Source: Elusimicrobiota bacterium (GTDB lineage Bacteria > Elusimicrobiota > JBDRON01). Taken from it: a stretch of 64,000 nucleotides of DNA. The stretch is from positions 19,377 to 83,376 of the forward strand of contig JBDRON010000056.1 in the NCBI GenBank assembly GCA_043810025.1, read 5' to 3'. The notes under the pieces are model-generated. The model was not told where the DNA came from. It made no database searches and worked only from the letters and a program-made list of their open reading frames with translations. Position numbers and translations under genes: made by a program. Shown here one piece after another: positions 1-64,000 of this stretch (the stretch's first letter is position 1; every line of letters starts with the position of its first letter).

Positions 1-22
1 ACAGCTCAAAGTTAAAGTTATC

Positions 23-3000
23 GTGGTGCGCCGAATAACCGGGGGTTTTAAGACTTTGGATAACCGGCGAACGGTGACGATTAGCGCTCAAGATCCCAAT
101 TATAAAGAGTTTTTTACCCAAACGGTTAAGCTTAACGAGTTAGGCAGCGCCAGTGTCAGTCTGGAAATACCGCAAGGCCGTCTGCTGGGCCGCTATACCC
201 TCAATGCTCAAAGTTCTGATGGGCAGTTTAGCAACAGCAGCGCGATTAATTTTTCCGTTGAGGAATATAAGCGGCCGGAGTTTGAGCTTAGTTTAAAACC
301 GGCGGAGAAGGTTTGGAAATATGATCAGCCGGTAGAGGTTAAAGGTTCGGCCAAATATTATTTTGGCGGAGCGGTACCGTCAGCGGTCATTAAATACCGG
401 ATTAAGCGGCAAAGTTATATTCCCTGGTGTTACCGTTATTGGTTTGCGGAAAATTATACCGGATCTCCACAGGAGATGGCCAGCGGAGAATTGAAAACTG
501 ACGCGGAAGGCAATTTTTCGATTCCTTTTACGCCGACCGGTGGACAGGGTGGATATGCGGGTAATATTCCGGAGATCGCCCGGTTTGTGGTGGAAGTGGA
601 GGGAAGAGATGCCGGCGGCCGGACGATCCAGACAGAGCAAACTTATCAAGCCAGCCGGCAGGCGTTCTATTTTGCCGTCCAGCCGCAGAAAGGTTTTTAT
701 CGGGAAAAAGAAAAAATTGGGATAGAAACTAAACTGTTGACGATTAACGACGCGCCGCTGGCCGGTAAAGCTGATTTTCAAGCGTTTGTCTTAGCCAATC
801 AGCCGGCTAAACCGTTGTCCGAAAGCCGTCACCAATCTGGAGGAATATGGACGCCGCCGCTCGATCTGCAGTTAAAGGATGTGCCGAATGCGGAATTGGT
901 GGAAGAAGGAGAAATTAAGTATGGTCAGGATGGGCAGACCATTATAAACTTGCGGTCACTGCCCCAGGGGGTGTATCGGATCCGATTAAAATCCCAAGAT
1001 CAGTGGGGCGGGGAAGTTGAACAAAACAAAATTTTTGTGGTCGCAAAAAGCGTAAAAGAGGCCGTGCCTGTGCCCGCGGCTTCAGTGACGCTGGTGGAAA
1101 AAGACGAATATCAAGTTGGCCGGACGGCCCGGCTGCTGATCGGTTCGGCGCTGGCCGGCGGCCGTTACTGGGTGGAAATCTGGGCGGGTGAATATTTTTT
1201 GCGCAGTGAGTTTATCGACCGCGGTCAGCCGGTGCAGTTAATCGAAATACCGGTGACCGAAGCGCTGAAAGGCGGGTTTACCGTGCGCTGGTTCGGAGTT
1301 AAAGATTTGGATGTTTACGCCGGCCAGACGGTAATTGCCGTACCCTGGAAAGAAAAAAAACTTACTTTAAGTTTAGAGCCTTTTAGCAAAAAACTAAAAC
1401 CGGGAGAAAAAATTAACTGGGGACTGAGAGTAAAAAATTTTGCCGGCCAGCCGCAAAAAGCGGAGGCGCTGGTTTTAATGTACGACCGTTCCTTAGAATA
1501 TTATCGGACTTCCCAAAACCCCTGGCTGGATAATCTTTATGCCTTAAAACCTCAGCCTTATAATTATCTGAATTCGGTTTTTGACCCGCCAACAATCCAT
1601 CTCCCGATTACCGAAGGACTGCTGGAAAAAGTACTGCGCTCTTTTCGTCAACCGTCGCCAGGGCCGGCGCTGCCCGGTTTGCGTACCCGCCGCACCTGGT
1701 CACAGGGGTATGATCTTGATAGTTTCGCGAATTTTGGAAGTGAGTATAAAGGTAAAAACAATGTAATGAGAAAAGAGATGGCCAGTGTTGTTTTGGAAGA
1801 CAACAAAAGAGATGCTGAAGGTCGGGGAATTGTGAAATCTTCGTCACTCCCTGATGCCTCCGGCTCAGCAGCCGGCAAACCGTATGCTGGTGCACTCAGC
1901 AAAGTCGAAGCGCGCAAAACTTTTGCCGACACCGCCTTTTTTAAACCGCAGATTAGCACCGCGCTGGACGGCCGGGGTAAATTTTCTTTCACCGCTCCCG
2001 AACAGTTAACCAGCTGGCGGATAAAAATGTTTGCTTTTACTAAAGACGCGCAGGAAGGTATTTTGGTGGAAGAAGCCCAAACCCAAAAAGAGCTGATGGT
2101 CCGCTTGGACCTGCCGCGGTTTTTCCGGGAGAAAGACCAGGGAACAGTGACAGCGATTGTGCACAACGAGTCCGAAGTGGAGCAGGAAGGGGAGCTGCTT
2201 ATGGAGATCAGGGAAAACAAACAATTGATTAACGAAAAATTGCAACTGGCCGCCCCTCAGAAACATTTTAAGATTAAACCTCATCAGCTGGCCAGTTTTA
2301 ATTGGCTGGTGAAAATTCCCGCAGGGGTAACTAATTACCAGGTGAAGGCTGCCGCGGTTAGTAAAAAACTTTCCGATGTCGAGGAAAGGGAACTGCCGAT
2401 CCTGCCTTCCCGCCAGCGGTTAAGCGAATCGGCTTTCACGGTTTTGTCCGGTGATGTATCGCGAAAATTGGCCATCGTTCTGAAAGCCGATCCGACCCGG
2501 ATTAACGAAACGATGGTCTTGCAAATTGATCCTCAACTGGCGCTAACTATTTTGAATACGATCCCCTTTTTGATCGAGTATCCTTACCATTGCGTGGAAC
2601 AGCTGTTAAATAAATATGTGCCTTTAAGTATCGTTAACGAACTGTACAAAAAATATCCGAATATCCAAAAAGCGGTCAGTAAAATTCCCAAACGCCAGAC
2701 GGTTACGCCGGACTGGGAGAAAGACGATCCCCGCCGGCTGCTTAGCTTAATGGAAACGCCCTGGGTCTGGGAATCGGAAGGGCGTCCGGCCCCCTGGCCG
2801 CTGATCGATCTGCTTGATCCCCAGATCGTGGAAAATCAAAAAAACAATATTCTGGAACAGCTGCAATCCGCCCAACTGTCCAACGGCGCTTTCCCCTGGT
2901 GGCCGGGCGGCGAGGCTGATCCTTATATCACCCTTTATGTGCTGGCCGGTCTGGCCGAAGCCCGTCGTTATGGGGTAGAGATGCCCAAACAGCTGGTAGA

Positions 3001-4180
3001 AAAAGCCCTGCGTTATGTCAACTATGAAATACCGCGCCGTTTGACCGCTGAAGAATACAACCTCAGTCTGGTAGCCTACGCCGGCTATGTGCTTACCTCA
3101 TTTTCCCCGCAGGAGTTTTCCGCGGCAAAAAACGGACACACCGCCGCCAAATCCTGGGTGGTCTTCCTGGAACGGCATCTTCAGGCGCTGCCCCCCTTGG
3201 GGAAAGCTTATCTGGCCTACACCTATTGGCGGCTGGGTAATAAGGATCAAGCGAACAAAGTATTGGCTATGGCTTTAGACGGAGCGCGGGATGATTCTCT
3301 CACCGGTGTTTACTGGACACCGGAAAAATATTCCTGGGTCTGGTATGCGGATACGGTGGAAAAACATGCCTTCTTTTTGCGCGCCCTGCAGGAGCTGCGT
3401 CCGAAAGATAGCCGGATCCCGGGGATGGTGCGCTGGTTATTGTTCAGCCGGAAAGGAACTGTTTGGAAATCGACGAAAGCTTCCGTGGCCGCCGTTTTTT
3501 CTTTACTGGATTATCTTAACCAGCAAGGAGCGTTAAGCGGTGAGGAAAATTTTAAGATTAAATGGGGTGACCGTATCGACTCGGTAGTCGTCAAAGCCGA
3601 CGATTGGCTGGATAAACCTTTGCGCTGGCAGGAGAAAGGTTTTGAGATTACCCCGGATAAACAATCGGCAATCGTCGAGAAAAAAGGTCCGGGGGTGGCC
3701 TTCGCCAGTCTGCACTGGACCTATTCCACCGATCAGATACCGGAAGCTTCCACGCCCGGCTTGCTGGAACTAAAACGGATTTTTTACCGGCGGGTGAAAG
3801 AAGGCCGGGAGTATCATCTTAAACCGTTGGTTTCCGGTGATACTATCCACGTGGGCGACCAAATTGAAGTCCAGCTAAAAATCAACACCCGCAGCCGGTT
3901 CGAATATATGCACCTGAAAGATCCGAAAACCGCCGGTTTCGAAGCCGAAACCCTGCTCAGCGGCTGGAAATACGACCCGCTTTCCTTCTACGAGGAGCCG
4001 CGCGATTCGCTAACCAATTTTTTCTTAAGCCGGCTGCCCCACGGCGAATACATTCTGCGCTACCGCCTCAGACCAACCAAACCCGGCCTATACCGCGTCG
4101 GCGCCGCCACTCTGCAGTCGATGTACTCCCCGGAAATGACCGCCCACAGCGCCGGCTTTGTGATTAAGGTGGGGGAGTAA
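23..4180 (+). CDS. alpha-2-macroglobulin family protein (bacterial A2M, thioester-containing); 5' partial, ORF open to window start
   Basis: 1385-aa ORF running from the window edge; thioester-type motif CxEQ present (YPYHCVEQLL); very large multi-domain size; hydrophobic alpha/alpha-toroid-like region LAGLAEARRYG. Confidence 0.75.
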   Translation: MVRRITGGFKTLDNRRTVTISAQDPNYKEFFTQTVKLNELGSASVSLEIPQGRLLGRYTLNAQSSDGQFSNSSAINFSVEEYKRPEFELSLKPAEKVWKYDQPVEVKGSAKYYFGGAVPSAVIKYRIKRQSYIPWCYRYWFAENYTGSPQEMASGELKTDAEGNFSIPFTPTGGQGGYAGNIPEIARFVVEVEGRDAGGRTIQTEQTYQASRQAFYFAVQPQKGFYREKEKIGIETKLLTINDAPLAGKADFQAFVLANQPAKPLSESRHQSGGIWTPPLDLQLKDVPNAELVEEGEIKYGQDGQTIINLRSLPQGVYRIRLKSQDQWGGEVEQNKIFVVAKSVKEAVPVPAASVTLVEKDEYQVGRTARLLIGSALAGGRYWVEIWAGEYFLRSEFIDRGQPVQLIEIPVTEALKGGFTVRWFGVKDLDVYAGQTVIAVPWKEKKLTLSLEPFSKKLKPGEKINWGLRVKNFAGQPQKAEALVLMYDRSLEYYRTSQNPWLDNLYALKPQPYNYLNSVFDPPTIHLPITEGLLEKVLRSFRQPSPGPALPGLRTRRTWSQGYDLDSFANFGSEYKGKNNVMRKEMASVVLEDNKRDAEGRGIVKSSSLPDASGSAAGKPYAGALSKVEARKTFADTAFFKPQISTALDGRGKFSFTAPEQLTSWRIKMFAFTKDAQEGILVEEAQTQKELMVRLDLPRFFREKDQGTVTAIVHNESEVEQEGELLMEIRENKQLINEKLQLAAPQKHFKIKPHQLASFNWLVKIPAGVTNYQVKAAAVSKKLSDVEERELPILPSRQRLSESAFTVLSGDVSRKLAIVLKADPTRINETMVLQIDPQLALTILNTIPFLIEYPYHCVEQLLNKYVPLSIVNELYKKYPNIQKAVSKIPKRQTVTPDWEKDDPRRLLSLMETPWVWESEGRPAPWPLIDLLDPQIVENQKNNILEQLQSAQLSNGAFPWWPGGEADPYITLYVLAGLAEARRYGVEMPKQLVEKALRYVNYEIPRRLTAEEYNLSLVAYAGYVLTSFSPQEFSAAKNGHTAAKSWVVFLERHLQALPPLGKAYLAYTYWRLGNKDQANKVLAMALDGARDDSLTGVYWTPEKYSWVWYADTVEKHAFFLRALQELRPKDSRIPGMVRWLLFSRKGTVWKSTKASVAAVFSLLDYLNQQGALSGEENFKIKWGDRIDSVVVKADDWLDKPLRWQEKGFEITPDKQSAIVEKKGPGVAFASLHWTYSTDQIPEASTPGLLELKRIFYRRVKEGREYHLKPLVSGDTIHVGDQIEVQLKINTRSRFEYMHLKDPKTAGFEAETLLSGWKYDPLSFYEEPRDSLTNFFLSRLPHGEYILRYRLRPTKPGLYRVGAATLQSMYSPEMTAHSAGFVIKVGE

Positions 4181-4353
4181 AAATACAACGATTAGTCGAT
4201 TTAAAAAATCCGTGGTGAAGGGATAGGCATTTACAAGTTAAGCAACGTAGGAAACAACGTCCCCTAGTTTTTGCTCTTTTTTTCTTGCCTTTTATAAAAA
4301 ACTTTGTTATATTCACTATTTTAGTTCTGGCAGCTCCTTTTAGAGGAAGATCA

Positions 4354-4707
4354 ATGAATAATTATGGGCAAATCTTAATTTTCTTGCTGGTGGGGGTAGC
4401 TTTTGTTTTTGTTTCCCTGATGATGGCTTATTTGGTCCGCAGTGTTTCCGGCGGTCTGCAGAAAGCCTCTACTTATGAGTGCGGCGAGGAAGCGGTTGGC
4501 CAGTCCTGGGTGCAGTTCAATGTTCGTTACTATGTATTTGCCTTGATTTTTGTGATCTTCGATGTGGAAACGATTTTTTTGTATCCCTGGGCGGTGGTTT
4601 TTAAAAGTTTAGGATTATTTGCTTTTGTGGAGATGATAATTTTTATCGGGATACTGGGTTTAGGGCTGGCTTACGCCTGGCGCAAAGGGGCCTTGCTGTG
4701 GGGTTAG
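4354..4707 (+). CDS. nuoA: NADH-quinone oxidoreductase subunit A
   Basis: Three-TM small protein [14 protein letters not shown]...; GAGGAAG RBS 6-8 nt upstream of ATG 4354 (the track ORF from 4285 is an N-terminal over-extension); first gene of the nuo cluster. Confidence 0.88.
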
Positions 4708-5246
4708 AATTAGAAAAAGAAAATAAAATGGGGATTATTTTGGATAAAGCCCCGCTGATTCTGGAGAAAATACCCGGCGGAGGGATTGTTTTAACCACGA
4801 TGGATTTTTTTGTCAACTGGGCGCGCGAGTCTTCCTTGTGGCCGTTAACTTTTGGGCTGGCTTGCTGCGCGATTGAAATGATGTGCGCTTACGCTTCCCG
4901 GTTTGATTTCGACCGCTTGGGGGTTTTCCCCCGGCCGACACCCCGCCAAGCCGATCTGATGATTGTGGCCGGTACGGTAACCAAAAAAATGGCTTGTCGT
5001 CTGGAGCGGCTTTATCAACAGATGCCCGAACCGCGGTTTGTTGTTTCGATGGGGTCGTGTTCGAACAGCGGCGGCCCTTTTTTTGATTCTTATTCCGTTG
5101 TTAAAGGTGTGGATAAAATTGTTCCGGTGGACATTTACATCCCCGGCTGTCCGCCCCGCCCGGAAGCGTTGATTTACGGGGTAATGCAGCTGCAGAAAAA
5201 AATCGAAAAGATGAAGCTGTTGGAGTTAAGTAAAAGAAAATTGTAG
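4698..5246 (+). CDS. nuoB: NADH-quinone oxidoreductase subunit B (N2 Fe-S cluster)
   Basis: Conserved motifs [18 protein letters not shown] and IPGCPPRPE; overlaps the nuoA stop. Confidence 0.92.
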
Positions 5247-5255
5247 TGAGGACAA

Positions 5256-5723
5256 TTGATGGATAAAGATAATTTATTTGCTTACATTGTCAATAAGTTT
5301 CCGTTTGTGGAAAAATTAGCGAATTTTTTGCCGGCGGAAGAACTGGCGCTAAAAGTTCCGAAAGAAATATTTTTTGAACTGGCCCGTTTGCTGAAAGAAG
5401 ATCCGACCCTGAATTTTGATTATCTTTCCTTTATTACCGCTGTCGATTATGCCGATCGTCTTGAAGTTGTTTATCATTTTTTTTCTTTTGAGCACCGGCA
5501 CAAAATTTTTTTAAAGATTGATGTTTCCAGGGATAAATCCGAAATTCCCTCGTTGTTCGGGCTTTGGCCGACGGCGAATTGGCACGAACGGGAAACGTAT
5601 GATTTGCTGGGAATAAATTTTATCGGTCACCCTGATTTGCGCCGGATTCTTTTACCGGCGGATTGGCCGGAAGGACCGCCGTTAAGAAAAGACTATCAGC
5701 ACCAGGCAGATAAATACGACTGA
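5256..5723 (+). CDS. nuoC: NADH-quinone oxidoreductase subunit C
   Basis: 155-aa NuoC/30-kDa subunit-like (WPTANWHERETYDLLGI); position between nuoB and nuoD; not fused to nuoD. Confidence 0.88.
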   Translation: MMDKDNLFAYIVNKFPFVEKLANFLPAEELALKVPKEIFFELARLLKEDPTLNFDYLSFITAVDYADRLEVVYHFFSFEHRHKIFLKIDVSRDKSEIPSLFGLWPTANWHERETYDLLGINFIGHPDLRRILLPADWPEGPPLRKDYQHQADKYD

Positions 5724-5724
5724 G

Positions 5725-6837
5725 ATGAATAGTACAGAAAAGTTGCAAACAGAGACGATGTATATTAATATGGGGCCGCAGCATCCTTCGACGCACGGGG
5801 TGCTGCGGTTGGGTTTGACTTTGGACGGAGAAGTCGTTACCGCGGCAGATCCGGACATCGGTTATTTACACCGGGGAATAGAAAAGCTGGCCGAGAAACG
5901 CAATTATTTTCAGTTTAACCCGCTGACTGACCGGTTGGATTATCTGGCCTCGATGTCCAATAATTTGGCCTATTGTTTAACCGTGGAAAAAATACTGGGG
6001 GTGGCCATACCGCCGCGGGCCCAGGTGCTTCGCGTAATTATGGCCGAGCTGCAGCGAATTGCCAGCCATCTGGTTTATTTTGGCACTTATGGGGTTGATC
6101 TGGGAGCCGTTACGCCCTTTATGTACGCTTTTCGCGACCGGGAAGTGATTGTCGATTTGTTTGAATCGGTTTGCGGCGCCCGTCTCACCTATAATTATAT
6201 CCGTATCGGCGGGGCGGCCGCTGATCTGCCGGAAGGTTTTGTTGAAAAAACAAAAATATTTATCCAATCGATGGGGCCGCATCTCCAGGATTATGACAAC
6301 CTGCTTTCCGATAATGCTATTTTTCTGGACCGAACCAAAGGGATCGGAATTATCTCTGGAGAAAAAGCGATCGCTTATGGCTTAAGCGGTCCCAATCTGC
6401 GGGCTTCCGGGATAAAGTTTGATTTGCGCAAAGACGAACCTTATTCCGGATACGACCAATATAATTTTGCCGTGCCGGTTGGGACCAGGGGTGATTGCTG
6501 GGATCGGTATTATTTAAGGATGTCCGAGATTCGGGAAAGTTTAAAGATTGTTGAACAGGCTTTGAACAAATTGCCGTCAGGCGAGTATCTGGCTAAGGTA
6601 CCGAAAGTATTGAAAGTCCCGGCGGGAGAAACTTATCAGCATATTGAGTCCCCGCGCGGGGATTTGGGGTTCTATCTGGTCAGTGACGGGACAGAAAAAC
6701 CTTACCGGCTGAAAATTCGGGCGCCCTCCTTTGTTAATTTGCAAATCCTGGGAGATATTATGCCGGGTGGAAAGATCGCCGACATCGTCGCTATTTTAGG
6801 CAGTATCGATATAGTTCTTGGGGAAGTGGATAGGTGA
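5725..6837 (+). CDS. nuoD: NADH-quinone oxidoreductase subunit D (49 kDa)
   Basis: 370 aa; NiFe-hydrogenase-large-subunit-like fold typical of NuoD (MYINMGPQHPSTHGVLRL...RAPSF). Confidence 0.93.
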   Translation: MNSTEKLQTETMYINMGPQHPSTHGVLRLGLTLDGEVVTAADPDIGYLHRGIEKLAEKRNYFQFNPLTDRLDYLASMSNNLAYCLTVEKILGVAIPPRAQVLRVIMAELQRIASHLVYFGTYGVDLGAVTPFMYAFRDREVIVDLFESVCGARLTYNYIRIGGAAADLPEGFVEKTKIFIQSMGPHLQDYDNLLSDNAIFLDRTKGIGIISGEKAIAYGLSGPNLRASGIKFDLRKDEPYSGYDQYNFAVPVGTRGDCWDRYYLRMSEIRESLKIVEQALNKLPSGEYLAKVPKVLKVPAGETYQHIESPRGDLGFYLVSDGTEKPYRLKIRAPSFVNLQILGDIMPGGKIADIVAILGSIDIVLGEVDR

Positions 6838-6865
6838 TAAAGGCTGGGGATCGTAAAAAGCGGAC

Positions 6866-6955
6866 AGGTCATGAGTCATGGGTTATGAGTTATGAGTTTA
6901 TAAAGAATAGAGTCTTTTAATCACAAGACACATGACTCATAACTTGTGACTTATT
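6866..6955. repeat. Family B long palindrome (tandem-heptamer arms + conserved AAAGAATAGAGTCTTTTAA centre), copy B1
   Basis: Arms GTCATGAGTCATGGGTTATGAGTTATGAG / CACAAGACACATGACTCATAACTTGTGAC; lies between nuoD and nuoH. Confidence 0.7.
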
Positions 6956-6982
6956 TTGGTAATTTAACAACCAAAGGTGATA

Positions 6983-8032
6983 ATGAGATATTTGGATATT
7001 GATTTTTGGGGTTCCTTTATTATTGAGCAGGCGCAGAAGTTCTGGCTTCAGTTTCATTTGCCGGCCGAACTGCTGACTTTGCTTTTCGGGTTGGTTAAAG
7101 CGGCGGCGGTCTTGGGGCTGATTCTGGTTACCGTGCTTTTTCTCGTTTGGTTGGAAAGGAAAATATCCGCTCATGTGCAGCTGCGGCTGGGACCGATGCG
7201 GACCGGCCGTTGGCATGGGTGGGCACAGACGATTGCCGATGCGATTAAATTGTTTCTAAAAGAGGACATTGTTCCGGAAGCGGCTGATCGTTGGATACAT
7301 TTTCTTGCTCCGGTGGTCACTTTTGTGCCGGCGCTTTTATGTTTTGCCGTGATCCCTTTTAGCCGGTTGATGGTGGCGGCAGATTTGAATGTCGGCTTGC
7401 TTTATGTTTTTTCCCTCAGTTCGATTACCGTAATCGGGATTATTATGGCCGGCTGGGGTTCAAATAACAAATATACTTTATTGGGTGGTATCCGCTCGGC
7501 GGCTCAGATGGTTTCCTACGAGATCCCGCGGGCGTTGTCGATTTTACCGGTGGTGATGTGGGCAGGCAGTTTAAAACTTTCGGAAATTGTTTTGGCGCAA
7601 AAGGGGATGTGGTTTATTGCCTATCCGGTGGTCGGCCAATTAGCTTTCCTTCTTTATCTGATTTCCTCGGTTGCCGAGACCAACCGCATACCGTTTGATT
7701 TACCGGAGGCGGAGGCGGAATTAGTGGCTGGATTTAATACGGAGTATTGCGGTCTGAAATTTGCCTTCTTCTTTTTATCGGAATTTGCTTATGTGTTCTT
7801 AGCCTCCGTTTTAGCCGCGGCGCTGTTTTTTGGCGGAGGGGCGGGTCCCTGGCTGCCGTCGTGGATCTGGTTTTTTGTTAAAACTTATGCGATAATTTTT
7901 CTTATTATGATGTTCCGCTGGACTTACCCGCGGCTTCGGGTTGACCGCTTAATGGATTTTAGCTGGAAATTTTTACTGCCGCTGGCCTTCATCAATATTG
8001 TCTTGGCCGGGATATTGTTTTTGATCTTTTAA
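6983..8032 (+). CDS. nuoH: NADH-quinone oxidoreductase subunit H
   Basis: Polytopic membrane protein with NuoH signature (WLERKISAHVQLRLGP, EAEAELVAGFNTEY); ATG 6983 lies after an AAAGG RBS, and the track alternative GTG 6977 is also possible. Confidence 0.9.
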   Translation: MRYLDIDFWGSFIIEQAQKFWLQFHLPAELLTLLFGLVKAAAVLGLILVTVLFLVWLERKISAHVQLRLGPMRTGRWHGWAQTIADAIKLFLKEDIVPEAADRWIHFLAPVVTFVPALLCFAVIPFSRLMVAADLNVGLLYVFSLSSITVIGIIMAGWGSNNKYTLLGGIRSAAQMVSYEIPRALSILPVVMWAGSLKLSEIVLAQKGMWFIAYPVVGQLAFLLYLISSVAETNRIPFDLPEAEAELVAGFNTEYCGLKFAFFFLSEFAYVFLASVLAAALFFGGGAGPWLPSWIWFFVKTYAIIFLIMMFRWTYPRLRVDRLMDFSWKFLLPLAFINIVLAGILFLIF

Positions 8033-8095
8033 ATAGTAGTTTTATTGTTTATTCTTGAACCCTCGAACCCTTTGCTTCTGAAGGAAGTATATTTT

Positions 8096-8503
8096 ATGAA
8101 CTATCTGAAACATGTCTTAATCTCAGCGCTTAGTTTGCTTAAAGGACTACTGGTCACTTTCCGCTATTTGTTTAAACCGGCGATTACTGTGCAGTATCCC
8201 TGGCAAAAAGTTGCCCTTAGCCCGCGGTATCGGGGTTTTTTGGAATTTAACGCCAAGACCTGCATCGTCTGCGGGATGTGCGTGAAAGCCTGCCCGGTGC
8301 AGTGTATTGCGTTGACGACGACTAAGGATGCCAACGGTAAAAGAGTTTTAGCCGGTTACGCGATCAATTTTAGCCTTTGCCAGTTTTGCCGGCTTTGTGA
8401 GGAAAGTTGTCCGGTGGCGGATAAATCGATAAAGCACGGTCAGAAATACGAAGTTTGTTTTACCAAACGGGAAGAGATGAATATTGTGATGTATCAAATC
8501 TGA
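8096..8503 (+). CDS. nuoI: NADH-quinone oxidoreductase subunit I (2x[4Fe-4S] ferredoxin-type)
   Basis: Two CxxCxxCxxxCP motifs (CIVCGMCVKACP, CQFCRLCEESCP); AAGGAAG RBS before ATG 8096 (the track start 8045 is an over-extension). Confidence 0.9.
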   Translation: MNYLKHVLISALSLLKGLLVTFRYLFKPAITVQYPWQKVALSPRYRGFLEFNAKTCIVCGMCVKACPVQCIALTTTKDANGKRVLAGYAINFSLCQFCRLCEESCPVADKSIKHGQKYEVCFTKREEMNIVMYQI

Positions 8504-8526
8504 TTTTTGCGTAGGGAGTTAACAAC

Positions 8527-9024
8527 TTGAATTTACCTTTAATGATTTTTTATGGATTAGCGGCCTTAGTTGTGGCGGGCGCCTTAGGCGCGGTGCTGTT
8601 TAAAAACTTGATGCATAGCGCTTTGTCTTTAATCCTGAGTTTGTTTTTTGTAGCCGGTATTTTTTTTATGTTGGAAGCGGATTTCCTGGCGGTTGTCCAG
8701 ATCATGTTGTATGTCGGCGGGATCACAGTTTTGATTTTATTTGTGATCATGCTGACCTACAGATTAACCGATAAAGATATCCGACAAACTAACCATCAGG
8801 TTTTGCCGGCGGGGATTGCCGGTTTGGGATTAATCTTCGTCTTTTTATTAATTCTGAGCAAAACTAAATTTGTCTTTGATCCCGGTGCGGCCCAGGACAA
8901 CTCCGTGGTAATTATCGGCAAACTTTTGTTAACAAAATATGTTTTGCCTTTTGAGGCGGCCGGTATACTGCTTTTAGTCGCGATGGTTGGCGCCATCCTA
9001 ATGGCCAGAAAAGAAGAAAAATAA
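8527..9024 (+). CDS. nuoJ: NADH-quinone oxidoreductase subunit J
   Basis: 165-aa, 5-TM NuoJ-like; TTG/ATG start ambiguity (TTG 8527 or ATG 8542). Confidence 0.85.
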   Translation: MNLPLMIFYGLAALVVAGALGAVLFKNLMHSALSLILSLFFVAGIFFMLEADFLAVVQIMLYVGGITVLILFVIMLTYRLTDKDIRQTNHQVLPAGIAGLGLIFVFLLILSKTKFVFDPGAAQDNSVVIIGKLLLTKYVLPFEAAGILLLVAMVGAILMARKEEK

Positions 9025-9028
9025 ACGA

Positions 9029-9063
9029 GTTAGTTGTAGGGAACGGTCGCGACCGTTCCGCAT
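9029..9063. repeat. Family D palindrome GTTAGTTGTAGGGAACGGTCGCGACCGTTCCGC, copy D1
   Basis: Perfect 20-bp palindrome GGAACGGTCGCGACCGTTCC directly after the nuoJ stop. Confidence 0.65.
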
Positions 9064-9084
9064 CGATAATTTGAGGTTTTGATC

Positions 9085-9393
9085 ATGGTGACAATATATC
9101 ATTATCTGGTTTTGAGTTGTATACTGTTTGCGATTGGCGTCTTTGGCGCTTTGACCCGGCGGAACATTTTGGGTATTTTAATTAGTTTGGAATTAATTTT
9201 TAACGCGGCCAATATCAATTTAATCGCTTTTTCTCACTATTTGCCTTCTTCGGAGATCGTCGGACAAATTTTTGCCATTTTTGTGATCGCTGTCGCCGCG
9301 GCTGAAGCGGTGGTCGGTCTGGCTTTAGTCTTAGCTCTCTATCGAAACACAAAAGAAGTTTTTGCCGAAAAAATGAACATTATGAAAGGATAA
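9085..9393 (+). CDS. nuoK: NADH-quinone oxidoreductase subunit K
   Basis: 100-aa, 3-TM NuoK (ILISLELIFNAANINLIAF); GAGG RBS before ATG 9085. Confidence 0.9.
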   Translation: MVTIYHYLVLSCILFAIGVFGALTRRNILGILISLELIFNAANINLIAFSHYLPSSEIVGQIFAIFVIAVAAAEAVVGLALVLALYRNTKEVFAEKMNIMKG

Positions 9394-9410
9394 ATCAACC
9401 GTATAATATT

Positions 9411-9505
9411 GGTCGTGAGTCATGAGTCTTGGGTTATGAGCTTGAAAGGAATCGATTCTTTTAGACTCAAGACTCATAACGCATGACTCAGGACTTGTAA
9501 CTTGC
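9411..9505. repeat. Family B palindrome, copy B2
   Basis: GGTCGTGAGTCATGAGTCTTGGGTTATGAGCTTGAAAGGAATCGATTCTTTTAGACTCAAGACTCATAACGCATGACTCAGGACTTG; between nuoK and nuoL. Confidence 0.7.
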
Positions 9506-9510
9506 TAACT

Positions 9511-11466
9511 ATGAACTATATCTACCTTGTTCCTCTGCTCCCGTTGTTTAGCGCTGTTTTGATTTTCTTTTTTGGCCGCTGGCTGCCCAAAAAAGGGGCG
9601 GTTGTTGGTATTTTGGCGATTGGAGCCTCGGCGCTGATCTCGCTGGTCGCTTTTGCCCAAACACTTTTGGGGTTGCCCTGTTTCCGGGAAGAGAGCTGGC
9701 TGTGGTTCCGCAGTGGTTCGATCAGTTTGGAAGTTGGCTTGTTGGTGGATGGGCTGAGCCTGGTGATGCTTTTGGTCGTGACGATCGTCAGTTTGCTGGT
9801 CCAGATTTATTCACTGGGGTACATGAAGGATGACCCGCGCTTTAAACGGTATTATGCTTATTTGTCTTTATTCACTTTCTCGATGTTGGGGCTGGTCTTA
9901 GCCAACAATTTTTTACAGCTGTTTATTTGTTGGGAACTCGTCGGGGTATGCTCGTATTTACTGATTGGCTTTTGGTTTGAGAAAAAATCGGCCGCGGAGG
10001 CCGGCAAAAAAGCTTTTATTACCACCAAGATCGGTGATTTGGGATTTTATCTCGGGATGTTTTTAATTTTTGCGGCAGGCGGCACATTCCATTTTGGCCA
10101 GCTTTCTTTAGCGGCGGAAAATGGTGTTTTTAGCGCGCAGTTGGCGACCTGGATCAGTTTGTTGATTTTTTGCGGAGCGGTGGGGAAATCCGCCCAGTTC
10201 CCGCTTCATGTCTGGCTGCCGGATGCGATGGAAGGCCCCACTCCGGTATCGGCCTTAATTCATGCGGCGACGATGGTCGCGGCTGGGGTTTATTTAGTGG
10301 CCCGCTGTTATTTTATTTTCAGTCTTTCCGGCACGGCCTTAATTGTCGTGGCTTCGATCGGCATTTTTACGGCGTTTCTCGCCGCGACGATGGCTTTAAC
10401 GGCTAACGATATTAAACAGGTGTTGGCTTATTCGACAATTAGTCAATTAGGTTATATGATGATGGCTTTGGGTGTGGGCGGTTATACGGCCGGAATATTC
10501 CATTTAACCACCCATGCTTTTTTTAAGGCTTTGCTCTTTCTCGGCGCCGGCAGTGTGATTCACGCCATGCATACTAACGATCTTTGGCAGATGGGCGGGT
10601 TGTGGGAAAAAATGAAGCTCACGGCTTTTACTTTTTTTGTCGCCGCTCTATCCATCTCTGGGATTCCGCCGTTCAGCGGTTTTTATTCCAAGGATGAGAT
10701 CCTCCTGGCCGCTTATCGGTCTGGGCATACTTTTATTTATTTTCTAGCCACTCTGGTGGCCGGAATGACCTCTTTTTACATGTTCCGGCTTTACTTCCTC
10801 GCTTTTACCGGTAAACCGCGGAATAAGGAAAAGTATGAACACGCTCACGAGTCGCCGCTTTCCATGACGATTCCTTTAGTGGTTTTAGCCTTTTTTTCGG
10901 TTTTTCTGGGGATGCTGGCCCTGGTTAAATTTAAATATTCCCAGCCAGCCCAAACTATTTTTCAATATTTTGTCAGTTGGCCGGGGTTGGCGGAGGAACA
11001 TGAAAGTTTGCCGGTGATGTTGGTTTCGATTGCGGTTGCCGGGTTGGGGATTTTTCTGGCTTACTCATTTTATTGCCGGAAATGGTTTGCCCCGGAAAGA
11101 CTGGCTGAGCGCTTGCCGGCAGTTTATAAAATATTAGTTAATAAATATTATCTGGATGAGATTTATTTGAAATTTGTGGTGCGTCCCCTGATGGCTTTTG
11201 CCGGCGCTCTATCCCATTTTGATTGGCGGGTAATTGACAGCTTTTTTGTCGACGGCAGCGCCTGGCTGGTAATCAAACTCAGTTTGATTAAAGATTGGAT
11301 TGACCGATGGATTATTGACAAAACAGTGGATGGATTGGGTTTTATTACTGTCGGGGCGGGTAAAATTCTGCAGTTCACTCAGACCGGTCAAATCCAAAAT
11401 TATTTATTAATGATCGTCCTCGGTCTGGGAATAATGGTAGTACTAAAAATATTCTTCGGGATGTAA
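9511..11466 (+). CDS. nuoL: NADH-quinone oxidoreductase subunit L (antiporter-like)
   Basis: About 650-aa Mrp/antiporter-like subunit with long C-terminal amphipathic extension; conserved AKSAQFPLHVWLPDAMEGPTPVSALIHAATMV. Confidence 0.92.
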   Translation: MNYIYLVPLLPLFSAVLIFFFGRWLPKKGAVVGILAIGASALISLVAFAQTLLGLPCFREESWLWFRSGSISLEVGLLVDGLSLVMLLVVTIVSLLVQIYSLGYMKDDPRFKRYYAYLSLFTFSMLGLVLANNFLQLFICWELVGVCSYLLIGFWFEKKSAAEAGKKAFITTKIGDLGFYLGMFLIFAAGGTFHFGQLSLAAENGVFSAQLATWISLLIFCGAVGKSAQFPLHVWLPDAMEGPTPVSALIHAATMVAAGVYLVARCYFIFSLSGTALIVVASIGIFTAFLAATMALTANDIKQVLAYSTISQLGYMMMALGVGGYTAGIFHLTTHAFFKALLFLGAGSVIHAMHTNDLWQMGGLWEKMKLTAFTFFVAALSISGIPPFSGFYSKDEILLAAYRSGHTFIYFLATLVAGMTSFYMFRLYFLAFTGKPRNKEKYEHAHESPLSMTIPLVVLAFFSVFLGMLALVKFKYSQPAQTIFQYFVSWPGLAEEHESLPVMLVSIAVAGLGIFLAYSFYCRKWFAPERLAERLPAVYKILVNKYYLDEIYLKFVVRPLMAFAGALSHFDWRVIDSFFVDGSAWLVIKLSLIKDWIDRWIIDKTVDGLGFITVGAGKILQFTQTGQIQNYLLMIVLGLGIMVVLKIFFGM

Positions 11467-11513
11467 TAGTTAAATTGAAGTTTTTTAAGATAAAATTGAA
11501 TGATTTTGGAAAA

Positions 11514-11572
11514 GTAGGGCAGGGCTTTAGCTCTGCGTTTTTTAAAGATGCAAGCCTAAAGGCTTGCCCTAC
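11514..11572. repeat. Family C nested-hairpin element (GTAG...CTAC bounded), copy C1
   Basis: GTAGGGCAGGGCTTTAGCTCTGCGTTTTTTAAAGATGCAAGCCTAAAGGCTTGCCCTAC; outer stem GTAGGGCA/TGCCCTAC enclosing two inner hairpins; between nuoL and nuoM. Confidence 0.65.
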
Positions 11573-11628
11573 ATTTTAAATCTAGTTTTAATTTTCCGAA
11601 TTAATCGGATTATCTAGGGAGAAAACAG

Positions 11629-13110
11629 ATGGGTATACTGACGGCAATAACTTTTTTACCTCTAATTGGAGCGATAATAATCTTATTTGTTCCTAAAACA
11701 AGAACCGGTTTAATTCAACTGCTGGCGATGGCTTTTTCTCTGGCCACCCTGGGACTTTGCGGCTGGTTGTATTACGCCTTTGATCGGACCACGGCCAGCA
11801 TGCAATTCGTGGAACAATGTTCCTGGATTCCTAATCTGAATGTTGAATATTTTCTTGGTGTCGACGGGCTTTCCGTGCCGCTGATTATTTTGACCGCGCT
11901 GCTGTCTTTATTGTCGATTGTCTACTCTTATTCGATTAAGGAACGGGTTAAAGAATATTTCTTTTTCTTTTTGCTTTTAGAGACCGGGATGCTCGGGGTT
12001 TTTGCGGCCCTGGATTTCTTTCTTTTTTATATGTTTTGGGAAATCAGTCTGGTGCCGATGTATTTTCTCATCGGGATCTGGGGTGGGCCGAAAAAAGAAT
12101 ATGCGGCGATAAAATTTTTCCTCTATACGCTTTTTGGCAGTGTGTTTATGCTTTTGGCGATTCTGGCTTTGTATTTTAAATCCGATCCGCATACATTTAA
12201 CATGATCACGCTGATTGGCCAATATAAGAATTCCTGGACCTTCCCCTTTCAGATGTTGGTGTTTTTAGCTTTTTATTTGGCTTTTGCGATTAAGGTCCCG
12301 ATTTTTCCCTTCCATACCTGGCTGCCGCTGGCCCATGTGGAAGCTCCGACGGCGGGCAGTGTAATTCTGGCGGGAATTTTGCTGAAGATGGGTGTTTATG
12401 GTCTGTTGCGGGTAAATTATACAATTTTACCGGAGATGGCTGTTTATTTTGCCTTACCCCTGGCCATCTTGGCTTTGATTAACATCGTCTACGGCGCTTT
12501 GGTGGCGATGGCGCAGCAGGATTTGAAAAAGATGGTGGCCTACTCTTCAATTAGCCATATGGGTTATTGTTTGTTGGGGATGGCCGCTCTGACCACTACC
12601 GGGTTTAACGGAGCGGTCTTTCAAATGATTAACCATGGGGTAATTACCGGCGCTTTATTCTTGCTGGTTGGAGTAATTTATGAACGGACGCATACCCGTC
12701 AGCTTAACGATTTTGGCGGTTTGGGAGCCAGACTTCCCGTCTATACCGGGATTATGGTTACCGCCACTCTAGCCTCGTTAGGTTTGCCCGGATTAGCCGG
12801 TTTTGTCAGCGAGTTGATGTGTCTTTTGGGGGCTTTTATGGGTAAAACGCCGCTGATTCAATTGATCACCATTATCGCGATCAGCGGTATCGTGATTACT
12901 GCCGCCTTTTTCCTCTGGATGATTCAGAAGGTTTTTCTGGGACCGTTAAAAGAAACCTGGGCGAATTTGACCGACATGACTGCCCGGGAGCTTCTTTGTC
13001 TCGTTCCTCTGGTAATCTTGATGCTGCTGCTGGGAATTTTTCCAAAATTTGCCGTCGATTTAATGGATGTAACCATGACTCATCTGGCGAATATGTTGGG
13101 AAACATTTAA
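11629..13110 (+). CDS. nuoM: NADH-quinone oxidoreductase subunit M
   Basis: 493-aa antiporter-like subunit (FPFHTWLPLAHVEAPTAGSVILAGILLKMG); GGGAG RBS before the start. Confidence 0.92.
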   Translation: MGILTAITFLPLIGAIIILFVPKTRTGLIQLLAMAFSLATLGLCGWLYYAFDRTTASMQFVEQCSWIPNLNVEYFLGVDGLSVPLIILTALLSLLSIVYSYSIKERVKEYFFFFLLLETGMLGVFAALDFFLFYMFWEISLVPMYFLIGIWGGPKKEYAAIKFFLYTLFGSVFMLLAILALYFKSDPHTFNMITLIGQYKNSWTFPFQMLVFLAFYLAFAIKVPIFPFHTWLPLAHVEAPTAGSVILAGILLKMGVYGLLRVNYTILPEMAVYFALPLAILALINIVYGALVAMAQQDLKKMVAYSSISHMGYCLLGMAALTTTGFNGAVFQMINHGVITGALFLLVGVIYERTHTRQLNDFGGLGARLPVYTGIMVTATLASLGLPGLAGFVSELMCLLGAFMGKTPLIQLITIIAISGIVITAAFFLWMIQKVFLGPLKETWANLTDMTARELLCLVPLVILMLLLGIFPKFAVDLMDVTMTHLANMLGNI

Positions 13111-14517
13111 ATGAATATATTATTTTTACCGGAATTGATTATTTGTATGACTTTACTGGTTGTGTTGGGGGTGGATTTATTTATTCCTTCCCGCCATCAG
13201 CCGAAGTTGTATCTGGTTTCTTTGGCTGGGGTAATCCTGGCTTTTTTAGCGGTGGTCTATCTCTGGAGCAGCGGTAAAGAAGGGGCGATGTTTTACCAGT
13301 TTTTTCTTGCTGATAATTTTGCCTATTTTATTAAAGCGCTGATTCTAATTACCGTATTTTTTGTTTTGATTATTTCTTACCCTTACCAGCCGCTGAGCGA
13401 AAGCAAATATTTGGCCGAGTATCAGTTTTTGCTGCTCGGGGCCACCTTGGGGATGTTCCTACTGGTTAGCGCGCAGAATTTATTGATGATTTTCCTGGCT
13501 TTAGAATTGGTGGGAATTGCTTCCTATATCCTGGTCGGTTTTATCCGGAAAGACGTTCTTTCCAACGAAGCGGCGATAAAATATTTTCTCATCGGAACTT
13601 TTTCCTCAGGGATAATGATTTTCGGGATGTCTTTGTTTTACGGGTTAACCGGCGACATCTCCCTTTTTGATCTGGGTGGTAAAATTAGTCAGGGTCCGCT
13701 GGTTATTTTTTCTTTACTCTGCATTACTGCGGGGTTGGGTTTTAAAATTTCCCTGGTACCTTTTCATTTCTGGGCGCCGGACGCTTATCAGGGGGCGCCC
13801 ACACCGATTACCGCTTTTCTTTCTTTAGCTCCCAAGATGGCCGGGTTAGCGATAATTCTGCGGTTTTTTGACACCTTCATTCCTTTGGATAAAATTAATT
13901 TTAATCTGCTTTTTGCTTTTCTGGCCGCGGTGACCATGACGGTCGGAAATTTAATGGCGATTCAGCAGACAAACATTAAACGGCTGCTGGCCTATTCTTC
14001 GATCGCTCAGATCGGGTATTTGCTGGTGGGATTTGTGGTAGTGGATAGTTTTGGTAAACAGGGGATGATGGTTTATTTAACGGCTTATCTTTTCACCAAC
14101 CTGGGAGCGTTCAGCTGCGTGATTGCCGTTTCCAATAAACTGTTTTCCAATGAGATTAAAGATTATGCGGGGTTGGCTCACCGCTCTTTAGGTTTGGCTT
14201 TGATGATGTTTGTGTTTTTGCTTTCTCTGGCCGGGTTACCGCCGATGGGAGGATTTTTAGGGAAGTTTTTGGTCTTCGGCTCAGCGATAAAAACCGGCTA
14301 TTTGTGGTTGGCCGTTTTCGGCATCTTGAACAGCGTCGTTTCAGTCTACTACTATTTTCGGGTTGTCTACCGGATGTTTTTTCAGTTTCCCGCCGACCAA
14401 AACAGGTTAGTGGTATCTCCGGTGATTAATCTGGTTATTGCGGTTAGCGGGATCATGGTTTTGCTCATCGGCCTTTATCCAAACCCGCTGATTCAGTTGA
14501 TCAGCTGGTGGAAGTGA
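13111..14517 (+). CDS. nuoN: NADH-quinone oxidoreductase subunit N
   Basis: 468-aa antiporter-like subunit (VPFHFWAPDAYQGAPTPITAFLS); start abuts the nuoM stop. Confidence 0.92.
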   Translation: MNILFLPELIICMTLLVVLGVDLFIPSRHQPKLYLVSLAGVILAFLAVVYLWSSGKEGAMFYQFFLADNFAYFIKALILITVFFVLIISYPYQPLSESKYLAEYQFLLLGATLGMFLLVSAQNLLMIFLALELVGIASYILVGFIRKDVLSNEAAIKYFLIGTFSSGIMIFGMSLFYGLTGDISLFDLGGKISQGPLVIFSLLCITAGLGFKISLVPFHFWAPDAYQGAPTPITAFLSLAPKMAGLAIILRFFDTFIPLDKINFNLLFAFLAAVTMTVGNLMAIQQTNIKRLLAYSSIAQIGYLLVGFVVVDSFGKQGMMVYLTAYLFTNLGAFSCVIAVSNKLFSNEIKDYAGLAHRSLGLALMMFVFLLSLAGLPPMGGFLGKFLVFGSAIKTGYLWLAVFGILNSVVSVYYYFRVVYRMFFQFPADQNRLVVSPVINLVIAVSGIMVLLIGLYPNPLIQLISWWK

Positions 14518-14527
14518 GGGAGTGTAT

Positions 14528-14650
14528 AGGAAATTAGAAGTTTGTTGAAGTGTTCCCCCTTTTGAAAGGGGGATGAAGGGGGATTTTAAAATATTGATAA
14601 AATCTCCCCTACCCCTCTTTTTAAAGAGGGAAAAAAACGTCACAGGTGTG
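14528..14650 (+). repeat. Family A triple-hairpin REP-like element, copy A1
   Basis: GAAATTAGAAGTTTGTTGAAGTGTT-CCCCCTTTTGAAAGGGGG-ATGAAGGGGGATTTT...AAATCTCCCCTA-CCCCTCTTTTTAAAGAGGG-AAAAAAACGTCACAG; three consecutive stem-loops; immediately downstream of nuoN. Confidence 0.7.
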
Positions 14651-14690
14651 TAAAGTTCTGAACGTAGCTCGGAACAACTTAGGGGGGATT

Positions 14691-15470
14691 ATGGTCTTGG
14701 TTTTTGATATTGGCAATACCCAGGTTACGGTTGGTTTATTTGAGAAGGATGAGGTGGTTGGCTGCTGGAGTGTTTCCAGCGATGAAAAAAAAACAGCTGA
14801 TGAATACGGGATAACCCTGCGGATGTTGTTGAAGAATAATTTAGCAGGCAAGGCTTCTTTAGAAGGGGTGGTTATCTGTTCGGTTGTTCCCGGTTTAACC
14901 CCGGTTTTTGAGAAAGCCGCTAAAAGTTATTTCTCCTGTTCGGCGCTGATAATTTCTTCAAAATTAAACCTGCCGATGAAAATTTTGGTTGATTATCCCA
15001 AAGAAGTCGGAGCAGACCGGCTGGCTAATGCGGTTGCCGTGCAGAAATTGGGGTATACCCCGGCGATTGTTATCGACATGGGAACAGCGACAACTTTTGA
15101 TGTCGTCGATTCCTCCGGCGGCTATTGGGGCGGGGTGATTGCTCCCGGGATGGAAATCTCCATTCAGTCCCTGGCGAAGAAAACCACTCAGCTTCCCAAA
15201 ATTGAATTGAATGTTCCGCAAAACGCGTTAGGAAGAAATACCCGCGAATGCATTGTGTCCGGAATTTATTGGGGTACAATTGGGCAGATCAAAGAAATTA
15301 TTCAGCGGCTGCAAACAGAGTTAAGTCCGCAGATTGGCGGTAGGGAATTTAAGGTTGTCCTAACCGGCGGTTTGTCTTCTCTGGTTACTCCCAATCTGGA
15401 AAAAGTATATTTGGTTGATCCTTATTTAACCTTACGCGGGATTAAGTTTATTTGGGATACGAATCATTGA
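14691..15470 (+). CDS. coaX: type III pantothenate kinase
   Basis: N-terminal MVLVFDIGNTQVTVGLF and ASKHD-fold motifs (IVIDMGTATTFDVV); AGGGGGG RBS before ATG 14691 (the track start 14646 lies inside the repeat). Confidence 0.85.
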   Translation: MVLVFDIGNTQVTVGLFEKDEVVGCWSVSSDEKKTADEYGITLRMLLKNNLAGKASLEGVVICSVVPGLTPVFEKAAKSYFSCSALIISSKLNLPMKILVDYPKEVGADRLANAVAVQKLGYTPAIVIDMGTATTFDVVDSSGGYWGGVIAPGMEISIQSLAKKTTQLPKIELNVPQNALGRNTRECIVSGIYWGTIGQIKEIIQRLQTELSPQIGGREFKVVLTGGLSSLVTPNLEKVYLVDPYLTLRGIKFIWDTNH

Positions 15471-15516
15471 GGAAGAAAATTCCTGGTTAGCGAGAACTGA
15501 TTTCTTGTGCTATGTG

Positions 15517-15580
15517 TTGTAGGGAACGGTTTTTTAAAGAGGGAAAAAAACGTTACAGACAGGTAAAGTTCCGAGCGAAG
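15517..15580 (+). repeat. Composite repeat: Family D head (GTTGTAGGGAACGG) fused to a Family A 3' tail (TTAAAGAGGGAAAAAAACGTTACAGACAGGTAAAGTTCCGAGCG)
   Basis: The tail matches A1 positions about 14620-14665 almost base for base; the head matches D1/D2. Confidence 0.55.
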
Positions 15581-15684
15581 TGAGGACTAACTTAATTGAT
15601 AAATGAAGGCAAAAAAGCTTTTTTGACTAACTTGTGGATACTGTGGATAAGGTTGTGGATAACTATTACATACAAAAGAACACA

Positions 15685-15770
15685 GGTCATGAGTTGTGGG
15701 TCGTGGGTTGTGAGCTTAAAAGAATCGAGTCTTTTAATCTCAAGACTCATGACTCATAACCCATGACTTA
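15685..15770. repeat. Family B palindrome, copy B3
   Basis: GGTCATGAGTTGTGGGTCGTGGGTTGTGAGCTTAAAAGAATCGAGTCTTTTAATCTCAAGACTCATGACTCATAACCCATGACTTA; upstream of bamA. Confidence 0.7.
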
Positions 15771-15895
15771 TTTCGGGAATTTCGCAGGCAATCGCGGTTC
15801 TAGGGATCATAGTTCTGGTTTGACTTTTGCTGTAAAAATGGTAAGATAAATTAAACTAAACTATTATAAATTGGATTACAAGGAGTTTACTTAAG

Positions 15896-18229
15896 ATGAA
15901 AAAGCTACTGGTTTATTTTAACATAATTTGTTTTTTGTTTGGTCTTTTTCCGACCGCTGTCTTCGCCGAGACCGTCGATGTCTACACTGGAAAAAAAATC
16001 CGGGCAATAGAGATTAAGGGAAATAGAAATGTTAAGGAGAGCGCTATCCGGGAAAAAATGAAGTTGAGTAAAGGTGATTTCTATAATCAAGGAAGTGTCG
16101 ATGAAGATATTCAAAAAATTAATGAATTGGGTTTGTTCGACGAGGTTAAGGTTGATCTGGAAGAAGTGAAGAAAGGGGTGAAACTGATTTATTATTTGGT
16201 GGAAAAACCGATTATTAAAAAAATTGAGTTTAAGGGTAATAAAAAATTTCCTAACCGCCGGTTAAAAGAAAAAATTGCCAGTAAAGAAGAGGAGTCTTAT
16301 AACAAAACCAGAGTTGAAGATGATCTTGGCAAGCTGATCATTTTTTACAAAGATGAAGGTTATAGCGAGGTTAAAGTCGAAGCTTTTCCGGCTGTCGATG
16401 AAAAAACAAATCAAGCGGTGATAACCTTTTTTATTCGGGAAGGCAAACAGGTTTTAGTTGATAAAGTCCTTTTGAGCGGAACAAAAGATTTTAGCGCCAA
16501 GAAAGTGCTTAAAGGGATGAAACTGCGCAGGAAAAAGGTTTTTAAAGAAGATACTCTGCGGGCGGATATCAAGGAGATAGAAAGTTTTTATAAAAATCGC
16601 GGGTATTTGCAAGTGACGGTTGTCGAACCACAGATTACTTACAATAAGGAGCGGACAAAAGTCAGTATCGAAATAAAAGTTGTTGAGGGCAGGAAATTCA
16701 GGTTTGGAGCTATTACTTTTGAAGGGAGCAGTTTGTACCCGGAAAAAAAATTATTGACTAACCTTACCTTTAAACCCGGGCAGATTTTTTCCCAGCAGGA
16801 ACTGGACAAAAGTGTGGAAAATGTTCATCAGCTTTATTATAGCAAAGGATATCTGCGCTCGTTGGTGGAAGCTAAACAAGATGTGCAAGAGATTGCCGGT
16901 ATTTTAAATGTGGCCGTCAATATTACTGAGGGCGGGATTGTTTATATCGATCGGATTTATATTGAAGGCAATACCTTCACCAAAGATTATGTGCTCCGCC
17001 GGGAACTGCTGGTTAAGGAAGGGGATCCGTTTGATTTAACTAAAATTAAACGCAGTCAGGAAAAACTTTACAATTTGGGATTTTTAAAAGAGGTGTCGAT
17101 AGACATTCAAGAAACACCGGTTGAGGATAAGGCCGACTTGGCCATTGATATTAAAGAAGACAAGCCGGGAATTTTAACCATGGGCGCGGGCTATTCTTCC
17201 GTGGACCGGTTTTCCGGAACCTTGCAGGTTTCCCATGTCAATATGTTTGGCCTGGGCCAGCGTCTTAACCTGCTCTGGGAGTTCGGCCAGCGCAAACAGA
17301 ATTATGAAATCGGTTTTACTGAGCCCTGGATCTTCAGTAACCCGATTTATGCCGAAAGTCCTTCGGCTTTGTTTCGTTGGTTAAATCGCCATCAAACCAC
17401 CGCCGGTTTCGGTGTTTTTAACACGATTCGCAAAAGGCAGTATGGCACGGAGTCCGATGCTTATAAAGAACAGCGCCGGGGTGGAGATTTGCGCTTGGGC
17501 CGCAGTTTTACTGATTTCGTTTCGGGAAACCTTACATACTCTTATGAAGAAATAAAGCTATTTGATTCTATCGTGACCGATGTTAAACCTTCTCTGGCGG
17601 TTACCTCCAGCATTTCGTCCGGGTTATCCCGGGATAGCCGCGATAACATTTTTGATGCGGCCCGCGGGTCCCGAAATAGTGTTTCAGTGGAACTGGCCGG
17701 CGGTCCGGTTGGCGGGAATGTGCATTTCTACCGGCCGAGCGTTACCTCTTCCTGGTTTTTTCCGACCTTTTGGAAGTTTGTGTTTTCCACCAATTTGCGC
17801 TTGGGTCTGATTCGCTCTTTTCCACCATCATCAGAAATACCGGTCTATGAGCGGTACTATGTGGGTGGGGCGGATACGGTGCGCGGCTATGACTACCGCG
17901 GGCAAATCGGCCCTCAGGAAGGCGGCAATATCATGAGCGTGGTGAATGCTGAATACAAGTTTCCTTTTGTCGAAGAAGGCGGTCGGACAATATTGCAGGG
18001 AGCCTTCTTCTTTGATTTGGGCGGCGCCTGGCGGAACTTTCGGGATATAAGGTTAGCTCTGGGTAACGAAGAACTGAATTGGAAAGCCGGGGTGGGTTTC
18101 GGGATCCGGATTTTTGTGATGGCGGTATTCCCGATCAGGCTGGACTGGGGCTATGGTTTAAATCATCGCCGGGACATTCAAAAAGCCAGCCGTCACCAGT
18201 TCTACTTTACCATCGGCCAGGTGTTTTAA
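15896..18229 (+). CDS. bamA: outer membrane protein assembly factor BamA
   Basis: 777 aa; N-terminal signal peptide, repeated POTRA-like segments (IEFKGNKKF..., ITFEGSSLY..., IYIEGNTFT...); C-terminal beta-barrel ending ...FYFTIGQVF; followed by skp-lpxD. Confidence 0.9.
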   Translation: MKKLLVYFNIICFLFGLFPTAVFAETVDVYTGKKIRAIEIKGNRNVKESAIREKMKLSKGDFYNQGSVDEDIQKINELGLFDEVKVDLEEVKKGVKLIYYLVEKPIIKKIEFKGNKKFPNRRLKEKIASKEEESYNKTRVEDDLGKLIIFYKDEGYSEVKVEAFPAVDEKTNQAVITFFIREGKQVLVDKVLLSGTKDFSAKKVLKGMKLRRKKVFKEDTLRADIKEIESFYKNRGYLQVTVVEPQITYNKERTKVSIEIKVVEGRKFRFGAITFEGSSLYPEKKLLTNLTFKPGQIFSQQELDKSVENVHQLYYSKGYLRSLVEAKQDVQEIAGILNVAVNITEGGIVYIDRIYIEGNTFTKDYVLRRELLVKEGDPFDLTKIKRSQEKLYNLGFLKEVSIDIQETPVEDKADLAIDIKEDKPGILTMGAGYSSVDRFSGTLQVSHVNMFGLGQRLNLLWEFGQRKQNYEIGFTEPWIFSNPIYAESPSALFRWLNRHQTTAGFGVFNTIRKRQYGTESDAYKEQRRGGDLRLGRSFTDFVSGNLTYSYEEIKLFDSIVTDVKPSLAVTSSISSGLSRDSRDNIFDAARGSRNSVSVELAGGPVGGNVHFYRPSVTSSWFFPTFWKFVFSTNLRLGLIRSFPPSSEIPVYERYYVGGADTVRGYDYRGQIGPQEGGNIMSVVNAEYKFPFVEEGGRTILQGAFFFDLGGAWRNFRDIRLALGNEELNWKAGVGFGIRIFVMAVFPIRLDWGYGLNHRRDIQKASRHQFYFTIGQVF

Positions 18230-18232
18230 TAG

Positions 18233-18328
18233 TGCAAAACGCAAAGCGCAAAACGCAAAATGCAAAGTCAAAAGCATCGAGTCTTTAAAAGTCCTTAAGT
18301 TTTGCGCTTTGCGCATTGAGTTTTACGC
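18233..18328. repeat. Family B-type palindrome, copy B4 (arms built from GCAAAAC heptamers)
   Basis: TGCAAAACGCAAAGCGCAAAACGCAAAATGCAAAGTCAAAAGCATCGAGTCTTTAAAAGTCC...TTTTGCGCTTTGCGCATTGAGTTTTACGC; same centre as B1-3 but different arm heptamers. Confidence 0.65.
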
Positions 18329-18358
18329 TATTATGTTTGTTGGGGGGGAGTCAAAAAT

Positions 18359-19132
18359 ATGAATAGAAAATATTTTACTTTGCTCTTGATTGTTAGTATC
18401 GGGGCGCTGCCGTGTTGGGGATTTCGGCTTACCGATCAGCCGCAGACCGCAGCGACTCCATCCAGTGTTCAGCCGGCCAAACTTCTTCAAGCGGCTCCGG
18501 CCGAAAAAAAAGCGCCGAAGATTGCTTTTGTGGATATGGAGAAAATTTTTAACGAATTTCCGGAAACCAAAACAGCTAAAGAGCAATTGGATGCGATGGT
18601 TAATAAAGGCAAGGAAGAAATTGTTTTAAAAGAACAAAAAGTAAAAAATTTAAAAGCTGAAATTGTTTCTCTTTCTGTCCAACCTTCGTCGCCGGCTGTC
18701 AAGCAGCAGTCCTATACGGTCCAACCATCATCGCCTTCGATCAATCAGCAGTCCTATACTGTTCCGCCATCCTCATCGTCATGGAGTCAACCATCGGATC
18801 TGGAACAACCGGTTTCTTCCCGCTCTTCTGCGGAGATTCTGTCGGATAAACAGGCGGAATTAAAACAAGCTCAAGACGCTTTGGACAAATTTATTGCCGA
18901 CACCGAACAACGGCTTACGGAATGGGAAAGTAAAGCCATGCGCGGGATCTTGGGCAAGTTTTACCAATCCCTCCGCAAAATTGCCGAGGAGGAAAATTTT
19001 AGCATTATTGTTGATAAAAACAGTGTTCTTTATGGTGAGCAGGGATTGGATATCACCGATCGTCTCCAAAAAGACTTGGAAAAAGCAGCCGAAGAATTAA
19101 TTGAAATTGAAGAAAATCCGGAGGATGAGTAA
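18359..19132 (+). CDS. skp: periplasmic chaperone Skp (OmpH family) with internal P/S/Q-rich tandem repeat insert
   Basis: Signal peptide; coiled-coil Skp-like ends; position between bamA and lpxD; tandem 14-aa repeats QPSSPAVKQQSYTV/QPSSPSINQQSYTV. Confidence 0.72.
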   Translation: MNRKYFTLLLIVSIGALPCWGFRLTDQPQTAATPSSVQPAKLLQAAPAEKKAPKIAFVDMEKIFNEFPETKTAKEQLDAMVNKGKEEIVLKEQKVKNLKAEIVSLSVQPSSPAVKQQSYTVQPSSPSINQQSYTVPPSSSSWSQPSDLEQPVSSRSSAEILSDKQAELKQAQDALDKFIADTEQRLTEWESKAMRGILGKFYQSLRKIAEEENFSIIVDKNSVLYGEQGLDITDRLQKDLEKAAEELIEIEENPEDE

Positions 19133-19140
19133 TAAAACTT

Positions 19141-20157
19141 ATGCAAAAAACCGTTGAAGAAATTAGTCGGCTGCTGGATGGTAAGCTGGAGGGTAACGGA
19201 CAAATAATTATTACCGGCGCGGCCGGTATTCGAGAGGCGGCGCCTGGAGAGATAACTTTTTTGGCGAATCCCAAATATGTTGAGGATCTAACAACTACAC
19301 AGGCTTCGGCGGTAATTGTGCCTAAGGATATTTCGCTAGAGGGTAAAACCTTGATCCGGGTAGATAATCCGCAATTTGCTTTCGGTAAAATTTTGGAAAT
19401 TATCGATAAGGAAAAAAAGACTATCGCCCGGGGTATCCACCCGACGGCGGTTTTGGGCAAAAACATCAAGATCGCTCCGGGGGTAACCTTAGGAGCTTAC
19501 ACGGTAGTTGAGGATGGTGCGGAGATCGGGGAAGAAACGGTCATCTATCCGCACTGCTACATCGGACAGAAAACAAAAGTCGGTTCTTTTTGCCGGATCT
19601 ATCCCCAGGTAACCATTCGGGAAGAGGTGAAGGTTGGCGATAGAGTTATTATCCATTCCGGCACGGTCATCGGGTCCGATGGTTATGGTTTTGCCGCTTT
19701 TGAAGGGGTTCATCACAAAATACCGCAAATCGGCACGGTAATCATTGAGGATGATGTAGAAATCGGGGCGAATGTCACTATTGACCGGGCGACAACCAGC
19801 GCTACCCGGATTGGAACTGGGACAAAAATTGACAATCTGGTTCAGATTGCCCATAATGTAGTTGTCGGAAAAAATTGTTTAATTATCGCCCAGGTAGGTA
19901 TCGCCGGTTCGACAAAAATTGGCGATGGTGTGACGCTGGCCGGGCAGGCCGGTCTGGTCGGGCATATTAGTATCGGTGATAAAGCGGTGGTGGCGGCTCA
20001 GGCCGGGGTGATTGCCGATGTGCCGGCCAACACGGTAGTTTCCGGTTATCCGGCTCGCCCGCATCGGGAGGCTTTAAAATTGCAGGCCTACATGCAGAAA
20101 CTGCCGGAATTGATTGCGCTAGTCAAAGAATTAAAAGAAAAAATAGAAAGAAAATAA
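19141..20157 (+). CDS. lpxD: UDP-3-O-(3-hydroxyacyl)glucosamine N-acyltransferase
   Basis: 338 aa; left-handed beta-helix hexapeptide repeats; LpxD N-terminal domain; conserved bamA-skp-lpxD synteny. Confidence 0.9.
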   Translation: MQKTVEEISRLLDGKLEGNGQIIITGAAGIREAAPGEITFLANPKYVEDLTTTQASAVIVPKDISLEGKTLIRVDNPQFAFGKILEIIDKEKKTIARGIHPTAVLGKNIKIAPGVTLGAYTVVEDGAEIGEETVIYPHCYIGQKTKVGSFCRIYPQVTIREEVKVGDRVIIHSGTVIGSDGYGFAAFEGVHHKIPQIGTVIIEDDVEIGANVTIDRATTSATRIGTGTKIDNLVQIAHNVVVGKNCLIIAQVGIAGSTKIGDGVTLAGQAGLVGHISIGDKAVVAAQAGVIADVPANTVVSGYPARPHREALKLQAYMQKLPELIALVKELKEKIERK

Positions 20158-20171
20158 GGGGGGAAGGCCAG

Positions 20172-21485
20172 TTGGATAAACAGCGAACAATCGAGAAAGA
20201 AATAAGTTATTCGGGAATCGGTTTGCATACCGGGAATACTACTACGGTGAGTTTTAAACCGGCGCCGGCTAATTCCGGGATCAAGTTTGTACGTAGTGAT
20301 CTGACCGGCCGGCCGGAGATAGCCGCTAATTTTTCTAATGTTTTAGGGGTTGTGCGCGGTACCAGTATCGGTGTTGGCGAAGTGCAAATACATACAGTTG
20401 AACATTTGATGGCGGCCGTCTGTGGTTTGGGGATTGATAATTTAGCGATTGAAGTTAACGCCAACGAACCGCCCGTTGCCGATGGTTCCAGCCGGCCCTT
20501 CATTGATATTCTGGAAAAAGCCGGTATTATTGAGCAGGATGCCCCGCGCAATTATTTTGCGATAGAGTCACCGCTGAAGTATTCGGTTGACAATGTGGAA
20601 ATAATTGCTTTGCCCGATGATAAATTTCGTATTTCTTACATTATAGAATACAATCATCCGCTGGTGAGCGTAGAGTTTGCTTCTTTCGAGATTACCCCGG
20701 AAATATTTAAAAAGGAAATTAGTTCCGCCCGAACTTATTGTTTTGATTATGAAATCGAGATGTTAAAAAAGAAAGGGCTGGGCAAAGGCGGCAGTTTGGA
20801 TAATGCGATTGTCATCGGAGAAAAAAATATTCATAATAAAGAAGCTTTACGGTATCCTAATGAGTTTGTCCGGCATAAAATTCTGGATTTGATTGGCGAC
20901 CTTTATCTGCTGGGATGCCCTCTGAAGGGTCACATTATTGCGGTTCGGTCCGGTCACGGACACAATATCAATTTTGCTAAGCAGCTTAGCCGGCAGATCA
21001 ACAAAAAACCTGAGCTGGCGGCTAAAAAGGACATTGCGCCGGCGCCGGTCGGCCGGATGTTGGATATTATTGAGATTAAAAAAGTTATTCCACACCGTTA
21101 TCCCTTCCTGCTGATTGATAAAGTTATTGTTACCGAAGAACAAAAAAAAGCTGTTGGCTACAAGTGTGTCACCGCAAACGAAGAATTCTTTCAGGGACAT
21201 TTTCCGGAACGGCCGATTATGCCCGGGGTTTTGATCGTTGAGGCGATGGCCCAGACCGCCTGCGTGCTTTTTCTATCCCGCCCGGATTTGAAAAATAAGC
21301 TGGCTTATTTTATGGGATTGAATGAAGTAAAGTTCCGGCGGCCGGTCGTTCCCGGCGATGTTTTGCGGCTGGAAGTAGAAGTGCTTCGGGCGCGGGAACG
21401 CGGGGGTAAGGTGCAGGGAAAGGCTTATGTCGATGAACATCTGGCGGCCGAATCGGAATTTATGTTCACGTTAGTGGATAAGTAA
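20172..21485 (+). CDS. lpxC-fabZ: bifunctional UDP-3-O-acyl-N-acetylglucosamine deacetylase / 3-hydroxyacyl-ACP dehydratase (LpxC::FabZ fusion)
   Basis: 437 aa; N-terminal LpxC (GIGLHTG..., HTVEHLMAAV, zinc motif region), C-terminal FabZ hot-dog (IPHRYPFLLIDKV...FFQGHFPERPIMPGVLIVEAMAQ); TTG start. Confidence 0.88.
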   Translation: MDKQRTIEKEISYSGIGLHTGNTTTVSFKPAPANSGIKFVRSDLTGRPEIAANFSNVLGVVRGTSIGVGEVQIHTVEHLMAAVCGLGIDNLAIEVNANEPPVADGSSRPFIDILEKAGIIEQDAPRNYFAIESPLKYSVDNVEIIALPDDKFRISYIIEYNHPLVSVEFASFEITPEIFKKEISSARTYCFDYEIEMLKKKGLGKGGSLDNAIVIGEKNIHNKEALRYPNEFVRHKILDLIGDLYLLGCPLKGHIIAVRSGHGHNINFAKQLSRQINKKPELAAKKDIAPAPVGRMLDIIEIKKVIPHRYPFLLIDKVIVTEEQKKAVGYKCVTANEEFFQGHFPERPIMPGVLIVEAMAQTACVLFLSRPDLKNKLAYFMGLNEVKFRRPVVPGDVLRLEVEVLRARERGGKVQGKAYVDEHLAAESEFMFTLVDK

Positions 21486-21593
21486 ACGGCAGCCTAAAAG
21501 CCTAAAAGGCTAAGAGTTATTAGCCCAAGAGTAAAGAATAAAAGCCTTTTTGGAGAAAATATGCTGACAAAAGAAAAAAGCAAGGAGACCTTG

Positions 21594-22368
21594 ATGAACA
21601 TTCATAAAACTGCTTTAGTCCATCCCGATGCGGTCATCGGTGAAGATGTGGAAATCGGTCCCTTTTCAATTATTGGGGGCGAGGTAAAAATTGGCAAGAA
21701 TACCCGGATTGGCGCCCATGTGGTAATTGAGGGAATAAGCGAGATCGGTGAGAATTGCCGGATATTTACCGGAGCAATCATTGGGAATTTCCCGCAGGAT
21801 TTAAAATATAAAGGGGGAAAAAACGAAAGTTGTGATCGGCAGCAACAATGTTATCCGCGAATATGTAACGATTAATCGGGGAACTGTGGCTGTGGGGGAA
21901 ACAAGAATCGGGGATAATTGTTTATTGATGGCTTATGTGCATATCGCTCACGATTGTTCCGTTGGTAACGGGGTAATTTTGGCGAATGTGGCTACTCTGG
22001 CCGGCCATGTGATAATTGAGGATAAGGCGGTCATCGGCGGGGTTACTCCAATCCATCAGTTTGTCCGGATTGGGACGATGGCCATCGTTGGCGGGGCCAG
22101 CCGGGTGGCTAAAGATGTGCCTCCTTATTGTATGGCGGCCGGTATGCCGATCCGGACATTCGGTTTAAATGTTGTCGGGTTACAGCGCAACGGAGTCTCT
22201 TCGGAGACTAGGGAACAGTTGAAGAAAGCTTACAAAACAGTTTTTCGTTCCAGCCTCAATGTCAGCGATGCGATCGCCGCTTTGGAGAGGGAAAGCAATC
22301 ATTGTGAAGAGGTTGCCTATTTTATTAATTTCATTAAACAATCCGAACGAGGGATATGCAAAGAGTAG
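21594..22368 (+). pseudogene. lpxA: acyl-ACP--UDP-GlcNAc O-acyltransferase LpxA, interrupted by a +1 frameshift in a G5 run (sequencing error or real pseudogene)
   Basis: Two overlapping ORFs (21561..21875, 21832..22368) together give a full LpxA. Deleting one G from GGGGG at 21813-21817 restores ...[29 protein letters not shown]... in one frame. Confidence 0.75.
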
Positions 22369-23159
22369 GTTTAATTGCCGGCAACGGATCATTCCCGTTT
22401 GTGTTTGCCAAACAAGCCAGAGAGTTGGGCAATCAGGTTGTGGTGATCGGGCTGAAAGAAGAGACGGATCCTTCCTTGGAAAAGTTTGTGGACAAACTCT
22501 ACTGGATATCCTTAGGCGAATTTGGAAAATTAATCAGGATTTTAAAAGAAGAAAATATTACCCGGCTGGTGATGGCCGGGCAGGTTAAACATGTCCAGAT
22601 TTTTAAGAATATCAAACTGGATTTGCGCGCCGGCGCTCTGCTTTTTAAACTGATCAACAAAAAAACCGATACCATTCTTAAAGCTGTCGCCGATGAATTG
22701 AAAAAAGAAGGTATCGAACTGCTTTCCTCGGCCACCTTCCTCCCTCATTTGCTGGCCACCAAAGGCCTGATCTCTTCCCGCCAACCAACCAAAGAAGAAT
22801 CCGAAGACATAAAATTTGGCCAAAGTATCGCCAAACAGATTGCCGGCCTCGATATCGGCCAGACCGTAGTGGTTAAAGACAAAGCGGTAGTGGCGGTAGA
22901 ATCGGTAGAAGGCACCGACCAATGCATTCGCCGCGGCGCATCTTTAGCCGGTGAAGGTGTAGTCGTGGTTAAAGTAGCCAAACCCAACCAGGATTTCCGC
23001 TTCGATTTACCGATTATCGGCCTGAACACCATTACCACCTTAAGCGAATCCGGCAGTTCGGTCATCGCCATCGAAGCCGGAAAAACGCTGATGCTGGATA
23101 AAGAAGAAATAATCCGCCAGGCCAACGAAAAAAATATCAGCATATTCGGGATAGAGTAA
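22356..23159 (+). CDS. lpxI: UDP-2,3-diacylglucosamine pyrophosphatase LpxI (DUF1009 family)
   Basis: 267 aa beginning MQRVGLIAGNGSFPF, the typical LpxI N-terminus; located right after lpxA. Confidence 0.8.
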   Translation: MQRVGLIAGNGSFPFVFAKQARELGNQVVVIGLKEETDPSLEKFVDKLYWISLGEFGKLIRILKEENITRLVMAGQVKHVQIFKNIKLDLRAGALLFKLINKKTDTILKAVADELKKEGIELLSSATFLPHLLATKGLISSRQPTKEESEDIKFGQSIAKQIAGLDIGQTVVVKDKAVVAVESVEGTDQCIRRGASLAGEGVVVVKVAKPNQDFRFDLPIIGLNTITTLSESGSSVIAIEAGKTLMLDKEEIIRQANEKNISIFGIE

Positions 23160-23180
23160 AAAAATAATTCGGATAGTAAT

Positions 23181-23265
23181 GTTAGTTGTAGGGAACGGTC
23201 GTGACCGTTCCGCTTTTGTCATGTAACAGAAATATAAGTTGTAGGGAAAGCATATCTGCGTTCCC
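23181..23265. repeat. Family D element, copy D2 (two GTTGTAGGGA units)
   Basis: GTTAGTTGTAGGGAACGGTCGTGACCGTTCCGC...GTTGTAGGGAAAGCATATCTGCGTTCCC; downstream of lpxI. Confidence 0.6.
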
Positions 23266-23287
23266 AGGTGAACCATAAAAATAGTCC

Positions 23288-23316
23288 TTGACAATACAAG
23301 TTATAACTTGTATACT
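23288..23316 (+). promoter_or_regulatory. sigma70-like promoter TTGACA-17-TATACT with a palindromic operator (CAAGTTATAACTTG) in the spacer, upstream of higB-like/higA-like
   Basis: Consensus -35 at 23288-93, 17-nt spacer that is itself a perfect 14-bp palindrome, -10 TATACT at 23311-16. Confidence 0.5.
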
Positions 23317-23340
23317 CTTATTAGAAATAAAGAGTAAAAG

Positions 23341-23688
23341 ATGCTGAAAAATATCTATTATTTTGTAGATGAACGGGGTGATAACCCGGTTAGAGAATTT
23401 ATAGATTCTTTGCCGATTAAAGAACGGGCAAAGATATTTGCTTACATTGAAGAATTAAGAAATCAGGGTCACAATTTGCGTAGGCCGATAGCGGATTATT
23501 TAGGTAACGATATTTATGAACTAAGACCTAAAAGCAATAGAATCTTTTATTTCTTCTTTTTAAAAGATAACGCGGTTTTGGTTCATGCCATAAAAAAGAA
23601 GACGGACAAAATTCCCAATGCCGATTTAAACTTAAGTATAAAAAGAAAAGGGTTGGTTGAGGAGTATGAACGAGTAGAAAAAATATAA
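23341..23688 (+). CDS. type II toxin, HigB-like / phage-related Gp49 (RelE/ParE superfamily)
   Basis: 115 aa, MLKNIYYFVDERGDNPVREFIDSLPIKERAKI...; followed 8 nt later by an XRE HTH gene (toxin-first HigBA arrangement). Confidence 0.68.
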   Translation: MLKNIYYFVDERGDNPVREFIDSLPIKERAKIFAYIEELRNQGHNLRRPIADYLGNDIYELRPKSNRIFYFFFLKDNAVLVHAIKKKTDKIPNADLNLSIKRKGLVEEYERVEKI

Positions 23689-23704
23689 TAGTGAGGTGAG
23701 CGGG

Positions 23705-24031
23705 ATGAAAAAAATTAAATTAGAAAAAATCGACGACCATTTAAACGCGGAATTAAAGAATGAAGAATTCAGAAGGAATTTTGAATTAGAAAGAGCTAAA
23801 GTATCGTTGGCTCAAAAAATAGCGGAGCTGAGACAGGATAAAAAACTGAAACAAATTGATCTCGCCAAGAAACTGCATGTTTCGCAGCAATTCATTTCCC
23901 TGATTGAAACTGCGCAAGAAAAGAATTTGACTCTGGAAACTTTAGTAAAAATTGCCAAGTCCTTGGGAAGAAGTGTCAAAATTTCTTTCCCCAAAGCCTC
24001 TGCCCAAGGTGCTCATCTCAAGATAGCATAA
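23705..24031 (+). CDS. HigA-like antitoxin, XRE-family HTH DNA-binding protein
   Basis: HTH region LRQDKKLKQIDLAKKLHVSQQFISLIE; GAGGTG RBS before ATG 23705. Confidence 0.68.
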   Translation: MKKIKLEKIDDHLNAELKNEEFRRNFELERAKVSLAQKIAELRQDKKLKQIDLAKKLHVSQQFISLIETAQEKNLTLETLVKIAKSLGRSVKISFPKASAQGAHLKIA

Positions 24032-24119
24032 TTTGTTTGAATACAAAGTAACAGATAAAAAAATACAGCCGACTAATTTTAGTTTAATTCCCTAGTTTAA
24101 GAATATAAGTAAGTTTAAT

Positions 24120-24593
24120 ATGAGTGAAGAAGAAAAATACGAGTACGATAGTAATATTTTGTCAATAAAGTATACAAAAATTACTGATACGATACCTGTT
24201 TCTGGTGCGAATACATCTACCAGTATATTTTGGGATCAAACAGAAATGCCTGATGCCGGAGTTCTTAAATTTTTAGAACCTTGTGGTCGGAATTGGAGAT
24301 TCGGAAAACTGGAAAATGAAATGAAGTATGTAGCGAGGGTGCACCACAAATTAAAATCAAATTCTAAAGGTAATTTCTATACTTTAATATGGAGTTGGAA
24401 AGATATTCATCAAGTAAAGGAGTGGCTTGAATTAGACGGTGTTGCAATAGACTTAAAAACAAAATTTGTTATTAGGCCAGGATGTTTAATCGCAATTGGG
24501 AATTTTAAGAAAAACAATAATCATCAAATTTATGTAAAAGAAAAAGAGGAATTTGTTCTTGAAATTACAGAAAGTACTACTAATATAGAATGA
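24120..24593 (+). CDS. hypothetical protein (ORF A of AT-rich island), translationally coupled to the next gene
   Basis: 157-aa ORF in a markedly AT-rich segment; 4-bp overlap (ATGA) with the downstream ORF; no recognisable motif. Confidence 0.5.
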   Translation: MSEEEKYEYDSNILSIKYTKITDTIPVSGANTSTSIFWDQTEMPDAGVLKFLEPCGRNWRFGKLENEMKYVARVHHKLKSNSKGNFYTLIWSWKDIHQVKEWLELDGVAIDLKTKFVIRPGCLIAIGNFKKNNNHQIYVKEKEEFVLEITESTTNIE

Positions 24594-25666
24594 AAACTTC
24601 TCCGATAAAACAATTACCAAACAATGACTATTTAATAAATCCTGGTGCTTCATTTGAAATGCATCTTTATAATACCGACATCAATACCGTAACCGAACTA
24701 GTTAATATTATGAAAAAAGGTGAGGAAGAAGGATCAGGAACTGGCGTTGTTAACTGTAAATTGTTGGAATTACTAGTAAAAAATAATGTTAGATGCCGTG
24801 AAATTGATTCTTATGTAAATGAATTTCGGCCACAATATATTCAAAATCTAAAAACATATTCTGGATTAAATGTTGACTGGCAGAGTATTAATGAAATTGA
24901 TATAAGTAGTATTCCAGAAGAAATCAGAAAAAAAGCAGTTGATGAGTTGCGCATAAAACCAGACACTAATATAGAGGTTTTGTTTAAACTTTATCCTTGT
25001 GATGATTCTGTGCCGATAGAAGTATTTAGGAAGTATCCCTTTAAAGTTATAGTAAAATATCTTAATGTTTGGGATCGGGGCAAAGAATTGAAAGTTATTC
25101 CTCTGGAACACCGAGATAGAAAAATTTACGAGAAAATGGTTGAATTGAATCTGTCTATGCAAGGGGAAGCAATTCCGCTTAAAGATATATTAGTGACTTT
25201 GAAATTATCTGAATTAAAGGAAATCGGTTTAAAGGTAAATACAGAGCCATCAAATAAGAAAGAAAAAGTTATTGAAAATTTACTGAGCAAAGAAGGTGTT
25301 GAAAAACAAATTCAAGGTAGTATTAATCTTAAAGACTATTTTAAACTTATTTCTATCGAACGAGAGTTTGGCTCCGATATATTCAGTAAATTAAATTCAT
25401 CCATTAAATATAATGAACTTAATGCAGACTTAATTGGGAGAACTTTTTTATTCTCTTATTACAATGATTCTAGGGATAATTCCTGGTCGAATCCAATATC
25501 TTCTGAACTAATCACAGGATATGAAATTTCAATGGTTTCCGATGCAAGATGTTGCCCTTACTGTAAAGATATGAAAGGAAAAAAGTTTGACAAAGTTAAT
25601 TGTCCTAAAATACCATTGCATTTGGCTTGTCGATGTGCGAAAGTCCCGCTAACAAAATATGGCTAA
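24590..25666 (+). CDS. hypothetical protein (ORF B) with SAP-like helix-extended-helix motif and C-terminal Mu-F/SPP1-gp7-like zinc-ribbon motif (CxYC...PLHxxCRC)
   Basis: 358 aa; LKDILVTLKLSELKEIGLKVNT...KKEKVIENLLSK resembles a SAP DNA-binding motif; C-terminus CCPYCKDMKGKKFDKVNCPKIPLHLACRCAKVPL resembles the conserved end of phage head-morphogenesis (Mu F) domains. Confidence 0.5.
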   Translation: MKTSPIKQLPNNDYLINPGASFEMHLYNTDINTVTELVNIMKKGEEEGSGTGVVNCKLLELLVKNNVRCREIDSYVNEFRPQYIQNLKTYSGLNVDWQSINEIDISSIPEEIRKKAVDELRIKPDTNIEVLFKLYPCDDSVPIEVFRKYPFKVIVKYLNVWDRGKELKVIPLEHRDRKIYEKMVELNLSMQGEAIPLKDILVTLKLSELKEIGLKVNTEPSNKKEKVIENLLSKEGVEKQIQGSINLKDYFKLISIEREFGSDIFSKLNSSIKYNELNADLIGRTFLFSYYNDSRDNSWSNPISSELITGYEISMVSDARCCPYCKDMKGKKFDKVNCPKIPLHLACRCAKVPLTKYG

Positions 25667-25702
25667 AGTATTTGAATAAAACACTGTATTAGGGGATTAA
25701 AT

Positions 25703-26155
25703 ATGTCGGGATCATTTTTATACATTGGAATTCATTTTATTTTTAGTACAAAAAATCGTGTGAACATAATTACTAGCGAAATAAAAGATAGGTTGTATTC
25801 CTATATTGGCGGAATAATAAAATCAATTAAAGGTATACCAATTGCTATAAATGGAATGCCTGATCATATCCATGTTTTTTGTATTGTATCACGGGAAATG
25901 ACCATTGCTGATTTTATGCGTATTGTTAAATCAAATTCATCAAAATGGTTGAATGAAACTTTTCCTGTTAAGCCAAAATTCCAATGGCAAGACGGATACG
26001 GTTCGTTTTCAGTCACTAAATCATCAGAAAATAAAATCATTGAATATGTAAAAAATCAAGAAGAACATCATAAACAAAAATCATTTCAGGATGAATTTAT
26101 TGAATATTTAAGATTGATGAAAATTGACTATGATGAAAGATATATATGGCAATAA
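25703..26155 (+). mobile_element. tnpA: IS200/IS605-family Y1 HUH transposase (TnpA) / REP-associated tyrosine transposase (RAYT)-like, solitary
   Basis: 150 aa; HUH motif MPDHIHVFCIV; C-terminal catalytic Tyr in EYVKNQEEHH (Y-x-x-NQ motif of IS200 TnpA/RAYT); no tnpB partner. Confidence 0.75.
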
Positions 26156-26400
26156 TACTCCGCCGCCCCGTTGGGGCTTATATTTTCATGGGTGATTATA
26201 GCGGGGATTACATCCCCGCCTATAATCCGCAATCCCTTCGGGATAATAAATTGAAAAAGATTGTAGTATGCTTTTATTTGTCCTGAAAGGACAACGGAAT
26301 ATAGGCGGGGGGCTTGCCCCCCGAAAATGAAATATTCCATGAACGATAAGCCCTGAAAGGGCGGAGGAAAAGCGCCCAAATTATTTATAAATTTTCAGTG
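26156..26400 (+). other. structured GC-rich hairpin cluster downstream of tnpA (possible IS end / REP-like hairpins / small RNA)
   Basis: Hairpins TATAGCGGGGATTACATCCCCGCCTATA (26195-26225), GTCCTGAAAGGAC, GGCGGGGGGCTTGCCCCCCG (about 26300-26322), GCCCTGAAAGGGC; the outer complement CTCCGCCGCCCC...GGGCGGAG frames the region. Confidence 0.45.
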
Positions 26401-26592
26401 TAATAAAAAGAGGTAAGCTATGGATTTCAAAATTTTATCTACTCACTCGTGGGGCGGAGATTTGACAGAAAAAAATTATTGGCCTAGAATCGGGGGAAAG
26501 TTTCCCTATTACGAAATTATCTGGTCGAAGGTTATAGCGCTCTTAACAAAGAGATCAGACAATTTACTTTTGGTTTAAAAAGGGGGGGTGTT

Positions 26593-27498
26593 ATGAAAAA
26601 TTTTTTTGAGAAAAATAAAATATTCTTGGGTATAATTATAGCCGGTTTGATGATTGCCGCAGCTATTTATTTTGGTTTAAATAAGCCGGCTGATAAAGAA
26701 AAATATTTATCATTATCGTCCTCGCCGTCTCCTGCCCAAAGTTTGGCGCCGGCTGAGGCTCTTGTCACTAAAGTTATCGATGGTGATACGATAATTGTTG
26801 AAGGCGGTTATAATGTCCGGCTTTTGGGTATTGATGCTGATGAGGCGGGTTATCCCTGTTACGAAGCAGCCAAAAAACGCTTAGAAGAATTGATTTTAAA
26901 TAAAACGGTGAGATTGGAAAAAGACCAAACCGATGTTGACCAATATAAAAGATATTTGAGGTATATTTTTCTTGACGACAAAAATATATGTTTAGAGTTG
27001 GTAAAAGAAGGCTTGGCAATTGCCAGATTTTATGAGCCGGATAGAAAATACAAAAACGAGATTGTTTCCGGCGAAAAAGAAGCGATTGAGAAAAAAGTTG
27101 GTTGCAAATGGTCCGCTTCCACCAATGTTTCGGCGGATAAATTATCTTACGAAAAAAACGAATTCTCCTATGAGAAATTAACCACGGGGAAGACCGGTTT
27201 AAAAGTAGTTGGCGCTTACCAATCAGGGAATTATTACGGAAGAGAAGTCATTGTGGAAGGAAAAGTAGTTGGCGCTTATCGCTCAAAAACAAATATAGTT
27301 TTCTTAAATTTTGATAAAACCTATCCCAATCAATATTTTGTCGGAGTTATTTTTAGTTCAGACCAGTATAAGTTTGTTGAGGCGCCGGAAAAATATTATG
27401 CGGGAAAAACCGTTAGAATCAAAGGAAAAATTAAGGAGTATCGCGGCAAACCGGAAATTATTATAAAAGACCCTTCCCAGATTGAGATAGGAAAATAA
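26593..27498 (+). CDS. membrane-anchored thermonuclease (SNase-like) with C-terminal OB-fold domain
   Basis: N-terminal TM; SNase core VIDGDTIIVEGGYNVRLLGIDADE...RYLRYIFLDDKN...; C-terminal OB-fold-like repeat (KVVGAY...KGKIKEYRGKPEIIIKD). Confidence 0.72.
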   Translation: MKNFFEKNKIFLGIIIAGLMIAAAIYFGLNKPADKEKYLSLSSSPSPAQSLAPAEALVTKVIDGDTIIVEGGYNVRLLGIDADEAGYPCYEAAKKRLEELILNKTVRLEKDQTDVDQYKRYLRYIFLDDKNICLELVKEGLAIARFYEPDRKYKNEIVSGEKEAIEKKVGCKWSASTNVSADKLSYEKNEFSYEKLTTGKTGLKVVGAYQSGNYYGREVIVEGKVVGAYRSKTNIVFLNFDKTYPNQYFVGVIFSSDQYKFVEAPEKYYAGKTVRIKGKIKEYRGKPEIIIKDPSQIEIGK

Positions 27499-27735
27499 AC
27501 TCATATATGCAAAGTCAAAATAAAAAAGGGAAAAATCTTTTTACAGTATCAAAAATTAGAGGGTATTGATTGGTTATGAAACTCACTAAAAAAGATTCAG
27601 AGACAATTTGTGATGTTTTTTTGTTTTCTGGTAAATATGATCTTATGGATGGAAATTGATAATGAGTAAAGAGACAATAGAAAAGCTCACAAATACAATT
27701 GCTCAAAATACCGAACCTAAAATTCAGCCGCGTAT

Positions 27736-27764
27736 TGTATATAACTGCGCATAATTAAAGGGAC
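27736..27764. repeat. left arm of a 29-bp perfect inverted repeat (TATATAACTGCGCATAATTAAAGGGACAT)
   Basis: Exact reverse complement found at 27958-27986; the pair flanks a 193-bp segment containing Family A copy A3. Confidence 0.8.
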
Positions 27765-27817
27765 ATCAGCAAAAGTGTCATAGCAACGAAAGCTGGTATC
27801 CAGAAAGTGTGATATAC

Positions 27818-27957
27818 AGAAATTTGAATGTTTGTTTTGCGTATATTCCCCCTTAAAAAAGGGGGACACAGGGGGATTTTGAAAATTAGAAATATTGTCT
27901 AAATCTCCCCTACCCCTCTTTTTAAAAGAGGGGAAAAAATACCACAGAACGAAACTC
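27818..27957 (+). repeat. Family A triple-hairpin element, copy A3 (inside the 29-bp IR pair)
   Basis: GAAATTTGAATGTTTGTTTTGCGTATATT-CCCCCTTAAAAAAGGGGG-ACACAGGGGGATTTTGAAAATTAGAAATATTGTCTAAATCTCCCCTA-CCCCTCTTTTTAAAAGAGGGG-AAAAAATACCACAG. Confidence 0.7.
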
Positions 27958-27986
27958 ATGTCCCTTTAATTATGCGCAGTTATATA
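27958..27986. repeat. right arm of the 29-bp perfect inverted repeat; contains the start codon of the downstream wHTH gene
   Basis: ATGTCCCTTTAATTATGCGCAGTTATATA; ATG 27972 (MRSYIVEK...) lies inside it. Confidence 0.8.
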
Positions 27987-28196
27987 GTCGAAAAAATAGA
28001 GGATAAAAACATAATTGTAGTTGATGTAAATGAATCTATTTATTTAAGAGAACATAAAGAAATAACTAGAAATGAATGTATGGAATTATTGAATTTAACG
28101 AGAGATATTGCAATTAGAGAACTTTTATCGTTGAAGAGAAAGGGAATTATTAAACAAATTGGTAAAGGGAAGAACATTTATTATGTACTTGTCTAA
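27972..28196 (+). CDS. small winged-helix DNA-binding protein (possibly a gene fragment)
   Basis: 74 aa; ...ITRNECMELLNLTRDIAIRELLSLKRKGIIKQIGKGKNIYYVL resembles C-terminal wHTH domains of Fic/AAA-type regulators; the start is embedded in the inverted repeat. Confidence 0.4.
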   Translation: MRSYIVEKIEDKNIIVVDVNESIYLREHKEITRNECMELLNLTRDIAIRELLSLKRKGIIKQIGKGKNIYYVLV

Positions 28197-28256
28197 CGAA
28201 AATGCGACGAATCCGATTCGTCTCAGGCGGATTGATTTTTGGTTTTGCGGAGTGAT

Positions 28257-29237
28257 ATGGCTAAAATAAAAGTTGCGGTTGTTGGGGTGGGGCATTTGGG
28301 GCAGCATCATGCGCGGGTTTATTCCCAGTTGCCGGAAGCGGAATTGGCGGCGGTGGTGGATAACGATTTTTCTGCGGCGCAGAAGTTTGGGAAAAAATTT
28401 GGCTGTGCGGCTTTGGCGGATTACCGGCAAATTTTGGGCAAAGTTGAGGCGGTTTCGCTGGTCGTGCCTACCCCGCTGCATTTTTCCATCGGCAAAGATT
28501 TGCTTTCTGCCGGTCTGCATGTTTTAATCGAAAAACCACTGGCTTCCTCTTTGGAAGAAGCGGAAGAATTAATTGCCTTGGCTCAGCAAAAAAACTCCAT
28601 ACTGCAAGTCGGGCATATCGAACGGTTTAACAGCGGCCTGGTAGAAACGCAAAAGTATATCAGCCGGCCGCGGTTTATTGAAGCTAACCGGCTGGGGCCT
28701 TACGATCCCCGCACCGGTCATATCGGGGTGATCCTGGATTTGATGATTCACGATCTGGACATAGTTTTACAGTTGGTTAATTCCAAGATCGAAACAATCG
28801 AGGCGGATGCGGCGGCGGTTTTTTCCGGCCACGAGGATATCGCCAAAGTGCGTTTAAGGTTTGCCAACGGTTGTATCGCCGATTTATCGGCAAGCCGGAT
28901 TTCTCTGGAAAAATTTCGTAAAATAAGAATTTTTCAGCCGGAGAGTTATATTTCGCTGGATTATATCCGTCAGGAGCTGAAAATTTATCGCAAGAAAGAG
29001 TCGGTGGAGCAGGTTAAATCCCTGATGGACATTGAGGTTATCCGTCCAAAGTTAAAAAGCCAGGAACCTTTGCAGGAAGAGCTGAAACATTTTCTGGAAT
29101 GCGTCCGAACCGGTAAAACCCCGCTGGTCACCGGCGAACACGGCCGCGGCGCCCTGGAGCTGGCTTTGGAAATTTTAAAGAAAACAAAAGTACAAGTAGT
29201 AAATAGTCCACAGTCCACGGTCCACAGTCCACACTAA
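28257..29237 (+). CDS. Gfo/Idh/MocA-family NAD(P)-dependent oxidoreductase (possible UDP-GlcNAc 3-dehydrogenase GnnA-like, lipid A associated)
   Basis: Rossmann N-terminus MAKIKVAVVGVGHLGQHHARVY; immediately upstream of lpxB-msbA; the last 11 codons (NSPQSTVHSPH) are encoded by a GTCCACA heptamer-repeat arm. Confidence 0.75.
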   Translation: MAKIKVAVVGVGHLGQHHARVYSQLPEAELAAVVDNDFSAAQKFGKKFGCAALADYRQILGKVEAVSLVVPTPLHFSIGKDLLSAGLHVLIEKPLASSLEEAEELIALAQQKNSILQVGHIERFNSGLVETQKYISRPRFIEANRLGPYDPRTGHIGVILDLMIHDLDIVLQLVNSKIETIEADAAAVFSGHEDIAKVRLRFANGCIADLSASRISLEKFRKIRIFQPESYISLDYIRQELKIYRKKESVEQVKSLMDIEVIRPKLKSQEPLQEELKHFLECVRTGKTPLVTGEHGRGALELALEILKKTKVQVVNSPQSTVHSPH

Positions 29238-29290
29238 TAACAGCTCCTTTTATTTTTATTCTGTGGTCAGTGGACTGTCGACTGTGGACG
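29217..29290. repeat. heptamer-arm palindrome (GTCCACA x4 ... TGTGGAC x2) at the oxidoreductase 3' end
   Basis: GTCCACAGTCCACGGTCCACAGTCCACAC-TAATAACAGCTCCTTTTATTTTTATTC-TGTGGTCAGTGGACTGTCGACTGTGGAC; same architecture as Family B with a different centre. Confidence 0.65.
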
Positions 29291-29306
29291 AAGTAACTTT
29301 GATATT

Positions 29307-30434
29307 ATGGATAAAAAAATATTTATTTGTGCTGGCGATGTTTCCGGGGACGAGCATGCTGGCCGGCTGGTCGAGGAGTTAAAAAAAATTAATCCCTCTT
29401 TAACCATTTTTTCTTGCGGTGGAGAAAAACTTAAAAGTAAGACTAATTTTATTTGCGATCTGGTTGGGCTGTCGGCGTTTGGTTTCCTGGAACCGCTGCG
29501 GGAAATTTTTACTTTTCGGAACATTTTAAAAAAAATCATTCAACCTTTGTTGGTTGGCAATAAAATTGATTTGGTTGTTCTGGTTGACTATTATGGATTT
29601 AATGTTCATGTGGCCCGTTTAGCCAAAGAGTTAGCTATACCGGTAGTTTATTATATCAGCCCGCAGGTTTGGGCGAGCCGGCCGGGAAGGATAAAAGTTT
29701 TAGCGAAATTGGTTAAAAAAATGCTGGTCATCTTCCCCTTTGAGGAAGAAGTTTATCGAAAGTCCGGGCTGGAGGCGGTTTGGGTGGGACATCCCTTAAT
29801 GGATAAAATACCCGAGCCTAATTTCTCCAGTCAAAATACGGCTAAAGAATGTTTGATCGGCCTTTTTCCAGGCAGTCGGCGAGGAGAGGTTGTCAGTCAT
29901 TTACCGATTATGGAAAAGACTGTTCGGTTAATTATTAAACAGTTTCCGCAAGCGTATTTCGTGATCTTTGCCGCTTCGGCGATGGCTGAGGATTTAATCA
30001 ATAATTATTGGGCCGGGGATGATTTGCCGGTATCGATCGTGCGCGATCATAATTACAGTTTTCGCCGAATGCTTAAATTTGCGATTGTTGTTTCCGGCAC
30101 GGTTACACTGGAAAATGCCTGTTTGGGAATACCGATGCTGGTAATTTACCGGACCAATTGGCCGACTTATTTTTTAGCTAAACAGTTGATTAAAATCCGT
30201 TACATTAGTATAGTTAATCTATTGGCCGGGCGCGAAATTGTCCCGGAGTTCATTCAGCGGAAGGCCGCAGCGGAAAATCTGGCCGCGGCGACGGTTAAGC
30301 TGCTGAAAAACCCTGATGAATTGGAACAATTTCGACAACAATTGCTTGAGATAAGAAAAAAACTCGGCGCGCCGGGAGCGAACCGAAAAGCAGCAGAAAT
30401 TATTCTCGGGTGCTTGGGGGAAGGTGGGGTTTAA
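29307..30434 (+). CDS. lpxB: lipid-A-disaccharide synthase
   Basis: 375 aa starting MDKKIFICAGDVSGDEHAGRLV (GT19 LpxB signature); followed by msbA. Confidence 0.88.
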   Translation: MDKKIFICAGDVSGDEHAGRLVEELKKINPSLTIFSCGGEKLKSKTNFICDLVGLSAFGFLEPLREIFTFRNILKKIIQPLLVGNKIDLVVLVDYYGFNVHVARLAKELAIPVVYYISPQVWASRPGRIKVLAKLVKKMLVIFPFEEEVYRKSGLEAVWVGHPLMDKIPEPNFSSQNTAKECLIGLFPGSRRGEVVSHLPIMEKTVRLIIKQFPQAYFVIFAASAMAEDLINNYWAGDDLPVSIVRDHNYSFRRMLKFAIVVSGTVTLENACLGIPMLVIYRTNWPTYFLAKQLIKIRYISIVNLLAGREIVPEFIQRKAAAENLAAATVKLLKNPDELEQFRQQLLEIRKKLGAPGANRKAAEIILGCLGEGGV

Positions 30435-30437
30435 ACT

Positions 30438-32162
30438 ATGTATTCACGGTTAGCAAAGTATTTTCGGCCTTATTTAGCGCGGTTTTTGCAGGCGGTGGTC
30501 TGTATGCTTTTAGTTGCCGGCTTAACTGCTTTGTCAATGTGGATTTTGCGCGATGTCATCGATAAAATATTTATTGCTAAAAACCAAAAAATGCTGTTCT
30601 GGGTTGCCGGAGCCGTGCCGGCGATTTTTTTATTGAAAGCGATTTTCTCTTATATTCAAACTTATTTGATTGCTTATATCGGCCAGCAGATCATTAAGAC
30701 TCTGCGCAACGAATTATTTAATCATCTCCAGAAACTTTCCCTGGATTTTTACCATCGTAACCCCAGCGGCAAGATTATGGCCCGCCTGACCAACGATGTG
30801 CAAACATTACAGAATGCGATCACCCATGTGCCGTTGTATTTTATTCGTGACGGCTTTACGATAATTTTCCTGGCCGGGTTTCTTTTTTATCTGAATTGGC
30901 AATTTGCTTTGATTACGCCAATCGCGATTCTGGTTGCCGGCTGGCCGATTGTCCTCTTTGGCAAGAAACTGCGCAGTGTTGGCCGGCATGGCCAGCAAAA
31001 AATGAGCGATGTTTACACCTCGCTTCAGGAGAATGTCAGCGGGGTAATGGTGATTAAGGCTTTTAATATGGAGGATTACGAGCGGGAGAAGTTCACCCGG
31101 GAAAACCAGAACTATTTCAATATTGTGATGCGTTCCTTACGGGTGGAGGCGCTTTCCACTCCGGTTATGGAACTTATTGGGGCGGTCTCGATAACGATAA
31201 TTATTTTCTGGGGCGGCTGGGATGTAATTAAAGGGGTATGGACCGCGGGATCTTTTTTTGCTTTTTTGGGAGCTTGCTGGTCCACATATAATCCAATCAA
31301 GAATTTTGCCCAAATGAACAACAATGTCCAACAGGCTTTGTCGGCGGTGGAACGAATTTTTTCCTTGCTCGATGAGAAACCAAAAATCCAGGAAGTTGAC
31401 CATCCGATACAGCTGTGCCCGATCGAGCAGGAGATTCGGTTTCAAGATATCTGGTTTTCTTACTACCCTGGTGAATATATTCTAAAAGACATAAATTTTA
31501 TTATCAATAAAGGCGAGGTTGCGGCGCTAGTCGGCCCTTCCGGCGTAGGGAAAACCACCTTGATTAATTTATTGGCGCGGTTTTACGATCCGGTGCAAGG
31601 AGCAATTTTCATTGACGGTATCGATATCCGGCAAGCCGGCAAGAAATCGTTGTATGAGCAGATTGGGATAGTCACCCAGGAGACGATTCTTTTTAACGAT
31701 ACAATTTACAACAACATCGCCTACGGGCGCTGGGGAGCGTCGGATAAAGAAGTGGAGACCGCCGCTCAAATGGCTAACGCCCATGAATTTATTGGCCGGC
31801 TTCCCCAGGGTTATGGCACTTTTGTCGGTGAGCGGGGGGTGCTGTTGTCCGGCGGTCAAAAACAACGGATCGCCATCGCCCGGGCGATCCTAAAAAAACC
31901 TTCTATTTTAATTCTGGATGAAGCCACCTCCAATCTGGATACCGAATCGGAAAAACTAGTCCAGGAGGCTTTAGAACGGTTAATGGTCCGGCAAACCACT
32001 CTGGTAATTGCCCACCGTCTTTCCACGATCGCCCGCGCCGATAAAATAGTGGTTTTTAACCATGGCCGGATCGCCCAGATCGGCCGCCATCAGGAACTTT
32101 TAAAACAAGAAGGAATATACAAAAAACTTTTTGAACTCCAGTTTTCCAAAACCACAATTTGA
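30438..32162 (+). CDS. msbA: lipid A export ABC transporter permease/ATP-binding protein MsbA
   Basis: 574 aa; six TM + NBD with Walker A GPSGVGKTT, signature LSGGQKQRIAIARA, Walker B ILILDEATS. Confidence 0.85.
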   Translation: MYSRLAKYFRPYLARFLQAVVCMLLVAGLTALSMWILRDVIDKIFIAKNQKMLFWVAGAVPAIFLLKAIFSYIQTYLIAYIGQQIIKTLRNELFNHLQKLSLDFYHRNPSGKIMARLTNDVQTLQNAITHVPLYFIRDGFTIIFLAGFLFYLNWQFALITPIAILVAGWPIVLFGKKLRSVGRHGQQKMSDVYTSLQENVSGVMVIKAFNMEDYEREKFTRENQNYFNIVMRSLRVEALSTPVMELIGAVSITIIIFWGGWDVIKGVWTAGSFFAFLGACWSTYNPIKNFAQMNNNVQQALSAVERIFSLLDEKPKIQEVDHPIQLCPIEQEIRFQDIWFSYYPGEYILKDINFIINKGEVAALVGPSGVGKTTLINLLARFYDPVQGAIFIDGIDIRQAGKKSLYEQIGIVTQETILFNDTIYNNIAYGRWGASDKEVETAAQMANAHEFIGRLPQGYGTFVGERGVLLSGGQKQRIAIARAILKKPSILILDEATSNLDTESEKLVQEALERLMVRQTTLVIAHRLSTIARADKIVVFNHGRIAQIGRHQELLKQEGIYKKLFELQFSKTTI

Positions 32163-32383
32163 ACCGGTAACACCAGACCAGCCTCAACCTCGTCCCGATG
32201 CCCCTCTCCCCAGTAAGGGAAATTTTAAATGGGCTAATAATTTTGTTAATGGGTTAATAAATAGGGTAATATCGAAGTTGCTGCTTACCAAGAAAAAAAT
32301 TACTTTAATTGTCGTTAGTAGGGCAATTACACAACGTTGGTAGCCCAATAAATTGGGCAATTACTCTATTAAGGTAGACCACG

Positions 32384-32947
32384 CTAAATTGACTGATCGG
32401 TTAATTTTGGGATACCGAATTCTTTCTCTTTAATCATTTTTATATTTTTTTGGTTATCCCTGGAAAATATTTCAGTACTGAGCATAGTTAAACTAATTCC
32501 AAACATAATCATAAATACCGTGGCTATGTTAAAAAATTTCGCAGGTTTTGCTGTTATATTTTTCTGAAATTCGTGTTCAGATGTTTTCTGAAAAATCGGC
32601 AGGGTTAAAACATCAAATCCCAGACTTTGCCAATGAGGATAATCAATTTTTGCATATTCCAGATCGTCTTCCGAGCAGACCAGCAGCCCTCCCCGAATTA
32701 AGGACGGAGACAATTCTTCTAGTAATTGGGACACAAGATTCCATGGATTGGTCAGATAGACATAAACATTCTGACAGAATATGATATCCAATCTATTCAT
32801 TCGTTTTTTTTGGTGTTCATTTGTTATATTCAAAAACTCAAAATTTACCATTTTTTTAACTTTATCCTTCACCTGATAATATTCCGTTGCTTGGGGAAAG
32901 GGTAAAAAATATTCATTTACTATACTAGGCGGGTCAAAAAAGACCAT
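32384..32947 (-). CDS. CheR-like SAM-dependent methyltransferase C-terminal fragment with C-terminal TM segment (probably truncated)
   Basis: LDIIFCQNVYVYL and GGLLV motifs typical of CheR/class I MTase post-motif I regions; lacks a GxGxG N-terminus; AT-rich island. Confidence 0.3.
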   Translation of the reverse strand: MVFFDPPSIVNEYFLPFPQATEYYQVKDKVKKMVNFEFLNITNEHQKKRMNRLDIIFCQNVYVYLTNPWNLVSQLLEELSPSLIRGGLLVCSEDDLEYAKIDYPHWQSLGFDVLTLPIFQKTSEHEFQKNITAKPAKFFNIATVFMIMFGISLTMLSTEIFSRDNQKNIKMIKEKEFGIPKLTDQSI

Positions 32948-33598
32948 GAATTAATGAAAATTAGAGCAGCGATCGATTGGAGTTTTGTCGAAACTATGAC
33001 GCGTGAATTGTCTCGTGTTTTAATAGGAGTTTTATTTCATTGTAGATTCTTGTATCTTCTGTTTCGCCTGACAGTTTCATTGCCCAATCGAGTAGATATT
33101 TCTTATCCAGTTTGCCTGAATTTTTAATGGCGATACTTTCTGCATCGGCGATGTCTTTCGGTTTTCCGGGAATTATTTTCAGTAAAATCAAATCTTCAGG
33201 TGTGGGCAGATTTTTCTTTATTGAGAAATGTTACGATTTTTTTAAATACTTCAATTAAATTCATCTCTTTGCCTTTAACAGTAACTCATAACTTAAAGGT
33301 GTGTCTTTAATAAAATCACTTCCATGATGGTCGAAAAAAATCAACAAGGATTTTTGCAACTCTTCCTAGTTATTATACGCAATAGTTCAAGGATAGTAAA
33401 GAAATTTAAATTACAGAAATTTCCAGTTGTCCCTTTAGCAATATTGTATTACATACTTATTGTCGATGATAACTACGGATTGCTTCGTCACTTCGCTTCT
33501 CGCAATGACACTTCTGGCGGCTTTTCGAGCAGGAACTATGTCTGGCCCAGCTTTAAACTTTATAAAGTTTTACCGTATTTGACATTCTTTATAAAGTT

Positions 33599-34543
33599 AT
33601 GTATATTTTAAATATGGATATAAAAGAAAAACTTACTCTGATTAAAAGGTTGTCGAGGAAGACACAGGAAAAGCTGGCGGCTGAACTCGGGGTTTCTTTC
33701 CCGACGCTGAACAGCTGGATTAACGGAAAATCTGTTCCGCGCAAAGATGCGCAACGATTGATTGATGAGTTATACCTGCGTCTGATCGGACAGAATATAA
33801 TTCCTCAAACGCTGATTGAAGCAAAGAAGTTGGGAATATTAAATAAGCGGCTGGAGTATCCGAAAATTTTGCGCTTATTGCAAGACCGAAAAGATCTATA
33901 TGATCAATTTTTGCTTTCGCTAACCTATAATACCAACCGCATTGAGGGGAGCACATTAACCGAACCGGAAACGGCGGCAATCCTTTTCCAAAATGCCGCT
34001 CTGCCGGACAAATCCATTATTGAGCAGATGGAAGTAAAAAATCATCAGGCGGCTTTCCAATACATGATCCGGCATTTGGCTGGAGGGGGGGGAATTTCGG
34101 AAGAATTCATTCTTAGAATGCATGCTATCTTGATGAACGGGATCAGGGAAGACGTCGGACAGTATCGCCGGCACGGGGTGCGAATAGTCGGTTCTAATCT
34201 TCCGACTGCCAATTATCTGAAAGTGCCGGCGTTGATGCAAATCCTGATTGAGGAAATTTTTAAGGGTGAAAAAGATATCATCGGCTTGGTTACCCGTATT
34301 CACAGCCGTTTTGAGCAAATCCATCCTTTTTCCGACGGAAACGGTCGGATAGGCCGCTTACTGTTGACCGCGATGCTTTTAAAAGAAAACCTGCCGCCAG
34401 CGATTATTCCACAAGCGCAAAGACGATACTATATTCTCTACCTGAATCAATCCCAAACCCGGAATGATTATAGCCGTTTGGAAGATTTTATCAGCGATGC
34501 AATTCTGTCCGGCTATGATCTTTTGAACGAAAAATCATTGTAG
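33599..34543 (+). CDS. Fic/DOC-family protein with N-terminal HTH
   Basis: Fic motif HPFSDGNGRIGR; N-terminal HTH-like LSRKTQEKLAAELGVSFPTLNSWINGKSVP. Confidence 0.85.
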   Translation: MYILNMDIKEKLTLIKRLSRKTQEKLAAELGVSFPTLNSWINGKSVPRKDAQRLIDELYLRLIGQNIIPQTLIEAKKLGILNKRLEYPKILRLLQDRKDLYDQFLLSLTYNTNRIEGSTLTEPETAAILFQNAALPDKSIIEQMEVKNHQAAFQYMIRHLAGGGGISEEFILRMHAILMNGIREDVGQYRRHGVRIVGSNLPTANYLKVPALMQILIEEIFKGEKDIIGLVTRIHSRFEQIHPFSDGNGRIGRLLLTAMLLKENLPPAIIPQAQRRYYILYLNQSQTRNDYSRLEDFISDAILSGYDLLNEKSL

Positions 34544-34620
34544 GGGCAGGACAGGCTAAGGTATGAGCGGTAATGTGGATGCCTTTCTAAAGATGTTTTA
34601 GGATGTTTTTTAGTAACTAC

Positions 34621-34872
34621 TCAGGTACATGACCGCTCACAATTAACTGGAAACACAGAAATTTTAATGTTTGTTTTTTTTGTGTTCCCCCTTAATGAAC
34701 TTCTTATTTCCCAGTAGTTTTTTCTGAGGTGTTTCAAGCCTAAGCCTTCCGGCTTTTTTTTAGAGGTAAAAAAATCAATCGCCTGGCAAACTGACTCTTT
34801 GGCTTTCTTTTTACGTAAGTGGTCCAAATTTCGCAGTGATTTATCAAAAGACGGTTTAAATTCAAATCTCAT
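34621..34872 (-). CDS. RelE/ParE-family toxin-like protein, 3' end replaced by a partial Family A repeat (likely inactivated)
   Basis: MRFEFKPSFDKSLRNL...GLGLKHLRKNYWEIR matches RelE/ParE toxin N-terminus and core; the expected C-terminal catalytic region is missing, and the last about 15 codons are encoded by the Family A head sequence (34657-34695). Confidence 0.5.
   Translation of the reverse strand: MRFEFKPSFDKSLRNLDHLRKKKAKESVCQAIDFFTSKKKPEGLGLKHLRKNYWEIRSSLRGNTKKTNIKISVFPVNCERSCT
34657..34695 (+). repeat. partial Family A element (5' head only: AGAAATTTTAATGTTTGTTTTTTTTGTGTTCCCCCTTA), copy A9
   Basis: Matches the head of A3 (GAAATTTGAATGTTTGTTTTGCGTATATTCCCCCTT); embedded in the 3' end of the RelE-like ORF. 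Confidence 0.55.
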
Positions 34873-35129
34873 AGTTTAGCTAAGTATTCCTTCGCTTCTT
34901 TACCGGTTAAACAGGTTTTACCCTTTTGGTCGGCCAATTTTTCAATCTTTGACCACTCATCAGGGCTAAAGATAGATTCAAATTCCCACTCTTCCAAGAA
35001 ATGTTTAATTGCTTTAGAAATTAACCATGATTTGGAGCGTTCTTCTCTTTTGCAGAATTCATTAAATTTAATAAAAATTTCTTTGTCTAATGTTGCCGAA
35101 ATATGCACAGCATTACGCATAAAAACCAC
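34869..35129 (-). CDS. ribbon-helix-helix (CopG/Arc-like) antitoxin-like protein
   Basis: ISATLDKEIFIKFNEFCKREERSKSWLISKAIKHFL is RHH-like; 4-bp overlap with the downstream toxin-like ORF (antitoxin-first operon). Confidence 0.55.
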   Translation of the reverse strand: MVFMRNAVHISATLDKEIFIKFNEFCKREERSKSWLISKAIKHFLEEWEFESIFSPDEWSKIEKLADQKGKTCLTGKEAKEYLAKL

Positions 35130-35200
35130 CTCCTAGTTAGATATTAACATAAGTATTAACAAATATTAAGAAGTTTCTGGTCGTCTATTAAATTTTTTAC

Positions 35201-35229
35201 TTGACATTTGTTGATTGATTTTTTATAAT
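35201..35229 (+). promoter_or_regulatory. consensus sigma70 promoter TTGACA-17 nt-TATAAT driving the cobalamin riboswitch/cob operon
   Basis: TTGACA at 35201-06, exactly 17-nt spacer, TATAAT at 35224-29; a riboswitch follows immediately. Confidence 0.65.
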
Positions 35230-35236
35230 ACGGCTA

Positions 35237-35400
35237 GAATTTAAGAAACACTTCAGCCAGGGGAAGTCCGTGGGAATCGGACACTGCCCCGCAACGGTGA
35301 TTCCTTCCGCCATCAGGCGGATTGGATAAGTCCGGTCTACTGTCTGAAGCATAAATCCTAAAAAGTGTTTTTAGGATTGCCTGCGCGGGCGGGATGGGTT
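35237..35400 (+). promoter_or_regulatory. cobalamin (AdoCbl) riboswitch
   Basis: B12-box-like core ...AGGGGAAGTCCGTGGGAATCGGACACTGCCCCGCAACGGTGA... (the conserved ...GCCACTG... region appears as CACTGCC); 5' UTR of the cobO-btuFCD-cobCUTS operon. Confidence 0.75.
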
Positions 35401-35408
35401 TTTGTCTG

Positions 35409-35441
35409 CCCAACCTCCGTCGGAGGTTGGGTTTTTTTTAT
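35409..35441 (+). terminator. intrinsic terminator / riboswitch expression platform (CCCAACCTCCGTCGGAGGTTGGG + U8)
   Basis: Perfect 9-bp stem with CGTC loop followed by TTTTTTTT, located between the riboswitch aptamer and the cobO RBS. Confidence 0.65.
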
Positions 35442-35457
35442 TTAGGGGGGATAGCTA

Positions 35458-36006
35458 ATGAACAATTCAAAAAAAAATATTCGAGGCCTGGTTCAGGTTT
35501 ATACCGGCAACGGGAAAGGTAAAACAACGGCGGCGGTCGGTTCGGCGATCCGGGCTTTAGGTCAAGGCTTAAGGGTCTGTTTTGTTCAATTTTTTAAAAA
35601 TGACAAAAAATTTTCTTACGGGGAGCAAAAAATATTTTCCCAGTTAAAAAATTTGGAATTCCATTGTTTTTCCCCTCATCATCCGCGGTTGGAAAAGATG
35701 GTCGATGATGCGGAAATCCGTCAGGGATGCCGGCAGGGAATGGAATTTATCAAAAATATTTTTCTGCGGAATAATTTTGACCTGCTGATTATCGATGAAT
35801 TAAATATTGCTTTGCGCGATGGATTTTTAAGCCCGGAAACGGTAATCGGCCTGCTCAAAAATAAGCCGGCAAAAATGGAAGTAATTATCACCGGACGGGG
35901 CGCGTCGAAAGAGTTGATGGAATACGCTGATTTAGTGACCGAAATGCTGCCGGTAAAACATCCTTATGATAAAGGTATCCCCTGCCGCAAAGGAATAGAA
36001 TATTAA
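35458..36006 (+). CDS. cobO: cob(I)yrinic acid a,c-diamide adenosyltransferase (CobA/CobO/BtuR)
   Basis: P-loop VQVYTGNGKGKTTAAVGSAIRALGQG typical of BtuR/CobO. Confidence 0.88.
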   Translation: MNNSKKNIRGLVQVYTGNGKGKTTAAVGSAIRALGQGLRVCFVQFFKNDKKFSYGEQKIFSQLKNLEFHCFSPHHPRLEKMVDDAEIRQGCRQGMEFIKNIFLRNNFDLLIIDELNIALRDGFLSPETVIGLLKNKPAKMEVIITGRGASKELMEYADLVTEMLPVKHPYDKGIPCRKGIEY

Positions 36007-36023
36007 AGCAGGTAAATTAAAAA

Positions 36024-36683
36024 ATGAGCAAAATAGTTTATTTAGTAAAAAGAAGTTTGTTGTTAAGTTTTGCGTTTTGCGCTTTGCACTTTACGCTTGT
36101 TTTCGCGGCTTCACCGCAAAGGATTGTCTCTTTGTCGCCTTCCGTAACGGAGATACTTTTTTTGCTTGGTTTGGGGGATAAAGTGGTCGGGGTCACCACT
36201 TCCTGCGATTATCCGCCGCTGGCCAAAGAAAAATTTAAAGTTGGTGATTTTTCCAATCCGAACCTGGAAAAAATTGTTGCGCTTCAACCGGATCTGGTTT
36301 TTGTTACCGACGGCATACAGGAGCCGCTGGCGCGGAAATTGAGGCAGTTTGGTTTAAGGGTGGAGGTGGTTGCCCCCCAGAATATTGAAGGGATTCTCCG
36401 CTCATTTGTTTCAATTGGTGAATCTACCGGAACAAGCGGGCCGGCGATGAGGTTGGTAAAAGAAATTCGCCGCAGGTTGAATAAGGTTGAGGTGAAAGTT
36501 GCCGCTGTTCCCCGGGAGAAAAGGCCGAAAATTTTTCTGGAGATTTGGCCTAAACCCTTGATGACGGTCGGCAAAGACTGTTTTGTTGACCTTGACCCGG
36601 ATTTATTGCTGCGCACCGGACCGCGTTTTGTCCAGGGGGTAGAAGATTTGTACCGGATTTTCTACCCGGATGATAAACCATGA
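36024..36683 (+). CDS. btuF: periplasmic cobalamin-binding protein (ABC substrate-binding, BtuF-like)
   Basis: Signal peptide, then PQRIVSLSPSVTEILFLLGLGDKVVGVT (BtuF/FecB family). Confidence 0.78.
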   Translation: MSKIVYLVKRSLLLSFAFCALHFTLVFAASPQRIVSLSPSVTEILFLLGLGDKVVGVTTSCDYPPLAKEKFKVGDFSNPNLEKIVALQPDLVFVTDGIQEPLARKLRQFGLRVEVVAPQNIEGILRSFVSIGESTGTSGPAMRLVKEIRRRLNKVEVKVAAVPREKRPKIFLEIWPKPLMTVGKDCFVDLDPDLLLRTGPRFVQGVEDLYRIFYPDDKP

Positions 36684-37378
36684 AAAAAATACCGCCGTTT
36701 AATTTTTTAGTTATTCTGCTGATTTTTTTGTTGGGTGTCTTTATTTTATCGATTTTTATCGGGTCCAGTTCTATTTCTCCATTGAAAATAATGAAAATTC
36801 TTCAGGCAAAGTTTTTGGCCGGTCAGACTTCCTGGGAAACTGCGGTTATCTGGAATATCCGTCTTCCCCGGATTTTTCTCGGGTTTATAGTTGGGGCCGG
36901 TTTGGGCTGTGTGGGGGCGGTGTTCCAGGGGTTGCTGGGTTCTCTCAGCCAAACCGAGGGGAAACTGTTGGTTCTGGTCAGTATTATTATTTTGCTGGGG
37001 ATTGCGCTGCTGCAGCTGTTCTCCTGGCAGCTTAACCTGATTTCTTTAAGCGAAGATAAAGCCGCTCATCTGGGTGTGGATACGGAACGAACTAAAAAAG
37101 CTGTTTTTACTATTGCCTCGATCATCATCGGGGCGGTAGTCAGCGTTTCCGGGTTGATTGGTTTTGTCGGTTTGATTATTCCGCATATCATCCGGCTGTT
37201 TATCGGCCCTGACCACCGCTATTTATTAATCGGTTCGGCTTTGGGCGGGGGGATATTCTTGATTTTTTCCGACACAATCGCCCGAACGATATTCAGCCCG
37301 GTGGAACTGCCGGTCGGCATAGTCACCGCAATTTTTGGCGCCCCTTTTTTCCTTTATCTGTTAAGAAAGGGGAGATAA
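36680..37378 (+). CDS. btuC: FecCD-family ABC permease (BtuC-like), unusually short (about 100-aa internal in-frame deletion)
   Basis: N- and C-terminal FecCD motifs (RLPRIFLGFIVGAGLG..., GFVGLIIPHIIRLFIGPDHRYLL...ELPVGIVTAIFGAPFFLYLLRK), but only 232 aa versus about 330 expected. Confidence 0.65.
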   Translation: MKKIPPFNFLVILLIFLLGVFILSIFIGSSSISPLKIMKILQAKFLAGQTSWETAVIWNIRLPRIFLGFIVGAGLGCVGAVFQGLLGSLSQTEGKLLVLVSIIILLGIALLQLFSWQLNLISLSEDKAAHLGVDTERTKKAVFTIASIIIGAVVSVSGLIGFVGLIIPHIIRLFIGPDHRYLLIGSALGGGIFLIFSDTIARTIFSPVELPVGIVTAIFGAPFFLYLLRKGR

Positions 37379-37459
37379 TAGCCATTTTTGTGGTAGCCGC
37401 AACCTTTAGGTGCGTTTCAAATTATGCGCAGGCTAAAGCCTGCGGCTACCAAGTGATAC

Positions 37460-37560
37460 TGATGTTATGTGTGTTCCCCTTTTAGAAAGGGGGATAAGGG
37501 GGATTTAGAAAATAATTACTAAATCTCCCCTAACCCCTCTTTATAAAAGAGGGGAATAAG
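37460..37560 (+). repeat. Family A triple-hairpin element, copy A4
   Basis: TGATGTTATGTGTGTT-CCCCTTTTAGAAAGGGGG-ATAAGGGGGATTTAGAAAATAATTACTAAATCTCCCCTAA-CCCCTCTTTATAAAAGAGGGG-AATAAG; between btuC and btuD. Confidence 0.7.
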
Positions 37561-37578
37561 AAATGAGGTGCCTAACTA

Positions 37579-38385
37579 ATGCTGCTAAAATTCGAAAATC
37601 TAAGTTTTTATTATAACGGCGCTCCGGTGCTTGAGGATATTTCCAGCCAGATCAGGGGTGGAGAGTTTTTAGGGGTGATTGGGCCGAATGGCGCCGGTAA
37701 ATCCACCTTCTTAAAAATTCTCAGCCGGGCCGTTTTGCCGGCCCGTGGCCGGGTTTTTTTCCAGGATCGGGAGATGCGGAAATATTCGATTAAGCAGTTG
37801 GCCCAAAACATCGCTTTTGTCAGCGCGGAAAATTTTGTCCCTTACGATTTTACCGTGCGAGAAATTGTTCAGATGGGACGCACCCCGTATCTTGGTTTCT
37901 TTCCGCGGTTTTCGGTTAACGACCAGGAGATAGTCGAGCGGATGCTAAGGGAAACGAATATTTTAAAATTAGCTCAGCGTTCGATAAACTCGCTTTCCAG
38001 CGGTGAAAGACAGCGGGTTTTTATTGCCCAGGCTTTTGCTCAGGAACCAAAGCTATTATTGCTGGACGAGCCGACTAATCATTTGGATATCCGCTACGAA
38101 ATTGAGATCTTTAAACAATTAAAAAAATTCAACCGGCTGCAGCAAACCACGATAGTGGTAGTCACCCATAACCTGAATTTAGCCGGAGCCTATTGCCGGA
38201 AACTGATTCTGCTTAAATCCGGCCGAATTTTTGCCCAGGGTAGTCCGGAGGAAGTGATCACAGAAAATAACATTCGCCGTGTTTATCAGGCCGAGGTGGA
38301 AGTAGTCAAAAATTACCGGAACAACACAGTACAGGTTTTCCCCAAAACGGAAAACACAAATATAAATTTATGCCCACAAAATTAA
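37579..38385 (+). CDS. btuD: ABC transporter ATP-binding protein (BtuD/FecE-like)
   Basis: Walker A GPNGAGKST, signature LSSGERQRVFIAQA, Walker B LLLLDEPTNHLD. Confidence 0.8.
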   Translation: MLLKFENLSFYYNGAPVLEDISSQIRGGEFLGVIGPNGAGKSTFLKILSRAVLPARGRVFFQDREMRKYSIKQLAQNIAFVSAENFVPYDFTVREIVQMGRTPYLGFFPRFSVNDQEIVERMLRETNILKLAQRSINSLSSGERQRVFIAQAFAQEPKLLLLDEPTNHLDIRYEIEIFKQLKKFNRLQQTTIVVVTHNLNLAGAYCRKLILLKSGRIFAQGSPEEVITENNIRRVYQAEVEVVKNYRNNTVQVFPKTENTNINLCPQN

Positions 38386-38927
38386 TCTTAATCCGGCACG
38401 GTGAAACTGCTTGGAGCAGTCAGAAGAGGTATTGCGGGATTAGCGATGTGGAGCTGAACGAAAACGGCCGAAAACAGGCTCTCCTGCTGGCCGGGAAATT
38501 GAGCGGAGAAAGAGTGGACAAAATTTATTCCAGCGACCGGAAAAGAACCTGGCAGTTTGCCCGGATCGTTTTTCCGGGTTTGCCGGTGGAAAAGGTTCCG
38601 GAGCTGCAGGAAATAAATTTTGGAATTTTTGAAGGGTTTACTTATCGGCAGATTTTGAAAACTCATCCGGAGATTTATCGAGCCTGGCTGGCTAACCCGG
38701 TCGATACCCAAATTCCGGGAGGAGAATCCCTAAGTAATCTGGCCGAAAGGGTCAAAAAAATATTAGAAAAAATTTTGGCGGATAACCGGAACAAAACAAT
38801 TGCCGTGGTTACCCATAGCGGCCCGATTCGGATAATTTTGGGCGGGATCAGGAAATTGGAGTTAAAAAATATCTGGCAAATCAAACCTGATTTAGCCAGC
38901 GTCAATATTGTGGAGTTCAATGGGTAA
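38370..38927 (+). CDS. cobC: alpha-ribazole phosphatase / histidine phosphatase family (CobC)
   Basis: LILIRHGETAWS catalytic RHG motif; sits within the cob salvage operon. Confidence 0.75.
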   Translation: MPTKLILIRHGETAWSSQKRYCGISDVELNENGRKQALLLAGKLSGERVDKIYSSDRKRTWQFARIVFPGLPVEKVPELQEINFGIFEGFTYRQILKTHPEIYRAWLANPVDTQIPGGESLSNLAERVKKILEKILADNRNKTIAVVTHSGPIRIILGGIRKLELKNIWQIKPDLASVNIVEFNG

Positions 38928-39438
38928 AATTATATTTATTCTTGGTGGAGCAAGAAGCGGGAAAAGTTCCCACTCGCTTAAATTAGCCGGAGCGGTCCGA
39001 GGCCGGGCCGCCTTTGTGGCCACCTGCGCGCCGCTGGATAAAGAAATGGAAAAGCGGATCGAAAAGCATAAAAGTTCGCGGCCGCTTAACTGGCAGACTT
39101 TTGAAGAGCGGCGAAATTTACCGGCGCTGATGGCGAAGATTGGATCAAAGTTCCGGGTGATTATTGTTGATTGTCTAACGCTTTATCTGACTAATCTTCT
39201 CTTGGCCGGTCTGGATGAGGCGGCAATCGAGCGGAATATCGGCCAATTGCTCCAAACGGTTAAAGCGGTAAAAAGTAAAACGTTGATTGTTTCCAACGAA
39301 GTGGGGTTGGGGATTGTTCCCCAGAACCGGTTAGCCAGAAAGTTCCGGGATTTAGCCGGCAGGATAAACCAGATTGTTGCCGAAAAATCCGACGAAGTTA
39401 TTTTTATGGTCTCCGGTCTGCCAATTAAAGTTAAATAA
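38908..39438 (+). CDS. cobU: bifunctional adenosylcobinamide kinase / adenosylcobinamide-phosphate guanylyltransferase (CobU/CobP)
   Basis: P-loop IIFILGGARSGKSSHSL; about 176 aa. Confidence 0.88.
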   Translation: MWSSMGKIIFILGGARSGKSSHSLKLAGAVRGRAAFVATCAPLDKEMEKRIEKHKSSRPLNWQTFEERRNLPALMAKIGSKFRVIIVDCLTLYLTNLLLAGLDEAAIERNIGQLLQTVKAVKSKTLIVSNEVGLGIVPQNRLARKFRDLAGRINQIVAEKSDEVIFMVSGLPIKVK

Positions 39439-39457
39439 TTTTTCAAAAGGAGAAAAC

Positions 39458-40513
39458 ATGGAAAAAGTGGAAGAAATTGTAGTGAAAATTGCCGGGCTTG
39501 ATTCGGATCTGCTAAGGAGGACACAAGAAAGGTTGGATAATCTTACCAAGCCGCCGGGCAGTTTGGGAAGGCTGGAAGAGTTGGCCAGGATGATCGTCGG
39601 AATGACCGGAAAAGCTAACCCCTCTTTGGACAACAAGGTTATTTTTACCCTTGCTGCTGATCATGGAGCGGCGGAGGACGGGGTCAGCGCTTATCCCCGG
39701 GAAGTGACGGCTCAGATGGTTTATAATTTTTTAAATGGCGGGGCGGCGATCAATGTTTTGGCTAAGCATGCGGGGGCGAGGGTGGTGGTCGTGGATCTGG
39801 GAGTGGCCGTCGATTTAAAACCTCATCCGGAGTTAATGATTAAAAAAATAAATTATGGGACAAAAAACATGCGCCAGGGGCCGGCGATGAGCCGTGGGGA
39901 AGCGATAAAATCCATCGAAGCCGGGAAGGAAATTTTTCAGGTGGCGGCGGAGAAAGGGATTGATATCGCCGGGACCGGAGATATGGGCATTGGGAATACG
40001 ACGGCCAGCGCGGCTTTAACGGCTGTTTTTACCGGCCGGGCTGTGGAGGATGTTACCGGCCGCGGTACCGGCCTTGAGGATCAGGCTTTAAAAAACAAAG
40101 TTGCCTTTATTGCTGAGGCGATAGGCTTAAACAAGCCGGATAAAAACGATCCGTTGGATGTGCTGGCTAAACTGGGCGGGTTTGAGATCGGGGGGTTGGC
40201 CGGAATAATTTTGGCGGCTGCTTCCCGAAGGGTGCCGGTGGTGATTGATGGTTTTATTTCCGGGACGGCGGCTTTGCTGGCTTATCAGCTAGAGCCAAAA
40301 GTTAAGGATTATCTGATCGCTTCGCATTGTTCGGTAGAAAAGGGGCATAAAATAATTCTTGATTTTATTGGTTTAAAACCGTTTTTGGATTTGAATTTAA
40401 GGTTAGGCGAAGGAACGGGAGCGGCCTTGGGCATCAGTCTGGCCGAAGCTAGTATAAAAATATTAACCCAAATGGCCACCTTTGCCAAAGCCGGAGTTTC
40501 CACAAAAAAGTAG
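39458..40513 (+). CDS. cobT: nicotinate-nucleotide--dimethylbenzimidazole phosphoribosyltransferase
   Basis: CobT family (KPPGSLGRLEELA..., GIGNTTASAAL, ...ALGISLAEASIKIL); AAGGAG RBS before ATG 39458 (track start 39374 is an over-extension). Confidence 0.88.
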   Translation: MEKVEEIVVKIAGLDSDLLRRTQERLDNLTKPPGSLGRLEELARMIVGMTGKANPSLDNKVIFTLAADHGAAEDGVSAYPREVTAQMVYNFLNGGAAINVLAKHAGARVVVVDLGVAVDLKPHPELMIKKINYGTKNMRQGPAMSRGEAIKSIEAGKEIFQVAAEKGIDIAGTGDMGIGNTTASAALTAVFTGRAVEDVTGRGTGLEDQALKNKVAFIAEAIGLNKPDKNDPLDVLAKLGGFEIGGLAGIILAAASRRVPVVIDGFISGTAALLAYQLEPKVKDYLIASHCSVEKGHKIILDFIGLKPFLDLNLRLGEGTGAALGISLAEASIKILTQMATFAKAGVSTKK

Positions 40514-40516
40514 TAG

Positions 40517-40590
40517 TTGTGGGTCATGGGTCTTGAGCTCAAAAGACTCGATTCCTTTAAAATCACAACCCATGACACACAACTCAGAAC
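40517..40590. repeat. Family B palindrome, copy B5
   Basis: TTGTGGGTCATGGGTCTTGAGCTCAAAAGACTCGATTCCTTTAAAATCACAACCCATGACACACAACTCAGAAC; between cobT and cobS. Confidence 0.7.
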
Positions 40591-40616
40591 CATTACTTTA
40601 GGGAGCTTGTTTTATC

Positions 40617-41360
40617 TTGAAAGAGTTTTTATTGGCTTTACAGTTTTTAACGATCATACCGCTGGGATCTACGGAGGTGTTCGAGGAAAAAAAACTTCTT
40701 CGGGCGCCGGCGTTCTTTCCGCTCGTCGGACTGCTGATCGGTTTAATTTTAGCCGGAATGAATAATATTCTCTCATGGCTGTCCGTAGAACAGTTTTTGT
40801 CTAATGCTGTTCTACTGGTCTTGCTGATTGTTTTAACCGGAGGACTGCATCTGGATGGATTGGCCGATACTTTTGACGCTTTAGGCAGTGGAAAAGATCG
40901 AGCTCGCCGGCTGGAAATTATGCGCGATTCCCATATCGGGACGATGGGTGTTTTAAGCCTGATCAGTCTTCTTTTGCTGAAACTGGCGCTTCTCTGTTCT
41001 TTGGTCCCGGTCTTAACGAATAATTCTTTAATTCTGATGTGTTTATTAAGCCGGTATGCTTTAATTTTGGCGATGTTTTTGTTCCCTTACGCCCGCCAGG
41101 AAGGTAAAGCAAAACTTTTTATGCAGGGAATGAATTATAAGGTTTTTTTTCTGGGAAGCGGGCTAAGCTTAGCTTTCTCCTTAATTTTTTTTCAACTCCA
41201 GGGGGTGATATTTTTTATTTTAGTAACCATCTTTGTTTTTTTAGCCGGTAAATATGCGGCGAATAAGATTGGCGGAATTACCGGAGATGTTTTAGGGGCG
41301 ATCAGCGAATTGACCGAAATTTTTGTCCTCTGCAATGTTTTAATTTTGAGTAAATTTTAA
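40617..41360 (+). CDS. cobS: adenosylcobinamide-GDP ribazoletransferase (cobalamin synthase)
   Basis: Polytopic membrane protein starting LLALQFLTIIPL (CobS signature); TTG start. Confidence 0.85.
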   Translation: MKEFLLALQFLTIIPLGSTEVFEEKKLLRAPAFFPLVGLLIGLILAGMNNILSWLSVEQFLSNAVLLVLLIVLTGGLHLDGLADTFDALGSGKDRARRLEIMRDSHIGTMGVLSLISLLLLKLALLCSLVPVLTNNSLILMCLLSRYALILAMFLFPYARQEGKAKLFMQGMNYKVFFLGSGLSLAFSLIFFQLQGVIFFILVTIFVFLAGKYAANKIGGITGDVLGAISELTEIFVLCNVLILSKF

Positions 41361-41383
41361 TGGATGCTAATTTTCTTGTGATA

Positions 41384-41432
41384 GTGATGTGATTTGTGTT
41401 CCCTCTTTATAAAAGAGGGAATGAAAAAAATC
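41384..41432 (+). repeat. internally deleted Family A element (head + hairpin 3 only), copy A8
   Basis: GTGATGTGATTTGTGTT-CCCTCTTTATAAAAGAGGG-AATGAAAAAAATCGC. Confidence 0.5.
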
Positions 41433-41472
41433 GCGCTAAGCTAAATAAACCAAATCAGAAGGAGTAACTAAA

Positions 41473-43347
41473 ATGTTTAAGAGAAAAAAAGATGTTTTGC
41501 TGGTTATTTTTTTATTTTTTGTCTGGGGGGGGAGAACTTTTTTATATTCAAAAGATGAACCTTTGATCGTGGTGAGCGCGACCCTTGCGCCGTTAAGTTA
41601 TCCCAATGCCCCTACTAATGTCAATGTGATCAGCCGGGAAGAGATTGAGCAAACCAACGCGCAAAATGTGGGCGAGGCGATTAATTATTTGCCGGGTATC
41701 GAAGTCAGCCGGCATGGCAGTCTGGGAGCCTTAAGTCAGGTGCGGTTAAGAGGTTTTTTTGCCGACCAGGTGCTGGTGTTAATTGATAATCGGCCGGTGG
41801 GTGGTATATCGCTGGGTGTTGTCGATCTCAGTTTAATTCCCCTGGATAATGTGGAACGGATCGAAGTGGTTCGCGGGCCGGGATCCAGTGTTTACGGGGC
41901 GAACGCTCTAGGCGGTGTGGTCAATATTATCACCAAAACACCGAAGAATGAAATTCCTTATACCGAATATACTGTTCAACAGGGTAGTTTTTCGACCTAC
42001 CTTAATCGCCTTAGTTTTGATGTCCGCAAAGAGAAACTAGGGATACTTCTTTCCGCTAGTGAGAATAATTCTCAGGGTTTCCGGGATAACGGCGGATTTC
42101 AGTCGGCTAACTATTTCGGTAGTTTTGAGTACCGGCTCAATGAGAATAATCAATTGCTGTTTAGTGGCGGTTACGCTAAAAAAAGAACGGATGTTCCCGG
42201 ACCAAATCCTTTACGTTTGAACGAATTCGACGGACATAAGGAACGGTCTGCTTCCACCCCCAACACTTTTCAGAAGGACAAAGATGTTTATGGCCAGCTG
42301 GTTTATAAACTGCTGGTCGGAGAAAAAAATATGTTTCAAGGAAGAGTTTATTCTAATGTAAAAGAAAATTTTTATAACCAGCCCGACGACTGGGCGATAA
42401 AAAATTTAGCCGACGAGAAAAGTAACGGCGCTGAACTTCAGTGGGACACAGTCTATGGATTTGTTTTAGGGACAAACCTGCATACCGATTACTATGTTTT
42501 GACCGATCAACTTGCCGACAGCGAACAAATAAATAAGAAAGCCGGCAACTTCGCCTTTTTCCTGGAAGATAACTTGCATTTGAAAAAGTTAACGGTTGTT
42601 CCTGGTGTTCGATATGATCGGCATAAGACTTTTGGCGCTGAGGTTAATCCGCGTCTGTCGGCGATCTATCAAGCTAATGAACAAATAAAATTTTCTACTA
42701 ATTTTGGCCGCGCCTATCGGGTACCGACTTTCAATGATTTGTATTACCCATCCGGTGGTAATCCGGATTTAAAACCGGAGATTTCTTTGGGCGGGGATTG
42801 TGGAACCGAATATAAAATCAGGGGAAGTCTGACGGCCCGGCTTACTTATTTTCATTCCCGGGTCAAAGAGATGATTCGTTGGTCCGAAGATGCTAATACC
42901 GGAGTCTGGCATCCGGTTAATAACAAAGTTATTAATCAAGGTCTGGAGTTGGAACTGGAGAACAATTTTTTTTCTAATTTGAGTGGTAAACTTGGTTATT
43001 CTTTCCTTCACAACCGCAAATACGATTTTAAGGCCAGCCGCTATGTAGAGTGGTTTTATACGCCGGCGCATCGGCTTACTTATCAAATCGGTTACCAGCC
43101 CTCTGCGGCCTGGAATATTAATACTGGCTTGGAGTATGTCGATAAACAGTATGCTTCTGACGATAAAACGGGAACAAAACTGCCTTCCTATACTTTATGG
43201 GGGTTGCGCGTTTCCCGAAAAATTATTTCCTGGGATTTCTTCGCCGGTGTAGACAATCTAACCAATAAAAGATATATTATCCGCCAGGGCTATCCTCTGC
43301 CCGGCCGCACTTATTATGCCGGCGCCACCGCCAGATTTTCGAATTGA
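41473..43347 (+). CDS. btuB: TonB-dependent outer-membrane receptor (BtuB-like vitamin B12 transporter)
   Basis: Signal peptide, TonB-box-like DEPLIVVSAT, plug and 22-strand barrel-sized body; located after cobS. Confidence 0.78.
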   Translation: MFKRKKDVLLVIFLFFVWGGRTFLYSKDEPLIVVSATLAPLSYPNAPTNVNVISREEIEQTNAQNVGEAINYLPGIEVSRHGSLGALSQVRLRGFFADQVLVLIDNRPVGGISLGVVDLSLIPLDNVERIEVVRGPGSSVYGANALGGVVNIITKTPKNEIPYTEYTVQQGSFSTYLNRLSFDVRKEKLGILLSASENNSQGFRDNGGFQSANYFGSFEYRLNENNQLLFSGGYAKKRTDVPGPNPLRLNEFDGHKERSASTPNTFQKDKDVYGQLVYKLLVGEKNMFQGRVYSNVKENFYNQPDDWAIKNLADEKSNGAELQWDTVYGFVLGTNLHTDYYVLTDQLADSEQINKKAGNFAFFLEDNLHLKKLTVVPGVRYDRHKTFGAEVNPRLSAIYQANEQIKFSTNFGRAYRVPTFNDLYYPSGGNPDLKPEISLGGDCGTEYKIRGSLTARLTYFHSRVKEMIRWSEDANTGVWHPVNNKVINQGLELELENNFFSNLSGKLGYSFLHNRKYDFKASRYVEWFYTPAHRLTYQIGYQPSAAWNINTGLEYVDKQYASDDKTGTKLPSYTLWGLRVSRKIISWDFFAGVDNLTNKRYIIRQGYPLPGRTYYAGATARFSN

Positions 43348-43462
43348 TTTTGGGGGATCAGTTGTATTAAAATGTCCCCCTTTGATAAAGGGGGATTAAG
43401 GGGGTTGGGTTTTATATTTTTAAACTCCCCTAACCCCTCTTTAATAAAGAGGGGAATTAAAG
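43340..43462 (+). repeat. Family A triple-hairpin element, copy A5
   Basis: GAATTGATTTTGGGGGATCAGTTGTATTAAAATGT-CCCCCTTTGATAAAGGGGG-ATTAAGGGGGTTGGGTTTTATATTTTTAAACTCCCCTAA-CCCCTCTTTAATAAAGAGGGG-AATTAAAG. Confidence 0.7.
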
Positions 43463-43479
43463 CTCCGATAAATAAAAAT

Positions 43480-44283
43480 ATGTTCTCCAAACTTAACCAT
43501 TTAGAAAAAATTCTTAAAAAATTGGGCCGGGTGCTGGTGGCTTATTCCGGCGGGGTGGATTCGGCTTTTCTTTTGCTGGCGGCGATAAAATTTCTTGGCC
43601 GGGAAAATGTTTTTGCGGTGATTGCCGAAAGCGAGACCTATCCCCGGGCGGAAAAAAAATCGGCTGTTAGTTTGGCAAAAAAATTACGGGTCAAATATCA
43701 AGTTATTTTAACCGAAGAATTGAAAAATAAAAATTTTGCCGACAACCCGGTGGAACGATGTTTCTGGTGTAAAAACGAACTGTTTGCCAAGTTGACTGTC
43801 TTGGCCGATCAGAAAAAGATGGTGGTTGTTGACGGGTTGAATTATTCCGATCGAGGCGATTTTCGTCCCGGGGTGAAGGCGGCGGCTAAATGGAATGTGC
43901 TGCACCCGCTCCAACAGGCGAAGCTGACGAAGGAAGAAATTCGTTTTTGGAGCAGGGAATGGGACCTGCCGACCTGGGATAAACCGGCGCAAGCCTGTTT
44001 GGCTTCGCGGTTTCCTTATGGGCAGCCGATTACCGGGGAATCGCTGGGCAGGATCGAACGGGCCGAGAAAAACCTGTCTAAGTTAGGTTTTAAAATAATT
44101 CGGGTGCGCCATTACGGATCAACTGCCCGGATTGAGGTCGGAAAGAATGAATTAATAAAAATCATTAAAGATGATATCCGGGAGAAGATTATTTCCAGTT
44201 TTAAAAAATTAGGCTATCAATATGTTACTTTGGATTTGGCCGGCTATCGGACGGGAAGCATGAACGTCAGCCTAAAAGCCTAA
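43480..44283 (+). CDS. PP-loop ATP pyrophosphatase, LarE-like (TIGR00268 family)
   Basis: SGGxDS PP-loop (LVAYSGGVDSAFLL), conserved CFWCK cysteine; the track N-terminus (43372-43479) is encoded by repeat A5, so ATG 43480 is used. Confidence 0.7.
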   Translation: MFSKLNHLEKILKKLGRVLVAYSGGVDSAFLLLAAIKFLGRENVFAVIAESETYPRAEKKSAVSLAKKLRVKYQVILTEELKNKNFADNPVERCFWCKNELFAKLTVLADQKKMVVVDGLNYSDRGDFRPGVKAAAKWNVLHPLQQAKLTKEEIRFWSREWDLPTWDKPAQACLASRFPYGQPITGESLGRIERAEKNLSKLGFKIIRVRHYGSTARIEVGKNELIKIIKDDIREKIISSFKKLGYQYVTLDLAGYRTGSMNVSLKA

Positions 44284-44345
44284 GAGTCGGGGAACTAAAA
44301 AGCCCGCACCGCAGGCGCCCTAATTCCCTGTTTACCGCCGGTTTT

Positions 44346-44810
44346 TTAAGCCAGCTGTTTAATCATGCCTTTAATTCCGGTAGGGTAAATTTCCAATAGT
44401 CCGTAAGTACGATAGATGGAAAATACCCGGTCGGTGGGTGAGCCGGGGTTAAAACAAAGTATGCCGTTGAGGACTTTATTGTAAGGTTTATGCGTATGAC
44501 CAAAAACCAGACAATCGATTTTTTCGCCGCTGTATTTTTTTAGGAGAGAAATCGGCAGATTAAAAGGACTGCCGCTGCCATGGGTGAGGGCAATCCGCCG
44601 GCCTTCGATCTCAATTATCTTGTGTTCAGGAAGTATTTTACAGAGCGCCGGTTCGTCCATGTTGCCGCAGACACCCTCCATCTTTATGCCCATGGAGTTT
44701 AACTTTTCATAAGTTTCTTTGCTGACAAAGTCACCGGCATGAAGAATTAAATCTACTTTTTTTAGCTCTTCGATTAATTCGTCAGGAAGATTTTTTGCCC
44801 GCATCGGCAT
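44346..44810 (-). CDS. YfcE/MJ0936-family metallophosphoesterase; conserved N-terminus extends upstream of the annotated ATG without a canonical start
   Basis: GDFVSKETYEKL, ...VFGHTHKPY motifs; the upstream in-frame codons (to 44843) encode KIFRIAILSDTH, the canonical metal-binding N-terminus, following an AAGGAGG RBS but with no ATG/GTG/TTG. Confidence 0.7.
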   Translation of the reverse strand: MPMRAKNLPDELIEELKKVDLILHAGDFVSKETYEKLNSMGIKMEGVCGNMDEPALCKILPEHKIIEIEGRRIALTHGSGSPFNLPISLLKKYSGEKIDCLVFGHTHKPYNKVLNGILCFNPGSPTDRVFSIYRTYGLLEIYPTGIKGMIKQLA

Positions 44811-44867
44811 ATGTGTGTCGGAAAGAATCGCTATCCTAAAAATTTTTTTTACCTCCTTATGTGTGTG

Positions 44868-44905
44868 TTTAATTTACTGCAAGTCACAGGCTGCAAGCAG
44901 CCTGT
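44868..44905. repeat. palindrome GCAAGTCACAGGCTGC-AAGC-AGCCTGTGACTTGC
   Basis: Perfect 16-bp stem; shares the CAAGTCACAGGCTGCA core with the 45295-45365 element. Confidence 0.6.
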
Positions 44906-45005
44906 GACTTGCGGCCTGCTTCATAATATATACATGGAAAGAAAGAAAATTTCCACTGTTTTTTTTAAAAATAAGGGGGGGTGCTGGGTTTGAGGAAAAA
45001 CGATT

Positions 45006-45257
45006 TTATAAAATTATCCCAAAAGCGATGCCAATATAGCCGGCGATGATCAGGAGCTGAGATAGATTGCTGGCCCAATTATCGCCTTGCGGGTTGGTTT
45101 TGGTCAGGATATAGAAACCGATGATCACAATAATAATCGCGAAAGTAATTATTTTTTTTCCTCTCCGGCTAAGACCGGAGTTAAGTGGTAATACTTTTGC
45201 CTCAGCGGTTTGCAAAACAGCTTTTCTATCTTTCCTTTTAGACATTTTTTCCTCCAA
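45006..45257 (-). CDS. small membrane protein (hypothetical)
   Basis: 83 aa with two predicted TM helices; flanked on both sides by CAAGTCACAGGCTGCA-type palindromic repeats. Confidence 0.35.
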   Translation of the reverse strand: MEEKMSKRKDRKAVLQTAEAKVLPLNSGLSRRGKKIITFAIIIVIIGFYILTKTNPQGDNWASNLSQLLIIAGYIGIAFGIIL

Positions 45258-45294
45258 AAAGCCGTTAATTGTCAGCTTCGATATGCAATATGCG

Positions 45295-45365
45295 TAATTA
45301 TACCAAATTTTCCAGTTTCGTCAAGTCACAAGTCACAGGCTGCAGGTCGCAAGACACAAGACTCA
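45295..45365. repeat. heptamer-arm element (AAGTCAC AAGTCAC AGGCTGC AGGTCGC AAGACAC AAGACTC)
   Basis: GTCAAGTCACAAGTCACAGGCTGCAGGTCGCAAGACACAAGACTCAAGC; tandem 7-mers like the Family B arms. Confidence 0.55.
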
Positions 45366-45462
45366 AGCTACTTGCATCTTGTACAGCTTGATTGTTTAAG
45401 TATTTTTTTGTATTATAGATGGAAGTAAATGGCAAATTAAATCGTGGGCAGAGGAAGTCCGG

Positions 45463-45990
45463 ATGAAAAAAAAGCAAAAATCTGCGGTCAGCGCTAAGGA
45501 ATTGGAGAAAAAATTGGCCGATTTTATTGTCAAGACAGGCTTGAAAAATATTAAAAAAATTGATTTCTCATCTAGCGAAGAAAATTATTTGTGGCGGGAA
45601 ATGATCATCGTTAATGTGTTTGCCGTGATTCAGGTAATTCGCCAAATTCTTAATAATGAGCATTTAGAAAACGAAATTTTAGAAAATCTGCACCGGGATT
45701 ATTATCAGGGACTGGTAGAACAATTCGACTTTACGGAAGAGCAGATTGTCGGACAGTTTAATCATGCTTTGAGCCGTTATCAGGATTATCAGGAAATCAT
45801 TGATGATGAATCTTCCTCGGATTGGCTGGAAAAGGTTACGGAGCGGATGTATCGTAATTTGCAGAAGTTTAATGAAGATGAGCCGGTTGATCCGGAAGAG
45901 CTGGAGCGGTTCGGCGAAATTTTTTCTTTAATGTTAAAGGAGATTACAGGGTTCTTGCCGGACGGTAAAATTATCAGCGAATGGGAGTAA
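45463..45990 (+). CDS. hypothetical acidic protein
   Basis: 175-aa ORF with a good RBS region; no recognisable motif. Confidence 0.45.
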   Translation: MKKKQKSAVSAKELEKKLADFIVKTGLKNIKKIDFSSSEENYLWREMIIVNVFAVIQVIRQILNNEHLENEILENLHRDYYQGLVEQFDFTEEQIVGQFNHALSRYQDYQEIIDDESSSDWLEKVTERMYRNLQKFNEDEPVDPEELERFGEIFSLMLKEITGFLPDGKIISEWE

Positions 45991-45995
45991 GGCCA

Positions 45996-47132
45996 ATGCG
46001 CGAGCCAAAAATACTTTTTCTTTATATTTCGGTTAGTTCCGGCCATCAACAGGCGGCTGAATCAATTCAAAAAGCGATAAAAGAAATTGTCCCGGAAGCA
46101 AAGACTTTAGGGTTGGATTCCTTTAATTATGCCTATCCTTTTGTGGGCAAATTTATTGCCGGCACTTATCTGCAAATTGTTAAACGGACACCATTTCTTT
46201 GGGATTATCTTTACGATAACCCCGATGTGGTTACCGCCACGCAGGAAATTCGCGAGGTGTTAAACCGCCTTAATTCCAGGAAATTCAAAAAATTGCTTGC
46301 CTCGTTTCATCCTTCGGCCGTTGTTTGTACCCAGGCTGTTCCCTGTAGTGTGGTGGCTGCCGCGAAACGACACCGGAAGATTAACGTGCCGTTGATCGCC
46401 GTGATTACGGATTTTGCCGCCCATGCTTACTGGGTTTATAAAGAAGTCGATGCTTATGTCGTGGCTAATGAGAGTACCCGGCGGGAACTGATGAAAAAAG
46501 GCATCCCCGAAGAAAAAATTTATCTCTTTGGCATCCCGATCAATCCGGTGTTTAATCAGCAGGTCGGAAAAGAAGACGCCCGGCTCAGTTTGGGGTTTAA
46601 ACCCAATTTGCCGGTCTTATTGGTAATGGGCGGCAGTCAAGGGCTGGGGCCGATCGAGAGTATACTCTCCGCCCTGGATTGGATATCCATTCCTTTTCAG
46701 GTGGCGGTAATTACCGGACTGAATGAAAAATTGCGGCGTTCTTTAAAAAAAGATTTTGCCAAAAGTATTCATCGGTTTCACATTTTTGGTTATATCGATG
46801 GGATTGACAAGTTTATGGAAGCGGCGGATATTTTGATTACCAAACCCGGTGGATTAACGTCTTCAGAGGCCTTGGCAAAAGGTTTGCCGATGATTATTGT
46901 CAATCCGATACCCGGTCAGGAGGAAAGAAACAGCAGTTATTTAATTAAACATGGTGTTGCTGAACGCGCGGATAATCTTGAAGAATTGGCTCATTATGTA
47001 AGTGATTTTTTTTCTCATCCGGTAAAACTGTCCCGGATGCGCCATCAAGCCCTCTCCATGGCCCAGCCTGATGCGGCTTATAATACGGCTTTATTGGTTT
47101 TGAAACAAATCGGCTGGCCGACAATAGTGTAA
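45996..47132 (+). CDS. glycosyltransferase family 28, MGDG-synthase/UgtP-like (diacylglycerol glycosyltransferase)
   Basis: N-terminal KILFLYISVSSGHQQAAESI (MGDG_synth domain signature) and C-terminal GT-B fold (LVMGGSQG..., ITKPGGLTSSEALAKGLPMIIVNPIPGQEERN). Confidence 0.75.
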   Translation: MREPKILFLYISVSSGHQQAAESIQKAIKEIVPEAKTLGLDSFNYAYPFVGKFIAGTYLQIVKRTPFLWDYLYDNPDVVTATQEIREVLNRLNSRKFKKLLASFHPSAVVCTQAVPCSVVAAAKRHRKINVPLIAVITDFAAHAYWVYKEVDAYVVANESTRRELMKKGIPEEKIYLFGIPINPVFNQQVGKEDARLSLGFKPNLPVLLVMGGSQGLGPIESILSALDWISIPFQVAVITGLNEKLRRSLKKDFAKSIHRFHIFGYIDGIDKFMEAADILITKPGGLTSSEALAKGLPMIIVNPIPGQEERNSSYLIKHGVAERADNLEELAHYVSDFFSHPVKLSRMRHQALSMAQPDAAYNTALLVLKQIGWPTIV

Positions 47133-47190
47133 AACGCAAAGCGCAAAACTTAAAGTCAAAAGATAAAAGAATCAAGTTAGTCGCTTTCGG
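47129..47190. repeat. half Family B element (GCAAAAC-type arm + AAAAGAATCAAG centre, right arm missing), copy B8
   Basis: GTAAAACGCAAAGCGCAAAACTTAAAGTCAAAAGATAAAAGAATCAAGTTAGTCGC, abutting Family A copy A6. Confidence 0.5.
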
Positions 47191-47204
47191 CGCTGACTTT
47201 TAAA

Positions 47205-47340
47205 ATTTCCTTCTTCTTTTGTTCCCCTCTTTTATAAAGAGGGGTTAGGGGAGATTTGGTAATTATTATTGTCTAAATCCCCCTTATCCCCCTTTAAAAA
47301 AGGGGGAAATTAGATTTTTGCTACACATTGAATTTCCTTA
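47205..47340 (-). repeat. Family A triple-hairpin element, copy A6 (reverse orientation)
   Basis: Reverse complement reads GGAAATTCAATGTGTAGCAAAAATCTAATTT-CCCCCTTTTTTAAAGGGGG-ATAAGGGGGATTTAGACAATAATAATTACCAAATCTCCCCTAA-CCCCTCTTTATAAAAGAGGGG-AACAAAAG. Confidence 0.7.
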
Positions 47341-47393
47341 ACTTCGAGTTTTCAAAAGTTTTTAAACTTTGTGTTTTTCGCTAAATTATAACA

Positions 47394-48242
47394 ATGTCGG
47401 TTTATTTAATCTATAAATTTATTTCTGTTCTGGTCCGCCTTTTGCCTCGGAGAATTAGTTATTTATTGGCTGATCTGGCGTCTACGATCAGTTGGTTGAT
47501 CAGCAGAAAAATAAGGTTGAACATTCAAAGCAACTTAAGTCGGATTTTAGGTGTTAGCGAAAAAAAATGCCTGCTAAAAAGCCGAAAGGCAGTGGTGTAT
47601 TTTACCCAGTATCTGGTGGATTTTTTTTTATTCCCGCACCTGGACGAAAAGAAATTTTTAGAAATAGTTACACCGCCCAGCCGGGATAAAGTAGAAGATT
47701 TATTCAAACAAAAAAAGGGGATCATCGCTCTTTCCGGCCATTTAGGACATTGGGAATTAGGGGCGTTGGTCTTAGGTTTGTGGGGATTCCCGGTTAATGT
47801 GATTTATTTGCCGCATCAAGATCAAAGGATTGACCGGCTTTTTCTCCAAACCCGCTTGCGGCAGATTCATTGGGTGCCTGTGGGCAGCGCTTTGCGCCGG
47901 GGGATGAAGGTTTTGAAGCATGGGGAAATCTTGGCTACCGGCGGAGATTTGGTTTATGGCGAGGGCGGAGTGGAAATAAATTTCTTAGGAAAACCGGCGC
48001 GGTTTCCGACCGGTCCGGCCCTCCTTTCCATCAGAACAGGAGCGCCGATTTTAGTGGCGTTTTTTGTCCGGGATAGTCAAGGCAACTACCGGGGAATTAT
48101 GGAAGAGCCGATTTATCCCCTGGCCAATAACGATCAGAAAAATGAAGCCTATAGAATTACCAAAGAGTTTGTTAAAATCTTAGAGAGGTATGTGTACAAA
48201 TATCCGGAACAATGGCATATTTTTCAAAAATTTTGGCTTTAG
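47394..48242 (+). CDS. lipid A biosynthesis late acyltransferase (LpxL/HtrB-family lysophospholipid acyltransferase)
   Basis: LPLAT fold with HX4E-like motif SGHLGHWELG (compare HFGNWE of LpxL); 282 aa. Confidence 0.65.
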   Translation: MSVYLIYKFISVLVRLLPRRISYLLADLASTISWLISRKIRLNIQSNLSRILGVSEKKCLLKSRKAVVYFTQYLVDFFLFPHLDEKKFLEIVTPPSRDKVEDLFKQKKGIIALSGHLGHWELGALVLGLWGFPVNVIYLPHQDQRIDRLFLQTRLRQIHWVPVGSALRRGMKVLKHGEILATGGDLVYGEGGVEINFLGKPARFPTGPALLSIRTGAPILVAFFVRDSQGNYRGIMEEPIYPLANNDQKNEAYRITKEFVKILERYVYKYPEQWHIFQKFWL

Positions 48243-48700
48243 CGGTTATCCATACTCTTTTTAGCCGGCTGGTTTCCATACCGACAGGGATGCTGATGTT
48301 CGGGGATTGGTCGGTGGTAGTTGTATTGGTATTTTTGATGGATTTAGTCCAAATACCTCTTCTCTATTATCTTTATGAGCAGCACAAAAAAATTGGGTTC
48401 CTCGCCAGATTTTTGGAAAAGTTATACAGTAAACTGGAACAGCTGCAAAAAAAAACTCTTTTTCAGAAATCACTGCGTTTTCACGAATGGGGAGTAATCT
48501 TGCTTACGGCGATGCCTACCTTTGGCGGGGGGATGTGGTCGGGAGTACTGCTGACTCATTTGTTAAAAATTAACCGGCAAAAAAGTTATTTCCTCGTTAG
48601 TTTGGGGAGCATTTTAGGCTGTGTTTTCCTGGCTTTGGGCTGGGGAGGGATAAAAAACTTATTTTATCCGGTCTGGCGTTATCTGGAAAAATTGGTTTAA
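48212..48700 (+). CDS. small multi-TM membrane protein (hypothetical; COG2426-like)
   Basis: Four predicted TM helices; overlaps the previous gene by 31 nt, so the start may lie further downstream. Confidence 0.45.
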   Translation: MAYFSKILALAVIHTLFSRLVSIPTGMLMFGDWSVVVVLVFLMDLVQIPLLYYLYEQHKKIGFLARFLEKLYSKLEQLQKKTLFQKSLRFHEWGVILLTAMPTFGGGMWSGVLLTHLLKINRQKSYFLVSLGSILGCVFLALGWGGIKNLFYPVWRYLEKLV

Positions 48701-48808
48701 CGGTGTCCGATTAAAAATAAAAATTTCTTGCTCTTTGTTTTATTCTATGATAAAATTCCTCCCGTTAAGGCTTTAAATAGTCGGATTATAGTTGTGGATG
48801 TGGATTGG

Positions 48809-49105
48809 ATGACGATGAATAGCGGGCTGTCCAAGGCAGCCGTGCATATTTTAATTCAGGGAACGGTGCAGGGGATTGGCTACCGCTGCTTTGCGCTGCG
48901 GCAGGCAAAGGCCTTAGGGATCATGGGTTGGGTAAAAAATTTAGCTAACGGCGATGTGGAGCTGGAAGCGCAGGGGGATAAAAAAAGTTTGGAAGATTTC
49001 ATTGAAAGTTTGAAAACCGGTCATCCCTGGGCATCGGTGCAGCAAGCAAAAATAAGCCGGCTGGAAGGTAATAAACAATACGATCAGTTTGTGATTAAGG
49101 CATAG
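48809..49105 (+). CDS. acyP: acylphosphatase
   Basis: VHILIQGTVQGIGYRCFALRQAKALGIMGWVKNLANGDVELEAQGD (VxGxVQGVxFR motif and GWVxNxxDGxVE motif); start set at the internal ATG. Confidence 0.78.
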   Translation: MTMNSGLSKAAVHILIQGTVQGIGYRCFALRQAKALGIMGWVKNLANGDVELEAQGDKKSLEDFIESLKTGHPWASVQQAKISRLEGNKQYDQFVIKA

Positions 49106-49113
49106 GGAGAAAA

Positions 49114-49950
49114 GTGGATTCGTTAGATCCTTTAAAACTATATTTTCAGCAGATCAGAAAGATTCCCCGTTTAAGCGCCGACGAGTTTGACAGCCTTTGG
49201 AAGCTGTGGATGAAAACCGGGAACAGGAGAGCAAAGGAGCGCTTGATCGAAGGTAATCAGCGGCTGGTGATTACTTTAGCCAAACGCTACCATCGTTGGG
49301 GGATGGAGTTTTTAGATCTGATTGAAGAAGGCAATTTGGGCATGCTGCGGGCGCTGGAGAAATATAACCCGAGAAAAGGCAACCGCTTTTCCACTTACGC
49401 CGCTTATTGGATTGACCAGGCGATGCGCCGGGCCATGGATACCCAATCGAAGACCATTCGGATTCCTCCTCATGCCTGGGAAGGACTGCGAAAATGGATT
49501 AAAGAATGGGACAAACTTCGCGGCCAGTATGGCCGGGCTCCAACGATGACCGAGATGTCGTCAAGGCTTGGGCTTTCGGCTAGAGAGATGAAGAGCATTA
49601 TGGAGTTAAACGAGCTGACCAAAAGTTTAAGTTCTCTGGATGCTCCGATTAATTTGGAAGAAAATCTTTATCTCAAGGATGTTATACCCGATGGTGAAAA
49701 AAATTCACCGGAACACATTATTTCTCTGCTCCGGGCTAACGATGATTTAAGCAAGGTGATCGATCAGCTCTCTCCCAAAGAGAAAGCAGTCATCCAGATG
49801 CGGTTTGGTCTTAACGATGGAAAAAGATTAACCCTGGATGAGGTGGGCCGACGTTTTAAGCTTTCCCGGGAAAGAATTCGCCAGATCGAACATAAAGCCT
49901 TACTTCGTCTGCGCCGGTTTGCCCAACGCAAAGGATTGATCCAACCCTGA
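49114..49950 (+). CDS. RNA polymerase sigma factor, sigma-70 family (group-3-like, e.g. FliA/SigB-type)
   Basis: Region 2 (LIEGNQRLVITLAKRYHRWGMEFLDLIEEGNLGMLRALEKYNPRKGNRFSTYAAYWIDQAM) and region 4.2 (LTLDEVGRRFKLSRERIRQIEHKALLRLR); no region 1.1; followed by a PilZ gene. Confidence 0.85.
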   Translation: MDSLDPLKLYFQQIRKIPRLSADEFDSLWKLWMKTGNRRAKERLIEGNQRLVITLAKRYHRWGMEFLDLIEEGNLGMLRALEKYNPRKGNRFSTYAAYWIDQAMRRAMDTQSKTIRIPPHAWEGLRKWIKEWDKLRGQYGRAPTMTEMSSRLGLSAREMKSIMELNELTKSLSSLDAPINLEENLYLKDVIPDGEKNSPEHIISLLRANDDLSKVIDQLSPKEKAVIQMRFGLNDGKRLTLDEVGRRFKLSRERIRQIEHKALLRLRRFAQRKGLIQP

Positions 49951-49965
49951 TTTTTTTGAAGCAAT

Positions 49966-50496
49966 TTGGAGGATAAGATGAATCGAAGAGAAGATACTGA
50001 ACGGCGAAAAGGTAATTTATCCGTCTCGCATGTAGACCGGCGCCGGTTCAATGACCGGCGGTCGGTTTCTGAACGAAGAAGACATTTTCGAGTTCCGGTA
50101 ATTCACGATTTAGCCAAACAAATTGAATTGCGTTTTTTCCCCTCCACTTTGGAAACCGCCATTCCGGCCGTGATCACCCAGCTTTCCAGCGGCGGGATGA
50201 CCGTGGTTGCTTTTTTTCCGCTTGTTGATGAACAACATTTGCCTTCCGTCATAGTTGATTTGCCGGTGATCGGGATTAGACAGGTTGAAGGCAAGATTAT
50301 CTGGTTTGACAAAAAAGACAGTAGTTATCTGCTGGGAGTAAAATTTTCCCGTATTGCCCAGGAAGATGCCGAGAAAATCAAGACCATGGCTTACGATTAT
50401 CTTGATTGCAATAACAAGCTTTCTTTTGGGGTAAAGGATGTTTGTTTTCCCAACTGCAGTTATAAAGCGCTTTGCGCAAAACCGGAAAAAGACTAA
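49966..50496 (+). CDS. PilZ-domain (c-di-GMP-binding) protein
   Basis: Arg-rich N-terminal RxxxR cluster RRFNDRRSVSERRRHFRVPV and a following beta-barrel-sized domain. Confidence 0.65.
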   Translation: MEDKMNRREDTERRKGNLSVSHVDRRRFNDRRSVSERRRHFRVPVIHDLAKQIELRFFPSTLETAIPAVITQLSSGGMTVVAFFPLVDEQHLPSVIVDLPVIGIRQVEGKIIWFDKKDSSYLLGVKFSRIAQEDAEKIKTMAYDYLDCNNKLSFGVKDVCFPNCSYKALCAKPEKD

Positions 50497-51546
50497 ATGG
50501 CTAATTTTACCTATGCGACAATGATCGGGAGCCTGCCTCACCTCAACCCCGAGGAAGCCTGTCGCTTGGTGCTTGCCTGTTTCCCGCAATTTCCGGTCTG
50601 GCCGCAGCTTACCCGTCTAAGTTTCAAAGAAAATATGTATGTTCAGTATTCCCAGTGCGTGCCCGGCCTGGTAATCAATGAAGAAAAAAATATAATCTAT
50701 TTTAAACAGGGGCCAGAGTGGGAAAAAGATCTGGAAAAGTTTTATGAACGGTTTCTGGAAGATGATTTAAATTATTTTGCGATTACCCCGGAATATGCCT
50801 GCGGTCTCCATACCCTTTACGAACAGATCAAGCAATCCCCTCCCAAACGGCTGAAAATGATTAAAGGACAGATTACCGGTCCGATCACTTTCGGTTTGGC
50901 GATTAAAGACGAGCATGGCCGGTCGATTTTTTATAATCAGCAGATGGTTGATTTGATTGTGAAAAACTGTATGATGAAAGCCCGCTGGCAGATCCAAAAA
51001 TTCCGCCGGCTGCATCAGGATTTTGTTTTGTTTCTGGATGAGCCTTACCTCTCGGCCTACGGTTCAGCCTTTACGGCTTTGAGCCGGCAGGAAGTGATCA
51101 ATTGTCTAAATGAGATAATTGAGGCGGTGCATCGGGAAAAGGTCCCGGTGGGGGTGCACTGCTGCGGCAACACCGACTGGTCGTTACTGCTGGATTCGGA
51201 GATTGATATCCTTTCCTTCGACGCCTACGAGTTTTTTGATACCCTGAATCTTTATCCCGATCAATTAAGGAAATTTATCAATTCCGGTAAAACCTTGGCC
51301 TGGGGGTTGGTGCCGACCGGCGAAACAGTTTCACAGGAAAATGTGGAAAAATTGAGTAAAAATTTCTTTACGAAAATAGAATCGTTGGCCCAAAAAGGTA
51401 TTTCTAAGGAACAACTGCTCAGACAGGTGATCATTACCCCGGCCTGCGGGGTGGGTACGCGTTCGCCGGAACTGGCGGAAAAAGTTTTAAAATTCACCCA
51501 ACAACTGGCTGAGGAGATCGATAGAACAAAAAATGAAAATTTATAA
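50497..51546 (+). CDS. UROD/MetE-like TIM-barrel family protein (methyltransferase/decarboxylase-like), function unclear
   Basis: [26 protein letters not shown] resembles the metal-binding C-terminal region of URO-D/MtaA/MetE-like enzymes. Confidence 0.35.
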
Positions 51547-52006
51547 TACTTTAGAAAAAATTAAAGAGTCTGTTTTCGGTTATCTCGGCTATCTCCGGAG
51601 GAAGCTGGGCCGCTATCCAATCCCGACGGCGGATATTATTATCGAATATGGGGACGGGATCATTTTGGTGGACCGGGTAAATCCGCCTTTTGGCTGGGCG
51701 ATACCGGGCGGGTTTGTGGAGTACGGGGAAAGTTTAGAGCAGGCCGCCCGGCGGGAAGCGAAAGAAGAAACCGGTTTGGAGTTGGAAAATCTGGCGCAGT
51801 TTCACACCTATTCCGCCCCGGACCGCGATCCTCGCTTCCAGACGATTTCTACCGTCTTTACCGCTAAAGGAAAAGGCCGGTTCCGGGCGGCCAGCGATGC
51901 CAAAAATATCGGTGTCTTCAACCCAAAAAAATTGCCGGAGAAAATAGTTTTTGATCACAAAAAAATTCTAGAAGATTATTTTCAGCGTCAGAACTTACTT
52001 AGTTAA
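51533..52006 (+). CDS. NUDIX hydrolase
   Basis: Nudix box [26 protein letters not shown]. Confidence 0.8.
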
Positions 52007-52023
52007 TTGTATAGGAGTTTTAA

Positions 52024-52082
52024 TGTAGGGCAAGCCTTTAGGCTTGCGTTTCTAAAACCGCAGGGCTAAAGCCCTGCCCTAC
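52024..52082. repeat. Family C nested-hairpin element, copy C2 (approximately the reverse complement of C1)
   Basis: GTAGGGCAAGCCTTTAGGCTTGCGTTTCTAAAACCGCAGGGCTAAAGCCCTGCCCTAC. Confidence 0.65.
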
Positions 52083-52121
52083 GATGAAAAATCATAACGA
52101 TTCAATGCAGAGGATAAATCG

Positions 52122-52868
52122 ATGAAAATAGCGGTGGCCGGCAAAGGCGGGGTTGGTAAAACTACCTTAAGCTGCGGTCTGGCCCTGATTTTTGCCGAAG
52201 CGGGGAAGAAAGTATTGGCGATCGATGCTGATCCGGACGCCAATTTGGCGGTTTATTTAGGTTTCCCGCCGGCCCTTAAAATTGTGCCGATGAGCGAGCT
52301 GAAAGAAGAGATTGCTCAGCGGGTGGGCGGCAAGGAAGATTGGGGCGGTTATTTTCGCCTCAACCCCAAGGTGGATGACATACCCGCTAAATATTGTCCG
52401 GTTTATCAGGGGATTCAGCTGATGGTGCTGGGTTATGTCCGGAAAGGCGGCGGCGGCTGTATCTGTCCGGAAAATTCTTTCCTGAAAGCTTTGCTCACCC
52501 ATGCTTTGTTTAATCACGAGGCGGTAATTATCGACTTGGTTGCCGGTACCGAGCATTTAGGGCGGGGAACTGCCGGCAGTGTCGACGGTTTTATTATTGT
52601 TGCTGAACCGAATGCCCGCAGTCTGGATACGGCTTTGCGTTCGGAAAAACTGGCCAAAGAAGTCGGGATAAAAAAAATTTATTTCGTCGGCAATAAAATT
52701 CGCTCCCTTGAGGACGAAAAATATATTTCTGCCCAATTACCCCAAAAAAATGTGATTGGATTTCTTAACTATGAACCGGCTCTGGAAAACAGCCGGGACC
52801 AATTCAGTTTTACCCCGCAGTTGTCTACCCAGATAAAGTCAATTATCCAAAAGTTAAGAAATGCTTAA
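52122..52868 (+). CDS. CooC-type nickel-insertion accessory ATPase (MinD/ParA superfamily)
   Basis: Deviant Walker A AGKGGVGKTT, DADPDANL motif and CxC metal motif (GGGCICPEN) characteristic of CooC/AcsF. Confidence 0.72.
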   Translation: MKIAVAGKGGVGKTTLSCGLALIFAEAGKKVLAIDADPDANLAVYLGFPPALKIVPMSELKEEIAQRVGGKEDWGGYFRLNPKVDDIPAKYCPVYQGIQLMVLGYVRKGGGGCICPENSFLKALLTHALFNHEAVIIDLVAGTEHLGRGTAGSVDGFIIVAEPNARSLDTALRSEKLAKEVGIKKIYFVGNKIRSLEDEKYISAQLPQKNVIGFLNYEPALENSRDQFSFTPQLSTQIKSIIQKLRNA

Positions 52869-52957
52869 ACCGGCACTAATCCTCCAAATTTCCTTCTTGT
52901 TGCCCATTTTAATGTCTTCCGTGATAATACAGGATATTAGAATATAATATTATTTAC

Positions 52958-54694
52958 TTGAAAAATATTAAGAAAACGGTTATTAATATCTTAGGCAGCA
53001 GCGGCCGGGGCTGTTCACCGTGCAATCCGGCATCTTCGGCGAACATGCCCAATAAACGGGCTAAACGAAGGGAGGTTAACTTGAAACCAAACATTGTCAA
53101 AATTTTTTTTCTTGGATTTATCAGCATAATCATCTTGATAACGGCTATCGCCGTTTTTGGCTGGTATGCAGCGAAAAAAATCGGTTATATCAAGGACAGG
53201 GTAATTGCCGGTTACCGGTTGGAAAAAGAAATTCTGCTCTGCCGGAGAGAAGAAAAAAACATTATAATTAGGGGTGTATCGCCGGAAGCTATTGCCCAAT
53301 GGCGGAATTCTTATGTCCGGATTCAAGATCTTATTCCGGAGATGAAAGCTAAAAGATATATTGGTTTAGCGGAAAGCCGGACTTTGGAAAAAAATCTGCT
53401 TACTTATGGACAATTATTTTTGACGTTTGTCAAACAAATCCAAGGGAAAAAGGCGTTGAATACGGAAATATTGAATTCTTACGATGAACAATTGAAAAAA
53501 ACCGGCCGGTTAATCTTGGAGACCGGTGAGCAAATTATTCAGCAATCCAAAACCCGGGCGAGAAAAATTACTCGAAGCGCTTTCAGTTTGTTAATTATTA
53601 TTTCTCTTTTGGGGATTGGTTTTTCGCTAATTTTGGGTTACAGGATTATCAAAACTACTCGGCAATCATTAAAAGAAAACGAAGATCTGGCTAAGCAATT
53701 AAAGCAAAATAATTTAGAACTAACCTTGGGTTTATCTGAGCTGAAACAGACGCAAAAAGAATTGGAAGAAATTAGTCTGGAAATGGCGCTGGAGTTGTCG
53801 GAGATTTTTAATATCCTAAGACGGGTGGCTGGAGGGGATTTAACCGCCGCCCCTTTAAGGGAATCCAAAAACGAACTGTTGACCAAGCTAAGAGTTGAAC
53901 TTAATCAAACGATCGGCAAGATTAAGCAGCAGAGGGAAGAGCTAAAAAGTTATACGGAGAAGCTGAAAGAAAGCAATACAAATTTGGAAGATTTTGCTTA
54001 TGTTGCCTCCCACGATTTGCAGGAACCTTTACGCAAGATAAAAAGTTTTGGCGACCTTTTAATGCTTAAATATAAAGATAACATAGATAGTCAGGGAGGC
54101 GATTATATTCAGCGGATGCAGGGTGCGGCTATTCGGATGCAGAAGCTGATTGAAGACTTGTTAAGCTACTCGCGGGTAACCCAAAAAGGACAACCGTTTA
54201 TGGCTGTTGATCTGAACATTGTAGTGAAGGAAGCGCTTTCTGATCTGGAAATCCGGCTCCGGGAGACTAATGGCCGGGTGGAAGCCGGGGATTTACCGGT
54301 AGTTAATGGAGATTCCCTGCAGCTTCGCCGGCTTTTTCAAAACCTGCTTGGCAACGCTTTGAAATTCCACAAAAAAGATCAGCCGCCGGTAATCAAGGTC
54401 TACAAAAACGATGTGCAGTTGGCCGGCGCTGATTCTTCAGTTAAACGGTTTTGCCTGATTGTTGTAGAAGACAATGGGATCGGGTTTGACGAACAATACA
54501 CGAACAAAATATTCGAAATTTTTCAGCGCCTGCACGGACGCGATGAATACGAGGGAACCGGGGTGGGGCTGGCAATTTGCAAAAAAATAGTTGAGTGGCA
54601 CGGTGGCGCAATAACCGCCCAAAGCCAGCCCGGGGAAGGAACAAAATTTATCGTTACTTTGCCGATGAAACAGATGGCGGTGGATGCGGGTTGA
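52958..54694 (+). CDS. sensor histidine kinase (membrane-anchored, coiled-coil/HAMP-like linker, HisKA + HATPase_c)
   Basis: TM segments; H-box FAYVASHDLQEPLRKI; N, G1, G2 boxes (LGNALKFH, DNGIGFD, GTGVGLAICKKIVEWHGG). Confidence 0.8.
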   Translation: MKNIKKTVINILGSSGRGCSPCNPASSANMPNKRAKRREVNLKPNIVKIFFLGFISIIILITAIAVFGWYAAKKIGYIKDRVIAGYRLEKEILLCRREEKNIIIRGVSPEAIAQWRNSYVRIQDLIPEMKAKRYIGLAESRTLEKNLLTYGQLFLTFVKQIQGKKALNTEILNSYDEQLKKTGRLILETGEQIIQQSKTRARKITRSAFSLLIIISLLGIGFSLILGYRIIKTTRQSLKENEDLAKQLKQNNLELTLGLSELKQTQKELEEISLEMALELSEIFNILRRVAGGDLTAAPLRESKNELLTKLRVELNQTIGKIKQQREELKSYTEKLKESNTNLEDFAYVASHDLQEPLRKIKSFGDLLMLKYKDNIDSQGGDYIQRMQGAAIRMQKLIEDLLSYSRVTQKGQPFMAVDLNIVVKEALSDLEIRLRETNGRVEAGDLPVVNGDSLQLRRLFQNLLGNALKFHKKDQPPVIKVYKNDVQLAGADSSVKRFCLIVVEDNGIGFDEQYTNKIFEIFQRLHGRDEYEGTGVGLAICKKIVEWHGGAITAQSQPGEGTKFIVTLPMKQMAVDAG

Positions 54695-54760
54695 AGAAAT
54701 AAGGAAAAATACCGGTTTATTGCCCAAGTAGAGCAGTCGAAATAAAAAAGGAGGATTTTT

Positions 54761-54985
54761 ATGGCGGTAGAAGTTCTGGATACCTGCGGTTTGAAATGTC
54801 CTCAACCGGTTTTAAAGCTTGCGGTTAAATCTCCGGATATGAAGACGGGAGATGTTTTGGAGATTGTTGGGGATTGCGAAACTATGGAACGAGATGTCCG
54901 GCTGTGGTGCCGGCGGCTGGGCAAAATTTTTCTTTCTACCCGTGATGAAGGACAAAACCGGAAACGGCTCCGAATCCAGTTTTGA
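54761..54985 (+). CDS. TusA-like sulfurtransferase
   Basis: 74 aa with LDTCGLKCPQPVLKL (CPxP motif). Confidence 0.7.
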   Translation: MAVEVLDTCGLKCPQPVLKLAVKSPDMKTGDVLEIVGDCETMERDVRLWCRRLGKIFLSTRDEGQNRKRLRIQF

Positions 54986-55071
54986 TGCCTGCCTCGCGGA
55001 TATCGGAAATTGAAAGTAGTAGCGGTCCTTATATTGTCGAAAAAAATATTTCCCTAAGGCGGTGCGTCTAG

Positions 55072-55449
55072 ATGAATGATCAGCGAATAAAAGTTCTTCT
55101 GGTTGATGATGATGAAGATTATTGGGTGATCACCCGTTCTTTATTAGCCGAGTCTAAAGATGTCCATTATGAGCTGGATTGGATCGCGGCCTACGACGCC
55201 GCTTTGGAAACAATTAAGTTGAATAAACACGATATTTATCTGCTTGATTATCGGATCGGATCGCATACCGGGCTGGATCTTCTTTCTATGGCGCTCGAGA
55301 ATGGTTGTAAAGCCCCGTTCATTATGCTAACCGGCCAGGGGGACCGGAAAACGGATGTAAAAGCGATGCAGATGGGGGCCGCCGATTATTTAAGTAAAGA
55401 CAAGATTGATGCGGCCTTACTGGATCGTTCCGTCCGCTATGCTATTTAG
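55072..55449 (+). CDS. response regulator receiver domain protein (CheY-like); ends at an in-frame TAG immediately before the PAS domain of the next gene
   Basis: REC motifs (VLLVDDDED, DLLDYRIG, FIMLTGQGDR, K at ...YLSKD); stop TAG at 55447-49. Confidence 0.8.
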   Translation: MNDQRIKVLLVDDDEDYWVITRSLLAESKDVHYELDWIAAYDAALETIKLNKHDIYLLDYRIGSHTGLDLLSMALENGCKAPFIMLTGQGDRKTDVKAMQMGAADYLSKDKIDAALLDRSVRYAI

Positions 55450-55533
55450 CGGAAAAAAAATGAAGATTACCTGCGTAATTCCGCCCAAGAGTGGCAAACC
55501 ACTTTTGACGCGATCAGCGACGGGGTAGTAGTA

Positions 55534-56979
55534 GTGGATGTTAAGGGGGAAATTCTGCGCTGCAATCGGGCAATGACCGAAATAATCGGAAAGCCGGCGG
55601 GAGAAATAATCCGGCGAAAATGCCATGAAATTATTCCCGGCGGTTCCGAGGTGGAAAGATGTCTTTTCTCAAGGGCGAAAGCTGCCGGTAAAGGGGAAAC
55701 CGGCGAGCTGGAATTTGGGGGAAAAAAATATCAATATTTTATTGATCTAATCCGGAATATTCAAGGCAATATTGTCGGCGGTGTCGGGAAAATAATGGAT
55801 ATTACCGAACGCAGGAAACTGGAGGAACGGTTATTGCAGTCGCAAAGGCTGGAAGCAATCGGTCAGTTAGCCGGCGGTATTGCCCACGATTTTAACAATC
55901 TGATGACTTCGGTGCTGGGTTACAGCTCTCTGATCTTAAACGGGTTGGCCGAAAATGATGTTTTAAGGGCAGACCTTGAGGAAATCCATAAAGCCGGTAA
56001 ACGGGCTTCTTTGCTTACCCAGCAGCTTCTGGCTTTCAGCCGCAAACAGATGCTGAAAGTTCAGCTAACGGATTTAAACAGCCTGGTTAGGGACATGGTC
56101 ATAATGCTCCAGAGGCTGATCGGGGAAGATATTAAACTATTTCTGGAGTTGGAACCAAAAATTGAAAAAATAAATCTTGATCCGGGGCAGGTGGAACAAG
56201 TAATTATGAATTTAGTGCTTAATGCCCGCGATGCGATGCCCGGTGGAGGTAAAATTACTTTCTCTACGGAGAATGTAAATATTAGCGGGAAGGAAAACAA
56301 AATTTTACCCGGCGCCCGGCCGGGACGGTTCGTCCGCTTTTCGGTTCAAGATAACGGAATCGGAATGAACGAAGAAATTCTTAAGCGTATTTTCGAACCG
56401 TTCTTTACCACCAAAGAGAAAAATAAAGGCACCGGACTGGGGCTTTCTACGGCTTACGGAATTATTGCCCAGCACGAGGGTTGGATTAATGTGGAGAGCG
56501 AGCCGAAGAAAGGAGCAATATTTAAGGTTTACCTGCCTGTGGTCAATACCGCGATAGAAAAGGAAATTATTGAAGAGGCTGCGGTTATTTTAAATGAACA
56601 CAAGGGTAAGGGGGAACGGATACTTCTGGTTGAAGATGAAGAAAATGTGCGCAAATTTGTTTGCCGGCTTTTAGCAGATAACGGCTATGATGTTTGTGAT
56701 GCCGTTGATGCCCGGCAGGCCCTGGAAATTTTTAAGCGGGATACAGGAAATTTTCAGCTTGTTTTTAGCGATGTGGTTTTGCCGGATAAAAATGGCCTGC
56801 AGTTGGCGGAGGAATTATTATTGCTTAAGCCCGATTTAGCCGTAGTTTTGGTCAGCGGTTATCTGGACGAAAAATCCCAGTTGGCGGCCGTGCAGGAAAA
56901 AGGTCTGGTCCTTCTTCAAAAACCTTATCCGGCGTCTTTATTGTTCAAGACCTTTAAGGAACAGATAAAACCGAAATGA
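55534..56979 (+). CDS. hybrid sensor histidine kinase (PAS + HisKA + HATPase_c + C-terminal REC); reading frame is open upstream to 55450
   Basis: H-box [18 protein letters not shown]-binding boxes, C-terminal REC ([10 protein letters not shown]...[12 protein letters not shown]). The annotated GTG start 55534 sits inside the PAS S1 box (...[19 protein letters not shown]). Confidence 0.8.
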
Positions 56980-57069
56980 AAGAAGCAGTTTTGGCAGGCT
57001 GGAATATTATTTGATGTTTGTATTGGTCATTTCGCTCGGACAAAATAGCTGGCTGGTAAAGGGGGGGGA

Positions 57070-59007
57070 ATGGTAGAAAAGGTTGGGGTGTTCATTTGTG
57101 ATTGCGGCACAAATATTTCTGAGAGTATCGAAACGGCAGAATTAGCCAAGTTTGCCGAAAAGCACGATGATGTAGTAGAAGTAAAAATTCATCGCTTGTG
57201 GTGTTCAGATGAAGGAAAAGAGGAACTGAAGCGCATAATTATGGAGAAAAAACTTTCCCGGGTAGTAATGGCTGCTTGTTCTCCGAAACAACACGAGTTA
57301 ACCTTCCAAAAAGTCCTAAGTTCAGCCGGATTGAATCCTTATCTCCTGCAGATGGTTAATCTTCGCGAGCAAATTGCCTGGGTTACTAAAGATAAGGCGG
57401 CGGCTTTGAAAAAAGCGGTTTCCCAATTAAATTCGGCGCTGAAAAGGGTGAGATTGCACAAACCTTTAGAAAAGAAAGAAATTGAATGTAAAACCGATCT
57501 ATTGGTAATCGGAGCCGGTATTGCCGGTATGTCGGCGGCTTTAACGGCTGTTCAGAAAAACAGGAAGGTCTATCTGGTGGAAAAACAACCTTGGATTGGC
57601 GGGAAGGTAGCGGCCTATGAAGATGTTTTCCCAAATTTAGATTGCGCTCCTTGTATGCTGGAACCAAAAGAAGACGATGTTCTTCATCATCAACAAATTA
57701 CCCTGCTAACCAATAGTGAAGTGGAAAATGTAAAAGGATTTTTTGGCAATTTTGAAGTGGAAGTTAAAAACAAAGCCCGGTTTATCGATGCCGATAAATG
57801 CATCGGCTGCGGGGCCTGTTTTGAGGTTTGTCCGGTTAAAGTGAAAAATAAGTTTGACGGTAACCTTTCGGAAAGGAGAGCTGTTTATACCGCGTTTGCC
57901 GGGGCGCTTCCTAATTTACCGGTAATCGATCGGGAAAACTGTCTGCGTTTTATCAAAGGTGAAGATTGCCGGAAATGTCAGGATGCTTGTCCGTGCGGCG
58001 CGGTTGATTACGAACAAAAGGATAAAACTGTTTCTGTGCAAGTCGGAGCGCTAGTGGTGGCCACAGGTTTTGAGCTTATGGATGTCAGCCGGCTGGAAAA
58101 TTTTTCTCCTCACCTGCCAAATGTTGTTAACGGTTATCAGTTTGAGCGGTTAACCAGTTCTACCGGACCAACCGGAGGAAAAATTTTAACTGCCGGCAAT
58201 CAACCGCCTAATTCCATTGCCTTTATCCACTGTGCAGGCAGCCGGGATAAAAATTACCGGGACTATTGCAGCGGTGTTTGCTGCGCTTATAGCCTTAAGC
58301 TGGCCCATCTGGCCAGAAAAAAACTCGGTAATATCAAAACCTACGAAATTTACTCCGACTGGTGTTTGCCCGGTAAAGGTTATCAGGAGTTTTATAATAA
58401 ATTTGCCTCGGAGGGAACCTGCTACCTGCGGGTGAATAATCCCAACGAAATCAAAATCGGCGCTAGCGGGAAAGGATTATTAGTTAATTACGGCGGCGGT
58501 TCCTTAACGGTGGATATGGTGGTCCTGGCGCCGGCAATCGTGCCTTCGTCCGGGGTGGAGGATCTGGCAATTTTACTGGGATTAGCCAGGGATAAAAATG
58601 GGTTTTACTTGGCTGAACACGAAAAAATCTCTCCGGCCTCGACGACTAACCGGGGAATTTATATTGCCGGATGCGCCGCCGGACCAAAAGATATCGCTCA
58701 ATCTGTCTTACAGGCGCAGGCCGGAGCGGGGATGGTTTTGAATATCCTTGTTCCCGGAGAAAAACTTGAGCTGGAAGCAGCTGTCTCCACCATTGATGAG
58801 AAACGATGCGGGGCCTGCCTGGTTTGTGTTCCCCTTTGTCCCTATCAAGCGATAAGTTTTGACGCAAAAGGAAAAACGGCGGTAATAAACGATGTTTTGT
58901 GTAGAGGGTGCGGGGTGTGTGCCGCCTCTTGTCCGTCCGGTGCGGCAGAAAATAAACATTTTACCGCCCGGCAAATATTCGCCGAGATCGAAGGAGTTAT
59001 GGAATGA
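57070..59007 (+). CDS. hdrA: heterodisulfide reductase subunit A-like flavoprotein (HdrA; FAD + multiple [4Fe-4S])
   Basis: FAD fold DLLVIGAGIAGMSAAL; four ferredoxin-type Cys clusters (CIGCGACFEVCP, CRKCQDACPCG, CGACLVCVPLCP, CRGCGVCAASCP); followed by mvhD. Confidence 0.85.
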   Translation: MVEKVGVFICDCGTNISESIETAELAKFAEKHDDVVEVKIHRLWCSDEGKEELKRIIMEKKLSRVVMAACSPKQHELTFQKVLSSAGLNPYLLQMVNLREQIAWVTKDKAAALKKAVSQLNSALKRVRLHKPLEKKEIECKTDLLVIGAGIAGMSAALTAVQKNRKVYLVEKQPWIGGKVAAYEDVFPNLDCAPCMLEPKEDDVLHHQQITLLTNSEVENVKGFFGNFEVEVKNKARFIDADKCIGCGACFEVCPVKVKNKFDGNLSERRAVYTAFAGALPNLPVIDRENCLRFIKGEDCRKCQDACPCGAVDYEQKDKTVSVQVGALVVATGFELMDVSRLENFSPHLPNVVNGYQFERLTSSTGPTGGKILTAGNQPPNSIAFIHCAGSRDKNYRDYCSGVCCAYSLKLAHLARKKLGNIKTYEIYSDWCLPGKGYQEFYNKFASEGTCYLRVNNPNEIKIGASGKGLLVNYGGGSLTVDMVVLAPAIVPSSGVEDLAILLGLARDKNGFYLAEHEKISPASTTNRGIYIAGCAAGPKDIAQSVLQAQAGAGMVLNILVPGEKLELEAAVSTIDEKRCGACLVCVPLCPYQAISFDAKGKTAVINDVLCRGCGVCAASCPSGAAENKHFTARQIFAEIEGVME

Positions 59008-59426
59008 ACAAAAATGATTTCGAACCGAAAATTGTCGGATTTTTTTGTAACTGGTGCAGTTATGCCGGAGCCGACCAGTCAGGTAATCAGCATAAAGAGA
59101 TACCGGCAAACTTGCGGACTATTCGGGTAATGTGTTCCGGCCGGGTGGAGCCGCAGTTCGTGCTCAAGGCTTTTAAAGAGGGAGCTGATGGAGTAATGGT
59201 GATGGGTTGTCATCCCGGCGACTGTCATTATAAGGAAGGTAATTACAAAATGCTGCGCCGGAAAAAATTGTTGGACCAGATGCTCAAGCAGTTTGGCATT
59301 GAGAAAGAACGTTTCCGGCTTGACTGGGTTTCGGCCGGTGAAGGCGAAAAATTCTCTCAATTGGTCACGGAAATGGCGGATACTTTAAAGAAACTGGGAC
59401 CGTTAAGAGTTAATAGAGCAGCTTGA
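59004..59426 (+). CDS. mvhD: methyl-viologen-reducing hydrogenase delta subunit (MvhD)
   Basis: IVGFFCNWCSYAGADQSG...IRVMCSGRVEPQFVLKAFKEGADGVMVMGCHPGDCHY (MvhD Cys pattern). Confidence 0.85.
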   Translation: MNKNDFEPKIVGFFCNWCSYAGADQSGNQHKEIPANLRTIRVMCSGRVEPQFVLKAFKEGADGVMVMGCHPGDCHYKEGNYKMLRRKKLLDQMLKQFGIEKERFRLDWVSAGEGEKFSQLVTEMADTLKKLGPLRVNRAA

Positions 59427-59460
59427 ATATCTTGCGTTCATTTTCCAAAGGAGGATGTAG

Positions 59461-60408
59461 ATGGGTAAACTTAAACTGGCTTTATATTGGGGGGCGTCCT
59501 GCGGCGGATGCGAAATCGCGGCGCTGGATATAAATGAAAAAATTTTGGCTGTGGCGGCTGTGGCCGACATTTTGCTTTGGCCGCTGGTTGTTGACGGCAA
59601 ATATAAAGATATTGAGGCGCTGCCGGATAAAACAATTGATGTCTGTTTATTTAACGGCGGGATACGTAATTCTGAAGCGGAACATAGAGCTAAAATGCTG
59701 CGAGTTAAATCCAAGACGCTGGTGGCTTTTGGCGCTTGCGCCGGTCTGGGAGGGGTGCCGGGCTTAGCTAACCAGTTTAGCCGGGAAGAAATTTTAGAAC
59801 GGGTCTATCAAACTACTCCTTCCACAGTAAACCCTGAAAAGGTTCGTCCCCAAACTAAAACTAAAATGCCGGAAGGCGAATTGGAAATACCGGAATTTTT
59901 TCCGCGGGTCCTGCCTTTAGATGAAGTGGTTAGCGTTGATTATTATCTTCCGGGATGTCCACCGACTGCCGAATGGGTGTTAAAAGCCATCGATGCTATC
60001 GTCAAGAATCAATGGCCGGCGCCCGGTTCAGTGATCGGATTGGAAAAAGCCGTCTGTGATGAATGTCCCTTGGAGCGGAAAAGTGAACGAAGTATAAAGA
60101 AATTTTATCGGCCGCAAGAAATTATTCCCGAACCGAAAAAATGTCTGCTGGAACAGGGGATAATTTGCTGCGGGCCGGCCACGCGAAGCGGGTGCAAAGC
60201 TCGTTGTTTGGAAGTGAATATTCCTTGTAGAGGCTGTTACGGACCACCGCCGGGAGTAGTTGACCAGGGGGCTAAAATGCTAAGCGCTGTAGCTTCGCTG
60301 ATTGATTCCGATCAAGAGGAGGAAATTGATCAAATAATCTCCGGAATCAAAGACCCTTTAGGAATATTTTATCAGTTCTCTTTGCCTAAATCTCTGTATA
60401 AGAAATAA
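59461..60408 (+). CDS. mvhG: NiFe hydrogenase small subunit, group 3c (MvhG-like)
   Basis: N-terminal proximal-cluster motif WGASCGGCEIAALD, further Cys clusters (GACAGLGG, CxxC...C); between mvhD and the large subunit. Confidence 0.8.
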   Translation: MGKLKLALYWGASCGGCEIAALDINEKILAVAAVADILLWPLVVDGKYKDIEALPDKTIDVCLFNGGIRNSEAEHRAKMLRVKSKTLVAFGACAGLGGVPGLANQFSREEILERVYQTTPSTVNPEKVRPQTKTKMPEGELEIPEFFPRVLPLDEVVSVDYYLPGCPPTAEWVLKAIDAIVKNQWPAPGSVIGLEKAVCDECPLERKSERSIKKFYRPQEIIPEPKKCLLEQGIICCGPATRSGCKARCLEVNIPCRGCYGPPPGVVDQGAKMLSAVASLIDSDQEEEIDQIISGIKDPLGIFYQFSLPKSLYKK

Positions 60409-60535
60409 GAATTCCCTTCCCCTTAAGGCTGGGTTTCCCCCTTTTTAAAGGGGGATCAAGGGGGATTTTACGACGATAAAAATCCTCCCTAACCCTCCTT
60501 TACAAAGGAGGGAATAACTAAAAAAACCGCGTTTT
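60408..60535 (+). repeat. Family A triple-hairpin element, copy A7 (compensatory stem-3 variant)
   Basis: ...TTT-CCCCCTTTTTAAAGGGGG-ATCAAGGGGGATTTTACGACGATAAAAATCCTCCCTAA-CCCTCCTTTACAAAGGAGGG-AATAACT; stem 3 reads CCCTCCTTT/AAAGGAGGG here versus CCCCTCTTT/AAAGAGGGG elsewhere. Confidence 0.7.
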
Positions 60536-60583
60536 TAGTAATATTATTTTTGACATTACCGCTAATTAGAAAGGGAGGTTAGA

Positions 60584-62047
60584 ATGAGGAAAATTACTAT
60601 CGATCCGATCACCCGGCTCGAAGGTCACGGTAAAATTGAGATATTTTTGAACGATGCAGGGGATGTGGAGAAGGCTTATTTACAGATCCCTGAACTGCGC
60701 GGTTTCGAAAAGTTTTGCGAAGGCCGGCCGGTCGAAGAATTGCCCAGAATTACAGCGAAGATTTGCGGGGTTTGTCCGGAAGCCCATCATCTTGCTTCCA
60801 GTAAGGCTGTGGATGCCGTTTACAAAGTTGATCCGCCGCCGGCGGCAAAAAAACTGCGGGAGTTGTTTTATATGGCCCATATCATGCATTCCCATATCGC
60901 TCATTTTTATGCCTTGGCTGCTCCCGATTTTGTTGTGGGTCCCGATGCTTTACCGGCGGAGAGAAATATTTTAGGGGTAATTGCTAAAGTCGGCGTGGAT
61001 ATCGGCAAAGAGGTAATCAAACACCGGGCTTATGCGCAGGACATTCAGACAACGATCGGGGGACGAGCCGCTTATCCGGTTTGTGGTTTGCCCGGCGGAT
61101 GCTCCAAAGCAATCAACGAAGACGAACGAAAGGAAATTGAAATTAAAGCTAAATCCTGTATCGAGTTTGCCAGATTTTCTTTAAAAATTTTTGAAGATAC
61201 GGTTTTAAAAAACAAAACTTATCTGGATATAATATTGTCTAAGGATCTTTATTATTTGAAAACTTATTATATGGGTCTGGTGGATAAAAATAACCTGGTC
61301 AATTTTTACGACGGCGCTATCCGGGTGGTTGATCCCGAAGGAAAAGAGTTTGCCAAATTTAAACCGGCCGATTATTTAGAACACATCGCCGAACATGTCG
61401 AGCCTTGGACTTATTTGAAATTTCCTTACCTGAAGAAGGTGGGCTGGAAAGGGCTTGTTGACGGAAAAGATTCCGGGGTATTTCGGGTTGCTCCGCTGGC
61501 TCGCTTGAATGCGGCTGAGGGGATGTCTACCCCGCTGGCTCAGACCGAGTACGAAAAAATGTATAAAACTCTTGGCGGGAAGCCGGTTCATCATACTTTG
61601 GCTTTTCATTGGGCCAGGTTGGTGGAACTGCTTTATGCCGCGGAACGGATGCTGGAGTTGAGTCAGGATAAAGATATTACTTCACCGGATGTCCGCGTTA
61701 TACCTACAGCTGTGCCGGATGAAGGCGTGGGGGTTGTCGAAGCCCCGCGCGGCACTTTGTTTCACCATTACAAAACTGATGCTGACGGAATGGTTAAGGC
61801 CGTTAATTTGATTGTAGCAACCGTCAATAACCATGCGGCGATGTGTTTGTCGGTAACCAAAGTTTCTCAAGGATTGATTAAAAAAGGGCAGGTTAACGAC
61901 GGTTTGCTGAATATGGTGGAGATGGCTTTTCGGGCTTATGATCCCTGTATGTCCTGCGCTACCCATTCCTTGCCCGGCAAAATGCCGCTGATCGTTAACC
62001 TGAAAAATCATCAAGGTGAAGTCATAAAGACGCTTCGGCGGGATTAA
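60584..62047 (+). CDS. mvhA: NiFe hydrogenase large subunit, group 3c (MvhA-like)
   Basis: N-terminal RLEGHGKI and Ni-binding CGVCPEAH; C-terminal DPCMSCATH motif. Confidence 0.88.
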
Positions 62048-62049
62048 CA

Positions 62050-62586
62050 GTGGATTTTGGATTGGCGATTGCGGAATGCGGAATGAAAAACAATAAAACT
62101 TTAATTCTGGGTCTTGGCAACCCGATTTTGTCCGATGATGCGGCGGGAATTATCGTTGGCAGAAAAGTCTATGAGTTTTTGCTGAATTCAAGATCAGTGT
62201 TTGCTGTGGAGTTTAGAGAAGCATCTTATGCCGGTTGGCGGTTAATTGATTTTCTTGGCGGATACAGCCGGGCAGTAATTATTGACGCTGTGCTTGATGA
62301 CAGTATGGCTGTGGGGGAAGTTTGTGAAATTAACAGATCGGCTATCTGTTCAATCCACTTGCAGTCTTCTCACGGAATGGGTTTGGCGGAAGCTTTGGAA
62401 TTAGCCGGGCAAAGCGGAATGCTGATGCCCAGGCAAATTTATATTTATGGGATCGGGATAAATAAGGCCGACAAATTTGGCGAGTCGCTTTCACCGGAAA
62501 TCGAACAAAAATTACCGTCAATTGTCCAAGAGATTGCAGAGGCTGTTAAAGACCGGTATCGAGAGTCGGATATTTGTTATAAATAA
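62050..62586 (+). CDS. hydrogenase maturation endopeptidase (HycI/HoxW/FrhD family)
   Basis: LILGLGNPILSDDAAGIIVG and ...DAV...HGMGLAEAL motifs; directly after the large subunit. Confidence 0.8.
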   Translation: MDFGLAIAECGMKNNKTLILGLGNPILSDDAAGIIVGRKVYEFLLNSRSVFAVEFREASYAGWRLIDFLGGYSRAVIIDAVLDDSMAVGEVCEINRSAICSIHLQSSHGMGLAEALELAGQSGMLMPRQIYIYGIGINKADKFGESLSPEIEQKLPSIVQEIAEAVKDRYRESDICYK

Positions 62587-62647
62587 GATCGATGTTATTT
62601 TATCTAAGGAGGAACGGGCTGGTTTTTTTACCCATTCAGATAAATTT

Positions 62648-63280
62648 TTATTCATAATCCTCCAGCTGATAGCTGGCGGCGATATTTTCTAACTGTTCAA
62701 GAATATGCTGTGTTTCGGTTTCCACTTTATTGAGTATTACTGTTTCTTCCTGACTAATTTTGCCGCTAAGTTTTTGCTGCAGCAAATTTAATCCGTTATT
62801 GGAGGCGGTCAAAGATGATTTTAATTCATCACCAAGAAATTGGCACAAGCTTTTATTTGTATCTTCCGCCTTTTTTAATTTGCGCAAACTTTCCTGCAAA
62901 TAATCATTGAGTTTGCGGATTCTCAGCAAACTTTTTACTCTGGTTAGCAGCTCTAATTGATTAAATGGTTTAGTGAGGAAATCGTCGGCTTTGTGCTGGA
63001 GACCTTTAATCTTATCGTCTAATTGGGAGAGAGCGGTCAGAAATATTATCGGAATAAACTGTGTAGCCGGTTCGCTTTTTAGAATTGAGCAGACCTGATA
63101 ACCGCTAAGTTCGGGCATCATTATATCCAAAATAATCAGATCGATATCCGCTTCTTTGGCTTTTTTCAATACTTCTTTGCCGTTTCTGCAAACGATAACT
63201 TCGAAATCTTCCGACTCCAAAATAATTTTCAAAGCATCGGTAATTGACAGCTCGTCATCCGCAACCAAAATCTTTCCCAT
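62648..63280 (-). CDS. response regulator (REC domain + C-terminal coiled-coil; no DNA-binding output domain)
   Basis: MGKILVADDELS..., DLIILDIMMPELSG, ...FLTALSQLDDKIKG; AAGGAG RBS before ATG 63280. The track N-terminal extension to 63403 runs through a Family B repeat and is rejected. Confidence 0.8.
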   Translation of the reverse strand: MGKILVADDELSITDALKIILESEDFEVIVCRNGKEVLKKAKEADIDLIILDIMMPELSGYQVCSILKSEPATQFIPIIFLTALSQLDDKIKGLQHKADDFLTKPFNQLELLTRVKSLLRIRKLNDYLQESLRKLKKAEDTNKSLCQFLGDELKSSLTASNNGLNLLQQKLSGKISQEETVILNKVETETQHILEQLENIAASYQLEDYE

Positions 63281-63310
63281 TTTTTTTCTCCTTTTACTAT
63301 TATTCGATAT

Positions 63311-63408
63311 AGTCGTAGTCTTGAGCCATGGGTCTTGAGTCTTGAGTCTTGAGTTTAAAAGAATCGATTCCTTTAAACTCAGAACCCATGACACATAACG
63401 CATGACCC
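63311..63408. repeat. Family B palindrome, copy B6
   Basis: GTCGTAGTCTTGAGCCATGGGTCTTGAGTCTTGAGTCTTGAGTTTAAAAGAATCGATTCCTTTAAACTCAGAACCCATGACACATAACGCATGACC; between the HK stop and the RR start within a minus-strand operon. Confidence 0.7.
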
Positions 63409-63413
63409 GTTAG

Positions 63414-64000
63414 TTATTCCCTTGTTATCGGTAATTCAATAATAAATTGCGCTCCACCCGACGGATTGTTTTGAGCAAAAATATTACCGCCGTGTTCTTT
63501 GATTATCCCGTAGCTGACACTTAAGCCCAAACCGGTATTTTTTTCTTTGGTGGTGAAAAAAGGATTAAATATTTTTGGCAGAATTTCTTTAGGAATACCT
63601 TCTCCGGTGTCAGAAAATTCAATAATGATCCGTCCTTCCTTGATGCCGGTTTTTACGCTAATCTGTTTGGCCGGCTTATTGCAGGCCGACAGCGCCTGGT
63701 GCGCGTTGTTTAAGAGATTAAAAAAAGCCTGTTGTAGTTTATTTTCGTCAACCATTAGATAGATATCTCGATCATATTGACGGATTAACTCAATATTGGA
63801 CAATTTCAATTCGTATTCTCTTATTTTAAGAACTGTTTCCAGGCATTTGTTGATACTGCACAACCTTTTTTCTGATTTGTAACTGCGGGTAAAAGTGACA
63901 AGGTTTTCAATAATTTTTTTACAACGCAAGGCATTCTCTTTTATTTGCAGCAATATCTTGTCTCGTTCTTCAACGGGGGCTCGTTCGATTATTTGTGAAA
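63414..64000 (-). CDS. sensor histidine kinase, C-terminal part (HATPase_c); 5' end lies beyond the window
   Basis: N-box LLNNAHQAL, G-boxes DTGEGIP, GLGLSVSYGIIKEHGG; frame still open at position 64000. Confidence 0.75.
   Translation of the reverse strand, partial: SQIIERAPVEERDKILLQIKENALRCKKIIENLVTFTRSYKSEKRLCSINKCLETVLKIREYELKLSNIELIRQYDRDIYLMVDENKLQQAFFNLLNNAHQALSACNKPAKQISVKTGIKEGRIIIEFSDTGEGIPKEILPKIFNPFFTTKEKNTGLGLSVSYGIIKEHGGNIFAQNNPSGGAQFIIELPITRE

Follow-up and report, generated by a model that had tools for sequence, protein, structure and literature searches.

The Y1 gene of the 64-kb window (the whole stretch of DNA analysed, from an Elusimicrobiota MAG) and the 215 bp downstream of it probably make up a REPtron-like system, having at its core a class-1 Y1 enzyme which no longer behaves as an insertion sequence (IS) and which is accompanied by its cognate DNA elements. 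Judged from sequence and architecture, the full module among these elements is Acido-Lenti-1 of Rfam, a motif that some genomes carry in multiple copies, often as arrays. We further consider it rather likely that Acido-Lenti-1 is the single-stranded DNA substrate of TnpAY1 subclass-1.2 enzymes and not an RNA gene, in which case motif and enzyme would together represent a second REP/RAYT-like system, of IS200 (class 1) origin and present in at least 8 phyla. The gene is positioned as follows:

25692-25697: Shine-Dalgarno-like AGGGGA upstream of the Y1 gene
25703..26155, plus strand: Y1 gene, ATG to TAA, 150 aa

The encoded protein contains the HUH motif DHIHVF (DHIH at residues 54-57, with H55 and H57), WQ at 95-96 and a putative catalytic Y115 within YVKNQEEHH (115-123, including Q119), followed by a C-terminal tail of the conserved pattern SFQ.EF..L....I.YDE.Y.W. 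H55, H57, W95, Q96, Y115, Q119, H122 and H123 are invariant in the homologue alignment, and across 29 homologues the tail (124-150) is alignable with E131, L136, Y147 and W149 invariant. Pfam Y1_Tnp matches the protein with 92.7 bits (E 2e-26). An earlier note on this DNA had described a 150-aa ORF with HUH and C-terminal Y motifs (EYVKNQEEHH), lacking tnpB and present in a single copy, and this description holds. Both tblastn and a regex plus family HMM search of six-frame ORFs find one HUH/Y1 gene in the window, and no tnpB lies beside it, the neighbours being a 358-aa unknown protein and an SNase/OB protein. PADLOC and PHROGs reveal no conserved partner among these neighbours; as gene neighbours vary among homologous loci, no operon partner is implied. 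A protein identical to the enzyme occurs on a single contig of the searched collection. The ORF at 26420-26578 was considered as a second tnpA remnant and discarded, since neither tblastn nor PHROGs detected any similarity.

The same note had taken the gene for a domesticated RAYT rather than an active IS200 and had proposed to compare RAYT and IS200 profiles. This comparison goes against a RAYT: the NCBIfam IS200 equivalog transpos_IS200 scores 69.4 bits (cut-off 55), whereas REP_Tyr_transpos (NF047646) reaches 21 bits (E 2.4e-4) with a cut-off of 80, and the catalytic motif is Y---Q, not Y---NP. What survives of the proposal is a solitary Y1 enzyme that is not IS-like. The predicted fold (pLDDT 87) matches IS200-family TnpA and is nearer to ISDra2/IS608 TnpA (E ~3e-9) than to the E. 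coli RAYT 4er8 (E 9e-6). The domain features of IS200 (subclass 1.1), Y1_Tnp with HUH and Y---Q, are present. Quentin, Siguier, Chandler and Fichant (2018; PMC6006769) describe subclass 1.2 as a low-copy sister of IS200 TnpA, mostly cyanobacterial or Bacteroidetes and listed without REP, with DH[IV]H, WQ, Y---Q--HH (consensus YIKNQKEHH) and a length of ~148 aa (their Table 1). Because these three motifs, the length and the C-terminal tail all match, we assign the protein, on its sequence, to TnpAY1 subclass 1.2, i.e. to IS200-like HUH/Y1 enzymes with a predicted role as single-stranded DNA nuclease-ligase. Besides the motifs, the ~150 aa and the ~30-aa tail, the window gene may share with this subclass a low copy number and the lack of IS200-type ends, being single in 64 kb and having no upstream hairpin; it differs in belonging to an Elusimicrobiota MAG and in having relatives in at least 8 phyla with a structured inverted flanking module. 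IS200 Group 3 of Bertels, characterised by abundant flanking 16-mers and by neither duplicates nor plasmid copies (PMC5581495), is probably the same family.

The 215 bp 3' of the gene contain six GC-rich hairpins. All hairpins listed in the earlier note exist, and two more were found, GCCCCGTTGGGGC and TCCCTTCGGGA. Folded as DNA, the region 26150-26420 reaches -50.1 kcal/mol (shuffles -30.9 ± 3.7; z -5.2; 0 of 200 equally good). It is composed of two full modules and two half-modules:

26159..26368: inverted doublet as a whole, (+half)(+full)(-full)(-half)
26156..26177, plus strand: proximal half-module, linker remnant TACTCCGCC and small hairpin GCCCCGTTGGGGC at 26165-26177
26201..26245, plus strand: full module copy 1, Acido-Lenti-1-like, consisting of hairpin B, linker and hairpin A
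26201-26219, plus strand: hairpin B of copy 1, GCGGGGA-TTACA-TCCCCGC
26220-26232, plus strand: linker of copy 1, CTATAATCCGCAA
26233-26243, plus strand: hairpin A of copy 1, TCCC-TTC-GGGA (TCCCTTCGGGA)
26277..26324, minus strand: full module copy 2, inverted, consisting of hairpins A' and B' and linker
26278-26294, read on the plus strand: hairpin A' of copy 2, TTGTCC-TGAAA-GGACAA, containing GTCCTGAAAGGAC at 26280-26292
26295-26305, read on the plus strand: linker of copy 2, CGGAATATAGG
26306-26323, read on the plus strand: hairpin B' of copy 2, CGGGGGG-CTTG-CCCCCCG (CGGGGGGCTTGCCCCCCG)
26350..26371, minus strand: distal half-module, inverted, hairpin GCCCTGAAAGGGC at 26350-26362 and then GGAGGA at 26363-26368

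Both full copies align end to end with covariance model (CM) R1, which was built without them (64 kb, filters off). Copy 1, beginning 46 nt past the stop codon and thus at the canonical position of the family, scores 22.0 bits with R1 (E 1.6e-4) and 37.1 bits with CM R2, of whose training set it is a part; relative to L004, the closest relative, it shows compensatory changes. For copy 2 the values are 22.1 bits (R1, E 1.5e-4) and 33.4 bits (R2). The proximal half-module begins immediately past the stop codon, where relatives carry the same element, and gives partial CM matches at model positions 23-45 (7.8 bits) and 27-45 (10.1 bits). The distal one, matched at positions 24-45 (12.5 bits with R1, 16.3 bits with R2), has a counterpart which in canonical loci directly precedes the tnpA start codon. 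Since 26159-26181 can pair with 26346-26368 (outer arms, 78% complementary) and 26214-26246 with 26278-26310 (inner arms, 79%), the doublet amounts to a REPIN-like long palindrome built from local hairpins. Upstream of the gene there is a spacer of 36 nt which contains no hairpin; the upstream arm is also missing in L004. To explain this, simple loss or replacement of the arm suffices. A circular permutation, in which the order gene, (+half), (+full), (-full), (-half) marks the point at which both flanks of the unit are joined, was considered as well but is not needed because an extra inverted downstream module is common in relatives (21-24 of ~70 downstream matches).

The homologue sample comprises 86 loci from at least 8 phyla; the best 80 contig matches listed did not include the species of the window. 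In these loci the module, whose unit is an 8-bp hairpin, a CTA (CTR) linker and a 5-bp hairpin, flanks the gene at ~55 nt, upstream as well as downstream, and faces outward (median gap 54 nt upstream and 55 nt downstream). Of the best 150 R1 matches, 136 are no farther than 400 nt from the gene (64.6 kb) and 14 fall within the 435 kb of farther flank, corresponding to a ~65-fold enrichment. Upstream, 53 matches are in minus and 12 in plus orientation; downstream, 47 are in plus and 24 in minus orientation. R2 yields 166 matches at E <= 1e-3 in 488 kb and places an outward-facing module in 55 of the 86 loci, in 30 of them on both sides, while 491 kb of unrelated metagenome DNA used as control contain no module match. 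The exact 13-mer GCCCTGAAAGGGC occurs 50 times beside homologues of several phyla, in its sense form upstream and as the reverse complement downstream, and not once in 120 control loci. In most of 83 tested loci the gene lies between significant inverted repeats placed symmetrically about it, e.g. over 113 nt in L039 (E 7e-31) and 66 nt in L070 (E 3e-30). In about a third of the loci, mainly of Flavobacterium type, R1/R2-type models detect half-modules only or nothing. The suggestion of the earlier note that the downstream hairpins are cognate elements is thus strengthened by modules which flank homologues in many phyla at fixed distance and orientation. A hand-written structural scanner showed a high background (41-64 matches per 543 kb in controls) and was for this reason replaced by the covariance models, being kept for orientation and distance only. 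Loci with the metagenome 16-mer CCCCGCCTATAWTCSG, considered as dispersed copies in relatives, proved to be chance matches in all 80 cases listed; neither a CM match nor tnpA was present in them (120 files), and they were then reused as negative control.

These flanks bear on two readings of the locus as an insertion sequence. A plain IS200, active or recently dead, with its right-end hairpin downstream is very unlikely. The Pfam and NCBIfam IS200 matches agree with it, as do the closest solved structures, which are those of IS200/IS605 TnpAs (IS608, ISDra2) and share the HUH motif and a C-terminal helix bearing the tyrosine; by analogy, hairpin-recognising chemistry on single-stranded DNA, including an endonuclease-ligase activity, would be expected of the 150-aa protein. 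The hairpins of relatives, however, are inverted and not direct, with mirror-symmetric flanks instead of same-strand LE/RE ends. In the window, moreover, the gene is single, lacks tnpB and has no upstream hairpin, and the signature Y---Q--HH, with its extra HH, together with the C-terminal tail is set apart from IS200 proper by Quentin et al.

Alternatively, the tnpA unit could be an IS targeting palindromic doublets, inserted into the centre of a REPIN-like palindrome so that the inverted flanks are the split target. Such behaviour has a precedent in IS families which insert specifically into REPs, ISPpu9 being an example (PMC8450116), and would fit both the IS200 equivalog match and the fact that the flanks are true inverted repeats. 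We nevertheless regard it as decidedly unlikely. The half-modules lie 0-12 nt from start and stop codons and thereby leave no room for separate IS ends. Gene-less doublets exhibit the opposite topology, with full modules facing each other centrally, and hence are not empty sites. Furthermore, paralogues sharing a genome have diverged (L051 and L060, two Y1 paralogues in one MAG, are 53% identical; 36% on average for subclass 1.2, PMC6006769), and Bertels' Group 3, probably the same family, has no duplicates or plasmid copies.

Acido-Lenti-1 (RF01687) is listed among sRNAs whose function is unknown and has no gene association on record, the sole note on its context mentioning occasional proximity to group II introns in Lentisphaerae (PMC2864571); "little is known about" it according to a 2026 preprint. 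Its architecture of an 8-bp hairpin, a 12-nt linker beginning with CUA and a 5-bp hairpin with UUC loop is present in the window, although the two copies there are divergent, scoring 22 bits each with R1. RF01687 itself reports as its sole match in the window the minus-strand segment 26279-26323 with 17.2 bits (E 0.34), short of the 37 bits set as gathering score. In relatives from Acidobacteriota and Verrucomicrobiota the gathering score is passed by gene flanks (37.8-51 bits), namely in L006 and L076 on either side of the gene and also in L037, L079 and L016. The RF01687 seed holds 89 copies, ~58 of them in the single genome of Lentisphaera araneosa and 13 in Koribacter versatilis; many stand in arrays or doublets, which is REP-like behaviour. 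The dispersed copies of L. araneosa are doublets of the kind seen in the window (Weinberg 2010, supplementary file 61; PMC2864571). At gathering threshold, the only Rfam match in the window is an AdoCbl riboswitch elsewhere.

It might be argued that the hairpin cluster is a structured RNA, either the Acido-Lenti-1 sRNA or a 3' UTR of the tnpA mRNA acting on stability or expression; a small structured RNA had also been suggested in the earlier note. Rfam and Weinberg et al. (2010; PMC2864571) regard the motif, which shows covariation, as a probable sRNA, the cluster immediately follows the 3' end of the ORF on its coding strand, and folded as RNA the region 26150-26420 reaches -103 kcal/mol with a z-score of -6.55. 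Still, we consider this reading unlikely. In the module alignments, which were fitted to the model, 13 of 13 pairs covary, 97.4% of the pair cells are paired compared to 68% in shuffles, and 416 cells show double-sided changes. Wobble pairs are scarce, G-T or T-G being found in 7 of 1754 cells (0.4%), which is unusual for RNA. Complete covariation along with the near absence of G-U pairs points to DNA rather than RNA. In addition, the motif stands in both orientations around one gene, so that no transcript could contain more than one copy in sense; it is tied to an HUH enzyme predicted to process single-stranded DNA, it forms tandem multi-copy arrays with periods of 72 nt and 107 nt, and no terminator or promoter pattern stands out. 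Extremely unlikely is the view that the proximal hairpins serve only as intrinsic terminators, acting in both directions between genes that are convergent or adjacent. A simple terminator scan is passed by 26165-26177 (+), as a weak terminator-like site, and by 26362-26350 (-). Yet the stems have 5 bp and the T-runs are poor, the same elements are also found upstream of start codons in relatives, and neither the full modules nor their fixed geometry and sequence conservation across phyla would be explained.

In place of the "hundreds of palindromic repeats nearby" of the earlier note, an overstatement, the window contains 34 inverted pairs whose arms measure 14 nt or more and ~20 repeated elements in three or four families. 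Among them are GTAGGG-hairpin elements:

9036-9059: GTAGGG-hairpin single copy
11514-11572: GTAGGG-hairpin REPIN-like doublet
23188-23211: GTAGGG-hairpin single copy
37393-37449: GTAGGG-hairpin REPIN-like doublet
52025-52082: GTAGGG-hairpin REPIN-like doublet

The existence of these elements and the fact that there is no second Y1 gene in the window would suit a domesticated RAYT acting on the dispersed palindromes of the window, be it Family A or the GTAG...CTAC families, and a "hairpin + CCTA" arrangement is common to repeats and modules. This reading is nonetheless highly improbable. The likeness between GTAGGG doublets and gene-side modules is a loose one, stems and loops being dissimilar, and the 7-15 bits which the repeat families attain with the module models are at noise level. 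No Family A, C or D repeat flanks the Y1 gene in the window, the protein stays below the cut-off of the RAYT profile and has no Y---NP motif, and a class-2 RAYT could lie elsewhere in the genome. The link to these families drawn in the earlier note is not seen, and the resemblance it saw between the hairpin stems and Family A does not extend to common copies: the downstream cluster is unique in the window. CM searches locate modules (2 full, 2 half) only beside the Y1 gene, with no dispersed copy in 64 kb, and blastn-short and pattern searches of the window retrieve no other copy of any sub-hairpin, by which we dismissed the window repeats as source of the gene-side hairpins.

The preferred reading is thus a REPtron-like pair of a subclass-1.2 enzyme and its own modules. 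The REPtron of class-2 RAYT/TnpA-REP (E. coli YafM, PDB 4ER8) likewise has an HUH/Y1 gene flanked by inverted GC-rich hairpins which in some genomes are multi-copy elsewhere and form inverted, REPIN-like doublets, and a short conserved motif at the hairpin foot, here YAG on the complementary strand compared to GTAG. Its protein, in contrast, is not of class 1 with Y---Q and an IS200-like fold, and its repeat unit is one hairpin with a GT[AG]G foot, whereas here it is a two-hairpin module with a 12-nt linker and the ORF in the subclass-1.2 family is bracketed by half-modules. The hairpins flanking the window gene carry (T/C)AG or CT(A/G) instead of GT[AG]G, and none is upstream; the REP search of Quentin et al., as described, required a GT[AG]G foot (PMC6006769). 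TIRYTs (terminal-inverted-repeat-associated Y1 transposases, subclass 2.1; cited in PMC6006769) resemble the present locus in that inverted repeats, and not IS200-type ends, flank a Y1 gene. They differ in that their proteins are of class 2 and bear HTH C-terminal extensions and in that their repeats, GGGG[AT][CG]A[CG], are not hairpin modules.

If the modules are the substrate of the enzyme, a grammar of two-hairpin modules, a hairpin-B foot with invariant C-T, a near-universal small hairpin of the GCCCTGAAAGGGC type and a gene between two inverted half-modules appears, again, rather likely. Across the family the ORF is closely framed by the two inverted half-modules, beyond which, ~55 nt away on each side, a full module faces outward. 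In some relatives two enzyme copies are fused in tandem as one chain. By analogy with IS608 TnpA and E. coli TnpA-REP, we infer hairpin binding, a cleavage site and mobilisation by the subclass-1.2 enzyme: a TnpA dimer would bind the hairpins in single-stranded DNA, e.g. on the lagging-strand template, and cut adjoining the invariant C-T at the hairpin-B foot, forming a 5'-phosphotyrosine link via Y115 before the strands are rejoined. Modules and doublets would thereby be moved or amplified while the gene stays put. At the window locus the upstream arm is absent, and what remains is the downstream arm and an extra inverted arm.

The proposed pairing gives a testable function to two orphans, a widespread Y1/HUH subclass described without IS or REP properties and Rfam Acido-Lenti-1. 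If it is true, annotation matches to Acido-Lenti-1 would be read as DNA repeats and not as sRNA genes. REP-like domestication of IS200-family enzymes would in that case have taken place on both branches, or before their split; this bears on the question of Bertels whether RAYTs were domesticated only once. A small conserved hairpin and a 150-aa enzyme would, moreover, constitute a compact, sequence-defined pair for nicking and joining single-stranded DNA and, potentially, an HUH tag or tool.

The motifs for which the earlier note had singled out a 150-aa protein of the window are indeed present, DHIH (HUH motif) comprising residues 54-57 and the tyrosine motif EYVKNQEEHH containing Y115, and phmmer alignments match both to the catalytic positions of TnpA from ISDra2 and IS608. 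As that note had stated, the gene, tnpA, is solitary: neither tblastn nor a search of all six-frame ORFs by regular expression and family HMM revealed a further HUH/Y1 gene in the window, and tnpB is absent from it. Only 36 nt of spacer precede the gene, which resides within a low-GC stretch (about 23.2-28.2 kb, GC 0.31-0.36 vs about 0.45 elsewhere in the window). This stretch (23200-28200) looks like horizontally acquired DNA.

23341-24031: HigB/Gp49-like plus HTH antitoxin pair, within the low-GC stretch
24120-24593 and 24590-25666: two overlapping ORFs of unknown function, just before the tnpA spacer
25703-26155 (+): tnpA ORF, 150 aa, ATG to TAA, Pfam Y1_Tnp 92.7 bits
26593-27498: SNase+OB protein within the low-GC stretch, matching the PADLOC candidate 'SNc+LTD'

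This stretch also encodes an unknown protein of 157 aa and a protein of 358 aa with a Cys-rich C-terminus that weakly resembles phage Mu-F/SPP1-gp7 minor head proteins (PHROG 2841, E 5e-6). Elsewhere, at 35238-35379 (+), the window carries an AdoCbl (cobalamin) riboswitch (Rfam RF01482, 53.1 bits, gathering score 50).

The profile check does not bear out the proposed identity as a REP-associated tyrosine transposase (RAYT), since the protein attains 21 bits with the NCBIfam model REP_Tyr_transpos (cut-off 80) and is grouped with IS200 by the respective NCBIfam model (69.4 bits, cut-off 55). The protein also lacks Y---NP, and its hairpins lack the GT[AG]G foot, which places it outside the RAYT family. 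Judged by its sequence, it belongs to TnpAY1 subclass 1.2, every motif of which it matches; Quentin et al. 2018 (PMC6006769) characterise this subclass by DH[IV]H, WQ, YIKNQKEHH, a C-terminal tail specific to it and a median length of 148 aa, and report that its copies number 1.7 per genome on average, at 36% identity. H55, H57, W95, Q96, Y115, Q119, H122, H123 and residues of the tail are invariant in 29 aligned homologues. Foldseek comparison of the AlphaFold model predicted from this alignment (pLDDT 87) ranks ISDra2 and IS608 TnpA at the top (E about 3e-9), while E. coli RAYT (4er8) follows at rank 30 behind IS200-family TnpA chains (E 9e-6). Probably the same family has been described as 'RAYT-like IS200 Group 3', which is reported to be free of duplicates and plasmid copies and to have abundant 16-mers in its flanks (Bertels et al. 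2017, PMC5581495).

An exhaustive profile search yielded 166 clusters (50% identity) at E <= 1e-30 and a genome scan at least 591 loci with homologues, which were found in Acidobacteriota, Bacteroidota, Planctomycetota, Verrucomicrobiota, Zixibacteria, Ignavibacteria, Calditrichota and Desulfobacterota. The identical protein is recorded once, from an Elusimicrobiota MAG. The window gene adds a new phylum to an already described subclass. About 20 cluster representatives of 270-320 aa (P0121-P0134 and others) consist of two complete subclass-1.2 domains fused in tandem in one chain and look like single-chain forms of the TnpA dimer; in some of them the first domain no longer has the catalytic tyrosine, which is replaced by H in P0121 and by F in P0123.

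Within 215 bp 3' of the tnpA stop codon we find six GC-rich hairpins, where four or more had been noted before; the two additional ones are GCCCCGTTGGGGC at 26165-26177 and TCCCTTCGGGA at 26233-26243. The region folds far more stably than shuffled sequence (z -5.2 as DNA, -6.55 as RNA; none of 200 shuffles equalled it) and has no second copy elsewhere in the window. It resolves into full modules, i.e. an 8-bp hairpin B, a linker starting with CTA and a 5-bp hairpin A, and half-modules, which comprise a linker remnant and a hairpin of type A.

26156-26177: half-module following the stop codon
26201-26245 (+): full module, copy 1, beginning 46 nt past the stop codon
26277-26324 (-): full module, copy 2
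26350-26371 (-): distal half-module

Since the outer as well as the inner arms are able to pair mutually, the whole cluster constitutes a REPIN-like long palindrome built of local hairpins. Its proximal hairpins may act as a terminator as a side role.

In the closest relatives (loci L001, L004, L005), too, hairpins of this kind adjoin the gene, in L001 and L005 on both sides as inverted copies. In most of 83 loci the upstream flank matched the downstream flank significantly on the minus strand, at distances symmetric about the gene (e.g. 113 nt, E 7e-31 in L039; 66 nt, E 3e-30 in L070). On the coding strand the upstream series reads hairpin A' with a GAAA/GAAG loop, a linker of about 12 nt ending in (T/C)AG, hairpin B', a spacer, an A'-type hairpin with truncated linker, and ATG; the downstream series is its reverse complement. 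Hence, two inverted half-modules enclose the ORF at a distance of 0-12 nt, and outside of them full modules come next on each side. Rfam identifies the full module as Acido-Lenti-1 (RF01687): matches that reach the gathering score flank the gene on either side in L006 and L076, and such matches occur in L037, L079 and L016 as well; the minus-strand full module of the window scores 17.2 bits, which is sub-threshold.

The first full module of the window occupies the canonical place, and the upstream arm is absent from this locus, as it is from the closest relative (L004, 75% identity), with respect to which compensatory changes preserve the stems (e.g. GGGG/CCCC to GAGG/CCTC). The canonical layout on both sides is seen in L001 and L206, with an extra inverted module in L207, while L208 and L209 possess an upstream array only. 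In these two independent assemblies the homologue (49% identity; L208 3001-3453, L209 325-777) is flanked by hsdS and hsdR of a type I restriction-modification operon, with five modules upstream and hsdR beginning 13 nt past its stop codon. Tandem arrays occur with periods of 72 nt (L007 2691-2952 and 3506-3771), 107 nt (L008 3508-3767) and about 50 nt (L062 384-870 and 2194-2974), the last in Desulfonema magnum, which has two gene copies, 83% identical and 3 kb apart. Flavobacterium loci (L009, L012 and others) contain, within 110 nt on either side of the gene, repeated half-modules only (ATCCCGTTAGGGAT and a roughly 12-nt linker that ends in GGTAG) and no hairpin B, which suggests the small hairpin with its linker as the minimal conserved unit.

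To quantify the association, a covariance model (R1) seeded with 26 Weinberg sequences and six from this analysis, window sequences being left out, was searched against the window and the 83 loci (538 kb). Among the best 150 matches 136 fall within 400 nt of the gene (64.6 kb) and 14 in the other 435 kb, an enrichment of about 65-fold. They are oriented, with 53 minus versus 12 plus upstream and 47 plus versus 24 minus downstream, at median distances to the gene of 54 and 55 nt, respectively. Both full modules of the window score 22 bits (E about 1.5e-4 in 64 kb, filters off); no further module exists in its 64 kb, so that modules are known here only beside tnpA. A second model (R2) made from the R1 matches gave 166 matches at E <= 1e-3 (86 loci), with an outward-facing module at 55 of the 86 loci and on both sides at 30. 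Neither model matched anywhere in 80 unrelated metagenome loci (491 kb). Different phyla share the small hairpin down to an exact 13-mer, GCCCTGAAAGGGC (26350-26362 in the window), which, itself or as complement, occurs 50 times in homologous loci, the sense mostly upstream and the complement mostly downstream, and not once in 120 control loci.

In an alignment fitted to the model, all 13 base pairs covary (416 cells with both partners changed), and 97.4% of cells are paired versus 68% in shuffles and 36-53% with partners slid. Rfam files the module as RNA, and a small structured RNA had also been considered in the earlier note. This reading is weakened by the occurrence of modules in both orientations, by their link to an enzyme of single-stranded DNA and by the near absence of wobble pairs (G-T/T-G in 7, A-C/C-A in 31 of 1754 cells); wobble pairs are expected to be this scarce where selection acts on the structure in DNA, or on both strands, and not in RNA. 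A-C outnumbers G-T, a hint that the folding strand is the complement of the Rfam strand; this complement reads hairpin A', linker, YAG, hairpin B'.

A plain IS200 is unlikely, as its ends are lacking and the window has a single copy of the gene. An IS inserting into palindromes is weakened, too: there is no room for IS ends, gene-less doublets have the opposite topology, and no duplicates are reported for IS200 Group 3, probably the same family. Weinberg's supplementary alignment shows the dispersed copies of Lentisphaera araneosa as doublets like that of the window; about 58 sequences of the RF01687 seed stem from this organism and 13 from Koribacter versatilis, many of them arrayed.

The window's own GTAG-bounded or G/C-tract repeats, which the earlier note linked to the enzyme as substrates, are not supported as such. 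The 'hundreds' of palindromes turned out to be overstated, as the window holds 34 inverted pairs (arms of at least 14 nt) and a few families of about 3-6 copies each.

11514-11572, 37393-37449, 52025-52082: REP/REPIN-like inverted doublets (GTAGGG, GC hairpin with TTTAG loop, closing CCTAC)
9036-9059, 23188-23211: single REP-like copies, GTAGGGAACGGTCG(C/T)GACCGTTCC
6864-6954, 9405-9496, 15686-15769, 29205-29289, 40509-40592, 63311-63408: long imperfect palindromes, about six copies
14550-14637, 27846-27942, 37471-37563, 43377-43463, 47226-47316, 60432-60521: Family A, about 90 nt, three consecutive hairpins with C5/G5 stems

The GTAGGG doublets share a 'hairpin + CCTA' likeness with the modules, but no repeat of Family A, C or D type flanks the gene, and their scores with the module models are within noise. 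Family A, to which the downstream stems had been likened, reaches at most about 10 bits and is unrelated to the tnpA modules. The GTAGGG elements are canonical REP/REPIN-like elements; as the window contains no class-2 RAYT, their cognate enzyme, if any, is encoded elsewhere. The left edge of the low-GC stretch coincides exactly with one of the two single copies. The long imperfect palindromes consist of heptamers in tandem, of the GTCATGA, GTCTTGA or GTCCACA type, which surround a AAAAGAATCGA core.

The gene-module link is not stated in the literature searched, which covered few subscription journals: Weinberg 2010 mentions group II introns as the only association of Acido-Lenti-1, and Quentin 2018 (PMC6006769) lists REP as 'no' for subclass 1.2, the REP search as described needing a GT[AG]G foot. 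The system resembles a REPtron in that its Y1 gene is solitary in the window, hairpins in inverted orientation flank the gene, and the module also forms arrays and inverted doublets that contain no gene; the YAG preceding hairpin B' on the complementary strand recalls the GTAG foot of REPs.

Thus, an enzyme of subclass 1.2 with intact catalytic residues is tightly associated, in fixed orientation and across phyla, with a covarying two-hairpin DNA module which is multi-copy and arrayed in some genomes. Established knowledge of HUH/Y1 enzymes provides the steps of a possible mechanism. By analogy to IS608/ISDra2 TnpA and E. coli TnpA-REP, a TnpA dimer would recognise the hairpins in single-stranded DNA and might cleave it either next to the invariant C-T at hairpin B's foot or at the linker end of the half-module, where its homology to the full module ends. 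Y115 would form a 5'-phosphotyrosine intermediate, followed by religation. In this way modules would be moved or amplified while the gene itself does not proliferate, and the unit boundaries of the arrays could show the joining sites.

Follow-up and report, generated by a model that had tools for sequence, protein, structure and literature searches.

The 245-bp segment at positions 27740–27984 of the window (the whole 64-kb stretch of DNA that was analysed) is very probably an IS630/Tc1-mariner MITE, which was inserted at a TA dinucleotide and thereby split an already shortened AlbA_2/winged-helix (wHTH) gene. The data show a perfect inverted repeat, identity of its ends to those of an IS630-family insertion sequence (IS), a duplication of the target TA, an empty site in a relative and the lack of a cognate transposase in the window. 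The parts of the locus are given below, with L004 being a metagenomic contig that carries the matching IS, and L015 a syntenic contig of a related organism, reached via the adjacent nuclease gene (84% identical).

27589–27661, plus strand: native upstream region of the host gene (27589–27684 aligns with L015:3440–3535 at 83%)
27662–27739, plus strand: 5' host-gene fragment (MSKETIEKLTNTIAQNTEPKIQPRIV), with the native start; 93% nucleotide identity to L015:3694–3767
27738–27739, no strand: left copy of the duplicated target TA, positions 2–3 of host codon GTA (Val26); a single TA in L015
27740–27766, plus strand: left TIR of 27 nt, TA not counted; identical to both L004 IS ends over its first 24 nt (26 when the TA is included)
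27767–27810, no strand: left part of the interior; unique, with no likeness to the IS interior or to the rest of the window
27811–27940, plus strand: copy of the palindromic intergenic repeat Family A, with three nested or adjacent G/C-rich hairpins
27941–27957, no strand: right part of the interior; unique sequence
27958–27984, minus strand: right TIR, containing the ATG at 27972 that gene callers take as the start of a 74-aa ORF
27985–27986, no strand: right copy of the duplicated TA, placed by deletion and empty-site comparison
27987–28196, plus strand: 3' host-gene fragment (VEKIEDKN...wHTH...YYVLV-stop), which matches L015 when joined to the 5' part

The repeat consists of the 29-mer TATATAACTGCGCATAATTAAAGGGACAT, present on the plus strand at 27738–27766 and as its exact reverse complement at 27958–27986 (29/29), with an imperfect extension of the arms to 32 nt (31/32). 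A perfect 29-bp inverted repeat had been claimed by the initial annotation, and this is what we found: two exact copies, no mismatch, and a chance expectation of 0 for such an inverted pair (100 shuffles). The left arm had been placed at 27736–27764, which is 2 nt off, and with the correct position the inner segment measures 191 bp instead of 193 bp. The 29-mer occurs exactly twice in the 64-kb window, i.e. as its two arms, and no third copy was detected there at up to 3 mismatches, nor at 7/25 mismatches. As reported, the right arm holds the ATG at 27972 together with the codons MRSYI of the 74-aa ORF (27972–28196), and the same five codons are read on the opposite strand by an 80-aa ORF (27717–27959, minus strand), which spans the whole unit, ends with ...MRSYIQYAAEF and is made largely of repeat sequence. 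Two further claims, that a Family A copy lies inside the segment (about 27811–27940) and that other Family A copies have no flanks of this kind, also held, the second one within the window. The unit boundaries read TA-TATAAC on the left and GTTATA-TA on the right.

A search of the JGI metagenomes with a 20-mer from the arm retrieved contig L004, on which two inverted matches lie 1.15 kb apart and enclose two overlapping ORFs on the same strand. The first ORF (183 aa) displays HTH_33/HTH_32/HTH_29 domains and the second (188 aa) a DDE_3 domain (1.3e-28); jointly they cover positions 2–137 and 136–298 of NCBIfam NF033545, 'IS630 family transposase'. Each end of the element is identical to each end of the L004 IS over 26/26 nt including the TA (28/29 over the reported 29-mer), and the interiors of the two do not match, subterminal bases included. 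The L004 IS is 1178 bp long and its own ends are perfect (28/28 without the TA), so that the 29/29 identity of the arms, initially taken as a sign of either very recent origin or ongoing gene conversion or inversion, needs no conversion or inversion. The same 1178-bp IS is found in ten more contigs, with at least four distinct left flanks and at least five distinct right flanks, and a TA abuts it at every flank in L004–L014 (the L004 site being C-TA-G). IS630-family elements target TA and duplicate it (PMC2170065), bacterial MITEs typically have TIRs and a terminal TA, and it is through a TIR match that RUP was assigned to IS630-Spn1 (PMC2229807).

Both arms of the element read GGGACAT where the L004 IS has GGGAAAT, and since this single difference is shared by the two arms it points to a variant not yet seen as the true parent IS. 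The L004-type contigs are metagenomic and more AT-rich than the window, and the cognate transposase was found only there and not in this organism. In the 64-kb window no cognate transposase was detected by tblastn (E > 0.29), and among the 54 ORFs of 150 aa or more, the 50 that were compared with Pfam gave no DDE transposase. The two ORFs of L004 overlap by 49 nt (L004:632–680, minus strand; the same in L005–L014), the second transposase ORF being in the -1 frame with an A9G run within the overlap. The DDE ORF has hundreds of relatives in several phyla, mostly of 188 aa and named IS630 family transposase by NCBI, and because they share this 188-aa second ORF the split-ORF layout appears to be a conserved trait of this IS630 subgroup. 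The layout suggests programmed frameshifting of the transposase, conserved in the subgroup. The transposases of IS630 and ISY100 are single ORFs.

Single arms were also seen elsewhere. One solo end (L003:823–851, 27/29 nt) lies beside a Fic-like reading frame on a 34.5-kb metagenomic contig and carries the element-specific C, another match of 22 nt (L001:5794–5818) is located in a marine Gammaproteobacteria MAG, and a third of 20 nt (L002) sits inside GC-rich coding-like DNA. No partner arm was found for any of the three at up to 7 mismatches, and they were set aside as evidence; they may be solo relics of related elements or chance matches.

Deletion of 247 bp, corresponding to the 245-bp element and one TA, fuses the ORF starting at 27662 in frame to the sixth codon of the 74-aa ORF and restores an ORF of 95 aa (...PRIV/VEKIEDK..., the slash marking the junction); a 249-bp deletion does not restore the reading frame. 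The restored ORF has a match to Pfam SLFN_AlbA_2 that spans the junction (residues 3–47; 21 bits, E = 4e-4, under the gathering score), and neither half alone gives this match. With the restored 95-aa ORF as query, phmmer returned 65 matches among 1.8 billion representatives, many of them ungapped over query residues 2–43 or 2–44 and thus across the 26/27 junction (for example ..PKISVEKIDDK.. and ..PKILVEKIEKE..), and four of them full-length. A word-index protein search with the same query gave the protein itself as the sole match.

L015 shares with the window the order lpxI ... gfo-lpxB-ABC and carries a gene encoding a 454-aa AlbA_2/HATPase_c_4/wHTH protein. Residues 60–103 of this protein are 84% identical to residues 1–44 of the restored ORF, with PRIVVEK in both, and residues 404–454 are 86% identical to restored residues 45–95. 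At the insertion spot L015 reads ...CGTATTGTAGTGGAAAA..., with a single TA (..CGTATTG TA GTGG..); its DNA is CAGCCGCGTATTGTAGTGGAAAA, as against CAGCCGCGTATTGTA[27740–27986, 247 bp]GTCGAAAA in the window, and the excised window sequence aligns to it at 119/132 nt with no gap across the junction. The L015 locus is paralogous or rearranged, with about 90% nucleotide identity, rather than the same locus in a sister strain, and as an empty site it establishes, through this alignment, that 245 bp were inserted into codon GTA (Val26) and that the target TA was duplicated. A precise-excision allele of the locus would read ..ATTGTAGTCG... In agreement with this, the MITE-like insertion with terminal inverted repeats, one of two readings initially offered, is borne out by the IS630-family ends, the TA duplication and the empty site in the relative. 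We had also looked for a same-locus empty site in L015, and the slot between the nuclease and Gfo/Idh/MocA genes turned out to hold an unrelated 99-aa gene; the empty site was found instead on the upstream side of the nuclease gene, in the full-length AlbA_2 gene.

The same data bear on the idea that the repeat is a local inverted duplication, with a 29-bp piece of the 5' gene part reverse-copied by replication slippage, or a mis-assembly of the MAG. What speaks for it is the bare repeat and nothing beyond; in eleven unrelated contigs an independent IS that encodes a transposase is bordered by these 26 nt, and the L015 gene lacks the 29 bp, which therefore did not belong to the ancestral gene sequence. 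We consider such an origin barely credible.

Compared with L015, the host gene in the window is without 59 codons near its start and 300 codons mid-gene, both deletions being in frame and the first one sitting between two similar KE(S/T)IEK-coding stretches. As judged from this comparison, the insertion target is an already shortened, 95-aa mini-version of the full-length gene. The gene has kept its own start, stop and leader (27662–28196 compared with L015:3513–4877), and two deletions would both preserve the frame by chance in 1 case out of 9. Before the insertion the 95-aa mini-protein, which joins part of AlbA_2 to a winged helix, may have been functional, and there are short natural homologues of 146–194 aa (P0002, P0021, P0044). 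The stretch L015:3440–3535 comprises the non-coding leader and the first codons of the full-length gene. A 27-aa ORF at 27577–27660 was tried as a decayed N-terminal AlbA_2 half and rejected as spurious: its addition raised the Pfam score from 21 to only 23.5 bits without extending profile coverage, and L015 shows that this stretch is non-coding leader.

In its present state the 5' fragment reads into the left TIR (..YNCA-stop) and is terminated by the TAA that this TIR contains (27752–27754), leaving a 30-aa stub. The 3' fragment, preceded by five TIR-derived codons, is annotated as the 74-aa hypothetical protein ABII74_05470 (NCBI, Elusimicrobiota MAG). The '74-aa wHTH gene' of the initial annotation is thus not intact but the 3' piece of a gene split by the element, with an ATG that comes from the transposon end. 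No Shine-Dalgarno-like sequence precedes the ATG at 27972, unlike several other genes of the window, and the fragment is for this reason probably expressed poorly or not at all.

A different possibility, raised at the outset, is that an invertase recombines the two arms and, by turning the 191-bp interior around, switches the downstream wHTH ORF. A perfect inverted repeat around a short segment directly upstream of an ORF is indeed what such a switch would look like, but the arms are the ends of an IS630-family transposon, with a TA duplication and an empty site, and what follows downstream is a gene fragment that takes its ATG from the arm. A flip would alter the interior only, since each coding fragment has its end or its start in an arm and is read outward. 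Neither Phage_integrase nor Resolvase was detected in 50 of the 54 window ORFs of at least 150 aa (Pfam, E <= 1e-5, partly 1e-3 or looser); the set includes the neighbours of the 314-aa Fic gene and extends to all ORFs of this size except those of 1385, 777 and 654 aa, which are the longest, and a short one. A consensus scan of 27767–27957 found no sigma-70-like site on either strand, a consensus that does not cover the promoter type of this phylum. We therefore regard an inverton-like switch as very improbable. The accompanying statement that the window has no site-specific recombinase stands for these 50 of 54 ORFs, though it had overlooked an IS200/IS605-type Y1 transposase gene (25703–26155).

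This gene, on the plus strand, encodes a Y1 (HUH) transposase of the IS200/IS605 family (Pfam Y1_Tnp 2e-26; 69 bits with NCBIfam IS200) and is the only mobile-element gene found in the window, 1.6 kb upstream of the element. HUH/Y1 transposases are not known to use terminal inverted repeats or to make TA duplications, and the Y1 enzyme was accordingly rejected as the mobilising enzyme on account of its class. The 430 bp downstream of the gene (26156–26590) contain several G/C-rich hairpins and no Family A copy.

The preferred reading, a MITE inserted into the host gene, has to be weighed against decay in place, in which a full IS630-family IS would have inserted here and its transposase gene would later have been deleted from within or replaced, the Family A repeat being acquired in the course of this, so that the 245-bp unit would never have moved as a MITE. 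The element is known from one copy: no second copy of the 245-bp unit was found in the 64-kb window, and an exact 20-mer scan of GTDB representative genomes, JGI metagenomes and IMG/VR retrieved no short TIR pair. One known copy falls short of the multiple copies included in the usual definition of a MITE and fits decay in place, as does the make-up of the interior, roughly half of which is a repeat that the lineage of this genome has of its own. Against this, no interior base outside the TIRs matches the known IS, even subterminally, and the ends are identical over 29/29 nt in a host gene about 10% diverged from its paralogue. The size and architecture of the element are moreover typical of a MITE. 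Decay in place is on balance rather unlikely, and we infer that the 245-bp unit moved as a MITE. Apart from the read-through stub and the minus-strand 80-aa ORF, no ORF runs through its 245 bp, and no Rfam family matches it. Folded as a whole, it reaches -101 kcal/mol (z = -12).

The Family A copy accounts for about half of the 245-bp element. In Family A, two inverted hairpin units form an imperfect palindrome, which is REPIN-like, found in intergenic spacers and laid out as CCCCC-loop-GGGGG ... GGGGGATTT/AAATCTCCCC ... CCCCTC-loop-GAGGGG. The window holds at least eight copies, in addition to which a half-copy was found in the relative:

14550–14637: Family A copy
27811–27940: Family A copy, inside the element
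34650–34695: Family A copy, truncated
37471–37566: Family A copy
41396–41430: Family A half-copy
43373–43463: Family A copy
47212–47312, minus strand: Family A copy
60432–60521: Family A copy
L015:7262–7315: Family A half-copy in the relative, between gfo and lpxB, where the window has a different hairpin

Because the L015 half-copy occupies a site with a different hairpin in the window, Family A appears to be polymorphic between relatives. Rfam has no match to it. As regards a REP/REPIN system, the Y1 transposase scores 21 bits against the RAYT model, for which the cut-off is 80, and no Family A copy flanks its gene. The copy in the element was either a later insertion into it, or the element formed around host DNA.

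The genome is unusually rich in further long intergenic hairpin families, which are built from 7-nt periodic repeats such as (GTCCACA)n ... (TGTGGAC)n, (GAGTCAT/GGGTCGT)n and (GCAAAAC/GCAAAGC)n, with examples at the following positions:

6871–6952, 9405–9498, 15682–15771, 40509–40592 and 63311–63408: 7-nt repeat hairpins
29207–29290, 18228–18329, 36056–36097 and 47123–47206: 7-nt repeat hairpins

A variable island separates lpxI from the gfo-lpxB-msbA-like genes (window 23170–28240, compared with L015:1565–6276). On the window side it contains a Gp49/HigB-like and HTH_3 pair (23341–24031), two unknown ORFs, the IS200-like gene, the nuclease gene and the AlbA_2 remnant; on the L015 side RadC, a fragment of a type I R-M specificity subunit, the full AlbA_2 gene, the nuclease gene and the unrelated 99-aa gene. 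Elsewhere in the window, an AdoCbl (cobalamin) riboswitch (35238–35379, plus strand; 53 bits with Rfam RF01482, which exceeds the gathering score) precedes a gene cluster for B12 salvage and transport comprising BtuR/CobO, a periplasmic binding protein, FecCD, ABC and CobC-like proteins, with CobU, CobT, CobS and a TonB-dependent receptor as further members. Tandem 42-nt units (18677–18760, 81% identical) are located inside an OmpH-like ORF (18359–19132) and are presumably a coding repeat.

According to the mechanism that we propose, a DDE transposase would bind and cut at the 27-bp perfect TIRs, a full-length IS that shares these ends providing the enzyme in trans. The transposase would excise the element and paste it into a TA, with gap repair duplicating the TA. 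In this case the TA that it entered belongs to codon GTA (Val26) of the 95-aa ORF, a shortened paralogue of the 454-aa gene, and the split yielded the 30-aa stub, stopping at the TAA of the left end, and a 3' piece which gene callers restart from the ATG in the right end as the '74-aa wHTH gene'. In ISY100 the transposase protects a 24-bp TIR, and constructs with 30 bp per end transpose like the whole element (PMC2170065); we infer from the sufficiency of such ends that mobilisation in trans would be feasible here.

A more elaborate reading, which we hold to be unlikely, combines two propositions, namely that IS630-type ends captured host DNA bearing the Family A repeat, and that the ATG in the element end re-initiates translation downstream. 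As to its first part, the element may have been born in this lineage, when two IS630-type ends captured host DNA; if so, the Family A repeat would have gained a second, transposase-driven route of spread. As to the second, all copies of the end (TTATGCGCAGTTATATA) contain an outward-facing ATG, from which downstream translation could start again, in which case in-frame insertions would not merely inactivate a disrupted gene but turn it into a stand-alone C-terminal domain, here a 74-aa winged-helix protein.

In terms of annotation, the 'hypothetical protein' ABII74_05470 becomes the tail of an AlbA_2/winged-helix gene that had undergone two deletions before a transposon split it, and ordinary mobile-DNA biology accounts for the striking perfect inverted repeat, with no recourse to phase variation. 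A non-autonomous element of the IS630 family is documented in an Elusimicrobiota MAG, the kind of element being already well known. The related autonomous IS is described by its ends, its length (1178 bp), its TA target and its split-ORF transposase, which can be used for masking and annotating metagenomes, and the lpxI-lpxB segment is marked as a variable island between two related genomes.

Among known systems, the invertons fimS, hin and the Bacteroides PSA promoters likewise have inverted repeats around a segment of a few hundred bp beside a gene, but they depend on a tyrosine or serine invertase of their own and have a promoter within the segment, and here neither was found. The Correia elements have strong hairpin potential when transcribed and can change the expression of neighbouring genes. 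These MITEs of Neisseria share with the element the TIRs of about 26 bp, the terminal TA and the TA duplication (PMC2229807). They measure 100–155 bp, are highly repeated and mostly intergenic, whereas the element described here has 245 bp, is known from one copy and lies in a gene; they also have documented promoters and IHF sites, features that were not detected in the element. ISY100/IS630 and mini-ISY100, like the IS of L004–L014, have TIRs of about 24–30 bp, a duplicated TA target and a DDE transposase with N-terminal HTH domains, and ends-only constructs are fully mobilisable (PMC2170065). In contrast to ISY100/IS630, the element of the window has no transposase, and that of the matching IS is encoded by two overlapping ORFs (183 and 188 aa). 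RUP, the MITE of S. pneumoniae linked to IS630-Spn1, is 107 bp long with about 100 copies in one genome, as against 245 bp and one known copy here, and unlike RUP the present element carries an unrelated host repeat and has its matching IS, so far, only in contigs of other organisms. RUP is likewise short and non-coding, with TIRs that match an IS630-family IS and insertion at TA; it is thought to move in trans, and it often inactivates the genes or IS elements in which it sits (PMC2229807).

Follow-up and report, generated by a model that had tools for sequence, protein, structure and literature searches.

The toxin–antitoxin pair and its neighbourhood

The window analyzed here, a 64-kb stretch (64,000 nt) of an Elusimicrobiota contig, carries on its minus strand two small, co-oriented and adjoining genes arranged as a type II toxin–antitoxin operon. 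The same pair is found in L001, an 898-nt NCBI contig that carries the closest relative of the toxin (P0001) and that was used as the reference for the locus comparison. The first gene (34869–35120) encodes an RHH (CopG/RelB-like) antitoxin of 83 aa, which was matched by Pfam RHH_1 above its cut-off (E = 5e-5; 23.6 bits, cut-off 20.5) and by NCBIfam RelB_like below threshold (18.4 vs 50). The mechanically called ORF covers 34869–35129 and opens with a GTG at 35129; translation probably begins at the ATG at position 35120, which matches the start called in L001 and has a GGAGG 8 nt before it. The protein shares 79 of 83 residues with its L001 counterpart, with no frameshift, at a dN/dS of 0.064 (small sample). 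The antitoxin gene is promoter-proximal, under purifying selection and intact, as the preliminary description of the locus had stated, and it is presumably still expressed and autorepressing.

Three direct repeats of TATTAA(C/G)A are found between the antitoxin ribosome-binding site and the promoter of a divergent AdoCbl riboswitch (35142–35169, minus strand; copies at 35142, 35154 and 35164). With spacings of 12 and 10 nt they are placed approximately one helical turn apart and are, judging from the sequence, a plausible candidate for the RHH operator. A simple scan found no sigma-70 consensus on the minus strand. The riboswitch itself (35238–35379, plus strand; Rfam RF01482, 53.1 bits) has a perfect TTGACA-17-TATAAT promoter ahead of it (35201–35229), and the gene cluster behind it diverges from the toxin–antitoxin operon; by reading alone, its ORFs putatively encode a cobalamin adenosyltransferase-like protein, a BtuF-like binding protein and a permease.

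The second gene of the pair is a toxin-derived ORF (34621–34872, minus strand) of 83 codons and a TGA stop, with a non-homologous tail of 23 residues. Its ATG overlaps the antitoxin stop codon (ATGA, 4-nt overlap). Among 5.8 billion proteins searched, 15 homologues were found, all of 89–92 aa, which aligned only to residues 1–61 of the ORF (73% coverage). In this comparison (alignment A1) the window ORF tracks the family up to ...NYWEIRSS(L) and then diverges, while the relatives continue with RIIFRxxxDLxEFILAGxHDxIKxFLK, a block absent from the window ORF. An exhaustive profile search extended the family to 361 representative clusters, mostly of 89–94 aa, and the family profile matched residues 1–62 of the ORF (E = 1.7e-28). 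The preliminary description had proposed an alignment with intact homologues; none of the homologues found by the protein search or the exhaustive profile search has the C-terminus of the ORF (SSLRGNTKKTNIKISVFPVNCERSCT). A metagenome scan returned 245 loci of the family, of which the best 80 were essentially full length, and 66 of these best 80 loci encode a homologue of the window RHH antitoxin immediately before the toxin. No toxin family in Pfam or NCBIfam matched the window ORF.

On the 3' side of the pair, the window and L001 differ in gene content. In L001 the order is antitoxin, intact toxin and then the 3' end of a convergent ABC-transporter gene, with 67 nt between the toxin and transporter stop codons; this transporter end is 92% (amino acids) and 87% (nucleotides) identical to the window gene at 30438–32162. 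In the window, a block of approximately 2.4 kb that is absent from L001 (32181–34574) is found in between, comprising an HTH-Fic gene, a CheR fragment and further small fragments. As the pair abuts the transporter in L001, the block was either inserted in the window lineage or lost in that of L001. The HTH-Fic gene (33614–34543, plus strand; mechanical ORF start at 33599) was matched by Pfam Fic (2e-18) and HTH_3 (6e-6), and its translation contains the Fic/DOC motif HxFx(D/E)GNGRxxR as HPFSDGNGRIGR. The CheR-like methyltransferase ORF (32384–32947, minus strand; Pfam CheR, 3e-12) is a fragment, since only profile positions 98–173 of 195 are matched, corresponding to the C-terminal part of the SAM-binding domain.

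Both the Fic protein with its N-terminal HTH and the CheR-like fragment had been correctly recognized in the preliminary description, which had combined them with the toxin–antitoxin pair into one AT-rich island at about 32.3–35.2 kb. The comparison with L001 retains the island in the form of the 32181–34574 block and places the pair outside it. The AT-richness applies to 32.2–33.6 kb (GC 0.33–0.36) and to the toxin–antitoxin pair (0.32–0.39) but not to the Fic gene (0.42–0.47; flanks 0.42–0.50). A 65-aa ORF flanked by the CheR fragment and the Fic gene (32994–33191, minus strand) matched no family and looks like a gene fragment, and the block may thus be made up of remnants. Its left edge carries five short repeats of the GGGYAATWA type (32226–32375: gggctaataa, gggttaataa, agggtaatat, agggcaatta and tgggcaatta), which could be protein-binding or recombination sites.

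Fold of the toxin family and the residues lost from the window copy

The intact relatives were compared to curated sequence models, all of which remained below threshold: YoeB (5.7e-4), YafQ (2.9e-3), ParE_like (5.3e-3), TIGR00053 (2.5e-4; 21.6 bits against a cut-off of 87), and the HigB-like and RelE_StbE models. The matches to the RelE/StbE, YafQ and YoeB models were full length. A profile search of the PDB with the toxin family returned HigB at E = 0.032, and an hhalign comparison of the family with a sequence of E. coli YafQ was insignificant (E = 0.14).

By predicted fold, the family is RelE/ParE-like. The AlphaFold model of P0001 (pLDDT 90.6) has the b-a-a-b-b-b-b-a order of the RelE fold (b1 2–5, a1 7–14, a2 18–37, b2 45–48, b3 53–57, b4 62–69, b5 72–80, a3 81–89), and its top 50 PDB matches were almost all toxins of the RelE/YoeB/YafQ/HigB/ParE type. 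The best match was the archaeal RelE 3bpq_B (E = 1e-5, TM 0.69), and the structural neighbours of the intact relatives (TM 0.65–0.69) include, besides 3bpq, YoeB (2a6r), YafQ (4mmj) and HP0892/HP0894. According to the models, the intact family has a RelE/YoeB/YafQ-type fold, which the curated sequence models recognize weakly. As none of these reaches its threshold, the assignment to the RelE superfamily rests on the predicted fold, the sub-threshold matches and the gene context, and the family represents a divergent, uncurated branch. The gene context also resembles that of RelBE-type modules, with an RHH antitoxin encoded first, the toxin second and a 4-nt overlap between them. The pairing of an RHH antitoxin with a toxin of the RelE-superfamily type, as originally proposed, is thereby supported on both sides (RHH_1 at 23.6 bits against 20.5; fold of the intact relatives). 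The accompanying statement that the ORF has a good RelE/ParE N-terminus and core is true of the intact relatives by fold, but not by any curated sequence model. Since a common RelE-fold family (361 representative clusters) is without a curated model, annotation pipelines will miss both its intact genes and its pseudogenes.

Five residues are invariant in the toxin family (R63, F75, G79, H81 and L88), and all of them are located in or after the segment that the window copy has lost. The surviving 5' part of the gene (codons 1–60; 34692–34872, minus strand) covers b1, a1, a2, b2 and b3, with the elements taken from the P0001 model, and the window ORF is without b4, b5, a3 and all five invariant residues. 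The absence of the usual C-terminal residues had been noted previously and is confirmed here, with a catalytic role of R63 and H81 suggested by the family pattern. An AF2 model of the window ORF calculated from alignment A1 had a mean pLDDT of 58.7 and no beta-sheet, with residues 57–83 below 50. Unlike RelBE-type toxins, the window copy is a pseudogene, as the fold and the invariant residues, which are the features that matter, fail. Because the model of the ORF predicts no RelE sheet, its product is most likely non-toxic.

Comparison with the intact locus and composition of the patch

P0001 is an intact toxin of 91 aa that is 85% identical to the window ORF over residues 1–61. On the nucleotide level, the homology between the window and L001 spans the antitoxin and toxin codons 1–60 (160 of 181 nt identical), ends at 34692, and restarts at 34612 to continue through 34575 (35 of 38 nt, collinear with L001 529–566). 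The restarted homology comprises a remnant of the original toxin 3' end (34587–34612, minus strand), reading K N I L K H L and a TAG stop (34587–34589) out of frame and beyond the extant stop codon, followed by a 12-nt spacer conserved with L001 (34575–34586). The toxin 3' end was therefore not overwritten by a repeat, as first described: its last seven codons, stop and spacer survive out of frame at 34575–34612. Between the two breakpoints, L001 has 69 nt (460–528), encoding codons 61–84 with strands b4 and b5 and the invariant R63 and H81, and the window has 79 nt (34613–34691). Both flanks of this patch are collinear with L001 in the right order and orientation. By this alignment, the toxin lesion is an internal replacement of 69 nt by 79 nt. 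The net gain of 10 nt shifts the frame, which results in the unrelated 23-residue tail and a premature TGA at 34621–34623 and leaves the true 3' end out of frame.

The 79 nt consist of a 37-nt filler (34613–34649), here termed X, and the head of a repeat designated Family A, whose similarity in total covers 46 nt (34650–34695). Family A is a multi-copy palindromic element with a core of approximately 95 nt and two hairpins. Full copies are found at 14540–14648, 27828–27947, 37456–37570, 43371–43460, 47210–47310 (minus strand) and 60431–60526, and a partial one at 41401; all copies other than that in the toxin are intergenic. A 5' head (ACAGAAATTTnAATGTTTGTT...GTGTTCCCCC) is common to three copies, two of which start at 14519 and 27809 while the third is that within the toxin ORF. 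The latter is a truncated copy in plus orientation made up of the head and the first 9–14 nt of the core (GTGTTCCCCCTTAA), and is 83% identical to 27811–27856. When a head model was built from the two other copies only, 34651–34694 was its sole further match in the window (E = 3.9e-5), and the similarity is thus not a matter of chance.

The toxin copy ends at GTGTTCCCCCTTAA in the loop of hairpin 1, with approximately 80 nt (about 85%) of the 95-nt core missing. In agreement with this, its nhmmer match to the full family covers model positions 2–34 only, and the complete two-hairpin core is not present. On the minus strand the truncated copy encodes residues 60–74 of the ORF, which accounts for the approximately 15 final codons ascribed to the Family A head in the preliminary description; a further nine codons and the stop are provided by the filler. 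TTAA is found at both ends of the head segment (34643–34646 and 34692–34695), and the toxin sequence does not continue beyond. The head of the toxin copy carries its own stem (GGAAACAC/GTGTTCC). Compared with the copy at 27811–27850 (GATATAC/GTATAT), the stem at 34649–34690 (GGAAACAC/GTGTTCC) differs on both sides with pairing kept, a compensation that hints at a selected hairpin. The RNA fold of 34540–34720 was unremarkable (z = −1.2).

REP, Correia and RUP-type elements are interspersed palindromic repeats of the REP/MITE-like kind. Family A resembles these in its short length (about 95 nt), its palindromic structure of two hairpins and its multiple copies, which apart from the one in the toxin are all intergenic; it differs in that the toxin copy is a fragment and in that very similar elements are found in several phyla. 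The full copies in the window showed no consistent target-site duplication, and no transposase tied to Family A was identified. Rfam contained no family for Family A or for the toxin–antitoxin region, with the neighbouring AdoCbl riboswitch as the only hit, and a literature search with the repeat sequence strings returned nothing relevant.

Two-hairpin palindromes similar to Family A (TTCCCCCTT..AAGGGGGAT.GAGGGGGATTT ... AAATCCCCCTA.CCCCTCTTT..AAAGAGGGG) were observed at nearly full length in metagenome-assembled genomes (MAGs; loci L009, at 2783–2894 and 6456–6571, L006, L015, L017, L018, L020, and L014, at 6020–6400), with three tandem copies of 120-nt period in L014. The MAGs are labelled Seleniivibrio, Deltaproteobacteria, Smithellaceae, Gammaproteobacteria, Nitrospirota and Desantisbacteria, a taxonomic spread that is a biased sample as the scan pattern itself demanded part of the Family A motif. 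Such cross-phylum conservation is unusual for a lineage-specific MITE. Within the window, the Family A copy at 27809–27947 is enclosed by a larger palindrome with 32-nt arms (27738–27769 and 27955–27986; 97% complementary), and the entire stretch 27738–27986 may be of nested or composite nature. Another family of interspersed repeats, with GAGTC/GGGTC-rich arms around AAAAGAATCGAnTCTTTTAA, has 4–5 copies in both orientations (6871–6950, 9445–9496, 15688–15767, 40511–40590 and 63327–63406).

Filler X (AGTAACTACTCAGGTACATGACCGCTCACAATTAACT(G)) separates the toxin 3' remnant from the repeat head. It has no second copy within the 64-kb window, is not homologous to L001 in the DNA alignment, gave no match to the profile of the toxin family in any reading frame, and was absent from all 19 scattered MAG loci returned by a genome-collection scan for the head and hairpin. 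A 13-nt inverted match between 34564–34576 and 34627–34639 is at chance level (E about 5). We also considered X as a diverged remnant of the toxin, since the remnant frame reads ...IVSGH..., similar to LVGSH. This was rejected: the profile is blank there, the apparent match is partly encoded by the head, and X is unalignable between flanks that are 88–92% identical to L001. The right junction of the block absent from L001 (34574/34575) is 12 nt past the original stop codon of the toxin and 38 nt away from the patch, and the gain or loss of the block and the patching of the toxin may be linked.

Proposed origin of the patch and decay of the operon

In the reading that we consider very likely, the locus is a chromosomal type II toxin–antitoxin operon in toxin-first decay, in which an internal segment of 69 nt was swapped for 79 nt containing a truncated Family A copy. 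For the patch itself, insertion followed by deletion is the most likely route, albeit a conjectural one. A repeat-bearing segment would have inserted near codon 84/85 of the toxin, and a hairpin-stimulated deletion would then have removed the rest of the repeat together with codons 84 to 61, thereby joining the hairpin-1 loop (CCCCCTTAA) to the toxin TTAA/ATAA at codon 60/61. The right junction is found in a TTAA that is common to the hairpin-1 loop (CCCCCTTAA...) and the toxin (TCATTAA in the window, TCAATAA in L001), a microhomology of 3–4 nt. Alternatively, a break in the toxin could have been repaired in one step by microhomology-templated copying of approximately 80 nt from a locus in which a Family A head adjoins X.

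A single transposition of a Family A element into the toxin gene, overwriting or cutting off the 3' end of the gene, would be a simpler explanation and agrees with the position of the head sequence inside the former toxin coding region and with the TTAA at both ends of the head segment. It also agrees with the finding that, in another member of the family, the homologous codon holds an unrelated element of 81 nt accompanied by a CTTAA duplication. A clean insertion would however have kept codons 61–84, and it is the loss of these codons and the incompleteness of the element, without about 85% of its 95-nt core, that disfavour simple transposition. Furthermore, 37 nt belong to neither toxin nor repeat, the real toxin 3' end survives, and the full copies in the window are without an obvious target-site duplication. 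With only a truncated repeat and 37 nt of filler present, simple repeat insertion does not explain the structure, and we regard it as unlikely. The toxin inactivation by repeat insertion proposed in the preliminary description therefore holds as inactivation, with internal replacement taking the place of simple insertion.

A second alternative is that the shortened protein is a functional variant kept by selection, e.g. as a non-toxic antitoxin partner or co-repressor or as a neo-functionalized small protein. Its 83 codons are still open and translationally coupled to the antitoxin via the ATGA overlap, and the surviving toxin 5' part has a low dN/dS (0.093 vs L001; dS 0.3–0.5 for the pair, a small sample). 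The low values for both the antitoxin and the toxin 5' part indicate that the divergence mostly accrued while both genes were constrained, and a low dN/dS is to be expected of an inactivation that is young relative to dS; judged from these rates, the lesion probably arose recently, although the value of 0.093 would fit residual constraint as well. As the tail is repeat-derived and found in no homologue, and as the ORF has lost half of the sheet and fails to fold in the model, a selected function of the shortened protein seems very improbable. Equally hard to credit is an assembly artefact (repeat-induced mis-assembly or a strain mixture, with an intact toxin in the real genome), for which the apparently metagenome-type source, the multi-copy nature of Family A and an exact-sequence look-up that matched none of four window proteins (the antitoxin, two Fic start variants and the 182-aa ORF at 35458–36006) could be cited, but which would normally give something other than a patch of partial repeat and unique sequence between two flanks collinear with the ortholog in correct order and orientation.

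Toxin-first decay thus remains the preferred reading, and in this respect the locus is an ordinary example of a process that is already well documented. Orphan antitoxins of Klebsiella are reportedly an example of eroded toxin–antitoxin loci with retained antitoxins. The window locus shares with such loci the truncated toxin, the intact antitoxin and a neighbourhood conserved with a relative that holds the intact pair; it differs in that its lesion is an internal replacement involving part of a palindromic repeat, rather than a point mutation or a plain deletion. In Photorhabdus, truncated toxin ORFs are the commonest defect, being found in most of the non-functional predicted toxin–antitoxin systems, and the toxin is usually inactivated before the antitoxin is lost (PMC13617665). 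The current understanding of toxin–antitoxin biology is unchanged by the present locus. It does offer a base-pair-resolved view of toxin-first erosion in a chromosomal module with the intact ortholog alongside, and it indicates that interspersed palindromic repeats can participate in this decay. What remains of most interest is the nature of the Family A-like palindromes and the coincidence that two interruptions arose independently at one and the same codon of the toxin.

Other members of the toxin family are truncated, frameshifted or interrupted after residues 59–63, examples being P0131, which has an internal deletion, and P0041, which has an insertion of 81 nt in frame; decay thus recurs in this family. 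Small hairpin elements might enter these genes repeatedly at the b3–b4 loop codons (TTAA/CTTAA, residues 60–62), a speculative proposition to which we attach a low probability; if true, it would imply that palindromic mini-elements target this sequence specifically or that selection favours this route of disarming the toxins. The insertion in P0041 (118 aa; L101 1684–1765, also present in L102) is a GC-rich hairpin flanked by a CTTAA duplication. It is found at the codon homologous to the window junction (residues 61/62), and the two junctions agree to within 1–2 nt. The antitoxin encoded upstream in L101 is of the MazE/AbrB type, not RHH.
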